64,000 nt of DNA from Mobula hypostoma (Eukaryota), in assembly GCF_963921235.1 (NCBI RefSeq), contig NC_086108.1, positions 15,252,001 to 15,316,000 on the forward strand. The letters are read 5' to 3'. The notes under the pieces were generated by a model. That model did no database searches. It saw only the letters and a program-made list of their open reading frames with translations, and was not told the DNA's origin. This document shows, one piece after another, positions 1 to 64,000 of this stretch. Position numbers and translations under genes: made by a program. The stretch's first letter is position 1. Every line of letters begins with the position of its first letter.

Positions 1-417
1 TTGAGGCTTGGTCAGTACTTAGTTGGAGGATGAAGTGAACAAGGAGTGGGTTTCATGGAAAAGTTGAGAAGAAGAAGCAAGACTGGTGCTAGGAAAGTCT
101 TGAGGCAGAAACATGATTCCATAACCTTGTTGAGGAAGAGGAAAGTGGCAGATGCAGCTTCTATGAGTGCTCTTGGGTTCCCCAGTCCCTTGACACAGTC
201 TGTCCATCAGCTCTTTCCTTTTATTGTTTGGTCATTTGGAAAACTATGGGACTTGGTGACCAACAGCATGAAAATCCTGCAAATAGTGCAGAGATACTCA
301 CTGGGTGGAATATGCCATGATATGCCTCATTTGTGCTTGCTTAAAAGGAGCCATTCTTCTTTAGTAACCACTACACTGCTTCTTCCCTGCAGGAGTGTGT
401 GAGCTGTACTGGGAGCC

Positions 418-1286
418 ATGGAAAAGGAGGGCAGCATCCAGCTGGAGGTCCCAGATTTCAGCAGCTCCGTGCTGGCACAGCTCAATCAGTTGCGGATGCA
501 GGGTCGCCTCTGTGACATCGTAGTTGACATCCAGGGGAAGTCCTTCCGTGCCCACAAGGCCGTGCTGGCTGCTAGTTCGCCCTACTTCCGTGATCACATG
601 TCCCTGGGTGAGATGAGTGCTGTTTCCATCTCGGTTATCAAAAGCCCGGCAGTGTTTGAGCGCCTGCTGGCATTCTGCTACACAGGCAAATTATGCCTGC
701 AGGTGGCCGACATTATAAGCTACCTAACAGCAGCTAGCTTCCTCCAGATGCAGTACATCATCGACAAGTGCACGCAGATCCTGGACGGCATCCACTTCCG
801 CATTGACATCTCCGAGGTGGAGGCAGGGCTGAGCCAGGATGGATCAAAACGCTTGGGCCAGCCTCGTGGTGGGGGCAGTGTTCTCCCCCCAAACCCACGG
901 CGAAGGCGGATACCCTCAAACTACGCAGGGGGTGCAACGCATGGGAGCCCATTGCCTGATGACTTGGGTGGTGAGGGTGGCAATGACGAGAGGCTGGTGC
1001 GCATTGATCGAGTGGGCCAATGGTATGTGGAGACTGGTGTCAGCAGAGATCGCAGCCCAGAAACAATCAGGCAGATCAGCAGCATGCGGATCAAGACCGA
1101 GACTCCAGATGAGTGGATTGTGTCGGAAAACCAGCCATCTGGGGAGGATGGCAGTAGTGCAGAGGAGGTGACAGCCATGGTGATTGACAGCACTGGACAC
1201 AGCACTCTGGTCCAGGATACCTTTCACACCACGGCATCGAGCGGCAAGACCTCCAGACCCTCCAGCAGCTTCAGTGAGATGGACAG
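418..1286 (+). CDS. ZBTB37: ZBTB37 coding exon 1 (BTB/POZ domain and linker)
   Basis: Acceptor tcttccctgcag ends at 392; Kozak gccATGg at 418. MEKEGSIQLEVPDFSSSVLAQLNQLRMQGRLCDIVV...ENQPSGEDGSSAEEVTAMVID closely matches ZBTB37 as recalled. Donor AG|gtatgg after 1286 (phase 2). Confidence 0.95.
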
Positions 1287-1519
1287 GTATGGAAGGCAGG
1301 TCACTCCATGGCCGTTGTATACAGCTTTACTCTGCTAATATTCGGGCAGAGGGTGGGGTCCCAAAGGCAGCAAAGTATGTACTGTGGGTGGGATCGTGCA
1401 GGATGGACGTGCCTGGTGTGGTCAAAGTAGCAATGTGTAGGATGGGGCTTTGAGTTCATAATGTACACAGTTTACAACATGTATGCAATATTTGACACCA
1501 TGGAAGATGAAGGAGTGGT

Positions 1520-4290
1520 CCAAATAGTGTCAGAGAGAAGTACATCACAGAAACGGGCCCTTTGGCCCATTTAATCCATGCCAAAACCATTTAAATTGCC
1601 TACTCCCGTCGATCTGCACTGGGACCATAGCCCTCCATATCCCTACTATCCATCTACTTCTCTTAAACATTGAAATTGAGTTTGCATGGACCACTTGTGC
1701 TGGCAGCTCATTCTAAGCCATAACTATAGATTGTAGTCCCACTCAACATCTGTGGAAAAAGCCTGCTTGCATTGACCCTATCTATATCCCTTATAATTTT
1801 GTATACCTCTATTAAACCTTCTCTCAATTTTCTACATTCTAAGGAATACAGTCCTAACCTACTCAATCTTTCCTTATAATTTGGGTCCTCTAGACCTGGC
1901 AACATCGTTCTAAATTTTCTCTGTACTCTTTCCACCTTATTTACATCTTTCCTGTAGGTAGGAGGCCAAAACTGTACACAATACTCCAAATTAGGCCTCA
2001 CCAATGTCTTATACAACTTTTAACATAATACCTCATCTTCTGCACTAGGTATTTTGATTTATGAAGGCCAATGCCAAAGCTTTCTTTACAACCCTAACTA
2101 CGTACCTGTATTCCCAGATTCCTTTGTTCTACCACACTCTTCAGTGCCCTACCATTCACTGTGTAAGACCTACCCTGGTTGGTCTTACCAAAGTGCAAAA
2201 TATCACACTTCTCTGCATGAAATTTCATCTGCCATTTTTCCAGCTGATGCTGATCCCTCTGCGAACCGTGATAGTCTTCCTCACTGGCCACTACACTCCA
2301 AATCTTGAAAGTCGTCCACAGATTTGCTGATCCAGTTAACCACATTATCATCTAGAGCATTGATATAGATGACTAAACAACAAAGGACCCAGCACTGATC
2401 CCTGCGGCACACCACTAGTCACAGGCTTCCAGTCAGAGAGGTAATCGTCTACTATCACTCTCTGGCTTCTCCCACAAAGCCAATGTCTAATCCAATTTAT
2501 TACCTCATCCTGAATGCCAAGTGACTGAATCTTCTTGACCAGCCTCCCATGCGGGACCTGGTCAAACACCTTACTAAGGTCCATGTTGACAACATCACTG
2601 CTTTGCCTTCATCCACTTTCCAGTAACATCCTCAAAAAACTCTATGAGATTGGTTAGATATGACCTACCATGAATGAAGCCATATATGCTGACTATTCAT
2701 AATTACTCCATGTCTATCCAAATAACTTAAATATCCAATCCCTTAGAATACCTTCCAATAACTTCCCCACAACAGATGTCGGACTCACCGGCTTATAATT
2801 TCCTTATTTCTGTTTAGAGTCTCTATTAAACAGCATAACAACATTGGCAATCCTCCAATCCTCTGTTACCTCTCCTTTTGCTAAGGATGTTTTAAATATC
2901 TCTGCTAGGGCCCCAGCAATTTCTTCACTTGACTCCCGTAGGGTACAAGGGAACACCTTGTCAGGCCCTGGGGATTTAGCTACTGTGATTTGCCTCAGGG
3001 TAGCAAACACTTCCTCCTTTGTAATCTGTACAGGGTCTGTGAAATTGATGCCACTTTGCCTCACTTCTATAAACTCTGTATCCATCTTCTGAGAAAATAC
3101 AGATGCAAAGGATGCATTTAAGGTTTCCCCCATCTGTATTAGCTTCACACATGGATTACAATCCTGGTCTTCCAGAGGACCAATTTTGTCCTTTGCAATC
3201 CTTTTGCTCTTAACATATCTGTAGAATCCCTTTGGATTCTCCGTCATCTTGTCTGCTAGAGCAACTTCATACCATCTTTTTACCTCCCTGATTTCTTTCT
3301 TAAGTGTTCTTTTGCATTTCTTGTACTCCATAAGCATCTCATTTGTTCCTACTTGCCTATACCTGCTATGCACCTCCTTTTTTCTCTTAACCAGAGCCTC
3401 AATATCTCTGGAAAACCCAGGTTCCCCACACTTGTTATCTTTATCTTCTATTCTGATAGGCACATACAAGCTTTGTACTCTCAAAATTTCACTTTTGAAG
3501 GCTTCCCACTTTCCAGTACACCTTTGCCAGAAAACACCCTGTCCCAATCCACACTTGCTAGAACATTTCTGATACCATCAAGATTGGCTTTTCTCCAATT
3601 TAGAATCTCAACCCGTGGACCAGACCTATCTTTTTGCTTATTTACTTTGAAACTAAATGGCATTGTGTTCACTGAGTGCAAAGTGTTCCCCTACACAAAT
3701 TTCTGTCACCTTCTCTGTCTCATTCCTTATAAGAACCTTATGCTTCTTGCAATGGTCTGCGATCTCTTTACAAATTTGTTCCTCCAAATTCCCTAGGACT
3801 GTTGTCTGTAGTATAGTGCCTGTGGTCTGTAATATAGCCCCATTAACGTTATCATACCTTTCTTATTTCTCAGTTTCACCCATAACACGTCACTAGTTGT
3901 GTTCTCCGGTCTGTCCTGATGGAGCACTATCATGATGTTTTCCCTGACTAGTAACGCCAACCCTCCTCTTTTAAACCCTCCCGCTCTATCAAGTTTATAA
4001 CAACAGAACCCCAGGATATTCAGCTGCCAGTCCTGCCCTTCCTGAAACCAAGTCTCACTAACGGCTGCAAAGTCATAATTCCAGGTGTTGATCCGTGCCC
4101 TGAATTCATCTGCCTTTCCTTCGATACTTCTTGCATTGAAGTGTATGCAGCTCAGGACACTAGTCGCACCATGCTCAGACTTTCTGATTCTTGACTTTTT
4201 CTGAGGTCTTACCAACACCTGCCTCCACAATCTCTCCACTATCTGTTCTGGCACTTTGGTTCCCATCCCCCGGCAACTCTAGTTTAAACC
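1520..4290 (-). mobile_element. CR1-clade LINE, degenerate ORF2 (APE endonuclease plus RT) with 3' tail
   Basis: Broken minus-strand ORFs contain FNARSI...SETW (endonuclease), KSPGPD, DLSKVFDQVPH, SGVPQGSVLGP and YKTLVRPNLEYCVQFW. Confidence 0.9.
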
Positions 4291-5074
4291 CCATTGTTAG
4301 AGAGACACCTGGTTCTGATTCTGAAGTATGGCCCATGGTCATTACAGAAATGTGACTGGGAGTTGAATTTTCAGAGTCTTCCCATTTAGGAGTTTCAGGC
4401 AGTATTGTCAAGCAGACGTGTAGTGCTATTAACATGGGATGAAATCAGTGCTGTGGTGAGAATCAATTTTAGCCTGACAGATCATGATGTAGAATTAGAC
4501 TTTGGTGCAGCTCAGAAAAAGCTGTAGGGAGAATTGAGGAAGAAAGGGATCTCTGTGTACATCTCCAAAGATCCCTGAAGAAGTTAGCATTGATAGATAT
4601 GATCATGAAGGCAGCTAAGTGGAAGGCATAGAACTCTTGTGCATGGACTTTATAAAACATTAGTTAGGCCACAGTTGGAAAATTGTGTACCGTTCTGGCC
4701 ACCACACTATAGGAAGAATGTGATTACACTGAATAGGGTGCAGAGATATTACTTGAGATTCAGTGTTCCAGCTATGAGGAAGCAGGATTGACCGGGCTTG
4801 TTTTCCTTGGAGCAGAGCAGGCTGAGGGGATACTGCATAGTGGTATCCAAAGCTAATGTAAGAATCATCACCTTGTCACGGTGGAGAGGCTTGTGAGTTC
4901 TGAGGTGGCGAGAGCAGTGATGTCTGGAGATTAGCCATCTGGCGCTTAGCTCCTGGAAGGGTCGCTCATGACAGTAAGGTCAAGGAGGCAGTTTAGACAA
5001 AGAGAAATGCAACCAAAACCTTAACAATGGCGCGGGTGAACAATCATGACTGTTCAAGATTGTCAGGGGGCAGA

Positions 5075-6650
5075 AATGAGTGCAGTTGTTTGAGAGAAAG
5101 TGTTTGAGAAGCTGAAAGTTCTGAAAGTAGATAAGTCAACTGGAACAGATAGCCTACAACCCAGGGTTCTGAAAGAGGTAGCTGAAGATATTGTGGAGGC
5201 ATTAGTAATGATCTTAAGTGAATCACTAGATTCTGGTAATGATTTCAGAGGACTGGAAAATTGCAGATATCATTCCACTTTTTAAGAAGGGAGGGAGGCA
5301 GAAGAAAGGAAATTATAGGCCAGTTAGCCTGACCTCAGCGTTTTGGAAGATGCTGGAGTTGCTTGTTAAGGATGATAAAATAGGCCAAAGTCATCATGGT
5401 TTCTTAAGGGAAAATCTTGCCTGACAATTCTTTTGGAATTCTTTGAGAAAATAATAAGTAGGATAGACAAAGGAGAGTCAGTGGATGTTATGTATTTGGA
5501 TTTTCAGAAGGCTTTTGACAAGGGACTGCATATGAGGCTGCTTAACAAGATAAAAGCCCATGGTATTACAGAAAAGATACTAGCATAGATAGTGTATTCA
5601 CTGATTGGCAGGAGGCAAAGAATGGGAAAAAAGGAACCCTTTTCTGATTGACTGCCAGTGACTAGTGGTGGTGTTGGGACCGTTTCTTTTTTACGTTATA
5701 TGTAATGATTTGCATGATGGAATTGATGGCTTTGTGACCAAGTTTACAGATGATACAAAGGTAGGTGGAGGGGCAGGTAGGGTTGAGGACCAGGGAGTCT
5801 GCTGAAGGACTTAAGACTTAGGTAAGAGAACAGAAAGAAGTGACGAGTGTCTGGAAGTGTATGATCATGCACTTTGGTAGAAAGAAAAAAAAGCCCAGAA
5901 TATTTTCTAAATAGGGAGAAAATTCTAAAATCGAAGGTGCAAGCGACTTGAGAGTCTTCGTGCAGGATTTCCTGAAGATTAACTGCAGGTTGAGTCTGTG
6001 GTAAGGAAGGCAAATGCAATGTGAGCATTCATTTCGAGAGGACTAGAATATAAAAGCAAGATGTAATGTTGAAGCTTTATAAGTCAGTGCTGGGGTCTCA
6101 CTTGGATTATTGTGAGCAGTTTTGGGCCCCTTATCTAAAAAAAGATTTGCTGACATGGAGAGGGTTCAGAGGAGGTTCACAAGAATGATTCTGAGAATGA
6201 ATGGGTTATTGTATAAGGAGTATTTGATGATTTTGGGCCTGTACTTACAGGACTTTAGAAGAATGAGGGATCTCATTGAAACTTCCTCGAATGTTGAAAG
6301 GCCTAGAAAGAGTGGATATGGAGGGGATGTTTCTTATGGTGGGGGAATCTTGGATCAGAGGGCACAGCCTTAGAATAGAGGGACATCCATTTAGAATGGG
6401 GATGAGGAATTTCTTTAGCCAGAGGGAGCTGAATCTATGGAATTTGTTGCCACAGGGAGCTGTGGAGGCCAATTTATTGGGTATATTTAAGGCAGAGGCT
6501 GATAGTTTCTTGATTAGTCAGGGTGTGAAAGGTTATGGGGAGAAGGTGGGAGAATGGGATTGAGAGGGAAGCTGTATCAGCCATGATGAAGTGACAGAGA
6601 AGACTCGGTGGGCTGAGTGGCCTATTTTTTTGCTTTTCTATCTTATGGTG
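5075..6650 (+). mobile_element. CR1-clade LINE 3' fragment
   Basis: PLFKKGGRQKKGNYRPVSLTS, DFQKAFD, ERVQRRFTRMI and a CR1-type 3' UTR. Confidence 0.9.
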
Positions 6651-7424
6651 TTAACACAAAGAATATATGGATTCCAGGCCTACATCCACTTGAAGACCCA
6701 CCAGCTGACAACCCCTTAGGAGAACATTATACCTGATTGGAGTGATTGCACTACTTCTACTACAAATTTATGGAAGGATTGTTGTCTTTTAAGGGAATGT
6801 TTTTTACTACTTAACCTATTTACTAGTAAGAAACCTTATGGCAGTGGTATCTAAGACTACAGGGCTTGTTTAAGATGAGAAGTAAGCTGTTTAGAGGGGC
6901 TATAAGGAAGAATTTTTTTCACACAGAGGGTAGTTATATTGAATGTGGTGATAGGCACTGTAACAGTATTTTGCAAGCATCTGTACTAGAGTTGAATCAC
7001 TGAGGTATAGTAGGCTGTGGACCAAGTACTGACAAATGGGATTCGTATAGTTGGGTCAGTGGCTGGTATTGATCATATGCGCTGAAGAACCTGTTTTCAT
7101 GCTGTATGACTCAATGACATTGGTGAAGGTTACTAAGAGACCACCAATTAATGCTTATAATATTATGCATGACATAAATGAGGAAATTTGAGTGCATATT
7201 ACATAGTGATACTATAATTATAGATGTTAATCTGGATAAGTTAAATAAAGTGGGAAAGAAATCTTGAAACATATGCAAGATGGTGTTCTAGATCAGTGTA
7301 TTGTGGAACGTCAAGCGATCTCATAGTGTGCATTGGCAAAGAACTTGTTTGTTAGTAATTATGTTGTTAAAGAGCCTTTAGAATAGAGTGATCATAAATA
7401 CTTCATATTTAAAATTATAATTCG

Positions 7425-7815
7425 TCATCGTTAGGTCGCATTTAGAATTGCCAGTTGGTGTACGATTTCCCTCCATGCCGCTCTGTCCCAACACTTGTCC
7501 ACAACATCCCTAGTCTTGTCCAGCTTGGTTCAATCCTTGATGTTGTCCAGCCACATTGTTCTTTGCCTTCCTCTTCCTTTCTTTCCCTCCACCTTGCCAT
7601 ATAGCAAGTCTGACAAGATGTTATCTCTCCGCATAACGTGTCCACAATAAACAACTTTTAACTTAATAATCTTCTTCAGCAATCTGTGGTCTATCAACTT
7701 CAGACAAAACCCTCTCATTTGAAACTTTCTCTGCCCAGCTGATCTTCAACATTCGTCGATAGCACCACATTTCTCTTATTCTCTCCATCCCTCCTTCTCC
7801 GTAACTTAAAAGGGA
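7425..7815 (-). mobile_element. RTE-clade LINE 3' fragment
   Basis: Minus-strand YCGHVMRR...GKVEGKKGRGRQRTMWLDNIKD is typical of the RTE ORF C-terminus. Confidence 0.75.
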
Positions 7816-7825
7816 TTTGATTTGT

Positions 7826-8122
7826 GGGGCAGCATGGTAGCGTAATAGTTAGTATGACGCTATTACAGCTTGGGTTGTTGGAATTAAATTCTGGCATTCT
7901 CTGTAAGAAAGTTTATGCGTCCTTCCCATGAAGTGGGTGGACTTCCTTTGGGTGCTCTGGTTTCCTCCCGCAGTCCAAATACGTACCAGATAGTCGATGA
8001 ATTGGTTATTGTAAATTGGCCTGTGGTTAGGCTAGGATTTAATCAGTGGGTTGTTGGTTGGCACTGTACTGTACTGTACCTATTCCGCACTGTACCTCTG
8101 AATGAATAAATAAATAAATAAA
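7826..8122 (+). mobile_element. tRNA-derived SINE (related copy at ~32945-33183)
   Basis: tRNA-like head gggcagcatggtagcgtaatagttag, core gggtgctctggtttcctccc, (AATA)n tail. Confidence 0.7.
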
Positions 8123-10904
8123 CATCTAACTTTGCCCCATTCTGATGAACCATCATTAACGTGAAACTTTAGTTTTGTATTTCTTTCTATGGATGATTCA
8201 ATGGTTCAATTTAATATCAGAAGATGTATACAGTATACAACCTGAAATTCTTTCTCTTCACAGACATCCACAAAACAGAGAAAACCCTCAAAGAATGAAT
8301 GATAGAAAACGCTAGAACCCCAAAGCACTCCCTCCTCCAGCAAAAGCATCATTCCCCACCCCACCCACCAAGCAAACAATAGCAAAGCCCCTTAGAGACC
8401 ATAACCTAAAGTCCATCAAAAAGAATCACTGTTCATCCCAACTCTTCAAAGTTCAAGGTAAAATTATTATCAGAGTACATACATGTCTCCGCATCCAACC
8501 CTGAGATTCTTTTTCTGCAGGCATACTTAGCAAATCTATAGAGTAGTAACTGCAAACATCAGGAACTGTTAACTGTAAACAAACTGTGCAAATACAGATA
8601 TAAATAAATAGCAATAAATAACAAAGATGAAATAACAATGTTACAGAATCCTTAAATTAGTGTAGCTGTCCCCTTTGGTTCAAGAGCCTGATGGTTGAGG
8701 GGTAGTAGCTGTTCTTGAACCTGGTGATATGAGTTCTGGGGCACCTTTACCTTCTACCTGATGGCAACAGCGAGAAAAGAGCATAGCAAGGATGGTGAGG
8801 ATCTTTGATGATTTGATGCTCCTTTTCTAAGGCAACATTTCAGGCTCAACTGTTGGGAGGGGTTTACCTGTGATGTACTGGGACGAATCCACTACCTTTT
8901 GTGGGATTTTCCACCCAAAGGCATTGGTGTTCCCATACCAGGCTGTAATACAGCCAGTCAGCACACATTCCACCACCCGTCTATAGAAGCTTGCCAAGGT
9001 TTACTGATGACATGATGAACCTCCACAGACTCCTGAGGTAGCACCTCGACATCTCAACAGGCTCTCTCTCTCACTAAGATATCACTCCTGCCACAGCGAG
9101 AGGGGAGACCAACAGCTCACTGTTTCAATGTTACAGTCTGCAGTGTTGCTTATTTAAACAGCAGTGTACACTGCTATCTTGATGTTTTAATCTCCTGCGA
9201 TGCTTCAGTTGGCAACACCTGTGTGGAATCAGGTCATCCTCAGGGCTGCAGGGCCACACCCCAAAGGCGCACATCTTTAGCCTGCCTAGAGATATTGAAA
9301 ACGTTCGGCTGCTTGGTGAGCTCCAAGAGCAGGAACCGTGAAGAACTGCGGTTTGAATGCATCTGTAGATCTGAACTCCAATGGGTTCCCAGCCACCTTG
9401 AAAAGGAAAGAAAAGACATTAAATAGGAGAAATTAAACTGTTTTGTGGATGAACTGGAAGAAGTCTCCCTCTGGCGCCATCTGTAGCTCTTCGCCTGGCC
9501 TTCATTTTCCACCTTTTATACCTTGACTTCAGAGACTTCTAGCATTCATTGTTAGGGGAAAACACTTGCATTCCTTTTTTCTCTGTCAGTGGATGAGATC
9601 ACACTTTTGTCATTGTTTTCTCATTTACTTAAGCCTTCTTGCATCTTGCCTGCAGTCCACATTGCTACCCAGTTTTCTTTCATTAGTGTCGTACGATCTC
9701 CTCATTCATGCCATTTTACATTATGAATAACTGGGTCCCACCTCTGGTCCCTGCAGCACTTTACTCGTTACAGTCTCAAGGGTTGATTATTCCTACCCTA
9801 CATTTTCAGTCCCACACCTTGTTTGATAACTTCTTGTGTGGCACCTTATGAAAAGTCTTTTGGAAGGCTTAATATACCACTTCGAGAAAAACTGAGTGTA
9901 AAAAAATATTAGTATTTTGAGGAACATCAAGAAGAATGGGGGAAACCAGGAGGACCATATAGAAATTGTTATAACATTGAAACAGATGACGGATTCGGCA
10001 GCAGAGTGGATGATGTTGTGACTAACAGAGCTGAATTGCCAGAGAAAACCTGAAGCTGGTAATATAAAAGTCTTTATTCAATATAGATCTTCTGGATGTA
10101 ATCTAGTTCTCTCCTGACACAGTGTTTTCTATTTTTTGAACATAAAGATGATAATAATTTTAATGACTGTTTAAATGGCTACAATTATCTACTTTAAAAC
10201 TTTGAATGTAGACAGGTAACTTCACAGAATTGAACTTGAATTGAATTTTAAATTGAATTTTATTTAAATCTTACATCCATCCCACAACATGAGGGAGTAA
10301 AAATCTTTATGTTATGACTTGGTTGCAATGTACAGACATGTGCATTTATAAGTCTGTTGGCTTGTAGAAAGAAGCTGTCCTGTAGCCTTTTGGTCCTGGC
10401 TTTTATGCTGCTATACCATTTGCTAGACGGAAGCAGCTGAAACAGTTTATGGTTGGGGTGACTGGTTCTCCGATAATCTTTCAGGCCTTATTTATGTACC
10501 TGCTACTGTAAATGTCCTCAGTGGAGAGAAGTTCATGTCCACAGATGCAATGGGCTGTCCGTACCACTCTCTGCAGTGCCCAGCGATTAAGGTTGGTGCA
10601 ATTTCCATACCAGGCAGTGATACAGCCAGTCAGGATGTTCTCAATGGTGCCCCTGTAGAAGGGTTTGACGATTTGGGGACTCATTCCAAACTTCTTCAGT
10701 CGCCTGAGGTGGAAGAGTTGTTGTGCTTTTTTGCCACACAGCCAGTGTTTACAGTCCAGATGAGATCTTCAGTGATGTGTATACCGAGGAACTTAAAACT
10801 ACTCATCCTCTCAACTGCAGACCCATAGATGTTGATTGGAGCGAGCCTGTCTCCGTTCCTCCCATAATCCACAATCAGCTCTTTTGTTTTTTGGACATTG
10901 AGGG

Positions 10905-11127
10905 TGTACTGTATGGCCTACAGTATAATAAGGGACTACTTTATGTTGTAGGGACATGTCGTTGCATGGGGTATTAGGCACGTATTGAGCATGCGCTATT
11001 AGGCACATATTGATCTGTACGTGTGTGCGGAGTTCGGTTTCTGCCAGTAAAGAACCATGAACCTTAGCTCCTGTCTCCAGCATTTTTATTAATAGCGTTG
11101 TTGTGTAACCAGGCCACATACACAACA
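10905..11127 (+). repeat. 5' LTR
   Basis: tgtactgtatggcc...cacaaca; about 20 mismatches in 223 bp versus the 3' LTR by manual count, no indels, many at CpG sites. Confidence 0.93.
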
Positions 11128-11130
11128 AAT

Positions 11131-11148
11131 TGGCAACAAGGATGGGAT
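11131..11148 (+). promoter_or_regulatory. Primer binding site (tRNA-Ser(GCT)-like)
   Basis: TGGCAACAAGGATGGGAT, 3 nt after the 5' LTR. It equals TGGCGACGAGGATGGGAT (complement of the tRNA-Ser(GCT) 3' end as recalled) with two CpG-type G>A changes. Confidence 0.8.
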
Positions 11149-11377
11149 CATTGAGTTCTCCTAAGCAAATTGTACATTCTTTCAGATCATACCTGAAGAA
11201 CAGACATCCTGCACTATTTTTACAGTCCCCGAGGACCTGAACCACAGCCCGAAAGAGCCCTCGGGATCTCACATCAGAATTACTGTTCAAACTCTTTGCA
11301 AGTTGATCAGCGTAGAATGCAACCTTGTTCTCCAATTTATCATGCATTTCTTTAACTCCCAAAATGATGTGTTCCAT
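11143..11377 (-). pseudogene. RNF213: Captured RNF213 fragment (region leading into the RING domain)
   Basis: [78 protein letters not shown] aligns with recalled human RNF213 VEHVLLG...LDKCLRENSDVKTHGPFEAVMRTLCECKETA...RFGIQPCSICLGDAKDP. Confidence 0.85.
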
Positions 11378-11380
11378 CGG

Positions 11381-11765
11381 TCTTCTCCTGAGCATCTTCC
11401 CAGCACTCCTGCTAAACCACCAGCACAAAGATATGAAGCACGAATAGAAGATGGAAAGTTATATTATGAAAAGAGATGGCATAAAGGTCAGGCTATCTAT
11501 TTGGAATCTAAGGAGAATATGAAGATTGGCTGTGTAATTAGCTCAGTTGGAACAAATGAGATATGGGTAAGGAAGACAAGTGATAGCACAAAGATGTGTA
11601 TATATCTAGGACAGCTGCACAGAGGAGTCTTCATCATACGGGGGTGATCTGCTGCCTAGAACTCTTAGCAAGTTGGAGACACACATCTTCTTAACTCCCT
11701 ATGCTCAGAGGTCAACTTTTCATGACTTTTATATGGAAATCTGTATTAAAACAAACAAGTTTATT
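11381..11765 (+). pseudogene. SUDS3: Captured processed SUDS3 fragment (C-terminal CDS plus probable 3' UTR)
   Basis: [45 protein letters not shown]...[36 protein letters not shown] matches the SUDS3 C-terminus (...LFVIRRRSAA*). One codon is deleted, a premature TGA lies at 11645, the native TAG is at 11657-11659, and ATTAAA is near 11745. Confidence 0.9.
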
Positions 11766-12013
11766 GACAGTCGTTACCCGGAGAGGCAGAGAAGACCTCC
11801 CCAGAGATGAGTTATAAATGGGTCTTAGACCAAAAGTAAAAAAAAAAGGCTTGTTATAATTTGGTATTATTATGTTACTTTGTTAAGTTTTGATATTAAG
11901 TTACTAAGTAAACAAATGGTAGGCATTTGTATGTTAAGGGTAGACATATTTGTTTAGCATAGTGACCCAGTAAAAAAAACAGTTGATACACTATTAAAAT
12001 AAAAGGGGAGGGG

Positions 12014-12236
12014 TGTACTGTATGGCCTACAGTATAATAAGGGACTACTTTATGTTGTAGGGATACATCGTTGCATGCACTCTTAGGCACGTATTGAGCA
12101 TGCGCTATTAGGTGTGTATTGATCTGTACATATGTGCCGAGTTCGGTTTCTGCCAGTAAAGAACCATGAACCTTAACTCCTGTCTCCAGCGTTTTTATTA
12201 ATAGCATTGTTGTGTAACCAAGCCACGTACTCAACA
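12014..12236 (+). repeat. 3' LTR
   Basis: tgtactgtatggcc...ctcaaca, directly after the polypurine tract and followed by the TSD gaggg. Confidence 0.93.
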
Positions 12237-13744
12237 GAGGGAGAGGTGGTTATCTTGGCACCACTGTGTCAGGGTGTTAACCTCTCCTCTGTAGGCTGTC
12301 TCATTACTGCTAGAAATAAGGCTGATCAATGTTGTGTCATCTGTGAAGTTGATCAGCAAAATGGATGTGGTGGCACAGTCATGGATGTAAAGGGAGTAGA
12401 AGAGAGGACTCGACACAACCCTGGGGGGCATCTGTGTTGAGGGTTGGAGGGGCAGAGGTAACATCCTTACCACCTGTCGGCGATCCGAAAGGACATCTAG
12501 GATCCAGCTGCACAAGGTGGGGTGCAGGACGAGGTCAAGTCTGTAGGGAATTATGGTGTTGAACTGTAGTCCACGAACAGCGTTCTAGCGCTTGCATTCC
12601 TTTTCTCCAGGTGAGTGAAGACGGTGTGTAGTGCTGTGGCTGTGGTGTCATCGGTAAACTGGTTCTGTTGGTAGGCGAATTGTAGGGGTCCAGTGTAGGT
12701 GGTAGCATGCTGCAGATGTAGTCTTTAACCAGTCTCTCAAAGCATTTGCTTATAATTGAGGTAAGTGCAACAGGGCACAAATTATTTAGGCATGGTTTCG
12801 TTAGGTACAGAGACAATGATGGGCCACTTGAAGCAGGATGGTATTACACACTGGGAGAAGGAGAGATTAAAAATATCCGTAAACACACCAGCCATCTGTT
12901 CTGCACACACTTTGAGGACCTGCTCTCAAAAATTACATATTTACAAAGGTGGTGCACCTCACTAACCGAACTCTTGAATATTCAAATACTTTTGGTGGTC
13001 TGATAGCTTCTGAGCACAAACTCCAGACACCCAAAATGTACTTTTATTGCAATGTTGAGAGATAGCTCTTTGATCATACAACTAGCCGGAATATTGTGAC
13101 AAAAGCGACCTGTCCTAAACTTTGCAGTAAGTGGGAGAGATATGCTTTCAACAATATGCTAATAAAGGAGATGTCCTATCAAAGCCTTCCCTTGTCTCAA
13201 ACTGGATTTTTCAATCGCCACCAATTAACATGAGCATTCATCTTTTGCCTTCCCCTTTGCAGTTTCAATGGTATATAATCAGAACGTCCCACACCCAGTG
13301 ATAGGTTTCAATAATATTAAAGTGTCAGTTGAAGTAAGTTAAATTGTAAACAGGCTTTATTCCCTGAAGACTGGTTCTTATTTTAATTATTATCGGCTAT
13401 CCAGGATTTCATAATTCCTGAATTATCCCTAACAGGTGAAACTGGCAAATGTGCGGAGGTAGAGACAGTCAGTTGTAGTGATAGCATGGCTATGTAGTCT
13501 GATGCATTGGCTGCAACATGATGCTGAGATTGCAAGCAATCTAGTTCAGTTTTAGACATTTGCCAGATAGAAGAAGTGGAATCAGTAGTTTGGGAGCAGA
13601 CTCACATATGGAAAGTGAAAAGAATGACTTTTCCATGCTAGTTCCTTTTAGAATGTTTTCTCGCTATGGTATGTATGTGTTTAGTCTCTATTTCCTGTCC
13701 ATTTGCTGACTAAACTGTCCATCATTGCTATGCTTGTTGAACAG

Positions 13745-13847
13745 ATTTAGCCCATCAGGCAGCGTAGTTTGCACCGTGTCAGAGCGTCACAGAGCGAGGA
13801 GTGAGTCTCCGGGCAAAATTGAAGAGCAGAAGCAGTCCAATGCACAG
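13745..13847 (+). CDS. ZBTB37: ZBTB37 coding exon 2 (103 bp; not in the ORF track)
   Basis: acag|A TTT AGC CCA TCA GGC... encodes (R)FSPSGSVVCTVSERHRARSESPGKIEEQKQSNAQ, then |gtaatt. Matches ZBTB37 FSPSGSVVPLTERHRARSESPGR; phases 2 and 0 join both neighbouring exons in frame. Confidence 0.95.
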
Positions 13848-13998
13848 GTAATTATCAGAACCCTTAGGGTCATTATATTATTTGTATTGTAATTAACCAG
13901 TTCCAACTTTCATTTCAGGCAGAACTTTTATTTCTAAATCCAGAGATTTTGTTTTCCAAATGTAGGATGATCCTTGAGATTGGAATTTTTGAGGCTAC

Positions 13999-14620
13999 AT
14001 GGTTGAGTGGTGTCGCAGCAGCAACCTTGCACTCAATATCAGTAAGACCCTGGAATTGATTTTGGACTTCAGGAAGGGGAAGTCAAGGGAACACACACTA
14101 GTCCTCATTGAGGGATCAGTAGTGGAAAGGGTGTGTAGTTTCAAGTTTCTGGGTGTCAACATCTCTGAAGATCTATCCTGGGCCCAACATATGGATGCAA
14201 TTACAAAGAAGTCACCAAAGAGATTGGCAAATTTCTACAGATGTACCATGGAGAACATTCTAACTAGCTACGTCACTGGAGGGGCCACTGCAATGGAGCG
14301 GTAAAAGCTGCAGAAGATTGCAAACTCAGCTAGCTTCATCATGGGCTCTTGCCTTCTCAGCTTCAAGGACACCTTCAATAGGGTGATGCCTCAGAAAGGT
14401 GGCATCTGTCATTAAGGACCCCCATCACCAGGAGATGCCCTCCTCTCATCGCTATCATAAAGGAGGAGGTACAGGAGCCTGAAGACACATACTCACTGTT
14501 TCAGGAACAGCATCTTCCCCTCCAAATCAGATTTATAAATGGATATTAAACCCATTACACTACCTCACTATTTTTCCTATCTTTTTGTATTATATATACA
14601 TTAAACCTGATTCTGATTCT
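13999..14620 (+). mobile_element. Rex1/Babar LINE 3' fragment
   Basis: WCRSSNLALNISKTLELILDFRK...FKFLGVNISEDLSW, with an (ATTCTG)n tail. Confidence 0.85.
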
Positions 14621-15419
14621 GATATTTGTGGTATCTGCAGAGGCGTTGCCTTTTGCCTTTGTTGGTATAAGTATCTCAAGATTTTATACAGCAGGTATAT
14701 GCATGTTTTGGGAAACCAGAAATTGTTGAATTTTAGAACTAAAGAACTTTGAGAACCATAGGTCCACTATCATTCATTCCTCCCAAGCACTTCCAAATGT
14801 CATATACTTATCTCAAATTTTCTGAAGAAAATTTGTTTAATTTGAATTAATTAATTTCTCACAAACCTTTCTGAAGAACTTGTTCCTTTTTTTTGGAGAC
14901 TTAAAAGATTTCAGATACTGGAATCTGGAGTGAAAAGATAAGCAGTTGGGTGGAGGAATATCAATGGGTCAGGGAGCATCTGCAGAGAGAAACGGACAGT
15001 CAATGTTTTGAGTCCTTCATTAGGACTGAAAGAGTTCATGCACCACCTTCCTTTCATGTCAGGTTCCATTATTCGCAGCCCCTTGTCACCTCTACCCATT
15101 ACCACAGCTTCTATCGCTGTTTCCACTTCCCCTTCCTCTATCTATAGGTTCCTCCGTAGGTTCCTTTACCATTTCACCCCCTCATCTAGATCCACATGTC
15201 ACCTGCCAGCTCCTGCCTTGTCCCTTCCCCTCACCTCTGTGTACTGGCTATCTTCCCTCCTTTAGTCCATTTGACTGTCTCTTTCTCTCCACTGATGATG
15301 CTTGACACACTGAGTTCCTGAAGCTCTCTGTTTTCTGCACCATTGAAATGATAGACTGGCGTCTAACACACACAAGCATGTTGCAAACGGGATTGGAGAA
15401 GAGGAACCTCATAATATTC

Positions 15420-16950
15420 AGTACGTGACGAACAACATTCCCTGTGGCACATGACTAGTCACAGGCCTCCAGTTAGAGAAACAGCTGTCTACTGCTACTA
15501 CTACTCTCTGGCTTGTGCTAATCCAATGTTGAATCGAAGTTACTACTTCGTCCTGAATGCCAAGCAACTGAACCTTCTGGACCAGCTACCCTTGAGGGAC
15601 TTTATCAAAGATCTTGCTAAAGTTCATGTAGACAATGTTTGCTGTCTCAACTTTTCTTGGTAATCTCTTTTAAAAACTCTAAAAAATGGATTAGAAATGA
15701 TCTACCATAAACGAGCCATGTTGACTATCCCTTATCAGGCCCTGTCTATCCAAATATTTATATATCTGGTCCCTTAGAATACCTTACAATAATTTACCCA
15801 CTAATGATGTCAAGCTCACCGGTCTATAGTTTCCCAGCTTATTCTTAGAGCCTAACTTGAACAAGGGGGCGACATCAACTATCCTGCCCTCTAGCACCTC
15901 ACCCAACTTGTCCATATTTTTCTGTTCTGGGACCCCTGCTCTTTGTGATTTTCATAATTGCCTTGGATGAGGAAGTGGAAGGGGACATGCAGATGACATG
16001 AAGGTTGTTGGAGTTGTAGATAGTGTGGAGAGTCCTAGGTTGCAACAGGACAGTGACAAGATTCAGAGCTGGGCTGAGCAGTGGCCGATGGAGTTCAACC
16101 CAGAAAAAATCTTTTGCATCATCAATCGGGGCAGGAGAAGTACCAAGGGATTGGAAGGTTGCAAATGTTGTTTCCTTGTTCAAGAAAGAGAGTAGAGATA
16201 ACTCAGGGGATTATAGACCAGTGAGTCTTACTTCAGTGGTGGGCAAGTTGTTGGAGAAGATCCTGAGAGGCAGGATTTATGAGCATTTGGAGAGACGTAA
16301 TCTGATTAGAGATAGTCAGCATGGCTTTGTCAAGGGCAGGTCATGCCTTACGAACCTGATTGAATTCTTTGAGGATGTAATGCAACACTTTGATGAAGGT
16401 AGAGTAGTGGATGTAGTGTATATGGATTTCAGTAAGGCATTTGATAGGTTCCCCACGTGCTGCTCATTCAGAAAGTAATGAGGCATGGGATCCTTGCTTT
16501 GTGAATGCAGAATTGGCTTGCCCTCAGAAGGCAAAGGGTGGCTGTGAATGGTTCTTATTTTGCATGGAGGATGGTGACCAGTGGTGTTCTGCAGATATCT
16601 GTTCTGGGACCCCTCCTCTTTGTGAATTTTTTATCAATGATCTGGATGAGGAAGTGGAAGAGTGGGTTCGCAAGTTTGCTGATGTCAGAAAAGTTGGGGA
16701 TATTGTGGATAGTTTGGAGGGTTGTCAGAGGATACAGTGCAGCATTGATAGGATGCAGAACTGGGCTGAGAAGTGACAGATGGAGTTCAATCCAAGTAAG
16801 TGTTAAGTGGTTCATTTTGGTAGGTCAAATTTGAAGGCAGAATATAGTATTAATGGTAAGACTCTTGACAGTGTGGTGGATTAGTGAGATTCTTGAGGTC
16901 TGTGTCCATAGGACACTCAAAGCTGCTGTGCAGGTTGACAGTGTTGATTA
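15420..16950. mobile_element. Cluster of CR1 fragments on both strands
   Basis: WKVANVVSLFKK...YRPVSLTSVVGKLLEKI...QHGFVKGRSCLTNLIEFF on +; CR1 RT fragment on - at ~15420-15900. Confidence 0.85.
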
Positions 16951-17984
16951 ATCTGTCCAGTCCCTAACTTGCACCTGGACCAAGACAGCAGGAACCTCCT
17001 GTGTAATCTGTATGTGGTCCATGGCTTCACTGCTGCTTTGCTTCAGTTCTATAGGTTCTGTCCATCTTCTGAGTAAATACAGATGCAAAAAGTTGATTTA
17101 AGGTTGGTCTCATCTCTTTTGGCTCCATGCTACATATTTCCAATCTCATTGCTATAGTCGGAAGTTCCCACCTGCTTCAAAAGTGCACCAATTATACTAG
17201 TGCACAAGAAGAGCAGGATGAGCTGCCTTAATGACTCACAGTAGCACTCACAGCTACAGTGATGAAGTGCTTTGAGAGGTTGGTTATGGTTAGAATTAAC
17301 TCCTATCTCAGCAAGGACCTGGACCCTTGTAATTTGCCTACGTCCACAATAGGTCCATAGTGGATGAAATCTCTTTGGCTCTTCACGTGGCCTTTGGTCA
17401 CCTGGACAATACAAATACCTGTCTCAAGATGCTGTTTATTACAGCTCAGTGTTCCTAAAGTTCTGATCAAAATGCTCCAGAACCTGGGCCTCTGTACCTC
17501 CCTCTGCAACTGGATCCATGACATCCTAACCAAAAGACCACAACCTGTGCGGATTGGAAATATATGTCGATCTTGCTGACAATCAACACTGGCGCACCTC
17601 AGAGATGTGTACTTAGCCCACTGCTCTACTCTCTCTATACCTACGACTATGTGCCTAGACAGAGCTCAAATGCCATCTATAAATTTGCTGTTGATACAAC
17701 TATCTGTGGCAGAATTTCAGAGGGTGACGAGAGAGCATATATGAACTGATTGAATAGTGTCGCAGCAACAACCTTGCACTTAACATCAGTAAGACCAAAG
17801 AACTGATGTTGGACTTCAAGAAGGATAAGATGAGGGAACACACACCAGTCCTCATAGACAGATCAGAATTGGAAAGATGACAAATTTCAAGTTCCTGGTT
17901 GTCAATGTGTCTGAGGATCTGTCCTGAGCCCAACATATCAATGCAGCTACAAAGGAGGCACGACATTCGCTATATTGGCTATAT

Positions 17985-20183
17985 ATAAACATACAAATTA
18001 GCCAGAAAAAGCGGCTCACCTGAGGACTGGGAGAAATTCAGAGTCCAGCAGAGGAGGACAAAGGGCTTAATTAGGAAAGGGAGAAAAGATTATGAGAGAA
18101 AACTGGCAGGGAACATAAAAACTGACTGTAAAAGCTTTTATAGATATGTGAAAAGAAAAAGATTGGTTAAGACAAATGTAGGTCCCTTACAGTCAGAAAC
18201 GGGTGAATTGATCATGGGGAACAAGGACATGGCAGATCAATTGAATAACTACTTTGGTTCTGTCTTCACTAAGGAGGACATAAATAATCTTCCGGAAATA
18301 GGAGGGGACCGAGGGTCTAGTGAGATGGAGGAACTGAGGGAAATACATGTTAGTAGGGAAGTGGTGTTAGGTAAATTGAAGGGAATAAAGGCAGATAAAT
18401 CCCCAGGGCGAGATGGTCTGCATCCCAGAGTGCTTAAGGAAGTAGCCCAAGAAATAGTGGATGCATTAGTGATAATTTTTCAAAACTCTTTAGATTCTGG
18501 ACTAGTTTCTGAAGATTGGAAGGTGGCTAATGTAACCATGCTTTTTAAAAAAGGAGGGAGAGAGAAACCGGGGAGTTATAGACCGGTTAGCCTGATATCG
18601 GTGGTGGGGAAAATGCTAGAGTCAGTTATCAAAGATGTGATAACAGCACATTTGGAAAGCGGTGAAATCATCGGACAAAGTCAGCATGGATTTGTGAAAG
18701 GAAAATCATGTCTGACGAGCCTCACAGAATTTTTTGAGGATGTAACTAGTAGAGTGGATTGAGGAGAACCAGTGGATGTGGTATATTTGGATTTTCAAAA
18801 GGCTTTTGACAAGGTCCCACATAGGAGATTAGGGTGCAAACTTAAAGCACACGGTATTGGAGGTATGGTATTGATGTGGATAGAGAATTGGTTGGCAGAC
18901 AGGAAGCAAAGAGTGGGAATAAATGGGACCTTTTCAGAATGGCAGGCAGTGACTAGTGGGGTACTGCAAGGCTCAGTGCTGGGACCCCAGTTGTTTACAA
19001 TATATATTAATGACTTAGATGAGGGAATTAAATGCAGCATCTCCAAGTTTGTGGATGACACGAAGCTGGGCAGCAGTGTTAGCTGTGAGGAGGATGCTAA
19101 GAGGATGCAGGGTGACTTGGATAGGTTAGGTGAGTGGGCAAATTCACGGCAGATGCAATTTAATGTGGATAAATGTGAGGTTATCCACTTTGGTGGAAAG
19201 AACAGGAAATCAGATTATTATCTGAATGGTGGCCGATTAGGAAAAGGGGAAGTGCAATGAGACCTGGGTGTCATTATACACCAGTCATTGAAAGTGGGCA
19301 TGCAGGTACAGCAGGCAGTGAAAAAGGCGAATGGTATGCTGGTATTCATAGCAAGAGGATTCGAGTACAGGAGCATGGAGGTACTACTGCAGTTGTACAA
19401 GGCCTTGGTGAGACCACACCTGGAGTATTGTGTGCAGTTTTGGTCCCCTAATCTGAGGAAAGACATTCTTGCCATAGAGGGGGTACAAAGAAGGTTCAGC
19501 AGATTGATGCAACACACATCAAAGTTGCTGGTGAACGCAGCAGGCCATGCAGCATCTCTAGGAAGAGGTACAGTTGCGAAACGTCAACTGAACCTCTTCC
19601 TAGAGATGCTGCCTGGCCTGCTGCGTTCACCAGCAACTTTGATGTGTGTTGCTTGAATTTCCAGCATGTGTAGAATTCCTCGTGTTTGCATTTCTAAATT
19701 CACCAGATTGATTCCTGGGATGGCAGGACTTTCATATGATGAAAGACTGGATCGACTAGGCTTATACTCGCTGGAATTTAGAAGATTGAGGGGGGATCTT
19801 ATTGAAACGTATAAAATCTTAAAGGGATTGGACAGGCTAGATGCAGGAAGATTGTTCCTGATGTTGGGGAAGTCCAGAACGAGAGGTCACAGTTTAAGGA
19901 TAAAGGGGAAGCCTTTTAGGACCGAGATGAAGAAAAACTTCTTCACACAGAGTGGTGAACCTGTGGAATTCTCTGCCACAGGAAACAGTTGAGGCCAGTT
20001 CATTGGCTATATTTAAGAGGGAGTTAGATATGGCCCTTGTGGCTAAAGGGATCAGCGGGTATGGAGAGAAAGCAGATACAGGGTTCTGAGTTGGATGATC
20101 AGCCGTGATCATACTGAATGGCGATGCAGGCTCGAAGGGCCGAATAGCCTACTCCTGCACCTATTTTCTATGTTTCTATGTTT
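17985..20183 (+). mobile_element. Relatively young 5'-truncated CR1 LINE
   Basis: Nearly continuous RT reading frame (18148-19992) with few stops and a (TTTCTATG)n tail; interrupted at 19509-19698. Confidence 0.92.
19509..19698. mobile_element. Penelope-derived hairpin insertion with 14-bp TSD
   Basis: Inverted arms at ~19509-19576 and ~19586-19652; TSD ttcagcagattgat (19495-19508) / ttcaccagattgat (19699-19712). Confidence 0.8.
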
Positions 20184-21299
20184 CTATATTTCATTATGAG
20201 TTTGAGGAGATTTAGTATGTCACCAACGACATCCGGCAGTTTCTACAGTTGTACCCTGGAGAAAATTCTAAATGGCTGCCTCACCGCCTGGTATGGGGGA
20301 GGGGGCTATTGCAAAGGATCAAAATAAGTTATCAACATAGCTCCATCATGGGCTCTATCCTCCATAGTATTCAGGACATCTTCAAGGAGTGATGCCTCAA
20401 AAAGGCGGCATCCATCATTAAGGTTCCTCATCCCCCAGGTCATGCCTTTTTCTCATTGCTATCATCAAGAAGGAGGTGCAGAAGCCTGTAAGCACACACT
20501 CAACAATTCAAGAACAGCTTCCCTCTGCAATCGGATTTCTGAATGGGCATTGAACTCATGAACAGTACCTCACTACTTTTTTTAATATCTATTTTTGCAC
20601 TACTTATTTAATATGACTATTGTTTATCGTAATTTATTTTTTTCTATTATTATGTATTACATTGTACTGCTGCCGCATTGGCAACAAGTTTTGACATACG
20701 CCAGTGAAATTAAACCTGATTCTGATGGATGACCACGCTGATCTTCGAGAGGACCAATTTTGTTCTTTTGCTCTTAATACAGTATATCTGTAGAAGCCCT
20801 TAGGATTCTCTTTCACCTTGTCTGCTAGAGCAACCTGATGCCTTCTTTCAGCCCTCCTTATTTCCCTCTTAAGTATTCTCTTGCATTTCTTATACTTCTC
20901 AACTACCTTATTTGTGCCTTGGCCTACACTTGCTGTGCACCTCCTTCTTCTTAACCAGGTCCTCAATATCTCTTGAAAACCAAGGTTCCCTAAACCTGTT
21001 ATCATTCCACTTAAATATACTTCTTTAATATTGCTATTGTTTCTTCAAGTTATTTGCGAGTATGTTTTTTGAAATCTGTGTAAACAAAAAACTTGCCTTT
21101 TAATTCCACCCATGCCTCCACGACATCTGGTTTCACTTAAACACTAAGGCCTTTGCTATTTGACCTTACCATCCTGGGAAAGCAGACATGACTATCCACA
21201 CTCTATGCCTCTCACAATTTTTTTTTGTCATTTTATATACTTGATCCTGATAAAGACTGGAAATTAACGGCCAGTTAACATGACTTCAGTTGTTCAGTA

Positions 21300-24200
21300 G
21301 ATGTTGGAGTCCATATTCAAGGATAACGATTCAGGTTGCATGATAATATAGACCATAGTCAGCATAGTTTCCTTGAGAGGAAATCTTGCCTGATAAACCA
21401 GTTGGAATTCTTTGAGAAAATAACAGGCAGGATGGACAAAGGAGAGTTAGTGGATGTTGTTCATTTGGATTTTCTGAAGGCTTTTAACAAGATGCAAACA
21501 TGAGGCTGCTAAAAACGATACAAACCCTTGGAATTACAGTGAAGATAACAGCATGGATAGAAGGTTGGCTGACGGGCAGAAGCAAAGAGTGGGGGAAAAA
21601 AGGACCTTTTCTGATTGGCTGTTAGTATTCCACAGGGATTGGTGTTAGTACCACTTCTTTTCAAATTGCATGTCAATAACTTGGATGACAGAAATGATGG
21701 CTTTATGGCCAAGTTTGCGGATGATATAAAGATAGGTGTTGAGGAAGCAGGGACTCTGCAGAAGGACAAAGAAAGATTAAGAGAATGGGAAAGAAGTACA
21801 AGATGGAATACAGTGTAGAGAAACATACGGTCATGCACTTTGGTAGAAGAAGTAAAGGCATAGACTATAAGACATAAGAGCAGAATTAGGCCATTCAGCC
21901 CATCGAGTCTGCTCTGCCATTCTATCATGGCTGATTCCAGATCCCACTCAACCCCATACACCTGGCTTCTTTGAATCCTTTGAATATCCTTTGAATCCCT
22001 GACCAATCAGGTAATGATCAACTTCCACCATAAATATACCCATGGACTTAGCCTCCACTGCAGTCTGTAGCAGAGCATTCCACAGATTCACTACTCTTAA
22101 AAAATACTTTCTCCTTGCCTCTGTTCTAAAAGGTCGGCCCTCAATTTAGAGGCTGTGCTTTCTAGTTCTGGATTCCCCTACCATAGGAAACATCCTCTCC
22201 ATATCCACCCTATCTAGTCCTTTCAACATTTGATAGGTTTCAATGAGGACCCCACACGTTCTTCCAAATTCCAGTGAGTACAGGCCCAAAGCTGCTAAAT
22301 GCTCCTCATATGTTAAACGCTTCATTCCTGGAATCATCCTCATGAACTTCCTCTGGACTCCCTCCAATGAAAACACATCCTTTCTGAGATAAGGGGCCCA
22401 GAACTGTTGACAATTCTTCAAGTGTGGTCTGACTAGGGTCTTATCAAGGCTCAGTTTTATCTCCTTGCTTTTATATTCTATTCCCCTTGAAATAAATTCC
22501 AACATTGCATTTGCCATCTTTACCACAGACTCAATCTGTAAGTTAATCTTCTGGGAGTTTTGCACGAGAATTACTAAGTCCCTCTGAACCTCTGATGTTT
22601 GAACCTTCTCCCTATTTAGATAATAGTCAAAGGTTCAAAGGTACATTTAATGTCAGAGAGAACTGTATACAATATACATCCTGAAATGCTTTTTCTTCGT
22701 AACCATCCACGAAAACAGAAGAGTGCCCCCAAAGAATGAATGACAGTTAAATGTTAGTACCCCGAAGTCCCCTCCCCCAGCTCCTCTCCTGCCCACACAT
22801 AAGCAGGCAGCAAGCAATGATCCAACCTGCCCCCACCGGCAAAAATAAGCATCACACTCAAATGTGAGCAAAGCAACTGCAAAGGCACAGACCTGCAGTA
22901 CTCCAAAGAATACTCATTCACCCAGTATGGACATACCACAGGCTCTCTCTCTTCCTAATAAGAGAGAAGGAGGTGTCTTTGTTTCACAGTGAGGGGGGAG
23001 ACATAACAAACAACTCGCTGGCTTACGATGTTAAAAGCCTGTTGCGTCGCTTTTTCTGAGCTGTGTGCCCAAAGAGCGAAGATCTGAGGCCTCGCTGTCG
23101 TCGTGCTGAACAACGGCCAGTTGTGAAAGCCAGAGGGTGGGTCCCATTCCCACAAAGACCCATAGTTAGCGTGCAACTCCAGGTCAGGGTCTTCAAAAGA
23201 ACCTTGAAAGGGGAAAATAGAGGTATTAAAGATGGAAATAGAGCTGTTTCCGAAGATGTAAGCAAAGGCGTCGCCGTTAGGCGGCGTTGGTTCTCTTAAG
23301 CTCCTCCTAGTCCACACTATTGTTCCTTTTACCAAAATGCATTATCATAATTTCCCAACACTGTATTCCATCTGCCACTTTTTTGCCCATTCTTCCAATT
23401 TGTCTTAAGTCCTACTGCAATTGCATTGCTTCCTCAGCACTACTTACCCTCTCTCCACCTGTCTTTGTATCATCTGCAAACTTTGCCACAAAGCCATTGA
23501 TTCCATTATTCAAATCATTGACAAACAATGAGAAAAGTAGCGGTCCTAATACTGATCCCTGAAGAACACCACTAGTCACTGACAGCCAACCAGAAAAGGC
23601 CCCTTTTATTCCCAGTCACTGCCTCCTGCCTGTCAGCCATTCCTCTATCCATGCCTGTATCTTTCCTGTAATGCTATAGGATTTTATCTTGTTAAGCAGC
23701 CTCATGTGTGACACCTTATCAAATGCCTTCAGAAAATCCAAGTAAATGACATCCACTGCCTCTCCTTTGTCCACCCTGCTTGTTACTTTCTCAAAGAACT
23801 CTAGCAGATTTGTCAGGCAAAATTTCCCTTCACAGAAACCATGCTGACTTTGACTTATTTTATCATTAGTCTCCAAGTACTCCGAAACCTCACTCTTAGT
23901 AATAGACTCCAACACATTCCCAACCACTGATATTAGGCTAACTGGCCTATAATTTCCTTTCTTTTACCATCCTCCCTTCTTAAAGAGTGGAATGACATCT
24001 GCAATCTTCCAGTCCTCCGGGACTATTTTCATAGACTGTTTTCTAAACGGGAGGGTAATTCAGAAATCAGAGCTACCAAGAGCCTTGGGAGTCCTCATGC
24101 GGGATTCTATAAAGGTTAATTTGCAGGTTGAATCAGAGGTAAGGAAGGTAAATGCAATGTTAGCACTCATTTGAAGAGGACTAGAATATAAAAGCAAGGG

Positions 24201-25280
24201 TATAATGCTGATGCTTTATAAAGCACTAGTAAGGCTTCACTTGGAGTATTGTTAGCAGTTTTGGGTCCCCTCAAAGGTTCATTTTATTGTTAAAGTATGC
24301 ATGTATAATACAACTCATATTCGCCTTCAGATAGCCATGAAATACAGAAAAAAGAAAGAAAAGACCTCAACCCCCACCCCACATGAAAAGGTAAAAGAAA
24401 CAACATTTGCAAACCCCCCCCCCCACCTCCTCCCTCGCACAAAAGCAAACAGATCGCCCACACAGAAAATGGTGGCTGGAACATCAAACCCCAAACCCCC
24501 AGCCTCCACCCTCCAAAACAAAAATAGCAACAATAATATCAAATCTTTAACCTCCTCCCTCACAAAAAATCAGTGACAATAACATCAAACCCCACAACCC
24601 CATCCCTCGCGGAAGAGAACAGTGACAATAGCATCAATCTACTCATACATAAAAACTAACAGATTGCCCAACACAGAAAAAAAACATCCAATCCCAAACC
24701 CCCAACCCCTCTCTCTCACAAAAACTAACATATCACCCACCCAGAGCCCTAACCCACCAATGGGAAAAAAGAAACAAAACACAGAAAACTGAAGGAGAGC
24801 AAAATAAACTACAGTCCAATAATCACATAAATCTAATCTTAATCTAAGAAAGGATGCACTGACATTGGAGAGGGTCCAGAGGTGGTTCACAAGAATGATT
24901 CTGGGAATGAAAAGGTTAATGTATGAGGAGTGTTGAAAGGCTTAGATAGAGTGGATATGGAAAGGATGGGAGGGGAGTCTAGGACCAGATGGCACAGCCT
25001 CAAAATAGAAGGTTTCTGTTTTCAACAGATGTGGAGGTATTTATTTAACTAGGCGGTGGTGAATCTGTGGAATTCATTGCCACAAAAGGCTTTGGAGGCC
25101 AAGTCATTGAGTATGCTCAAAGCGGAGGTTGATAGCTTCTTGATTAGTAAGAGTGTCAAAGGTTATGACAAGAAGGCAGGAGAAAAGGGTTGAATGGGAT
25201 AATGAGTCAGCCATGATGGAATGGCAGAGCAGACTTTGTAGGCCGAATGGCCTAATTCTGCTCTTATGACTTACGGTCTT
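21300..25280. mobile_element. CR1 (+) with a nested minus-strand CR1 (~21865-24020) and further small insertions
   Basis: The plus-strand RT stops at ggcatagact (~21866) and resumes at catagact (~24030); minus-strand ORFs 22146-22565 and 23616-23927 are CR1 RT. Confidence 0.8.
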
Positions 25281-25474
25281 ATCCCTTAGCTTCTGATCTT
25301 AATGTAATGAACATAATGTAAGTTGAACAATCTTTTTCGCTAAAACACTTCAATCCAGGCAACATCCCAGTGAACCTCCTCTGCACTCTTTCCAAACCCT
25401 CGCTGTTATGCAGTGACCAGAATTACACAGAATAATCCAAATTTTGCAATTTTAGTCCCTTTGAATAAAACTAA

Positions 25475-26245
25475 ATTCAGCAACCTTAAATTCCTTGGTG
25501 TTATTATTTCGAAGGATCTGACCTGGGTCCAGCACGTAAATGCAATTGTGAAGAAAGCATGGCTGCACCTCTACTTCCTTAGGAGTTTATGGGGATTCAG
25601 TGTGATATCTAAAACTTTGACAAATTTCTATAGATGTGTAGTGGAGAGTATATTGACTGGTTGCATCACAGCCTGGTATGGAAACTCCAATGCATTCGAA
25701 TAAAAAATCCTATAAAAAGTAGTTGATATGGTTCTGTTGATCATGGGTAAAGCTGTCCCCACCAAAGAACACATCTACATGAAACGTTGTTGCAGGAAAG
25801 TAGCATCCATCATCAGGGACCCCCAACCACCCATAACATACCCTCTTCTCCCTGCTGCCATCAGGAAGAAGGTACAGGAGCCTCAGGACTCGCACCACCA
25901 GTTTCAGGAGCAGTTAGGCTCTTGAACCAAAGGGGATGACTTCACTCAACTTTACCTGTCCCATCATTGAAATGTTCTCAGAACCAATGGACTGAATTTC
26001 AAGGACTCTTCATCTCATGTACTCTATGTTTATTACTTATTTATTATTATTATAACTTTTTGTCTTTGTGCAATTTGTTGTCTTTTGCACACTGGTTGAA
26101 CGCACATGTTGGCACAGTCTTTCATTGATTTTGTAATGGTTATTATTCTATAAAATTATTGAGTATGCCTGCAAGAAAATAAATCTCAGGGTTGTATATG
26201 GGGACATATATATTCACGTTGATAAGTTTACTTTGAATTTTGAAC
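25475..26245 (+). mobile_element. Rex1/Babar LINE 3' fragment
   Basis: LKFLGVIISKDLTW...FYRCVVESILTGCITAWYG. Confidence 0.8.
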
Positions 26246-26924
26246 TTCAATACAAACCTAAGTGAACCAAACAGAAGACGAGAGGTTCAAATAACCAAGT
26301 GTACAATCTGGAGTTTATCCTAACCTCAAAATAATTTTTCAGCCCTAGTGGGAAAATGGGTATGTATTGGAAAGACAGAAGATGAAGTTTTTACGATTAG
26401 TTCCCACCCAGCATCTAAGACCAATCTGATGTTGAACTCTTTGGGGTTTAATTTTGTTTCCTTTACACTTGTTGCAGGATTTCTGTTTTGCTGTACTTGT
26501 GGTTTCTTTTCAAACTGTAATTATCTTGGTGACAGATTCAAATGGCATCTGGACCTATATGTCCATTTACTTGCAGCTCTTTCATTCCATGCAGAAGGTA
26601 CAAAGCTTGAAAGGACGTATTGCGAAGAGATGCCAAATTGGGCATTGGAGTTTAAAAATTAAGCTAAAATGAACGTTTCCAAACTACTTAGCATTTTTCA
26701 TCCCACATTTTAATAACAAAGAATTTGCCAATCCAGTAAGGCATTCAATTATCAGTAGGTGATGCCAGCTAACAGAATGGACAATATTGGAGACTGTTGA
26801 TGTTGAGTTTATAGGTTTCAGATATAAGTTACATGGCACAAATTTAACATTGACACTGAGGAATGTAGAAGATATAGTGTTACCTCCTTTAGCTTTCACC
26901 TGTATCTCAGTAGCAACTCTCTAC

Positions 26925-27610
26925 GGTTGTGGGTTCAAATCTCATTCCAAAGATTTGAGCACATAATTTCAACTGACACTTCCGTGCAGCAAGTGCTGTC
27001 TTTCTGATGATAAATTAAGATCCTGTTTAACCTCTTGGGTGGAAGTAAAAGATCCAATCATATTACCTGAAGAAGAGCAAGAAAACTTTCTACAGTGTCC
27101 AGACCAATTTTTATCCCTCAACCATCCTTACTTAAACAGCTGTGTAGTGACACCACTACTTTCGACCAAAAAGAATATGATTGCTTATTTCCTCCATCAG
27201 GCACACCTGGTGATAGCACTGCAGTAAGGAATTGATTTTATTCACATAATTATTCTCCATTTAATGTTCTACTGGGTGACTGCTGTAGTTTCAGACTTGT
27301 TCCATTTACAAAGACTTGTATTGATAGACTGTTCTGGTGTGCTGTTTTAAATGATTTCTTTTGCTTTGAAATGGACTGCTTTGAATCCTCCTTTAAATGT
27401 TGACATTTATTGGCAGACATGTTGTAGTAGTAGAGACCCTGAACTAAATCACATTGACATATTATCACAGTTGTGTTTGTAGGAGCTTGCTGTGTATGAT
27501 CCAGCTGCTCTAACTGCTACACTGCAATGGTGACTACATTTAATGAATTGTTATAGGGCTGACTTGTATTTGGACTGCATGAGGTGGTGAAAGCCATGAA
27601 ATAAATGTAC
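26925..27610 (+). mobile_element. Old Deu-domain SINE (SacSINE/AmnSINE-like), interrupted
   Basis: gtaaaagatcc...gaagaagagcaag...gtgtccagaccaattttatccctcaacca resembles the Deu core; tail cattatcaca...gagcttgctgtg...gtgactaca at ~27460-27610. Confidence 0.6.
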
Positions 27611-28179
27611 AGAATACATTTTGAAATGAGACTCAGCAGGCCAAGCTGTATCCGAGAGTGGAATGAAACTATTGACATTTCAGGTCCTGATATAGTGTTC
27701 AACCTCAAACATTAACAATTCCTTCCTCCTTACAGATGCTGCTCAACCCACTGAGTTCCTCCACCAGATTTCTGATTGGTCCAGATTCTAGCATCTGTGA
27801 TCACTTGTGTCTTTGTGTCTCCATTTTAAAATGATTCACATTTATATCGTCTTATAATTTCAAAGCATCTTCAAATACTTCTGCTCTTGCTATTTCCATG
27901 TGATGTGTGTTACAGGAGTGGCAGAGGGCTTACCTGCTTGATACCAAGTTCCTGGATATTTGCCATTAGAATGGACTTGGGGCTGAACTTTTTGTTTCAA
28001 ACAAACCATAAGAGGACAAAGCAACACACACAAAGTGCTAGAGGAACTTAGCAGGCCAGGCAGCATCTATGGAAAAGAGTAGAGTTGACGCTTCGGGATG
28101 TGACCGTTCATCAGGACTGGAAAAAAAGATGAGTCAGAGTAAGAAAGTGGGGGGAGGGGAGGAAGAATCACGAGGTGCT

Positions 28180-29510
28180 CAGAATCAGAATCAGGTTTAT
28201 TATCACCGTCATGTGACATGAAATTTGTTAACTTAGCAGCAGCAGTTCAATGCAATACATAATCCAGCAGAGAGAGAAAAAATAATAATAATAAATAAAC
28301 AAGTATGTAAATCAATTATGTATATTGAATAGATTTTTTAAAAATGTGCAAAAACAGAAATACTGTATATTAAAAAAAAGTGAGGTGGTGTCCAAAGCTT
28401 CAATATCCATTTAGGAATTGGATGGCAGAGGAGAAGAAGCTGTTCCTGAATCGCTGAGTGTGTGCCTTCAGGCTTCTGATTCTCCTACCTGATGGTAAAA
28501 GGGCATGCCCTGAGTGCTGGAGGTCCTTAATAATGGATGCTGCCTTTCTGAGACACTGCTCCCTAAAGATGTCCTGGGTACTTTGTAGGCTACTGCCCAG
28601 GATGGAGCTGACTAGATTTACAACCTTCTGCAGCTTCTGTGCAGTAGCCCCTCCATACCAGACAGTGATGCAGCCTGTCAGAATGCTCTCCACAGTAAAA
28701 CTATAGAAGTTTTTGAGTGTATTTGTTGGTATGCCAAATCTCCTCAAACTCCTAATGAAGTATAGCCACTGATTTGCCTTCTTTATAACTACGTCGATAT
28801 GCTGGGACCAGGTTAGATCCTCAGAGATCTTGACACCGAGGAACTTGAAGCTGTTCATTCTCTCCACTTCTGATCCCTTATAAGGATTGGTTATTGTTCC
28901 TTCGAATTACCCTTCCTGAAGTCCACAATCAGCTCTTTCGTCGTACTGAAGTTGAGTCCCAGATTGTTGCTGGGGCACCACTCCGCTAGTTGGCATATCT
29001 CACTCCTGTACACCTTCCCGTCACCACCTGAGATTCTACCAACAACGGTTGTATCATCAGCAAATTTATAGATGGTATTTGAGCTATGCCTAGCCACACA
29101 GTCACATGTATACAGAGAGTAGCGCAATGGGCTAAGCACACACCGCTGAGGTGCGCCGGTGTTGATTGTCAGCGAGGAGGATACATTATCACTAATCCGC
29201 CCAGACTGGTCTTCCGGTTAGGAAGTCGAGGATCCAATTGCAGAGGCCCAGGTTCTGCAAATTCTCAATCAGGATTTTGGGAATGATGGTATTAAATGCT
29301 GAGCTATGGTCGATGAACAGCATCCTGACGAGGATGTTTGTGTTGTTTAAGTGGTCTAAAGCCATGTGGAGAGCCATTGAGATTGCGTCTGCTTGTTGAC
29401 CTATTGTGGCGATAGGCAAATTGCAATGAGTCCAGGTCCTTGCTGAGGCAGGAGTTCAGTTTAGTCGTAACCAACCTCTCAAAGCATTTCATCAGTGTCG
29501 ATGTGAGTGC
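28180..29510 (-). mobile_element. Rex1/Babar LINE inserted between inverted Penelope-derived arms (~28020-28175 and ~29512-29680)
   Basis: Minus-strand ORFs MKCFERLV, LSPLRYSLYTCDC, KFADDTT and FKFLGVKISEDLTW; the flanks are reverse complements of each other. Confidence 0.85.
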
Positions 29511-31014
29511 TTCCTCCCACTGTCTTACTCTGACTCATCTTTTTTTCCAGTCCTGATGAAGGATCTTGGTCCAAAACATCGACCACTCTTTTCCATAGAT
29601 GCTACCTAGCCTGCTGAGTTCTTCTAGCATTTTGTCGGTGTTGCTTGGATTTCCAGCATCTGCAGGTTTTCTCTTGTTCATGAGAGGACAAAACTGAGTT
29701 TTTTCAAATCAGTTCCACATGAGTAGATTGCTTATTTGAGGTGAATGTGGTCACAACAGTACAGGATAAGGGAATATCAAGTTTGGCTATGCATTGGGGT
29801 GACTTTTTCAATTGCTGGCTTCAGAAATAAGTACCCCAAATGTGTGGGAGGATTTACTGCAAACCTTTTAGAAGGAACTGGGATTTCCTGCATTTGATAG
29901 CTCTTGGGGTTAGATGTTGTGTGTGTTTGCTTGAGAGTTGATAAGACATTGGTGTTGTTTTCTGAGCTTTCGTCTTTACACTTCCCTAACCCAGGGAGGC
30001 CAGTGTTTGAAGTAGACTATAGAGTGACTGCATGGGGGTGGTTGAGTGGACCTGCTGATCTCTTTTTGTCCTATGTTAGCTACAATTACTACTAGGCCAG
30101 GATATCAGGAACTGGCTGTGTGAGGTCCTGGCCTACTAAAATCCTCTCTCCAACCCAGATGAGCTGGTCAGGCAAGGCAGAAGGAACTTTGAGTGGATTC
30201 TTAGTCTTGAGCATTACTTTCTGAGGCCCTCAGTACCCTGACAGTTGAAGGTATTTAAAAGCTATTCAAATGGATTTAAATCCTTTAAAAATAATCAAAA
30301 ATTTCTTAAAATGCTAACAAAAGCATTAAAATAAATTAAATGTAGTGCATTAACTGCACAGAACCAGTGATTGTCCTCTAACACTGGTGAATCTGAGCTT
30401 CATCAGCTGGACTTGCTTGTTTGGCCATGTGCACACAGAAGTCCACGACTGCTGAGACTCAAACAGCTGACAGCTGAGCATCAGTCTGCACAATTAACCC
30501 CACTGTTTCTGGAGCAAAGCAAAAAAGCAGGCAGTCAATTTAGATAGAGTGAAGTCACATGAACGGGAAGTGGAATAATTGGTTTGTTTGCTAAAAAAAA
30601 TAAAAGAGCCAGTTATTTCGAAGAGAAGTGAGTAGAAAGTTCTTCTCTGTTGGTAGGGAATCTCTGCCCATAAGACTAGTGATAGCCAGATCATTTGATA
30701 TATTTAAGGAGGACAAAGCTCAAAGAATTGAGGGTTATGGAGAACTGGCACAGGAGAGGAATTGAGACGAGCATAGATCAAGAACGATCATATTGAATAA
30801 TGGTGAGGCAGGTTTGAGGAGCTGAGTGTCCTACCTCTGCTCTTATTTTCTTGTGTATTGGGGTCTATATTTTGATACCGTTGGTGGAGGGATGGACTGA
30901 TACAACTATGGCATATACTTGGATATAGCGTGAGGGAGATTACAAGATCTTGGTTTGGCATCTTATCAATAAACAACACGTTTAGCAATACAGTGTTTAT
31001 GGGTTAGTATAGGT

Positions 31015-31760
31015 TAGTGGTTCCCAAAATGTTTTGTTACCACCCCCTTTGCTCCCAAATCACATCCCCAGTGCTGCTCTCTCCCATTCTAGCCATTATA
31101 TAAAAACTATAAAGAATTTTGATTTTCAATGCACAGCAGAAGAAATAGGAACTGCAAATTCAAAGCAGTGACAAATAAGTGCAAGAAATATTCAAGTTTA
31201 TTTAAAGGTTCAAATAAAATTATTTCTTTAATTACAATAAAAACAATTTTCATCAACAATTTTAGAGTGGTTGTTAGTAGTCCAACCTTTCAATGAGAAG
31301 GACGAGCTTGGTGCGGGTTCTCAACATCAGGTTTAATGCCACTCAGAAGGAGTTTCAGATCCCCATATTCAGTAATTTGCTGTCTGTTTCGTTGTTTTGA
31401 AAGAAGTTGGTCAACTGCACTGAAACCGCACTCCACCAAATATGTTGTGGAAAGGCAATAAAGAACATTGTGACCTTTTTCCACACTACAGGACAGCGTT
31501 CAGAGAGTTCTTTCTGCAACCTTGAATCTTGACTTTAGTTCAAAGTCATTTTGTAGAGAGGTCAGTTCTTTCTCCATCCTTCCTGTTAATTTCTCATTAC
31601 AAATGTTCAGGAGCTTAGTTATTAACCTAATCTAGAATTTGGATCAAGAGACGTGTCTTTATGTAGATCACCCAGTATACTTGAAGGTCACATCTGGTAT
31701 TGTTTCCTTCTTTCTAACTCAGGCTGGAAATTGGCAAACAGTTGCGACGGCCAGTGGTGT
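31015..31760 (-). mobile_element. hAT (Charlie-like) DNA transposon relic
   Basis: Minus-strand TTYLVECGFSAV..LLSKQRNR..ITE.GDLKLLLS resembles the hAT dimerisation domain; terminus agtggttcccaaa at ~31016. Confidence 0.7.
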
Positions 31761-34315
31761 ACTTTAATACAGTACCACAGCCCCTCACTCCAGGGTCCAT
31801 AACTGTTCAACCCTCTCGACAATTACCTGTTCCCTCTACAATGAATTTTTAATGACAAAAAAATCTTTAGTATGTGTCTACTGCCCTTCCCTGTGTTCAC
31901 TCCTCTACCATGTCTCTCCCTCCTGTCTACATGCTCCATAACCTCACCAACTTCCCTGGTTATGGTAACACGGTAATCCAGCTTCTGCTGTTGCACGCAA
32001 CTTTGGCTGACCAATTTGTTGCTCGTTGCCGCATCATGTTGTTGCCGTGGCTCAATTTAATCTCTCCAAAGAAAAAGTGCCTGCTGCGCCCAGGTGTTCA
32101 ATGGAAACGTTGCACGTGTGTTTAATTGATTCAAAGTAATTCACTTTTAAAATTAAGCCTGTAATCCATCAGCTGTGCCCCTTGCTACCGAGTGACCCCA
32201 CTACCATCACCCCTTTGTCTTTATCACCCCCTAAGAAACTCCCACCAAGTCCAAGGGTGAGATATATGGGTCCACTTGTCTAGATAAAGTACCGAACTCC
32301 CTTGAAGGGGCTGAATGCATACCCTAGGTGAGGGCATTTCAGTGATGTTTAGGAGATGTTACTTAGAACATGCTGTATCCAAGTTAACTGATATATAATG
32401 ACCATGACAACAATATTTTAACAGAAAGCATTTGGAGTGACATACATGTTGTAGGTCACTCATATTAATATAAGCATCAGAGTGCGCAATTGATGCAATC
32501 TGATATCTTTTCTGTTTTTGGGGATGGCAATGTATTTTTTTTTTTGACGCTGTGTAATGAATCATTTGACCCGTTTTTGTGAAAATAAGTTCCAATGCAA
32601 GACTGTGGTGTATTTCAACACGAACAAAAACCACTGTATTGTGCATGCTCTTCAAGGCAGAACATTTGGTATGTTTTATCTGTGTGCTGGCCTGTTTGTC
32701 CTCCAAGTGGTGTTCAAGGGCAATTGGAGATGGGCAGGGAATGCTGGCCTTGGTAGTAATACCACTTCATTCAGTGAATCAATTTTTAAAACATAATAAT
32801 ATTACAGCTTTTTGCAGGATTTTTTATTTATAACAAAAGACTCCATCTTCAGAATCTTAAAGGAAGTGGGAAACTTTTACACCATAAAGTTACTTCTGCA
32901 TGTTTTGCTCGTGTATAAATTTGAAGTTATTTTGGCTTTAATGGTGGGGTGGAACAGTAGTGTAGCGGTTAGCGTTACGCTGTTATAGTGTCAGCAACCT
33001 GTGTTCAATTCCACTGCAGTCTGTGAGGAATTTGAATGTTCTCTCCATGACCGTGTGGGTTGCCTCTGGGTGCTCTGGTTTCCCGCCACATTCCAAAGAT
33101 GTACGGGTTAGTAGGGCAAATGTGTGTAATTGGACAGTACGGGCTCATTGGACTGGAGGGCCTGTCTTTAAGTAATAAATAAATTTTCCACTGTCAAAGG
33201 TTATGTGCCCATAATAAACAACTTGACTTGATTGGGAACTGAATTACCATGGGCGTGCTATCTAGTACAGGGTCATAAATGAAGATGCAATTTTCACTTG
33301 CATCTTTATTCACAACCCTGTATGAGCACAGAGTCCACTGGCAGAATCGGTCATTAGCAAAGAATGCGGTTTTGCCTTTTGACATAGGGACAGTGTTGAA
33401 TGAGAGATGATGTATGATTAGGGGAATTGTGAAGGTCGGATGGCAGTGAAGTGTAGTTGTGGCAATGTACCTACTATTACTGAAGTTTGGGCATTGCCCT
33501 GATGATGGAGAGGCAGGATCAAGGAACAAGGAACTACTCTGCGACATTTAATTGGATCTCATTCTTGACAAAGATTTACAGAAAGCTGCTGCAAGATAGA
33601 AGCAGTAAATGTGTGTGTGTATTACTGCATGTAGTTTTTGATTCCAAGGTTTCTGAATGTTTGGTGTTACAGATTTACTTTGTGAACAGTAATTTATGCG
33701 TGCAATTAAAAAGTAAATACGAGTTTAGCCTGGGGAATTGAGGTTCCTAATGGTATAATGTTAGTTGACCATACAAGCATCTCTTCCAAAACCTACTTGT
33801 TTATTATTCTTTCTCCATGACAACTAAGTGTTTCTGCATTGCCTGGTATATCAGCATAACTGGAATATTAATAAACTTTCTCTACTGATTTCACTGTTAC
33901 ATTTTCATCAGTTAGTACATTTTCCCAGAGCTGCTATCAATGGTTTCATTGGCAATTCCGCAGAGTCTATAACATTCTGAAACATTCTCTGACTTGTAGA
34001 AAGGAAAATATGCTTTGAAGAGCTATCTTCTTAACTAATTAAAACTCTCTAATGTTCAATCATGAATGTGCTTTAGGAAGTGTCATTGTAACATATTATA
34101 CTTCTCTGTGAGCACATTGACTGCATTTCCTACATTATAACTGCAATTATGTCAATAGAATATTTTTTGTGGAACATCATTCTAATGAAATACAAGATCT
34201 TGTAATAAAAATCACTAACATTATGCTGGGTGACATCTGAACTGTTTGATTAGCCATTCCTTCATAGATACTGCACCATTTGCACCTTCTGAATTGACAC
34301 TGTGTTCTCTTCTAG

Positions 34316-34798
34316 ACTGGTGACATCCCAATTTTTGGTGCCACTGGCTATGAAGAGTATCTCCGGGACCAAGAAGTGGCTGAGCGCTGGTACCGTTACA
34401 ATCCTCGACTAACGTGCCTGTACTGCGGCAAGTCTTTTAACCAGAAGGGGAGTCTGGACCGCCACATGCGGTTGCACATGGGCATAACGCCTTTTGTGTG
34501 CCGGATCTGTGGGAAAAAGTACACCCGCAAAGACCAGTTGGAATATCACATACGCAAGCACACTGGGAATAAGCCCTTCCACTGCCATGTGTGTGGCAAG
34601 AGCTTCCCATTCCAGGCCATTTTAAACCAGCACTTCAAAAAGAACCATCCTGGTTGCACATTACTGGAAGGGCTGCACAGTATCTCACCAGAGACCACTT
34701 CCAAGGGACAGAACGGACAACAGTCACCACTTCAGGACCAGCCAAAAGCAGTGGGTGAACTAATTCACACTTCCATCTCAACTACGGGGCCTGACTGA
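34316..34798 (+). CDS. ZBTB37: ZBTB37 coding exon 3 (three C2H2 zinc fingers and stop)
   Basis: Acceptor ttctcttctag ends at 34315; TGDIPIFGATGYEEYLRDQEVAERWYRYNPRLTCLYCGKSFNQKGSLDRHMRLH...STTGPD*. Spliced CDS is 869+103+483 = 1455 nt, 484 aa. Confidence 0.96.
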   Translation, partial: TGDIPIFGATGYEEYLRDQEVAERWYRYNPRLTCLYCGKSFNQKGSLDRHMRLHMGITPFVCRICGKKYTRKDQLEYHIRKHTGNKPFHCHVCGKSFPFQAILNQHFKKNHPGCTLLEGLHSISPETTSKGQNGQQSPLQDQPKAVGELIHTSISTTGPD

Positions 34799-36284
34799 CT
34801 GCACTGGGGGAGGATGTCTGTGTGAGAGACTCTGGGACCCTGTTTTTCTTTAGAATGGACGATTTCATTTGGATTTAGAACTATTTATACCAAGGGTTTT
34901 TTTTTTCTTTAGGAAAGGAAGATGAAGCCTCCCAGTTGCAAGGTTGCTGAAATTCACTATCAACCATTTCTTTTCAATATCTTGACATTTCCCTGCCTTA
35001 TAAAAGAAACAAGAAAGGGATTGTTGAGTGTATAAAGACAAGGAGTGGTGAGGAGAAAGTACCCTGGATATTAGTAGAGTGAGTAGTTAATATTGAATGA
35101 CCAGATCCAATAAAAAGTATTTTGCTGTATGGATCACTCTTAGGGTAGTTAGCAAGCAGTTGGAGGCCCCTCCTGAGCTCTTTCCTCAATAGGTCCTGGG
35201 TAGATCCAGAGCTGTATCTTTGAAACTGTAGAAGTGACTTATTCAGAGCTGTCACTGTCTAGAAAGGACAACATAAAAGAAATCAAGGTTTTCAGGAAAG
35301 ATGTGACTGTTCAGGCAGATTGGGGATTAAAAATCATGGCAGAGTGGCAATGGGTCTGGAGTGGAACATCTTAGTTAATTCCTCAATGTGACGTGATCTG
35401 TGTGGCAAATGGAAAACCCTGTGGTTCTGTACATTTCTATAAATGACTAACAAATGTGGTTTAATCCATAGATAGTGCTTAAAAGAAATGGGGATACTGC
35501 AAGTGAATGTAGGGCCCTGGTTTGACAGTAGATTTACAGTTGAGTGGATTTGTGTGTGTAATGTTTCTCATATTGTATGTGTCTTTTAACATGAGAGATC
35601 CTATTCAGGAATGAAAGTCTATCATAGTATATTATCTACCTAAAATGCCTCCTATGAACTTTCTAATGAAGCATTTCTGTGTGAGCTTGTAAAGCTGTTT
35701 TTATCAAAAATGGATAGAGGAAATGTACAGAACACAGAATGTTCCATAATTTATAACATTCCTAGAATAAGTTAATGAAGTTATTAATCCCTTGATTTAG
35801 TGCAGAAATGCTTCTGAAGAATATGTTAGAGGAATGGGACAGGGATTGCAACATATGGGTATCAAATGCTTCAACTTGCCCTTCTTGTGCACCCTATGTC
35901 TCTAACAAGGTGCTCCACTGTGATACTATTGAAATCTGGTTCTCTCTCTTATTCATGCTGCAGATTTTTTTGTTTTACTCTCAACTGATACTGCTTACTT
36001 TTCTGTGGTAATGATTTCAGCTTAATGGATGGTGGAAAATGCACTATTGATGAGGAGAAAACAGATGATGACTAAAAAAATTGACAGGTACAGGGAAAGA
36101 GATAGTGGAGTTCCTGAGCAATATTAGAGTTGGGTCATTTTATTGTGATATGTTCCAACAGAAAAGAGTGAATTCTCTTTCTCAATGGGAGTATGAAGGG
36201 CAACTTTTTCACCCACAGGGTGGTCTGTATCTGGAACAAGCTTCCAGACAAAGTGATTGAAGCCGTTACATTAAAACTATTTAA

Positions 36285-36822
36285 AAGACCGTGCAAGAGT
36301 CTTAGACATATATAGCTAGGATGCCTAAAACCTTTGCACGGTACCTTATTTGTCAGTGTGGAGCAGAGAGCAAGTTTGTAAATGTGGGAGCAAAGGATGT
36401 TGGGAATGGTGATGGTGGAGAGCTATGGATAGGGAGTGGGCAAATGGCGGAAAAGGAGTGGTGAGGGGGGTTTGGCGTGGGTACAGACACACTCAACCCT
36501 GAGTCACCAGGCAAAGTCATTTGATTATAAACAATTGATTTATTGATCATTACAGAATGTCTCTCTGGTGCTTCCCGCTTCCTCCCCTCTCCCTGACCCT
36601 TTTCCCAATTATGATTTCCCCCTCCCTGACCCCTTCCCACTCTCAGTCCACAATAGAGACCCACATCAGAATCAGGTTTATCATCACTCACATATGTCAT
36701 GAAATTTGCCTTTTTTTGTGTGGCAGCAGTACTGTGCAATACATAAAATTACCACAGTACTCTGCAGAAATCTTAGGCACCCTAACTATATATGTGTGCC
36801 TAAGACTTTTGTACAGTACTGT
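36285..36822. mobile_element. Tc1/mariner-derived non-autonomous element
   Basis: Both ends carry copies of a gtgcaa.agtcttag / ctaagacttttgtacagtactg TIR-like motif. Confidence 0.55.
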
Positions 36823-38699
36823 GCATGGATAGGAAAGTTTCATTTAGAGGGATATGTGCTAAACATGGCAATCAGCCTGGCTTAGATGGGAATCTTGGTC
36901 AGCATGGACCATTTAAGCCAAAGGGCCCTTTTCCATGCTGTATGACTCAATTATAAAACTTGAGGCTCAGGGCCAAATGGATCATTTCAAAACTGAGGTT
37001 GAAAATTTTTTTTGTCATACAAGGGTATTAATGAGATAGGAGTTGTTATAGGGAGTTAGAAGACAGATTAGCAATGCTTTAACTGAATGAAAGAAGTTGC
37101 TCAATGGACTGAGTAGTTTCTTTCTGTTCCAATGGCTTCGACCAGCCAGGATCATAAGTCTTGCTGAAGAGCTGCATTAATTAGAGCTGTTGTTATACTC
37201 AGGGTGTGAATATTTAAACTAATAATTAGCTTTGTAACTAGCTCTGGAACTAGTCAGGACAAATGAAAAGTGTTTGGATTGAACATGGCATGGAATGAAT
37301 CAAGCAGTGATCAGGGGCCACTAAGTTTGTTAAGGAGTTTTGATTTACTCTTCCTGGAATAGTGAGTGTACAGAAAATTGCATTTAATGAAGAACAAGTG
37401 GAACTGTAGTTAAAATAAGGGTGGTGTATGTTTGTGCTGCGAACAAATGGAGGATAAACATAATCCATTCTTTCCAAGCAACACACATCAAAGTTGCTGG
37501 TGAACGCAGCAGGCCAGGCAGTATCTCTAGGAAGAGGTACAGTCAACGTTTCAGGCCGAGACATGATTTCCAAAAATCCATCCACCCTGACTAATTCCTC
37601 ATATTGTCTTAGATTCTGTCTAAGCCACTAACCCTGCCAATGAATTCCATGAAATCCAAGGGGCCCAGTATTATTCAGGCCCAATTCCTTCAGTAATTAA
37701 CTCACTCAGTGACTGAAACATGCATAAACAATTACCTCTTGCTGTCTGCACTGATCTAGTGTTTAATGCAATTTGTTCCTCTTCTCTTGGACCCCAAAGG
37801 TTTTGCTTTCTTCATTCATTTAGAACCTCACCTTTCCTTTCAACAAAAAAAATGTTGCCAGTGTTTAATTAACCTGTGCCTTCTTAAAATGCTGGTTTGT
37901 GCATTTTCCCAACGTCTTTCCTCCACTGCTGTCAGACTTCTTGGTCTGACGACACTCAGTCTTACCATATCACAGAGAGATACAGGATGAAAACAAGCCC
38001 TTAGCTGACTGAGACTATCAAGCACCCATTTTTACACTAATCTGGCAGTGATCCTATTTTATCCTGAAAAGCTGAGGGAACCACCACGATCTGGAGGTTA
38101 CCCTCTAAGCCGCACACCATCATAACTTGGAAATATATCATGGTTCCTTCACTATCACTGGGTCAGCCTCCATCCTCGACACAACTGTGGGTTTACCCAC
38201 ACCTCAAAGTCTACAGTGGCATAAGGGCATCATGATTGAAGCAATTAAATGCTAGTTCAGACTGTGAAGCCTGCATCCTTAAAACAAATATTTAAAAAAC
38301 ATTCACATCAATTCCACGCAGATCTAACCTTCACTTACACTCCTAGGGTACTTTACAGCAGCTAGTTCACCTACTATAATCACACCTTTGGGATGTGAGA
38401 GGAAATCTGAGGGGAGAAATCCAAGGGCAGAGGGGGACAGCACCCACAGCCAGGATTGAACCTGGATTCCAAGTGCTGTAAGGCAGCAGTTTTACTGAGT
38501 GCACCACTGTGGCTCTTTGTTGAAACATTGGTACCATATTATCTGTCTTCTATTGTTCTCACCTGTTGGTGAACAATCCTGTGTTATTTCCTGTCTTCTT
38601 TTTCACAGCCTGGGATACACTTTATGTGGAGCTGGTATTTTATTCGCTCTCAAAGCTGCTTACATCATTTGTTCTGTTTATCATTTCTATTATGTCACA

Positions 38700-39590
38700 T
38701 TCAAAGTTCAAAGTAAATTTATTATCAAAGTACATATGTGTCACCATATACAATCCTGAGAATCATTTTCTTGCAAGCATACTCAATAAATACATAATAG
38801 GATAATAACCAAAATAGAATCAATGAAAGATCGCACCAAATTGGGTGTTCAAACAGTGTTCAAAATACAACAAACTGTGCAAGTACAAAAGGAAAAATAT
38901 AATTATAATGAATAAGCAATAAATATCAAGAACATGAGATGAAGAGTCCTCAAAAGTGAGTCCATTGATTGTGGGAACATTTCAGCGATGGGGCAAGTAA
39001 AGTTTGGTTTTAGAGCCTGATGGTTGAGGGGTAGTAACTATTCCTGAACCTGGAGATTTAAGTCCTGGGACTCCTGTGCCTTCTTCCTGATGGCAGCAGT
39101 GAGAAGAGAGCATGACCTGGGTGGTGGAGTTCCCCCAATGATGGATGTTGCTTTCCTGCGACAGTGCTTCCTGTAGATGTGCTCAATGGTGGAGAGGGCT
39201 TTACCCGTGATGTACTGGGCCATATCCACTACTTTTTGTTGGATTTTCCATTCAAGTGCGTTGGTGTTTCCATACCAGACTGTGGTATAACCAGTATACT
39301 CTCCACTACACATTCAAAGAGGTTTGTCGAAATTTTAGATGTCGTGCCGAATCTTCACAAACTTCTTAGGAAGTAGAGGCATTGCTGTGCTTTCTTCACA
39401 ATTGCATTTACATGCTGGGCCCAAGACAGGTTCTCTGAAATTATAAGACTGAGGAATTTAAAGTTACTGACTCTCTCCACCTCTGATCTTCTGACGAGGA
39501 CTGGCTCATGGACTTCTGGTGTCCACTTCCTGAAATCAATAATCAGCTGCTTGGTCTTTCTGACACTGAGTGAGAGGTTGTTCTTCTTCC
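38700..39590 (-). mobile_element. Rex1/Babar LINE 3' fragment
   Basis: NNLSLSVRKTKQLIIDFRK...FKFLSLIISENLSW. Confidence 0.8.
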
Positions 39591-41931
39591 TCAGTTTCAA
39601 TGTTCTCATCAAACAGTGTTCTGAGAAGAAGGTTCATTAGAACTTGACACTCCCCCTCCTCGCTTACTTTATTGTTTCATAATATCTCCCTGTCTTCCTT
39701 TTTAATTATCTTTCCCTTTTTGTACTTCCAGAACATTTCAAGTTTTCTTTGGTTTTACCATAACCCTTCTAGTGTCCCTTTTAAATTCCACCCCTTCACC
39801 TTCTACTCTACTTCCCTTCTAAGTGTTGAGCTCTCAGTATATAAAGCCTCTCTTGTAGCTCTATTCTACTATATATTTCCTCGACATTTATGGAATTTGG
39901 AACTCTCACTTTTACATGGTTATTTACTGAGTAAAATTGGGCCATCCCTAATTTTACTCTGCTTTGTGCTCTTGTTGCTGTTCACATGCCCAGTGCATTC
40001 CAGGAAAGTGCAGTTCTGCTTCTCCCCCTTGCTAGACTTGGTGTCAAATACATTCCTGAGAAATATTTTCACAATTTTGCTACTCCTCTGACATTGCCCC
40101 AGTTACTGTTAAGTTAGTTGAATTTCCCAGCTACCTTTGCCTTGTTATCTCTGCACTCTTAATAAATTTATCTATATTCATTCTACTCTCTCTCTCCCTC
40201 TTCCTCTTCCCCAGAAATGTGATTCCCTCTTTCTAATGGTGAGTTCATCCTGTATCTCATTTACTGCGCTCTTCATATATTGACTCTCTTTCCCCCTAAA
40301 TCCATATCATCATCAAAGCCCACAGGAGTGGTCTGGGAACAGAACTTCCCACAAAAACACACTAAGAAGTTGCTGTTTCCTTCCCTTGAAGCAGTCCCAA
40401 CATGCAATAATTTCTTCATGTTTGCTTGCAGACGTTAGCAACCCTGAAGTTGCACCCCATTAGCTCAGTTCCCCCTTTTAAAAGATGCTGTGTGGTCACC
40501 TAGCAGATAGAATCTCCCTCCCTCACACACACACACAAACTCAGCATAAATCTAAAGCTCATCCCACAGATCCTGGGACTTAACCCAAACAAAGTTAACA
40601 AAAATTGTACTTTTATTTTTCATGGTATTGTATAATTTTCCTCCTGTCCAAAGTATTCTTAGTAAAGACCACTTCAAAATATGCGTTGGATATAACATCT
40701 ACCATTTTATAGCCTACAAAAATAACAGGTCACTTTTTTGGCGGTGGAGATCAAAGCTGTGTTTAAAACAAAAGAATAGAAAATTTGGACCCGAGGTTAA
40801 ACAAGGGAGAGGGGAAAGGTGTGCATGTTGGTGCTAATAGTACAAGAGCTGATTGGACCTAAGATTTTAATTGAGGGAGAGAAGGTTAGGCTTACATTTT
40901 AATTAGTGAGGAGGAGCTTGGGTGTGAAATTATAACAGGTAAATTGTTTAGCATTTTAACTTATCAAAGCTCTAATACAGCTGATGATTCTCTGACATGT
41001 AATTTATTTGTATATCTCCATCCGCCAGTATTTTCTGGTCTATGTTTAGTCGTTCCTTGTGAGAAAATATTTCCTATATCTGGGAGTCTAAGACCAGAGG
41101 ACACAGCTTTAAAATAGAGAGATGTCCATTTAGAACAGAGTTGAGGAAGAATTTCTTTAGCCAGCGAATGGTGAATCTGTGGAATTTGTTGCCACAGGCA
41201 TCTGTGGAGGCCAAGTCTTTATGTATATTTAAGGCAGAGGTTGGTTGATTCTTGATTAGTCAGGGCATGAGGGGATATGGGGGGGAAGGCTGAAGATTGG
41301 GCTGAGAGGGAAATTAATCAGTCATGATGAAATGGTGGAGCAGACTTGATGGGCTAAATTGCCTAATCCTGCTCCTATATCGTATCATCTTATGTTGAAA
41401 TTGATCCATTTTCCATTTTAGAAACTGATCTTCCTTTGAGTCCCTTTCTAAGTCCCTGAACATAATTATGAAACTGAAGCTAAAGCAAGAGCTGGCTGAG
41501 GTGTGACAGCAAGTAATTTGTTAATAACTCAAGGCAACTGTTGAAAACTTGTGAACATTTGTCACTACCATTTCCAGCAAGTAGGCAAAGAACAGGAGGA
41601 AAATAAACTGATTCTAGAGAATTGTATCTACTGTACTGTGTTTGTTTTGAAGTGTTTCATTTGTCTATTCTCTCCATGCTGGGGAATCAGGAAACCTGGC
41701 CCCTGTCACTTGGAATACCACCCGTACCATCACTTGCTGATAGAACAAACAATTCAAGAACCATTCCTAATGTCACAGCAGGTTCAACAGTATTTTAATG
41801 GTTATGAACTGTTCTGAGGGCATCAAGGGTACAGCTTCAAGAGAATGGGGGGCCCTGATGAATTTGGTACAAGTTCATTCCATACATAAATACATTGAGG
41901 TATACAGAAAAGGAAAATAGCATGCAGAATA

Positions 41932-42650
41932 TAATAATAATAATCTTTATTTATATAGTACCATACATTAAGATGCAGGCTTAAAGTGCTTTACATAGAT
42001 TGTAAAAATAAATCAATACAGTCATAAAAATAAGACAAAATTAAAAATCATAAGTAAAGACAGAGATTATATGGAATAAAATGTAATCAAATATACCAAT
42101 GTAAATATATAAATGTAATCAACATCAACAGGCATTAAGGAATCCAATAAATTGGCCAATTAATAAAGTAGGTTTTTAGAAGTGTTTTGAAATGTTCCAC
42201 AGTACTAGCCTGGTGTATCTCAGTCGGTAGAGTATTCCAGATTTTTGGTGCATAAGAGCAATAGATCACATCACTGGTTTTTATATGCTTGGCTCTAGGA
42301 ACACTAAGCAAACCAGTATTTGTAGATCTAAGATTATGATTAAGGATGTAAGGGGATAGACACTCAAAATATACAGAAGAGCTTTATTTTTCAGAGTATT
42401 TTTAAATTGATCCTAAAGGACACAGGCAGCCAGTATAATGATACCAAAACTGGTGATATGTGCTCAGATTTTATTTTTTTTGTTAAGATTCTTGATGCTG
42501 CATTTTGAACAAGCTGCATCCAATTTATATCTTTCATGGGCAGTTCTGAAAAGAGTGCATTACAGTAGTCTAATTGGCTAAAAACAAAAGCGAGTGTCAA
42601 TTTTTCAGCATCTTGAGATGTTATAAGAAATGGAATGTTCCTTAACGTTC
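41932..42650 (-). mobile_element. L2-clade LINE 3' fragment
   Basis: FSQLDYCNALF...QLVQNAASRIL...HISPVLVSLYWLPVSFRI. Confidence 0.8.
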
Positions 42651-45600
42651 TGTTCTAGAGAATTTGCAGTGTAGAGTACAAGATCAATGACAGAATAGAT
42701 TGAAAATGTAATTCATACTGATTTTCAGAAGGGTGTTGACAAGTTTCTCATAAAAGGTGAATTTATAAAATTGAGGCCCAAGAAAGACCAAGGATAGGAG
42801 GCAGAGAGTTACATGAAAGTTACTCAGACTGGAACATTATAGTTTTTGATGTTCCCCAGGGTCATTAGTTTTGTCTGGAAAATATTTGCATATGGTGGTG
42901 CATGGTTAAAGTTCTAAAATATACAGCAGGTACCAACATTTTTGAGGCAACCAGTAATGAGGACAGTATTTAAAGTTAGTACATTGGTCAGCCAGGTGGC
43001 AGATGAAATTTAATGGAGAGAAATATGAAGACTTGGTAGACTGCTGATGCTGGAATCTGGAGCAAAAATGAACAAGCTGATGGAGTGTGAAGTGATACTT
43101 CTGAGAGAGAGAGAGAGAAAGGTGGGGGTGATGTTCTGCTCTGAGATCAAAACTGCTGGTCCTTGTCTCTCCTGTGTATATGCAAACCTCTGTGAATATC
43201 AGTGTGTCAGCCCTCACGAAAAGCTTTGGCAGCCCAAGTCCACCAGCTGCCAAAATGTTACTGTTATTCAGCTTTCAAAATGACTAGAAAACTGTTACAG
43301 AATGTTAACTAAACTGTTTAAAAGTCAAACCATTATGGATCACACACTTTTAAACATTTAATCTAACTTAATAGATCAAAAAGTTCCATTTTTTCCTTGC
43401 TGTTGATTTCTTGCATTAATTTAAATGAAACTGCTGAACTTTCACCAGCATTAACTTGGCACAGGTATAGCAGGTTTCCTTAAGATTGTTCGGGGGGGTG
43501 GGGGGGTTAGTATGGTTAAGCTCCCATTTCCTATTAAATTGTCCTTATGGGGTTTGTCTCAAATAACCTCTGACAACCAAGTCCAGCTTCTGGCCATCTC
43601 GTGTAGCTAAACTACTAAGCCTGGCGGAACCGTTTCTACTAACGAGAGAAAGGGCAAAGATGGGTTACTGACGCCTTAAAACCAGACGCTGTGGGCAGAT
43701 GAGCCTCGTCGGCCATAGTTAGCAGATCATCTAAGAGAAGAAAAACTGATCTCAAAGCTCTGCTGCCTCGTGACTATACTCACTCTTGGGAAAGGCTTTG
43801 GGAGTAAATCTCGATGAAGAATCTGAAGCTGGAGTCCCTAAGACAGTTCAACAGTGACTGGCACACTCCTACAAAGCTGCAGGTGACAAACTGTATTGAT
43901 CTCTGCTGTTCCTTTGGATTCATTAGCTGCCTGAAGAGGGGGAGCCTGCTGCATGGGCAACAGCTTGCTCTCTGTATTGTACTGCCCCGAGTTTCTTACT
44001 GCTTTGCACATTGACTGATGGCGCTGCACCAACAACATAGACAGATAAGATGCAACATTCAAGGTTGACCCTGACCAACAGAGGACTTCAGTTTAGCAGA
44101 CAGCTGGAAAATATGGAGACACCTGTGCTGCCTTTTGAGTATAGCATAGTGCAGGTGTTCCCAACGTGGGGTCCAAAGATACCTTGCTTAATGGTATTGG
44201 TCCATGGCATAAAAAAGGTTGTCAACCCATGGCATAGTTCAATAACACCTAAAACGCAAGAGGATTGATTCACCAATTGCCAAAAAATGGCAGGTTTTCT
44301 GGTGGCCACCCATTTCAATTCAACCTCCCATTCTGACATGTATGGTCTCCTCTATTGCCATGATGAGGCCACTTACAGGTTGGAGGAGCCATGCTTCATT
44401 TTCCATCTGAGTAGCCTCCAACCTGGTGGCATGAACATCACTTTCTCTAACTTCTGATAATATCTCCCCATCCCCCCTTCTCTTTTTCCATTCTACGTTC
44501 TGGTTTCCCTCTTACTCCTCCTCCTCTTCCACCTATCACCTTTTTACTTCATCCCCCTTCCCCCTCACCTAGTTTCTCTCACCTGCCAGCTTGTAATTCT
44601 TCCCCTCTGCCCATGTTCCAATTCTGGTCCTTCCTTCTCTTCTTCCCACCTTCTAATTCTGCCCTCTTCCTTTGCAGTGCTGATGAAGGGCCTGGGTCCG
44701 AAATGTCAGCTGTTTCTCTTTTATCTCATTCCATCAAGGCTGTCTAACTTCCAACGTGTTGTGTGTGGTCCATAAAAACCCAAACTAGCTTTGAATTCTG
44801 GGACTGAGAAATGTGGGCAAGTCATGTTATCAGTATAGCATGACTCAGGGGAGATCTGCTCCAGTGTACAGACTAGCTGGCCCTGTACCAAAAGGTAACA
44901 GAAACATGGAGCTCAAAGTGTGAACCCTAATGCATTTGCCTGGAAGTTGTGTTGAAAATTATCAATAGACTTCTGCCAGAAGAGATGTACTGGAATGGTT
45001 CTGGAAATGAGACTGGGGAAGCTGATAGGAAATTTGAAGGAGGGTTTTTAAGATTGTGTTGGGTAAACAGAAAAGTTGTTTCCAGTAATGAAGGGTTTGA
45101 GGGCCACACAAAAAAGGGAGACTGGAAAAATTTTGATACAGTATAGAGGAACTTTTGCTATAGAGACTAGTCATAATTTAAGCCTAATTGTGAATGTGGT
45201 GTGAAAAGTCAATTAGATGGGCACTTGAAAAATAATAATTTAAGGGCTTCAGGGAAACAGTGGAAAAAATTAACTCAATGGATTGGTCTCTGGAGAATTG
45301 ACAAGGACACTTTGGGCTTTCATTATTCTATGTACATGGGCAAGTACTTACAGACAGTTGAGACCTCTTACAACTCTGTCCTATTGTACACCATTTCCCA
45401 CTTAAATAATTCTTCCTCTGTACTAATACTATGATGTTGTTCCTGTTTTGAATGGAAGCAGATTGCTTTATGCTGGTGTTAATCCTTCCTGTGGTGAGTA
45501 GTCCTAACCCAAAATGCCTCTTTCCTCTGAGTATCTCCAGGCACTGCTTGCATGAGATTAAAATCCCAGAAGCTGGCCACCTGCCATATAAAGATGAAAG

Positions 45601-45659
45601 GGTTGCAATTTAAGGCAGCAAAACTAGCTGGAAGATTCAAAATGTAAATACGCTGCTTG

Positions 45660-46750
45660 ATGTCATAGACGACAGAACAGTACAGCACAGGAACAAGCCC
45701 TTTGTTACGTAATGTCTGCACCCAACACGGTGTGAATTAAACTTCTGCCTGTACATGATCCTTATCCCAATATTCACATACTTATCTAAAAGCCTCTTAA
45801 ACGTCACTATTGTATCTGCTTCTACCACTACCTCGACATTACGATACCCACCGTTCTACAAAAGAAGATAACAATGCCTGACATCTTTTAAAATTCCTTC
45901 TCACCATAAATGAATCCCCTCTAGTATTTGACATTTCTATCATGGGGACATGATTCTGACTGTCTGCCCTATCTATGCCTCTTAATAGTTTTATAAACTT
46001 GTATCAGGTTTCCCCTCAGCCTGTGGTATTCCAGAGAAAACAACCAAGGTTTACCCAACTTTTCTTTATAACTAATGCCTTCTAAACCAGGTAGCATCTT
46101 GGTAAACCTCTTCTGTGGCCATTTCAAAGTCTCAACATCCTTTCTGTAATGGGTTGACCAGAATTGCACATAATAGTCAAAGTGTGGCCTAACCAATGTT
46201 TTATGTAACTGCATTATGATTTACTGACTCTTATACTCGAAAGATCCAACCAATAAAGCAAGCATGCCATATGCCTTCCTTACCACTCTTTCTACATGCG
46301 GGGTCACTTTCAGAGAACTTTGGACTTGGATCTTAAGATCCCTCTGTGTATCAATGTTGTTAAGGGGCCTATCATTAACTATATTTTTTCGTTACATTGA
46401 GCTTCCAAAGTGAAACATATCACACTTGCCTGGATTAAACTCTTTTCAAATTCTTCACTTGTAACTAATCTAAATCCCACTGTATTCTTTGACAACCTTC
46501 TTCACTGCCCACAAATCTGCAAACTTACCAACCACCCGTCCACATTTTGGTCCAAGTGATTTATTTGTATCACAAACAGAGGTCCTAGTACAAATCCCTG
46601 TGGAACACCGTTATTAATGGGCATCCTGTCAGAATAACACTCTTTGACCACCACCTTCTGTCTTCTGTTCTCAATCCAAAGTACCAAATCAATGTGGATC
46701 CCATGCATCTTGATCTTCTGGATCAGCTATCATGAGGGATCTTGTTCCAT
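45660..46750 (-). mobile_element. CR1 LINE 3' fragment
   Basis: KTLVRPHFDYYVQFWS and GVPQGFVLGP. Confidence 0.85.
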
Positions 46751-49220
46751 ATTTTTGCTTGAGATCAGAAGATTCAATCAGATGGGACCTACCCACATGA
46801 GGAATTCCTCTTGGAAGGGATTAAATATAATGGTTTGCTTTTATAAATCAGCTGTCATGGCCTCAGAACAGCCCGGAACCTCCTGCAAGCAGCCAGGTAC
46901 TCATCATAATATTTTTAAGAAATGTAAAATAAAGTGCTCAGCTGCTCTGGCAGCATGTGTAGGAAGAGAAATTGCTAACATTTTAGGTTAGTACCTGATT
47001 AATAAAACTAGAATAAGAAATAAAATAAATAAGAAAAAGGGAAGAGATGAGGAGGAACAAAAACAGGTGCTGTGTCACCTGCAAAGAGCATATGTGGCTC
47101 TGTCCAGCTGAGAGAGCGTACAAGGGCTGGTGTTGGTACAAGGAAAATAAAGGGAATTAATTGTTATAATTGAAGGGGTGTCCTTATTGAGCTCTCATAA
47201 TTAAATCAGAGAAGCTGCTTATTGTATCATAACTATGCTTAATTCTTCCCTCTGTTTTCTCTGTGACAATTAATAGAATTCTCTCAAAATATTTTTTAAA
47301 GTGACATACTTGAATACAATTATCATACACCTTCTAGAAGTCATTGTGCAATCATATTACTTTCACCAACTCTCTCCACTCTTTCAATGGTTAGTTAGGT
47401 TTGATAACAAGGTTTTAAAAATTCTACACAGATTTTAACTTAAACTTCCCAAGTAGCAAGTAATTTTGTGTGAGATTTTAGCTGTAAACTGTTCTCAAAC
47501 GGGAAGATTAAACTTTGTATATTATATGACAGCTAGTGAGTCTTATTTTGCCACAGCTGTCTCAGGCAGACCTCACATCCTCCAGGAAAAGATGCATCTC
47601 TGTTCATGGAGTCATACAGCATGAAAATAAGCCTTCGGCCAAAAAAAAAAACTGGTCAATACCAACCAAGATTCCCATCTAAGCTAGCCCCATTGCTTGT
47701 TTTTGGCCCATATCCCTCTAAGCGTTTACCTGTTCAAGTAAAAGTGTTCTCTAATCTGCCTAACAATCACTTGAAATCTATGACCCCGTTATTGATCTCT
47801 CTACCGAGGAGAATCGTCCTTTTTTGTTCCCATTATCTAGAGCTATCATTTTATACATCACAGTTGAAGCACCCTCAGCCATCTGTTTCTAAAAAAAATC
47901 CAAGAGTTTTTGTCTACCCCAAAATGTCTGCTAACTTCCAATTTTCATTATTACTATCTCCTTGATTAGTCCTTAACTTTTGAGCAGAGCAATTTGGCCT
48001 TTAATGCACTGAAATTATTCTCCAGCAGTATAACAACTTCTGATCAACAATTTGTAACCGTTTCAAATCAATTCTGCAACAATTATTTTTTTCCTTCCTT
48101 AAATTCTCAGACAACTGGAATATTGCATTCCCATTCCTCCCATGTTGTGAGCCAGGTCTGATATGGCAACTTGTCTCTTGTGATTTGTGCTGTTTGCTAC
48201 CACTGTCATATTTCATTGAACTTCAAACCCTCTTATATTTCCTGCATTTTTAACCCATTTCTGAACAATTCTTTACTGGCATTTATTGTTCTCAGTCATC
48301 TGGGCATCTTTTTTGCTTCATTTAATGGCCTTCAGCTGTTGAACAATCTTCGATCTTGTTTAGGATCAAAGTATATAAAATTACAAAATGTGAGCAAACC
48401 TTTCCCCTTAAGAAGGGAAATAACAGACAACTAATCCTGCTGTTTTCTCTACACAGCAGTTGACATTTGCATGACGTAAAACGAGGAAATGATTACCATG
48501 ATTTAATTCAATAGAAGAACTAATTTGGATAGGAGTTTAATAATTTACACCCATTCCATAAAGTTGAACATTTCAACTTTTAACAGTCTGTTCAATATAG
48601 CAAGACTATTAAACCGAGAAAACAAGATCTAAGATTGTTTATTTGTTTCATAGAATTATACAAAATAGAAATAGGCCATTTGGCCAGGTCTGCAGTAGAA
48701 GATCTAGATTTAGGATAAGGGGTATGATAGGTGTATAAAATCATGAGGGCCATAGGTAGGATGAATATGCACTTTTTTTTCCTCAAGGAAATGGAATCAA
48801 AACGACAGGACATGGTTTTAGGGTGTGAGCTGAAAGATTTCAAAGGCACCTAAGCAGCGACCTCCGCATGTAGATGGTGGTGCATATATGGAATGAACTG
48901 CCAGTGGAAGTGGTTGAGCCAGATACAATAATAAGATTTAAAATACATGGATAGGGAAGGTTTAGAAGGGTATGGTCCAAATGCACACAAATGCAACTAA
49001 TTTAGGCCAGCAGTGATGAGTTGGGCCAAAGGGCCTGTTTCTGTGCTGTATGACCTACAAATTTCAAATGCCTCACCGCATAGAAAATGTTTCAAATTTC
49101 TACCGGAAAGCAGCAAAAAAAAAGTAAATGTGCAACTGAACCAGTTGTGAAAGACAAGCAACACATATCAAAGTTGCTGGTGGACGCAGCAGGCCAGGCA
49201 GCATCTCTAGGAAGAGGTAC

Positions 49221-49256
49221 AGTCGACGTTTCAGGCCGAGACCCTTCGTCAGGACT
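49221..49256 (-). ncRNA. Minimal type I hammerhead ribozyme motif (Penelope)
   Basis: Exact reverse complement of the motif at 49975-50010. Confidence 0.7.
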
Positions 49257-49974
49257 AACTGAAGGAAGAGTTAGTAAGAGATTTGAAAGTGGGAGGGGGA
49301 GGGGGAGATCCAAAATAATAGGAGAAGACTGGATGGGGAGGGACGGAGCCAAGAGCTGGACAGGTGATTGGCAAAGGGGATATGAGAGGATCATGGGACA
49401 GGAGGTCCGTGGAGAAAGACAGGGGGAGGGAACCCAGAGGATGGGTAAGGGGTATAGTCAGAGGGACAGAGGGAGAAAAAGAAGAGTGAGAGAAAGAATG
49501 TGTGTATATGAATAAATAACAGATGGGGTACGAGGGGGAGGTGGGGCATTAGCGGAAGTTAGAGAAGTCGATGTTCATGCCATCAGGTTGGAGGCTACCC
49601 AGATGGAGATGCTGCCTGGCCTGCTGTGTAAACTGATGGCATGAACATCGACTTCTCTAACTTCCGCTAATGCCCCACCTCCCTCTCGTACCCCATCTGT
49701 TAATTATTCATATACACACATTCTTTCTCTCACTCACCTTTTTCTCCCTCTGTCCCTCCGACTATACCCCTTGCCCATCCTCTGGGTTCCCGACCCCCGC
49801 CTTGTCTTTCTCCCCAGACCTCCTGTCCCATGATCCTCTCATATCCCCTTTGCCAATCACCTGTCCAGCTCTTGGCTCCATCCCTCCCCCCACCTGTCTT
49901 CTCCTATCATTTTGGATCTCCCCCTCCCCCTCCCCCTCCCACTTTCAAATCTCTTACTAGCTCTTCCTTCAGTT

Positions 49975-50010
49975 AGTCCTGACGAAGGGTCTCGGCCTGA
50001 AACGTCGACT
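49975..50010 (+). ncRNA. Minimal type I hammerhead ribozyme motif (Penelope)
   Basis: AGTC-CTGACGA-AGGGTCTCGGCCT-GAAAC-GTC-GACT: stem I AGUC/GACU, CUGANGA core, stem II, GAAA, GUC cleavage triplet, loopless palindromic stem III. Confidence 0.72.
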
Positions 50011-50793
50011 GTACCTCCTCCTAGAGATGCTGCCTGGCCTGCTGCGTTCACCAGCAACTTTGATGTGTGTTGCTTGAATTTCCAGCATCTGCAGAATTCC
50101 TGTTGTTGTGAAAGACTCCTGGCCAAACCTGTGGAGGAAGTGTCATCAGCTGGAAGAGCTTAAGATCCTCTCCAGGAAAATCCAAATCTGGTCTGATTAA
50201 CACCTAATAAAGCCTCAGCAGTCCACCCTTGCTTTTATATTCTAGTCCTCTTGAATTAATGCAATTCCCTTCTTTACTATCAACTCAACTTAACCTTAAG
50301 GGAATCCCAAGTCCCTTTGCTTAGGCCAGAGACATGAAGCCATTTGATTTCTGAAATCTCTCCCTATTTGGAAAATAGAAAATTAGAAAACACCATTACT
50401 CTTCCTACCAAAATACATAACACTACAGTTCCACCTGCCACTTTAATATGTCCACATCCTTCTGCAGACTGCAACATTACTTGTCCCATTAAGGAAAAGG
50501 CTATTTTGGAGTTTGTTTTGTGCAGTGAGAAAGGGTTGTCAGATGATCTTGTGAAGGACCCTTTGGGAAGAGTAGGCATAATATGACAGAACTTTACAAT
50601 GAGTGTGAAAGTGATGAGGGTCATTGCAAAACTAGAATCTTAAATCTAAACAAAGAAAATGATGAAGGGTGTGAGGGGAGTTAGCTGTGGCTGGTTGGGA
50701 GAAAATATTGAAAGGCATGATGGTGGACAGGAAGTGGTTAGTATTAAGAAATAATGTATACGCTATAGACACAACAAAGATATAGTGTATACA

Positions 50794-51280
50794 CACTCAG
50801 TGGCCACATTATCAAGTATGGTGGTGGAACACTGTGTGGTCTGCTGCTTCCAAATCCTGTCTATTTCAAGGTTTGACGTGTTGTGCTTTCAGAGATACTC
50901 TTCTGCACACCTCTGTTGTTATTTGAGTTACTGCTGCCTTCCTGTCAGCTTGAACTAATCTGTCCATTCTCTCCTGACCTCGCTCATTAACAAGGTGTTT
51001 TCACCCACAGAACTGCTGCTCACTGGATTTTTTTTTGTTTTTTGCACCATTCTTTGTAAACTCTAGAGTCTTTTGTGCAGGAGATCAGCAACTTCTGACC
51101 ACCCCATCTGATGCCAACAATTATTCCACGGTCAATGTCACTTAGATACAATTCCTTCCCCATTCTGATGCTTGTTTTAACAACAACTGAATCTCTTGAT
51201 CATGCCTGCATGCTGTTCTGCAATAAGTTGCTGCCCCATGATTAGATATTTGGTGTACCAAATAAAGTGGCTACAGAATG
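50794..51280. mobile_element. Tc1-like non-autonomous DNA transposon
   Basis: TIRs cactcagtggccacattatcaagta / gtaccaaataaagtggctacagaatg, followed by TA. Confidence 0.65.
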
Positions 51281-51664
51281 TACTCCCATGTAGACACAAA
51301 CACATTATGGGAAAAATAATTAAGTGGAAAATTCTAAATCAAAATTAGAGGCTTATAAAAATGGCAATTATGGCCCCAATACGGAGGAACTTATAATTAG
51401 TAATTGGAAAGGTTGGGATTGTTCTTACAGGAAGCTAAGGGGTGCATGAGGGGCAGAGATAAGGTGGATTGTCTTCTCCAAGGTAGGGGAGTCTACAACT
51501 AGAGGGCAGAAGTTTAAGGCAAGAGGGGGAAAATTTGAAGGAGATCTGAAGGGCAGGTTTTTCACAGAGGGTGGTGGGTATGTGAAATGAGCTGCCAAAG
51601 GGAGTGAAAGTGGTAGTTAAAATTACCCAATGTTTCAAAAATATTTAAATTGATACACGGATAG

Positions 51665-53960
51665 ACACTAGACACTAGAATACTACAGCACAGTACAGGC
51701 CCTTCGGCCCTCGATGTTGTGCCCACCCATATATCCTTAAAAAAAAGTACTAAACCCACACTACACCGTAACCCTCTATTTTTCTTTCATCCATGTGCCT
51801 GTCCAAGAGGCTCTTAAATACCCCTAATGTTTTAGGCTCCACCACCATCCCTGGCAAATCACTGCAGGCACCCACAACCCTCTGTGTAAAAAACTTACCC
51901 GTGATGTCTCCCCTATACTTCCCTCCCTTAACTTCGTACATATGCCCTCTGGTGTTTGCTATTCGTGCCCTCGGAAACAGGTACTGGCTATCCACCCTAT
52001 CTATGCCTCTTATAATAGGAGAGACATCGGAAAAGAATTGCAGGTTATGGCCCAAATTCAGGACACTGCAATTAGTGTAAGCCCACCTCAGTCTCGAGAA
52101 CCTGTTTTTATTTGACATAACTGTATGGAATAAGAAAACAGCAGTTATTACCATGAGTCACGGGCAGCTAGTCAGAAAAGGCTACCTTTTTCCCACTCTT
52201 TGCCTCCTGCCACCCAGACACTGCCTTACCCATGCTAGAATCTTTGCCATAATACAAAGGGCTTGTAGCTTGTTAAGCAGCCTCATGAGCACCTTAACAA
52301 AGGTTTTCTGAAAATCCAAATACACGACAACAACCAATTCTCCTTTGTCTACCCTGCTTGTTACATCTTCAAAGAATTCCAACAGATTTGTCAGGCAAGA
52401 TTTTCCCTTGAGGAAACCATGCTGGCTACAGCCTATTTCATCATGTGCCTCCATGTACCCTGAGACCTCATCCTTAATAATCGACTCCAAAATCTTACCA
52501 ACCCCTGAGGTCAGACTAACTGGCTGATAGTTTCCTTTCTTCTGCCTCTGTCCTTCTTGACGAGTGGGGTGACATTTACAATTTTCCAGTCTTCTAGGAT
52601 CATTCCAGGATCTAGTGATTCTTGAAAGATCATTACTAATGCCTCCACGATCTCTTCAGCCACCTCTTTCAGAACTCTCCAGCTGACTTAACTACCTTCA
52701 GAACTTTCAGTTTCCCAAGAACCTCTGTCTAGTCTAGTTATGGTAACCTCACACACGTCATGCCCCCTGATATCTGGAACTTCCACCATACTGCTAGTGT
52801 CTTCCAGAATGAAGAATGATGCAAAATATTTATTCAGTTTGGCCGTTATTTCGTTGCCGTCCATAGTTTTCCAGTGATCTGATATCCACACTTGGCTCTC
52901 TTTCACACGTTATGTATCTGAAGAAACACCTGGTATCCTCGCTACTATTATTGGCTAGCTTACTTTCATATTCCATCTTTAACTTGTGAATGACTTTTTT
53001 AATTGTCTTCTGTTGGTTCTTAAAAGCTTCCCAATTTTCTAACTTCCTACTGTTTTTGCTCTATTTAATGCCATTTCTTTGGCTTTTAGTTTGGCTTTGA
53101 CTTCTCTTGTTAGCCATAGTTTTATCATTTTTCCTTCAGAATACTTCTTCCTCTTTGAGATATATATATCCCGCACCTTACGTATTGCTTCCAGAAATTC
53201 CATCCATTGCTGCTCTGCCGTCATCCCTGCCAGTGTTCTTTTTCAATCAATTCTGGCCATCTCCTCTCTCATGGCTCTGTAATTCCCTTTACTCCACTTT
53301 AATACTGAATATATCTGACTTTAGCTTCTCCTTCTCAAATTTCAGGATGAATTCTATCATATTATGATCACTTCTCCCTAAGGGTTCTTTTACCTTAAGC
53401 TCTCTGATCAATTCTGAGTTCATTGCACAGTACTCAATCTAGAACAGCTGATCCTTTAGTTGGATCAACCGTGAGCTGTTCTAAAAAGCCATCTTGCAGC
53501 CATTCTAGAAAATCCCCCTCCTGGAATCTAGCACCAACCTGATGTTTCCAATCTACCTGCATATTGAAGACCCCATGACTATTGTAACATTGTCCTTTTG
53601 ACATGTATTTTCTATCTCCCGCTGTAATTTGTAGGCCACATCCTTACTACTGTTTGGAGGGTGCGTATACAACTCCAAAGAGTCCTTTTACCCTTGCATC
53701 TCCTTGTCTCTATCCACAATGATTCAACATTTTTCAACCCAATCTCACCTTACTTGCCAACAGAGCAAACCTGCCCCCTCTGCCTTCCGGCCTATCTTTT
53801 CAATACAATGTGTATCCTTGGACATTAAGCACCCAGCTATAATATTTCAGCCATGATTTAGTGATGCTTACAATATCATACCTGCCAATCTGCAACTATG
53901 CTGATAGTTCATCTACCTTATTCCATATACTGTGCACATTCAGATACAACACCTTCAGTC
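51665..53960 (-). mobile_element. CR1 LINE fragments
   Basis: QHGFLKGKSCLTNLLEFFEDVTSRVD...LDFQK and WLTREVK; a separate CR1 3' end at 51665-52015. Confidence 0.85.
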
Positions 53961-54185
53961 CTGTATTCACCTTTTTCAATTTGGTCCACCTTTTACATTG
54001 CAACTTAAAGGGAATATCCCATTTGACTTATCTGTTGTTAGTCAACACAGGGATTTATGCTTAACTCACTGCTCTACACTCAAAACTGTGTGGCTAGGCA
54101 CCGCTCAAACACCATCTATAAATTTGCTGATGATGATACTAGTATAGACGGGGGAACACACACCAATCCTTATGGGGGGGGGGGA

Positions 54186-54188
<3 letters not shown>

Positions 54189-54230
<42 letters not shown>
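54189..54230 (+). repeat. (GA)n microsatellite
   Basis: About 21 perfect GA units after a G-run. Confidence 0.95.
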
Positions 54231-54233
<3 letters not shown>

Positions 54234-54788
54234 TAAATAAAAATAAATATAAAGGGTGTCCAAGATCTCTGAGGACTTAACCTGGCCCCAACATTATCAA
54301 TGCAGCTATAAAGGCAAGACAGCGGCTATATTTCATTAGGAGTTTGAGGAGATTTGGAATGTCAACTAAAACACTTGAAAATGTCTACAGATGTACCTTG
54401 GCGAGCATTCTGGCAGGTTGCAGGTATGGGGGGGGGGGAGAGAGTGGGTTTACTGCACAGGATTGAAGTAAGCTGCAGAGTTGTAAACTTAGTCAGCTCC
54501 ATCGTGGATACGAGCCTCCATAGTATCCAAGACATCTTCAAGGAATGATGCCTCAAAAAGGCGGCATCCATTGTCCCCTTCTCACTGTTACCAGGGTTTG
54601 GTAGTACAGGGAGTGGTTTGCATTCTCTCACTGTTACCATCAGAGAGGGGGTACAGAAGCCTTAAGACACACTCTCAGCGATTCAGGAACAGCTTCTTCC
54701 TCTCTGCCATCTGATTCCTGATTGGACATTGAAATCACAAACACACTACTTTTTTAAAAATTTGTTTTTGCTCTTATATAACTATTTG

Positions 54789-54822
<34 letters not shown>

Positions 54823-55449
54823 TTACGGTAATTCAGTTTTCCTTCTATATTATGTGTTGCATTATATTGCTGCTGCGAAGTTAACAAATTTCACGACATA
54901 TGCCAGTGATATTCAACCTGATTCTGTTGGGAGTTCTTTGACGATGTGACTAGCTGAAGAGATAAAGGGGTACCAGTGATTCTGGTGAATTTGGATTTCT
55001 ACAATAAAATCAGAATACAAGAACCCGAGTGCCTAGTCTATTAGAATTTGGTTTTCTTTTCAATGTTGAGCCTCTAAATGATATGTGCTGTTGCAGGTAA
55101 AATTTTCATTTCCAATATATCTGCACGTACTCGCGCATATACCTGTAATAATAAATACACCTTGATCGATGTACCAACATGGTTACACGATTGAGGCATA
55201 CGAGGTAAGCCAGCCAGCCGAGCGGCGGTGTGGGGCGAAACCATGTCCTTGCCACACCTCCACCAGCCATCGCAGGGCCAATCCTCGGCCTTGCAAGAAT
55301 GGTGCTCGGAAAAGCCCACTTTAGCGCACCGCTCTAACAGCTGAATTCCAGTGGCGTTCTGTAAGGAGTCCCCCCGTGGGTTTTCTTCCAAGTCCAAACC
55401 AGTACTAGGTAAATTATAAATTTTCCCGTGATTAGGTTACGATTAACTA

Positions 55450-55700
55450 GGTTTGGTAGTACCGGAAGGGGGTGGTTTACATTCCCGCCTTCGTCACACG
55501 ACCGTTACAATGTCGCCTTTCAAAAATTGAAAAAAAAACTACCATAGAGTGGCCAATTAGATCTATTTGATTAGAATACCGGACCAGGATTCGATTGACA
55601 AAGGTATTATCCAATTGGAGGTGGACTTATATCTCCATGATCCAATCAGATTAGCGTTTCTGATGATCCCATGAAGCTCCGCGCGGAGGACTCTATAAAG
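55450..55700 (+). promoter_or_regulatory. CpG-rich promoter of the GAS5-like gene
   Basis: ETS-like ACCGGAAG at 55461, E2F-like TTCCCGCC at ~55482, CCAAT at 55553, 55611 and 55642, TATAAA at 55694-55699. CpG-rich ~55.1-56.3 kb in an otherwise CpG-depleted window. Confidence 0.75.
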
Positions 55701-55806
55701 TGGTTCTGCGCGGTATGCTCGGCCTCATGCGCCTGCAGCCGGCTGGTGAGGATGGAGGTGGGTGTGTGCTGAGGAGGTGGCTGCGGTCGGGTGGGTTCTG
55801 GTACGT

Positions 55807-55876
55807 CTCCCGTGATGAGGTTATGTTGGTAGGGACATCCGAGTAACTGTGATGAGGACCCAACATGCTGAGGTTG
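55807..55876 (+). ncRNA. SNORD74: C/D box snoRNA SNORD74 (U74)
   Basis: C box GTGATGA at 55812; guide TGTTGGTAGGGACAT plus D' CCGA; C' GTGATGA; D box CTGA at 55868; 69 nt before the acceptor at 55940. Confidence 0.9.
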
Positions 55877-56068
55877 CGAGTGGGTCTGTTGCGCGGCTCG
55901 GCCCCGTACCTCTCACCGACTCTCCGTTCCTCGTCCGCAGGTGTCCTGGCGTAGCAGCGACTTCGCACGGGCCGAGAGGCGAATGACCCAGGTAACCGAG
56001 TACGGAGAGGGCCACCCCGTGTTCCCGTTCCCTGGGGAGCCCTGTGGGTGAACGGGGCCAGCCTACAG

Positions 56069-56126
56069 AGCCAGTGATTAACGAGTAGTGGTCAGGATTG
56101 TTCCTGAAAACCTTCTGAATGAGGCT
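56069..56126 (+). ncRNA. SNORD75: C/D box snoRNA SNORD75 (U75)
   Basis: AGCC...GGCT terminal stem; C-like GTGATTA; GAGTAGTGG...TTCCTGA resembles human U75; atypical D box (ATGA). Confidence 0.78.
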
Positions 56127-56699
56127 TATCGAGGGGCCGGGTCGGGAGTGGATTTGGTTTTCGAATTGGGGTAGTAAAGGGAACGGATAATGTTAATGTG
56201 AAGAATGTAAAACCAGTGTTCTGCTTCAATATCGTTGCTAGCAGTGGGGCATATGTAACAGGCTAGAATGGTCGGAAAAGGATAATCGTAGAGCGGAAGC
56301 CTAGGTGAGAGTCTCATTGGTTGTGCCAGCTCAAGAAACGTTAAAAGCCTGTGGTTGGGGCTACCAATATAGTGTTGATAGTTGATAATGGCAGGAAATT
56401 CTGTCGGTTTGCGTGTGGTTTGATGTGTCACGTAATCTACAGAGATTGTATATCTTTGCATGTGCTGATGCGAGATTTTGTTTTCAGGTGCTTGAATCCG
56501 GAGACAAGGCTAAAGACAGGTAATTCGAATATTTAAAGGCGAACCTGTAATTTACAGCTTTATTCGTTGCTTTTCCATGTCTTTTAAGGTTTAAGATTGA
56601 TTTGGCTCATGTACTCCCCTGTTCGAAAGACTCATGGCACCTTAAATTCTATGTTTTCTGATGTTACGTTGTCCAGAGAGTTCTGGTCTCAACATCTTG

Positions 56700-56993
56700 A
56701 AGGCTCATTGGGTTTACCTGTGGAGACAAAAACAAAACAGCCAAAGTTTTGTAGAACTGTACTAAGTCCTCCAGGAGGCTTGGAGTAAACCTATCGGGCT
56801 ATTTTGTTAAAAAACTGCACACATTTACCTAAGAGAAATGCTGCAGTTTTAAAGGCCACCATATTGATTTCTTTTTAATGTTCATTGCTCTTTATAGTAT
56901 ATTTCTGTTACTTTGAAAACTTTCATTTAATTATTTTTAAAATCAGCTTTTTAGATTTTTGTAATCTATGGTTAGGACTTTTGCACAGTACTG
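56700..56993 (+). mobile_element. Tc1 3' relic in a GAS5 intron
   Basis: ctccaggaggcttgg...cctaagaga...aaaggc and terminal gacttttgcacagtactg. Confidence 0.55.
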
Positions 56994-57246
56994 AAAATAA
57001 TGGAATGTATTGTTTGCCTTAATCAACACAACTTGATATGTTGGCTTCTGTTTTCCATCAGCAATCTTGAGAAATTGAATTCCTTTCAGCACCTTGCTGC
57101 TTTAAGCAGGATGCAGTTTAGATGCATCTATTTGTACTGTATCAGTTTGAAAGTGTTTTGTGGATAACCTGTGTAATGTGGCGTTGGCCATGATCCATTA
57201 CTTAATTTTACGAAGCCCTTGGGATACATTGGCTTGTTTTTTGAAG

Positions 57247-57318
57247 AATGAATGATGAGCTTGAGTTCAGTAGATATCTGATGACTTGATTGTTAGCCTT
57301 GTGCATATACCTGACTGT
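57247..57318 (+). ncRNA. SNORD77/80-family paralog with eroded guides
   Basis: C box ATGATGA at 57252 and D box CTGA at 57311 are intact; guides GAGTTCAGTAGAT and TTAGCCTTGTGC differ from the 61.6-kb copy. Confidence 0.65.
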
Positions 57319-57529
57319 AAATATGACTGCCTCAAGTTAATCCTGTGGTTTCTGGGTTCCAGCAGCTGACTCCAGATGTGAAGGTGACCTGTTTGATGGC
57401 ATCAGGTGAGTAGTGGGTACAGGGTTAAATTCTGAGCCAGTTTCTGATCCTTGGACCCGAGTTGAAGATTTGTATACCTGTCTGAGATCACACTTGTTCT
57501 TCCAGGCCTTTCTTGAAGGCTTTTATGTG

Positions 57530-57605
57530 AAACCAGTGATGAAGATGATTCTGCCATATGATCAGAAATGATTCTACTCAAATCCGTTCCTTAAATCTGA
57601 GGTTT
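57530..57605 (+). ncRNA. SNORD47: C/D box snoRNA SNORD47 (U47)
   Basis: AAACC/GGTTT stem, C box GTGATGA at 57536, guide ATGATTCTGCCA, CCGTTCC, D box CTGA at 57597; 74 nt before the acceptor at 57674. Confidence 0.9.
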
Positions 57606-58177
57606 TGCTGCTTCTCTGCATGTTTCTGTGTGTTTGTGTGTGCTTGTCAATGACAACATGGTCTTAATTTTCAGGATGAGGTGACCAAGTGTCGACTGGA
57701 CAAACAAATGACAAAGGTGAGTTCAGTTCTTGCTGAGTCTGGATAAGTCTGGCCTCAATTTATTTCCATCTGTTGCTGTGCTGAAGATGACTTGAAGAGG
57801 CTGTTAATGTTTCCTGTGTTTGGTAATTAGTAGGGTTATGATGAGGGGAAGGTTGTAGTTGCACTGCTGGGGAAGGGGTTGTGGTCAGTACTGTCTGTTT
57901 AATACTAAGACAATTAAATAATGACACATTATTCAGAATCTAAAGCAAAGTAATGGGATTAGTGTAGATGTGCAAAAAGGTCTTTCTGCATGACTGTTGG
58001 TGTGTAGTGAAAATCCTAAGATTTTTCCACTGTGAATCAGATTTCCTAGTCATGAGGGCAAGTAATTGATATGACAAGGCAGTTCATTTGTTTCAAACTG
58101 TCTCCTGTAAGCCTGGTTTTTAAAGTAGGTGTCAGGATGCAGTTGTTAGCAACATCTAGTTTCCTTTCACAATAAGT

Positions 58178-58233
58178 ATCTATGATAACAGAAAAACCTT
58201 AATTGTCCATGAGGATTGTCTGATATTAGCTCT
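58178..58233 (+). pseudogene. SNORD44 pseudocopy
   Basis: C box mutated (ATGATAA); the guide TATTAGCTCT is followed directly by gtaaggc, a ~33-bp deletion versus 62711-62743 that removes the D box. Confidence 0.75.
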
Positions 58234-58572
58234 GTAAGGCAAGATTGCCAACAGTGTTAGACGTTTGTTTGATGGTCTGAGCTGCAGGAGCAGGTTCTTT
58301 GGGAACAGCGGTGGAGGTTAGTGCAGAGAGCAGCTTGGGCATTCGGGGAGCATTCTTCAGATTGGCAGTGTGGGTGTTGCTTGCAGACACTGAGAATGTT
58401 CATGCTTCTAATTTCTTTGCTAATGAACCTTTCTCAGGCCTGCTTCATATTTTTGCCTATAATCTACTGTGGGGTGATGGGCCCTCTTGGAATTACACCT
58501 GCAGTTGTGGAGATTCATCTTGTTTTGAATAAGCTTAGTGTTGGATTGTAGTTTCATTTTATCCTGGTTAAA

Positions 58573-58647
58573 CTCAGCACAAATGATGAAATATTTTGAA
58601 CTCTCTCTCTGAAAGTGATGAGATGAACTTAAACTGAATCTGCTGAG
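58573..58647 (+). ncRNA. SNORD81: C/D box snoRNA SNORD81 (U81)
   Basis: Stem CTCAGCA/TGCTGAG, C box ATGATGA, guide TTGAACTCTCTC plus D' CTGA, C' GTGATGA, D box CTGA at 58634. Confidence 0.88.
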
Positions 58648-59284
58648 AAACCAGTGTTACTTTGTGTTCAGATTGGTTAGATTACTGTGAAGTAACATAA
58701 TGCTGGAAGAACTCAGGCAGCATGTATGCAAAAGAGCAAAGATCCTTCAGGACTGAATTGTTTTCAGTTTCAGATCCAAGATTTTGGAATCCCCATTTTT
58801 TTTTAAAGAAACAAGTGCATGGGTAGGGAAGAGTTCTGAAAAGGATCTGAAGAGAAATTTGTTTTTATCAAGTGATTGCTCTGCTAGGGAAGGCTGTGGG
58901 GTTGGAGATGGTCACTATGCAATTACGTAGGCAAAGATGTGAAGTGTATTGTGTGGTGGTTTCTGTTTGTGGTCTAGTTAGTGAATACCTGGGTCACAGT
59001 TAATTCATTGTGCACTTCTGAAATTTCCTCTTTTACAGATTGGAATTTCTGTTCTCTCTGGATGCTGGGACTGGTCTTGACAGGTGGGCACCATGTTAAA
59101 TTCTCATTTGGCTGTTTTTAAGTTCACACTTGCCTTTGCCTGGTGATTTGCCCTGCTTTGATTTCACAATAAGTTGAGAGCTGAAGACCTGACCTGTCAG
59201 TGAGGATGGTCTGATTAGCTCTGGAGAGCAGTCTTGGAGAGGGGACCAGTAACATTTCCATAGGAACATTGTCCATTGAATTGT

Positions 59285-59361
59285 GCCAGTGATGATGCTT
59301 ATTTGCTACTCTTGACATGTTGGATGATGAAGGATATGAACCACCATATAGATCCTGAGGC
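59285..59361 (+). ncRNA. SNORD76: C/D box snoRNA SNORD76 (U76)
   Basis: GCC/GGC stem, C box GTGATGA, TTATTTGCTACTCTTGA, AACCACCAT, D box CTGA at 59355; branch point TACTAAC at 59404 and acceptor at 59426. Confidence 0.9.
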
Positions 59362-59541
59362 GCACAAAATTTAATAGATGATGATACTGATGGTGTAGCC
59401 AGTTACTAACAATGTGTCTTCTCCAGGTGTGAATCCAGTCAAGTCGAAGTGTCTACTGCTGAGGTGAGAATGATCTGCAGGGTGTCACTAAACTGAATGT
59501 GGGAAACGTCATTGGATTTGAAGCTCTGAGTGATGAGTTAC

Positions 59542-59629
59542 TTGTACTGTTGATGATGTTAATTAGAATACAATGGGAATCTCTCTGAGATGGTATGAAA
59601 GACACTTGTACGTTACTGAACCAGTACAA
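59542..59629 (+). ncRNA. SNORD79: C/D box snoRNA SNORD79 (U79)
   Basis: Stem TTGTACTG/CAGTACAA, C box TGATGA, guide ATGGGAATCTCT plus D' CTGA, D box CTGA at 59616. Confidence 0.88.
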
Positions 59630-60354
59630 TGTAACTTCAGTTGCTGTAAAAGATGACATGAATTGTGTATGCTTGTATTTAAAAAGTGATTTTGGTCACT
59701 AAGTAATAAGATGATTCACAACTGATTTGTTCATGGTTTCAAATGTTCTGGCTGGGAGTGAAGGAGTCAACAACAATGTTACAATGAATATTTGGAGGAT
59801 GCAATATTTGATGGCATTGTTTGGAGGCAGTCCAGTATCTGGACTGTTAAATCATCAGTATATGTGCTCAATTCTGTCAGTAATTATGAGGAACTAAGTT
59901 TTATAGTGTAAAGTTAAAAAGGTTGCTGAACCAATAATCACACCACAGTTATTACTTTAACCTCCACCAGTTTATTGTGCTCAGTTCAGCTGGCGAGAAA
60001 GAACTCTGAACCAGTCATCAGAGAGACTGATTCTCTCTCCTTGGAGGCTCAGACGAGCTTTCTGATTTTAAAACAGAAATGCTACAATATATAGAATGAA
60101 CAGACAAAGAACACTTGGTTACAATGGTATGTTAAGTCAGAGTGAAATCCAATTATTTTGATAAGAGAGTCTACTAAATCAGAGTTTGATTACAAATACT
60201 GTCCACCCCATACCAGCCATCCCTGTAGTTAGGCCCCTGACTTGATTAGAGACAGATGTTCTTATTGAACCTCTCAAAAGAAAAAAAGTATGACCTATGT
60301 GAGCACCGAGTAATTCCAGCCTCATCACCTTGAGGCAGCTACAGGCTGTTAATC

Positions 60355-60720
60355 AGGCAAGCTTAAACTCAGGTTGGAGGAGCAACACCTCATACCGTCT
60401 AGGTAGTCTCCAGCCCCTTGGTATGAACATAGAATTCTCCAACTTCTGGTAATTCCCTCCCCCTCCCTTCTATCCCTATTTCACTCTACCACTTTCCCTA
60501 GCTCCCTCATGGTTCTGCCTCCTACCCATTGTTTTCAGGGCTATGATGTCACTGCTTCCCCTCCCCCACCCCTTTGTCTTTCAAATTACTGGTCTTTCAA
60601 CTGAAGCTACAAGCATTCTTCAAATCCTTCCCCATCTTTCATTCTTCAGTCCTGACGAGGGGTTCTGGCGCGAAATGTCGACTCTGATGCTGCCTGACCC
60701 GCTGAGTTCATCCAGCGTAC
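60355..60720 (+). mobile_element. Penelope-like 3' fragment in a GAS5 intron
   Basis: LRLEEQHL...LGSLQPLGMNIEFSNFW* and a degenerate hammerhead agtcctgacga...gaaatgtcgact. Confidence 0.7.
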
Positions 60721-61597
60721 TGAAAGTGAAGCTTTTAATCTAAACAAACTGCAGGCCTATTCTTCAGCAAACGCGACAGAATTTGTTCACTAACACACAG
60801 TGGCACTTAAGTTTTTAACCCATTATTTACAAGAGTCCAAGAATCACGTCTTTCTTTCCCAACATCCTTAAACTTTATCAATAGTACTGTTCTGGTGTTC
60901 CAGTTTGTACTATTTCATTTAAATACAGTTTGTTACTCAGGTGGCTGCTTAACTTGCATCTTGAACTATTCACAGAAAACTGGTTAATCAGCACAACAGT
61001 TTAATTGGGCTAAAATGTGCTGGTGTCCCATTTAACCGGGATCTGTCGGCTTGGCCAGTGCTTGAATAGGAAGGGCTCAAAATTATTTAGGCCCCATGCA
61101 GCCAAGTGAGAGCATCACATTCACCATGGGCAAGATGGGCTGTTAGTGTGTGATTTGGATTACATTGTAATGAGTTCCAATGTATGTACTTTGTTATCTT
61201 GTAAATTTGAGTATTGGAAAGTATGGGACAGCTAGATCTGTTGCTTTTTCACATAACATTTTCTTCACTGTTTTTTGGGTTTCAGCCTCTGACTCCAGAT
61301 ATGAAGTTGGCCTGTGGGTGGCACCAGGTGAGTGGAGATCATCAGTTATTGGTGTGGAGTTGACAGTAAACCCAAGTATGCACTCACCTGCTAGTGGTGG
61401 GCCTCTTAACTGGGTATGTTACTTTTTGGTATGCATTCATTGGCATAGATTTGTAGTGAATTTGCGAGCATCTGAATTCCTTTTGGGTGGTTCAATTGAT
61501 CATGACAGTTTGCTGTGTAGTCATTTGGAGTGTTCCATGGGAGCTGTAAGTTGAGATTTCTGGAGACTGGGTTTACATTAGTGTTTTTCTATGAGGA

Positions 61598-61672
61598 GTG
61601 AATGATGAACTCATAGTTCAGCAGATAACTGATGATGACTTAATCATTAGTCTTTCGCATATACCTGACATT
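61598..61672 (+). ncRNA. SNORD80: C/D box snoRNA SNORD80 (U77/U80 family)
   Basis: C box ATGATGA at 61602; guides CATAGTTCAG(CAGA) and AGTCTTTCGC; D box CTGA at 61665; outer stem ATGAGGA/TCCTCAT; 75 nt before the acceptor at 61743. Confidence 0.87.
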
Positions 61673-62137
61673 TCCTCATCCACATACATGATGCAACACA
61701 TGAAACCTCCTTCACCAGGATAACAATCATTTTTTTATTTCAGCCCAAATCCAAATATGAAGTTAGCCTGTGGATTGCATGGTATCAGGTGAGTGGAGTG
61801 GGATTGAATCAGGTGCATTCTCTTTGTTATTGATGGTGTTGCATGTTTGAAGGAATGAACTGAGGTTTTATCAGGGATTTAAAGTCTGCTTACAGTGGAA
61901 ATGTAGGGTTGATTTGCCAAATGCTGCAGGAGTGTATATTGAGATGAATGGTATCCAGCATTGGAGTGATCTTTGAATTTGCAACTTTCTGAGCAGTAAT
62001 CTTTCACTGGCCTGTGGGTAGATGAGGTGGGGGGCAGGGGGGAAGACTACTTGGATTTGTGTACCAGTGTGCAGTCGCCCTTGTTCTTCCAGGCTCCAGT
62101 GAGGATAGGACAGGCTTCCTTGAAGGATTTTAGTGTG

Positions 62138-62208
62138 AAACCAGTGATTAAGATGATTCTGCCATATGACCATGACTGATTCCAATTAGTTCCATATACC
62201 TGCGGTTT
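62138..62208 (+). pseudogene. SNORD47 decayed copy
   Basis: Guide ATGATTCTGCCA is kept, but the C box (GTGATTA) and D box (CTGC) are mutated and the second guide is eroded. Confidence 0.75.
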
Positions 62209-62651
62209 CACTGTTTGTCAAAAATCATATGGCCTCTATTTTCAGGATGAGGTGATGAATTGGGAAGTTAATAGACTGTATTAGGTGGTTTCTGTCTGGC
62301 AGAGATGGTGAAAGCATGGGTTATTGTTCATTGTGTAGTTATTGAGTTTTTTCCTCTTAACAGATTCTGGTTTCTGTTCTCAAAAGTATGCTGGGGCTAC
62401 TGACTGGCCTTTAACAGGTGGGCACTATGTTCAATCCTCATTCTGCTATTTTAACTGTCCTTTCACTATGATGTATGAATTAGGTCTCCTAGTCATGAGG
62501 ACAAGTAATTGACTGATATGATAGGCAGTCCATTTGTTTTAAAATGTCTCCTGTAAGCCTGGTTTTTAAAGTACCTTTTTCTGTCTCAGGTGTCAGAATG
62601 CAGCTGCTGTGACTATTGGTGAGTGTCTGGCTTTTTTCCTTCACAATAAGT

Positions 62652-62722
62652 ACCTATGATGAGAGCAGAAAACTTGAATTGTCCATGAAAACTGTCTTGA
62701 TATTAGCTCTAACTGATCAGGT
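62652..62722 (+). ncRNA. SNORD44: C/D box snoRNA SNORD44 (U44)
   Basis: ACCT/AGGT stem, C box ATGATGA at 62656, guide TATTAGCTCTAA (antisense to 18S UAGAGCUAAUA) plus D box CTGA at 62713; 74 nt before the acceptor at 62790. Confidence 0.9.
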
Positions 62723-64000
62723 TATGAAGATCACTGGATGTGAGTAAGGCATGTTTGTCAGCAGTGACCTGACATTCCTATCTTTTCCAGAACTGGGGTT
62801 CATTGGGAGCAGCAGTGGAAGTTGGCTTGGGTCCTCATGATTGGCAGGGTAAGTGCTGATGTTCTTGGGAGATATTTAGTATTTGAGCTTCTGAATTGTG
62901 TAGTGTGGTAGTGATTTATCTCACTGGTGTGGTGGATCAGACTATTTAAACTCTGATTTCTGGATTGTTTTGCAGTATTAATTTTTGTTCTCTGTTGTAG
63001 GTACAAAATGGAGCCTGCCAGTCGACATCAGCTATTTTTATGCCTTATGTATGAGTATGTCAATTCACCATGTAACACTGGGATAATAAAATAAATACTG
63101 CTCAGTATTTCTCTGCTTATCTAAAGTAGCATTATTTAAATTGTATAATATTTAGTCCCTTATTAAGGGAACCTTCTCCGGTTCCTACTTTTCACAGCCT
63201 GTTGACCTGAATGAACTGCTTTAGCTGGTTGTTACTGGGTTTACGAAGATCTTGTTTGGGCCAACTTAAACAACCACTATTCTACCTTATTCTGCAGATA
63301 TCTCTGCTGTAACTGGATGTAATAATTATGACAAGTGGAAGAGTCGTATTTCCTGCTCTTGTTCTCTTGCTGTTTTACTATGAACTCTGCCTTTTTTGGA
63401 AAAAAAGGGAAATTGACATTGCAGTGGGATTTTAAGAGTTGCAGGGTGATGAGAACCAGAGTCCAGGATGGAGTGTTGTGGGGAAAGATGTTTCAAGTCA
63501 CTGCCACCTTATCGTGTCCACAGACTGTCTATATGTGGCTTAGCCAGAACTGGACACATTTGTGCACCTCATTGTTGAATTTGGTCATTGCAGGAGATGT
63601 TGCATAGTTTATGGCTCAGTTCCACATTCAAAAGTTGTCGGCCTGGTTGTATATCCCCATTCGTTTAGTGACACCTTTGAATGACCTACACCTAACTTGA
63701 CTAAGTCTGTTACAGCACTTCCAGGTTGCTCAGTTGCAATTAGCTCCTAGGGGAAGGTTTTCTTGTGGAATTTCCAATGTTGGGGGTTTGAGACTGGCAA
63801 GCTGGTCTTTCCACTAGGTGATGCAGACTTCAGATGGGGTTGATTGTAATGGAACAACACTCCTCATGAAGCTCTTCTTGACTTGAGGTGGCTGGGTGTA
63901 GGTGTAATGACAATGTAGAGGGTGCCTCTCACTGATGTTTGGAGTTGTTCTTTCTTGCTGACTACCATTCTTACAATTCTATGCAAGTCTTAACAGTGTT

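Follow-up and report, generated by a model that had tools for sequence, protein, structure and literature searches.

How do pieces of two host genes, lying back to back on opposite strands, come to sit between the LTRs of a retrotransposon in the genome of the ray Mobula hypostoma? The locus lies in a stretch of 64,000 nucleotides (the window: contig NC_086108.1, positions 15,252,001 to 15,316,000), for which an earlier note had proposed a Gypsy-type shell carrying antisense RNF213 and sense SUDS3 fragments. The window element is a dead copy of a non-autonomous Ty3/Gypsy LTR retrotransposon family and very probably represents a deletion derivative of that family, assembled stepwise by RT template switching. 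Its parts, in window coordinates, are these:

10696..10899, - strand: left flank, downstream part of an interrupted high-copy repeat with a LINE RT-like reading frame
10900..10904, + strand: 5' target-site duplication (TSD) GAGGG
10905..11127, + strand: 5' LTR, 223 bp, TG...CA
11131..11148, + strand: primer-binding site (PBS), 16/18 nt complementary to the 3' end of tRNA-Ser(GCT)
11139..11376, - strand: spliced RNF213 mRNA fragment, three host exons and two junctions, antisense to the element
11377..11659, + strand: 3' part of the SUDS3 CDS, host exons 10-12 and two junctions, decayed, without start codon
11660..11772, + strand: SUDS3 3' UTR, ending in 5-7 nt of microhomology with the pol end
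11769..11810, + strand: last codons of Gypsy pol (integrase C-terminal tail)
11811..12000, + strand: retroelement 3' untranslated region
12001..12013, + strand: polypurine tract (PPT)
12014..12236, + strand: 3' LTR, 223 bp
12237..12241, + strand: 3' TSD GAGGG
12242..12584, - strand: right flank, upstream part of the interrupted repeat

Anatomy of the window element

The element is 1,332 bp long, and its TG...CA LTR pair (20 substitutions in 223 bp, 91% alike), short TSD, tRNA PBS and PPT are those of a Ty3/Gypsy element, as the note had described them. Both mismatches in the PBS are compatible with CpG decay, and the same tRNA-Ser(GCT) is the PBS match in all four loci scanned. The proposal of a single, integrase-made insertion likewise stands: the empty-site motif of the repeat that it interrupts was counted 8,987 times (at up to 2 mismatches), the control once, and so the insertion is clean, with a 5-bp duplication. 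The interrupted repeat is presumably a LINE; its LINE RT-like reading frame has no Pfam match. Pfam likewise returned nothing significant for the ORFs of the window, and the protein identifications are based on PDB, homolog and DNA matches. The antisense piece matches human RNF213 chains (phmmer, E 2.5e-11) and is 92.9% identical over 238 nt to the spliced host transcript; its bounds, first placed at 11143-11377, are refined to 11139-11376, so that its first 10 nt also belong to the PBS. The sense piece matches PDB 7sxi (E 1.5e-36) and host SUDS3 CDS 675-960 (93.4% identity), with 3' UTR reaching about 11770. For the pol tail, RYPERQRRPPQR, matches lie at the C-terminus of the nearest Gag-Pol proteins and at the 3' ends of autonomous Gypsy copies. 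Each host piece crosses two exon-exon junctions, and DNA-level capture of exons is excluded by SUDS3 and RNF213 sequences that span exon junctions without introns. An assembly artefact is also rejected, because an independent short copy (L126) has its own TSD and because contigs of a DNA-labelled run from another organism bridge the protease-SUDS3 and RNF213-SUDS3 joins of the family. At the back-to-back join of RNF213 and SUDS3, the window copy has lost about 20 bases more than this sister copy.

The cargo family and its autonomous partner

The window copy belongs to a family of about 380 copies, 268 of them counted, by junction counts that replaced first-look candidate totals of 1,599, 1,705 and 154. 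In the 3.3-kb form A, SUDS3 replaces RT-RH-IN and follows the protease in frame, a natural frame of 321 aa connecting the end of the protease to SUDS3; the gag-protease frame has no significant Pfam match. The host SUDS3 gene has 12 exons over 59 kb, including one AT-AC intron, and all 12 exons are joined (11 junctions) in copies L061 and L048, with 11 of 12 detected as matches in L051. The note was therefore right about captured mRNAs and serial capture and wrong about fragments taken directly into an empty shell: SUDS3 entered first, and whole. A 24-nt deletion in the SUDS3 cargo is common to 55 of the 56 copies that cover the site, which argues for a single SUDS3 capture event. The sampled copies nest as form A (SUDS3 only), forms B and C (plus RNF213) and the short window form; one candidate, L125, belongs to a different family and was dropped. 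The family is mobile, as had been predicted: among the 31 of 61 copies that yielded LTR and TSD statistics (the other 30 were skipped because the boundary motif was not found), TSDs are exact in 24 and within one mismatch in 30, and all 31 differ. All sampled relatives carry the same cargo, and consequently the family is not the general capture vehicle that had been envisaged.

An autonomous Gypsy partner, also anticipated, is present in the genome. A protease 90-94% identical to that of the family continues into RT at 12 of 16 RT loci tested, and five of seven autonomous 3' ends have the same tail and LTR; at the ends examined, the partner's protease reads into RT and its pol end adjoins PPT and LTR. 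Together with the nearest Gag-Pol proteins, these ends indicate a Ty3/Gypsy parent with PR-RT-RH-IN order and no env. Because autonomous LTRs are only about 72-79% like the window LTR (gapped BLAST), the sampled partner, at about 240 copies, may be a sister subfamily.

LTR-mediated retroposition, a known mechanism, is the mechanism of the cargo family. The cargo is intron-free (11 SUDS3 junctions in the family, two in the window), SUDS3 substitutes for the internal RT-RH-IN, and the switch points have microsimilarity without poly(A). Five family junctions have microhomologies of 7, 5-7, 8, 3 and 3 nt, and further junctions read have 6, 4 and 7 nt, the overall span being 3-10 nt. The first step of assembly, template switching into SUDS3 mRNA, can be read directly in the sequence: in an autonomous Gypsy particle, RT switched from element RNA to co-packaged, fully spliced SUDS3 mRNA and then returned, exchanging RT-RH-IN for the whole SUDS3 CDS with short UTR pieces. 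Since every form kept LTRs, PBS and PPT, the autonomous partner would have been able to copy them all in trans, in one burst. In three sequencing runs that are presumed to be RNA, 30 of 30 bins are covered, and as DNA carry-over is possible they are not counted as evidence.

The short form and the antisense insert

How the window form lost most of its interior is best asked at the join between PBS and RNF213, which occurs at three places in the genome (the window copy, L126 and L037), two of them complete short copies. The deletion removed the leader, gag, the protease, most of SUDS3 and most of RNF213 (~2.9 kb). Its endpoint is a site in RNF213 with a 10-nt match to the primer tRNA, a pattern suggestive of second strand transfer that went out of alignment. 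The stretch of plus-strand strong-stop DNA copied from the tRNA would have mispaired with this 10-nt tRNA-like site in the RNF213 insert in place of the short PBS, deleting about 2.9 kb and leaving the 1.3-kb window form; the junction is plain to read, and the route to it is the probable part. In four of seven form-B interiors scanned, no match to the 3' end of the 18-mer is longer than that at the tRNA-like site (10 nt in three, 7 nt in one); in the other three the site is mutated. Ordinary family PBS copies match the tRNA over just 11 nt and none of 398 extends to an 18-nt match, so that an 18-nt strong-stop tail is supposed rather than seen for the family. This is one reason to consider a simple deletion between two AGG triplets, with the longer tRNA match a coincidence; a plain 3-nt (AGG) deletion would, moreover, give an identical sequence. 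Such a deletion is nevertheless unlikely, though to be taken seriously, as only one of the 67-80 AGG sites in each form-B interior is followed by 7 further nt of tRNA match, and it is there that the join lies. As evidence on a possible shared origin, the window copy and L126 have 2 of 17 rare alleles in common, and the tree is star-shaped.

Before the deletion comes the RNF213 insert itself. A subfamily, comprising forms B and C and reaching 4.2 kb, has within its first cargo, SUDS3, an antisense RNF213 insert of about 1 kb that is spliced, matches eight host exons without introns and replaces no element sequence. An 8-nt microhomology at its entry straddles an RNF213 exon-exon junction and thus exists only in spliced RNA; the return junction to SUDS3 has only 3 nt. 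A splice origin of that return junction (exon 9/10 boundary) was rejected, since host antisense gives a different join. Internally the insert has lost about 120 nt between 4-nt repeats, and it is surrounded by a SUDS3 direct repeat of 10 nt in form B, or about 22 nt when B and C are read together; no single copy was found to combine the long left RNF213 junction with the 3' half of SUDS3, and hence the first two-cargo form is inferred from B and C together. In one lineage, a nascent plus strand may have annealed by the 8 nt to spliced RNF213 mRNA, about 1 kb would have been copied and RT would have returned, giving an antisense, intron-free insert within SUDS3. The junctions are observed, and the route between them is a probable reconstruction.

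The same product could in principle arise at the DNA level, if a genomic form A were nicked or broken, a plus-strand 3' end were primed on the mRNA, and LINE RT or RNA-templated repair copied it; the direct repeat would then be a target-site duplication, and the altered copy would later become a source. Batoid genomes are described as dominated by LINEs, and the flanking repeat fits. The insert, however, is without poly(A) and both its ends lie within CDS, the deletion of about 120 nt resembles the family's other RT slips, and the same particle had already taken one mRNA, all of which makes this origin improbable. Quite doubtful is a third origin, from the antisense transcript of an older RNF213 retrocopy caught in ordinary minus-strand synthesis. 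It would need only the standard sense-capture chemistry described by Tan et al. (PMC5131818), but 20 of 20 RNF213-positive loci fetched are in this element, and no free-standing RNF213 retrocopy was seen among 40 scored of 154 candidates. Capture of spliced RNF213 mRNA during plus-strand synthesis is accordingly preferred.

Burst, probable passengers and known systems

The family tree (49 rows) is a star with end branches near 4%, and the copies radiated in a single burst and decay neutrally. Singleton changes number 443 non-synonymous (stops included) to 126 synonymous, and variants in three or more copies 93 to 33, ratios near the neutral expectation of 2.5-4. The differences from host SUDS3 shared by most copies are 12 synonymous to 3 non-synonymous; these cannot be polarised, and early selection on the cargo is thus possible. 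The cargo is most likely a passenger, decaying neutrally, and selection on it is not shown. Did the cargo nonetheless aid the spread, either as protease-released SUDS3 lacking 8 residues and acting against Sin3-HDAC silencing or as antisense RNF213 RNA that damped an innate-immune ligase? The fusion is in frame just past the protease, the whole CDS was kept, the shared 12:3 set departs from the singletons (p 5e-6), and the cargo family, at about 380 copies, is larger than its partner, at about 240. An in-frame fusion, however, has a one-in-three chance. Purifying selection acting on the host gene after the capture is itself expected to leave an excess of synonymous differences, and when measured against RNF213 as a yardstick the excess is not significantly different (p 0.05-0.36). 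Forms B and C multiplied even though SUDS3 is interrupted in them, and variation among copies is neutral. This reading is very improbable, and it is just as hard to credit a Gypsy that, with a host silencing subunit in frame behind its protease and an antisense piece of an innate-immune ligase, spread by weakening host control through a SUDS3 decoy lacking 8 residues and antisense or small RNAs directed at RNF213. If true, it would parallel, among retrotransposons, the retroviruses that transduce oncogenes, and its hundreds of copies could still be a source of small RNAs against two host genes.

These findings have implications for how retrocopies are counted. A survey of 244 vertebrate genomes (bioRxiv 10.64898/2026.06.26.734816) has SUDS3 in its list of the five genes with the most retrocopies in cartilaginous fishes and attributes such lists to non-LTR activity plus selective filtering. 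In the Mobula hypostoma genome the SUDS3 copies go back to a single capture, which multiplied thereafter within an LTR element. A retrocopy count can thus measure transposon bursts rather than selection at the gene level, and the burst probably explains the rank of SUDS3. The same reading can be tested for MIPOL1, SDF2L1, SLU7 and ZNF276. Likewise, the 8-residue deletion of the cargo is present in five database proteins named 'SDS3-like', which are probably element copies annotated as genes. No published description of the cargo family was found in the literature, Repbase and Dfam lying outside the search; neither SUDS3 (or SDS3) nor RNF213 is mentioned in the main text of a preprint on manta and devil ray genomes, and the supplements of both preprints may list copies. 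Since parent, cargo genes and intermediate forms are all present in a single genome, the family is a clear natural record of rare reverse transcription, including antisense capture of spliced mRNA and an apparently primer-tRNA-guided deletion.

What is unusual in the ray family is its scale, the antisense spliced cargo and this tRNA-guided form of deletion. As in the LTR-mediated retrocopies of Tan et al. (2016, PMC5131818), ORFs are swapped for spliced mRNA, switches have microsimilarity, both LTRs are kept, cargo can be multi-gene and further rounds of retroposition follow. Unlike those described there, the ray chimera exists at hundreds of copies, with a whole CDS in frame with gag-protease and a second cargo that is antisense, spliced and inside the first; antisense cargo is not described in the text of that paper as examined, which has 0 matches for 'opposite', 'orientation' or 'reverse strand'. 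Maize Bs1, as presented in the same paper, is similarly a non-autonomous LTR element that combines exons from several host genes, its switch points being identical in every copy, but it is a plant element with partial exons and one to five copies. CrocERV29 (KIT-ligand) and CrocERV31 (nectin3) also multiplied with captured host mRNA, although they are retroviral rather than Gypsy, number nine and six copies and are reported to be under purifying selection on the cargo (PMC4299795), whereas the ray copies vary neutrally among themselves.

The window element, being small and non-coding with two LTRs, PBS, PPT and a 5-bp TSD, has the features of a TRIM. Gene-carrying plant TRIMs (PMC4717578) resemble it in size (1.2-1.4 kb; 1,172-1,449 bp), in a cargo made of exons alone, from one gene or several, in a 5-bp TSD and in having related longer elements. 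That it belongs to an undescribed TRIM-like shell family taking varied gene fragments directly is, despite this likeness and the existence of L126, likewise short and complete and with a TSD of its own, extremely improbable: only three places carry the junction, long parent forms account for every base, and every sampled copy has the same cargo. Rather than an amplified miniature family, the window form is a late deletion of longer forms, arising as an infrequent side product of a larger cargo family. The closest likeness to its deletion is aberrant second-strand transfer in HIV-1 (PMC12657518), where deletions likewise run from the PBS with primer-tRNA sequence at the join; there the tRNA is read beyond 18 nt, whereas the window match ends at 18 nt, and, unlike in the HIV-1 proviruses described, the acceptor in the window is captured host sequence.

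The window element and its family

The earlier note had proposed a complete integrated Gypsy-type element, and its boundaries hold at 10900-12241:

10900-10904, 5' target-site duplication (TSD), GAGGG
10905-11127, 5' LTR, 223 bp
12014-12236, 3' LTR, 223 bp
12237-12241, 3' TSD, GAGGG

The two LTRs differ at 20 of 223 sites. The insertion sits inside a high-copy repeat; with up to two mismatches, the motif of the empty repeat site is present 8,987 times and the control once. The proposed antisense RNF213 and sense SUDS3 cargo is likewise confirmed: a minus-strand frame matches RNF213 (E 2.5e-11), and the C-terminal domain of SUDS3 is recognisable in a plus-strand frame (E 1.5e-36), the nearest SUDS3 proteins coming from rays (Pristis, Mobula). 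The exon structure of both fragments also agrees with that proposal, as the SUDS3 piece comprises exons 10-12 and the RNF213 piece crosses two exon junctions. A BTB-domain exon lies at 403-1335 (+; Pfam BTB, E 1.6e-26), and an exon further downstream, at about 34415-34660 (+), encodes three C2H2 fingers; the element is probably situated, in the same orientation, within an intron of this ZBTB gene, which may be ZBTB37-like. A reverse-transcriptase frame fragment at 17989-18759 (+; Pfam RVT_1) is unrelated to the element.

A DNA search of the 3.48-Gb genome scored, besides the window itself, 40 places at 85-91% identity, and layouts were read from 39 of these (about 10 kb of flank each) and from 20 RNF213-positive loci. 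Two layouts predominate. Form A (about 3.3 kb) runs LTR, primer-binding site (PBS), leader, gag, protease, SUDS3, pol tail, polypurine tract (PPT), LTR; form B (about 4.2 kb) differs from it by an insertion of about 935 bp within the cargo. Form C (loci L070-L075) has lost the 3' part of SUDS3 and, in five of six loci, carries 76 extra bases at the insert's left end. In the 31 of 61 copies with all four LTR ends parsable, TSDs are exact 5-bp repeats in 24, agree within one mismatch in 30 and are distinct in all 31, as expected of the mobile family suggested earlier; LTR pairs differ by 8.6% on average (range 4.5-12.6%). A 25-bp tandem repeat in the LTRs (for example, window 10960-11010) is present in just one LTR of the pair in 20 of the 31, a pattern that suggests intermolecular transfer or slippage while the plus strand was made; dates estimated from the LTRs may be biased by it. 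With one mismatch allowed, 268 places carry the protease-SUDS3 junction motif (control 0); as 37 of 53 sampled copies have it, the family scales to about 380 copies. The 49 copies placed in a tree radiate as a star, their terminal branches close to 0.04 in length. Further, a form B interior is covered in all 30 of its bins by contigs from four sequencing runs, of four organisms, and three of the runs also contain the form C join; the burst therefore probably predates the split of these organisms.

Two spliced cargoes

The host SUDS3 gene, located by a motif absent from the copies (one match), lies on contig C78, where its 12 exons span 59 kb and its CDS (319 aa) is intact. All 12 exons are joined in two copies (L061 and L048), and intron 7, with its AT-AC ends of minor-spliceosome type, has been correctly removed. 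In one natural copy, a single open frame of 321 aa runs uninterrupted from the end of the protease into SUDS3. Because a 24-nt deletion between 6-nt repeats is common to 55 of the 56 copies covering the site, SUDS3 was captured in a single event; five of 120 database proteins listed share the deletion, all named SDS3-like and all from two Mobula species. Comparison with both parents reveals microhomology at the switch points, 7 nt where the element enters the 5' UTR and 5-7 nt where it leaves the 3' UTR.

By its substitution pattern, this cargo is most likely a passenger. Counted against host SUDS3, non-CpG singletons divide into 443 non-synonymous (stops included) and 126 synonymous, and variants in at least three copies into 93 and 33; both ratios are within the 2.5-4 expected under neutrality, with no difference between them (p 0.35). 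Early selection on the protease-SUDS3 fusion may be read from the differences common to at least 70% of copies (3 non-synonymous, 12 synonymous; p 5e-6 against singletons), but such an excess would be expected if the host gene went on evolving under purifying selection after the capture, and relative to the RNF213 yardstick it does not reach significance (p 0.05-0.36). SUDS3 is broken in forms B and C, yet both multiplied.

The RNF213 insert corresponds to eight exons of an RNF213 gene on contig C68 at about 88-98% identity, lacks intron sequence, and has lost about 120 nt internally between 4-nt repeats. At the left junction of form C, SUDS3 and RNF213 have 8 nt in common, and because this overlap crosses an RNF213 exon-exon boundary, spliced RNA served as the template. 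At the return to SUDS3, the two have 3 nt in common. Since copying mRNA yields antisense, finding the insert antisense in the plus strand of the element implies that the plus-strand 3' end was extended on mRNA. A switch of reverse transcriptase to RNF213 mRNA during plus-strand synthesis inside the particle would do this, and we consider gain by that route reasonably probable. That a LINE enzyme, or repair, placed RNF213 in a genomic copy is unlikely, and capture from an antisense retrocopy transcript improbable. Between host RNF213 (G000:C68:48810661-48833773 in this genome) and the captured version, the shared changes number 25 at 752 non-synonymous sites and 5 at 210 synonymous sites. This hints that ray RNF213 evolves fast or that the donor was a slightly different paralogue; a more distant second paralogue lies near C68:41.3 Mb.

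Origin of the short form

The window copy is a form B in which the PBS runs directly into the final 240 bp of the RNF213 insert. This join occurs at exactly three places: the window; L126, likewise a complete short copy (TSD GTGAC); and L037 (G000:C50:105074213-105084200), a hybrid in which a window-type 5' end (PBS-RNF213-SUDS3 piece) leads into a full form B at the start of gag, with the RNF213 end present twice. The TRIM-like mobile family proposed earlier thus stands as a mobile family and not as an amplified miniature one. The primer is tRNA-Ser(GCT) in all four loci considered. Ordinary copies match the tRNA over 11 nt (398 places) versus 16 of 18 in the window PBS, the extra match deriving from a site in the RNF213 insert identical to the last 10 nt of the 18-mer. 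Standing among 67-80 AGG sites, it is the best such site in four of seven interiors scanned and mutated in the other three. A second strand transfer misaligned onto this tRNA-like site could create the PBS-start deletion, a route that the match makes likely; a plain 3-nt deletion would give an identical product. HIV-1 PBS-start deletions with tRNA sequence, as described in excerpts of PMC12657518, are related to the misaligned transfer proposed here. The window copy afterwards lost about 20 further bases at the RNF213-SUDS3 join, hence the back-to-back appearance of the two fragments.

A different, cargo-free miniature LTR element, L125 (G000:C64:14790950-14792500; LTRs about 200 bp, interior about 230 bp), also has a tRNA-Ser PBS, with similar LTR ends at C21:20452072 and C55:64490833; elements of this type are a true TRIM-like family. 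Several other LTR families (L111-L122) have a full 18-nt tRNA-Ser(GCT) PBS.

Autonomous partner and known systems

By its gag-protease frame, the family comes nearest to Gypsy Gag-Pol proteins encoded as a single ORF, with identities reaching 59-64%. When the genome was queried with the RT-RH part of one of these, and upstream DNA examined at 16 of 93 matches, 12 loci had a protease 90-94% identical to the family's running on into RT. Of seven 3' ends, five showed the same pol tail, PPT and a related LTR; LTR and PBS were found at two of seven 5' ends, one pair with matching TSD. The autonomous Gypsy sought in the earlier note is thereby found, with a related rather than the same LTR. Most partner RT matches contain stops, and the partner junction motif occurs 183 times (about 240 after scaling).

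Our literature search found no description of a Gypsy family carrying SUDS3 and RNF213. A vertebrate survey ranks SUDS3 among the five genes with the most retrocopies in cartilaginous fishes, and its main text, in the portion available, mentions LTR solely within "non-LTR" (bioRxiv 10.64898/2026.06.26.734816). On the features tested, the family behaves as LTR-mediated retrocopies do in the available text of Tan et al. (2016, PMC5131818), which already describes secondary retroposition and cargo from several genes. The amplified examples in the accessible parts of these sources are small, with one to five copies for Bs1 (PMC5131818) and nine and six for crocodilian ERVs with captured cargo (PMC4299795), whereas the SUDS3 family has about 380. 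Gene-carrying plant TRIMs, as excerpted from PMC4717578, are similar in size to the window form, which unlike them has no amplified miniature family. The window copy is a dead by-product, and the family an unusually large, well-resolved new case of a known process, real and well explained.
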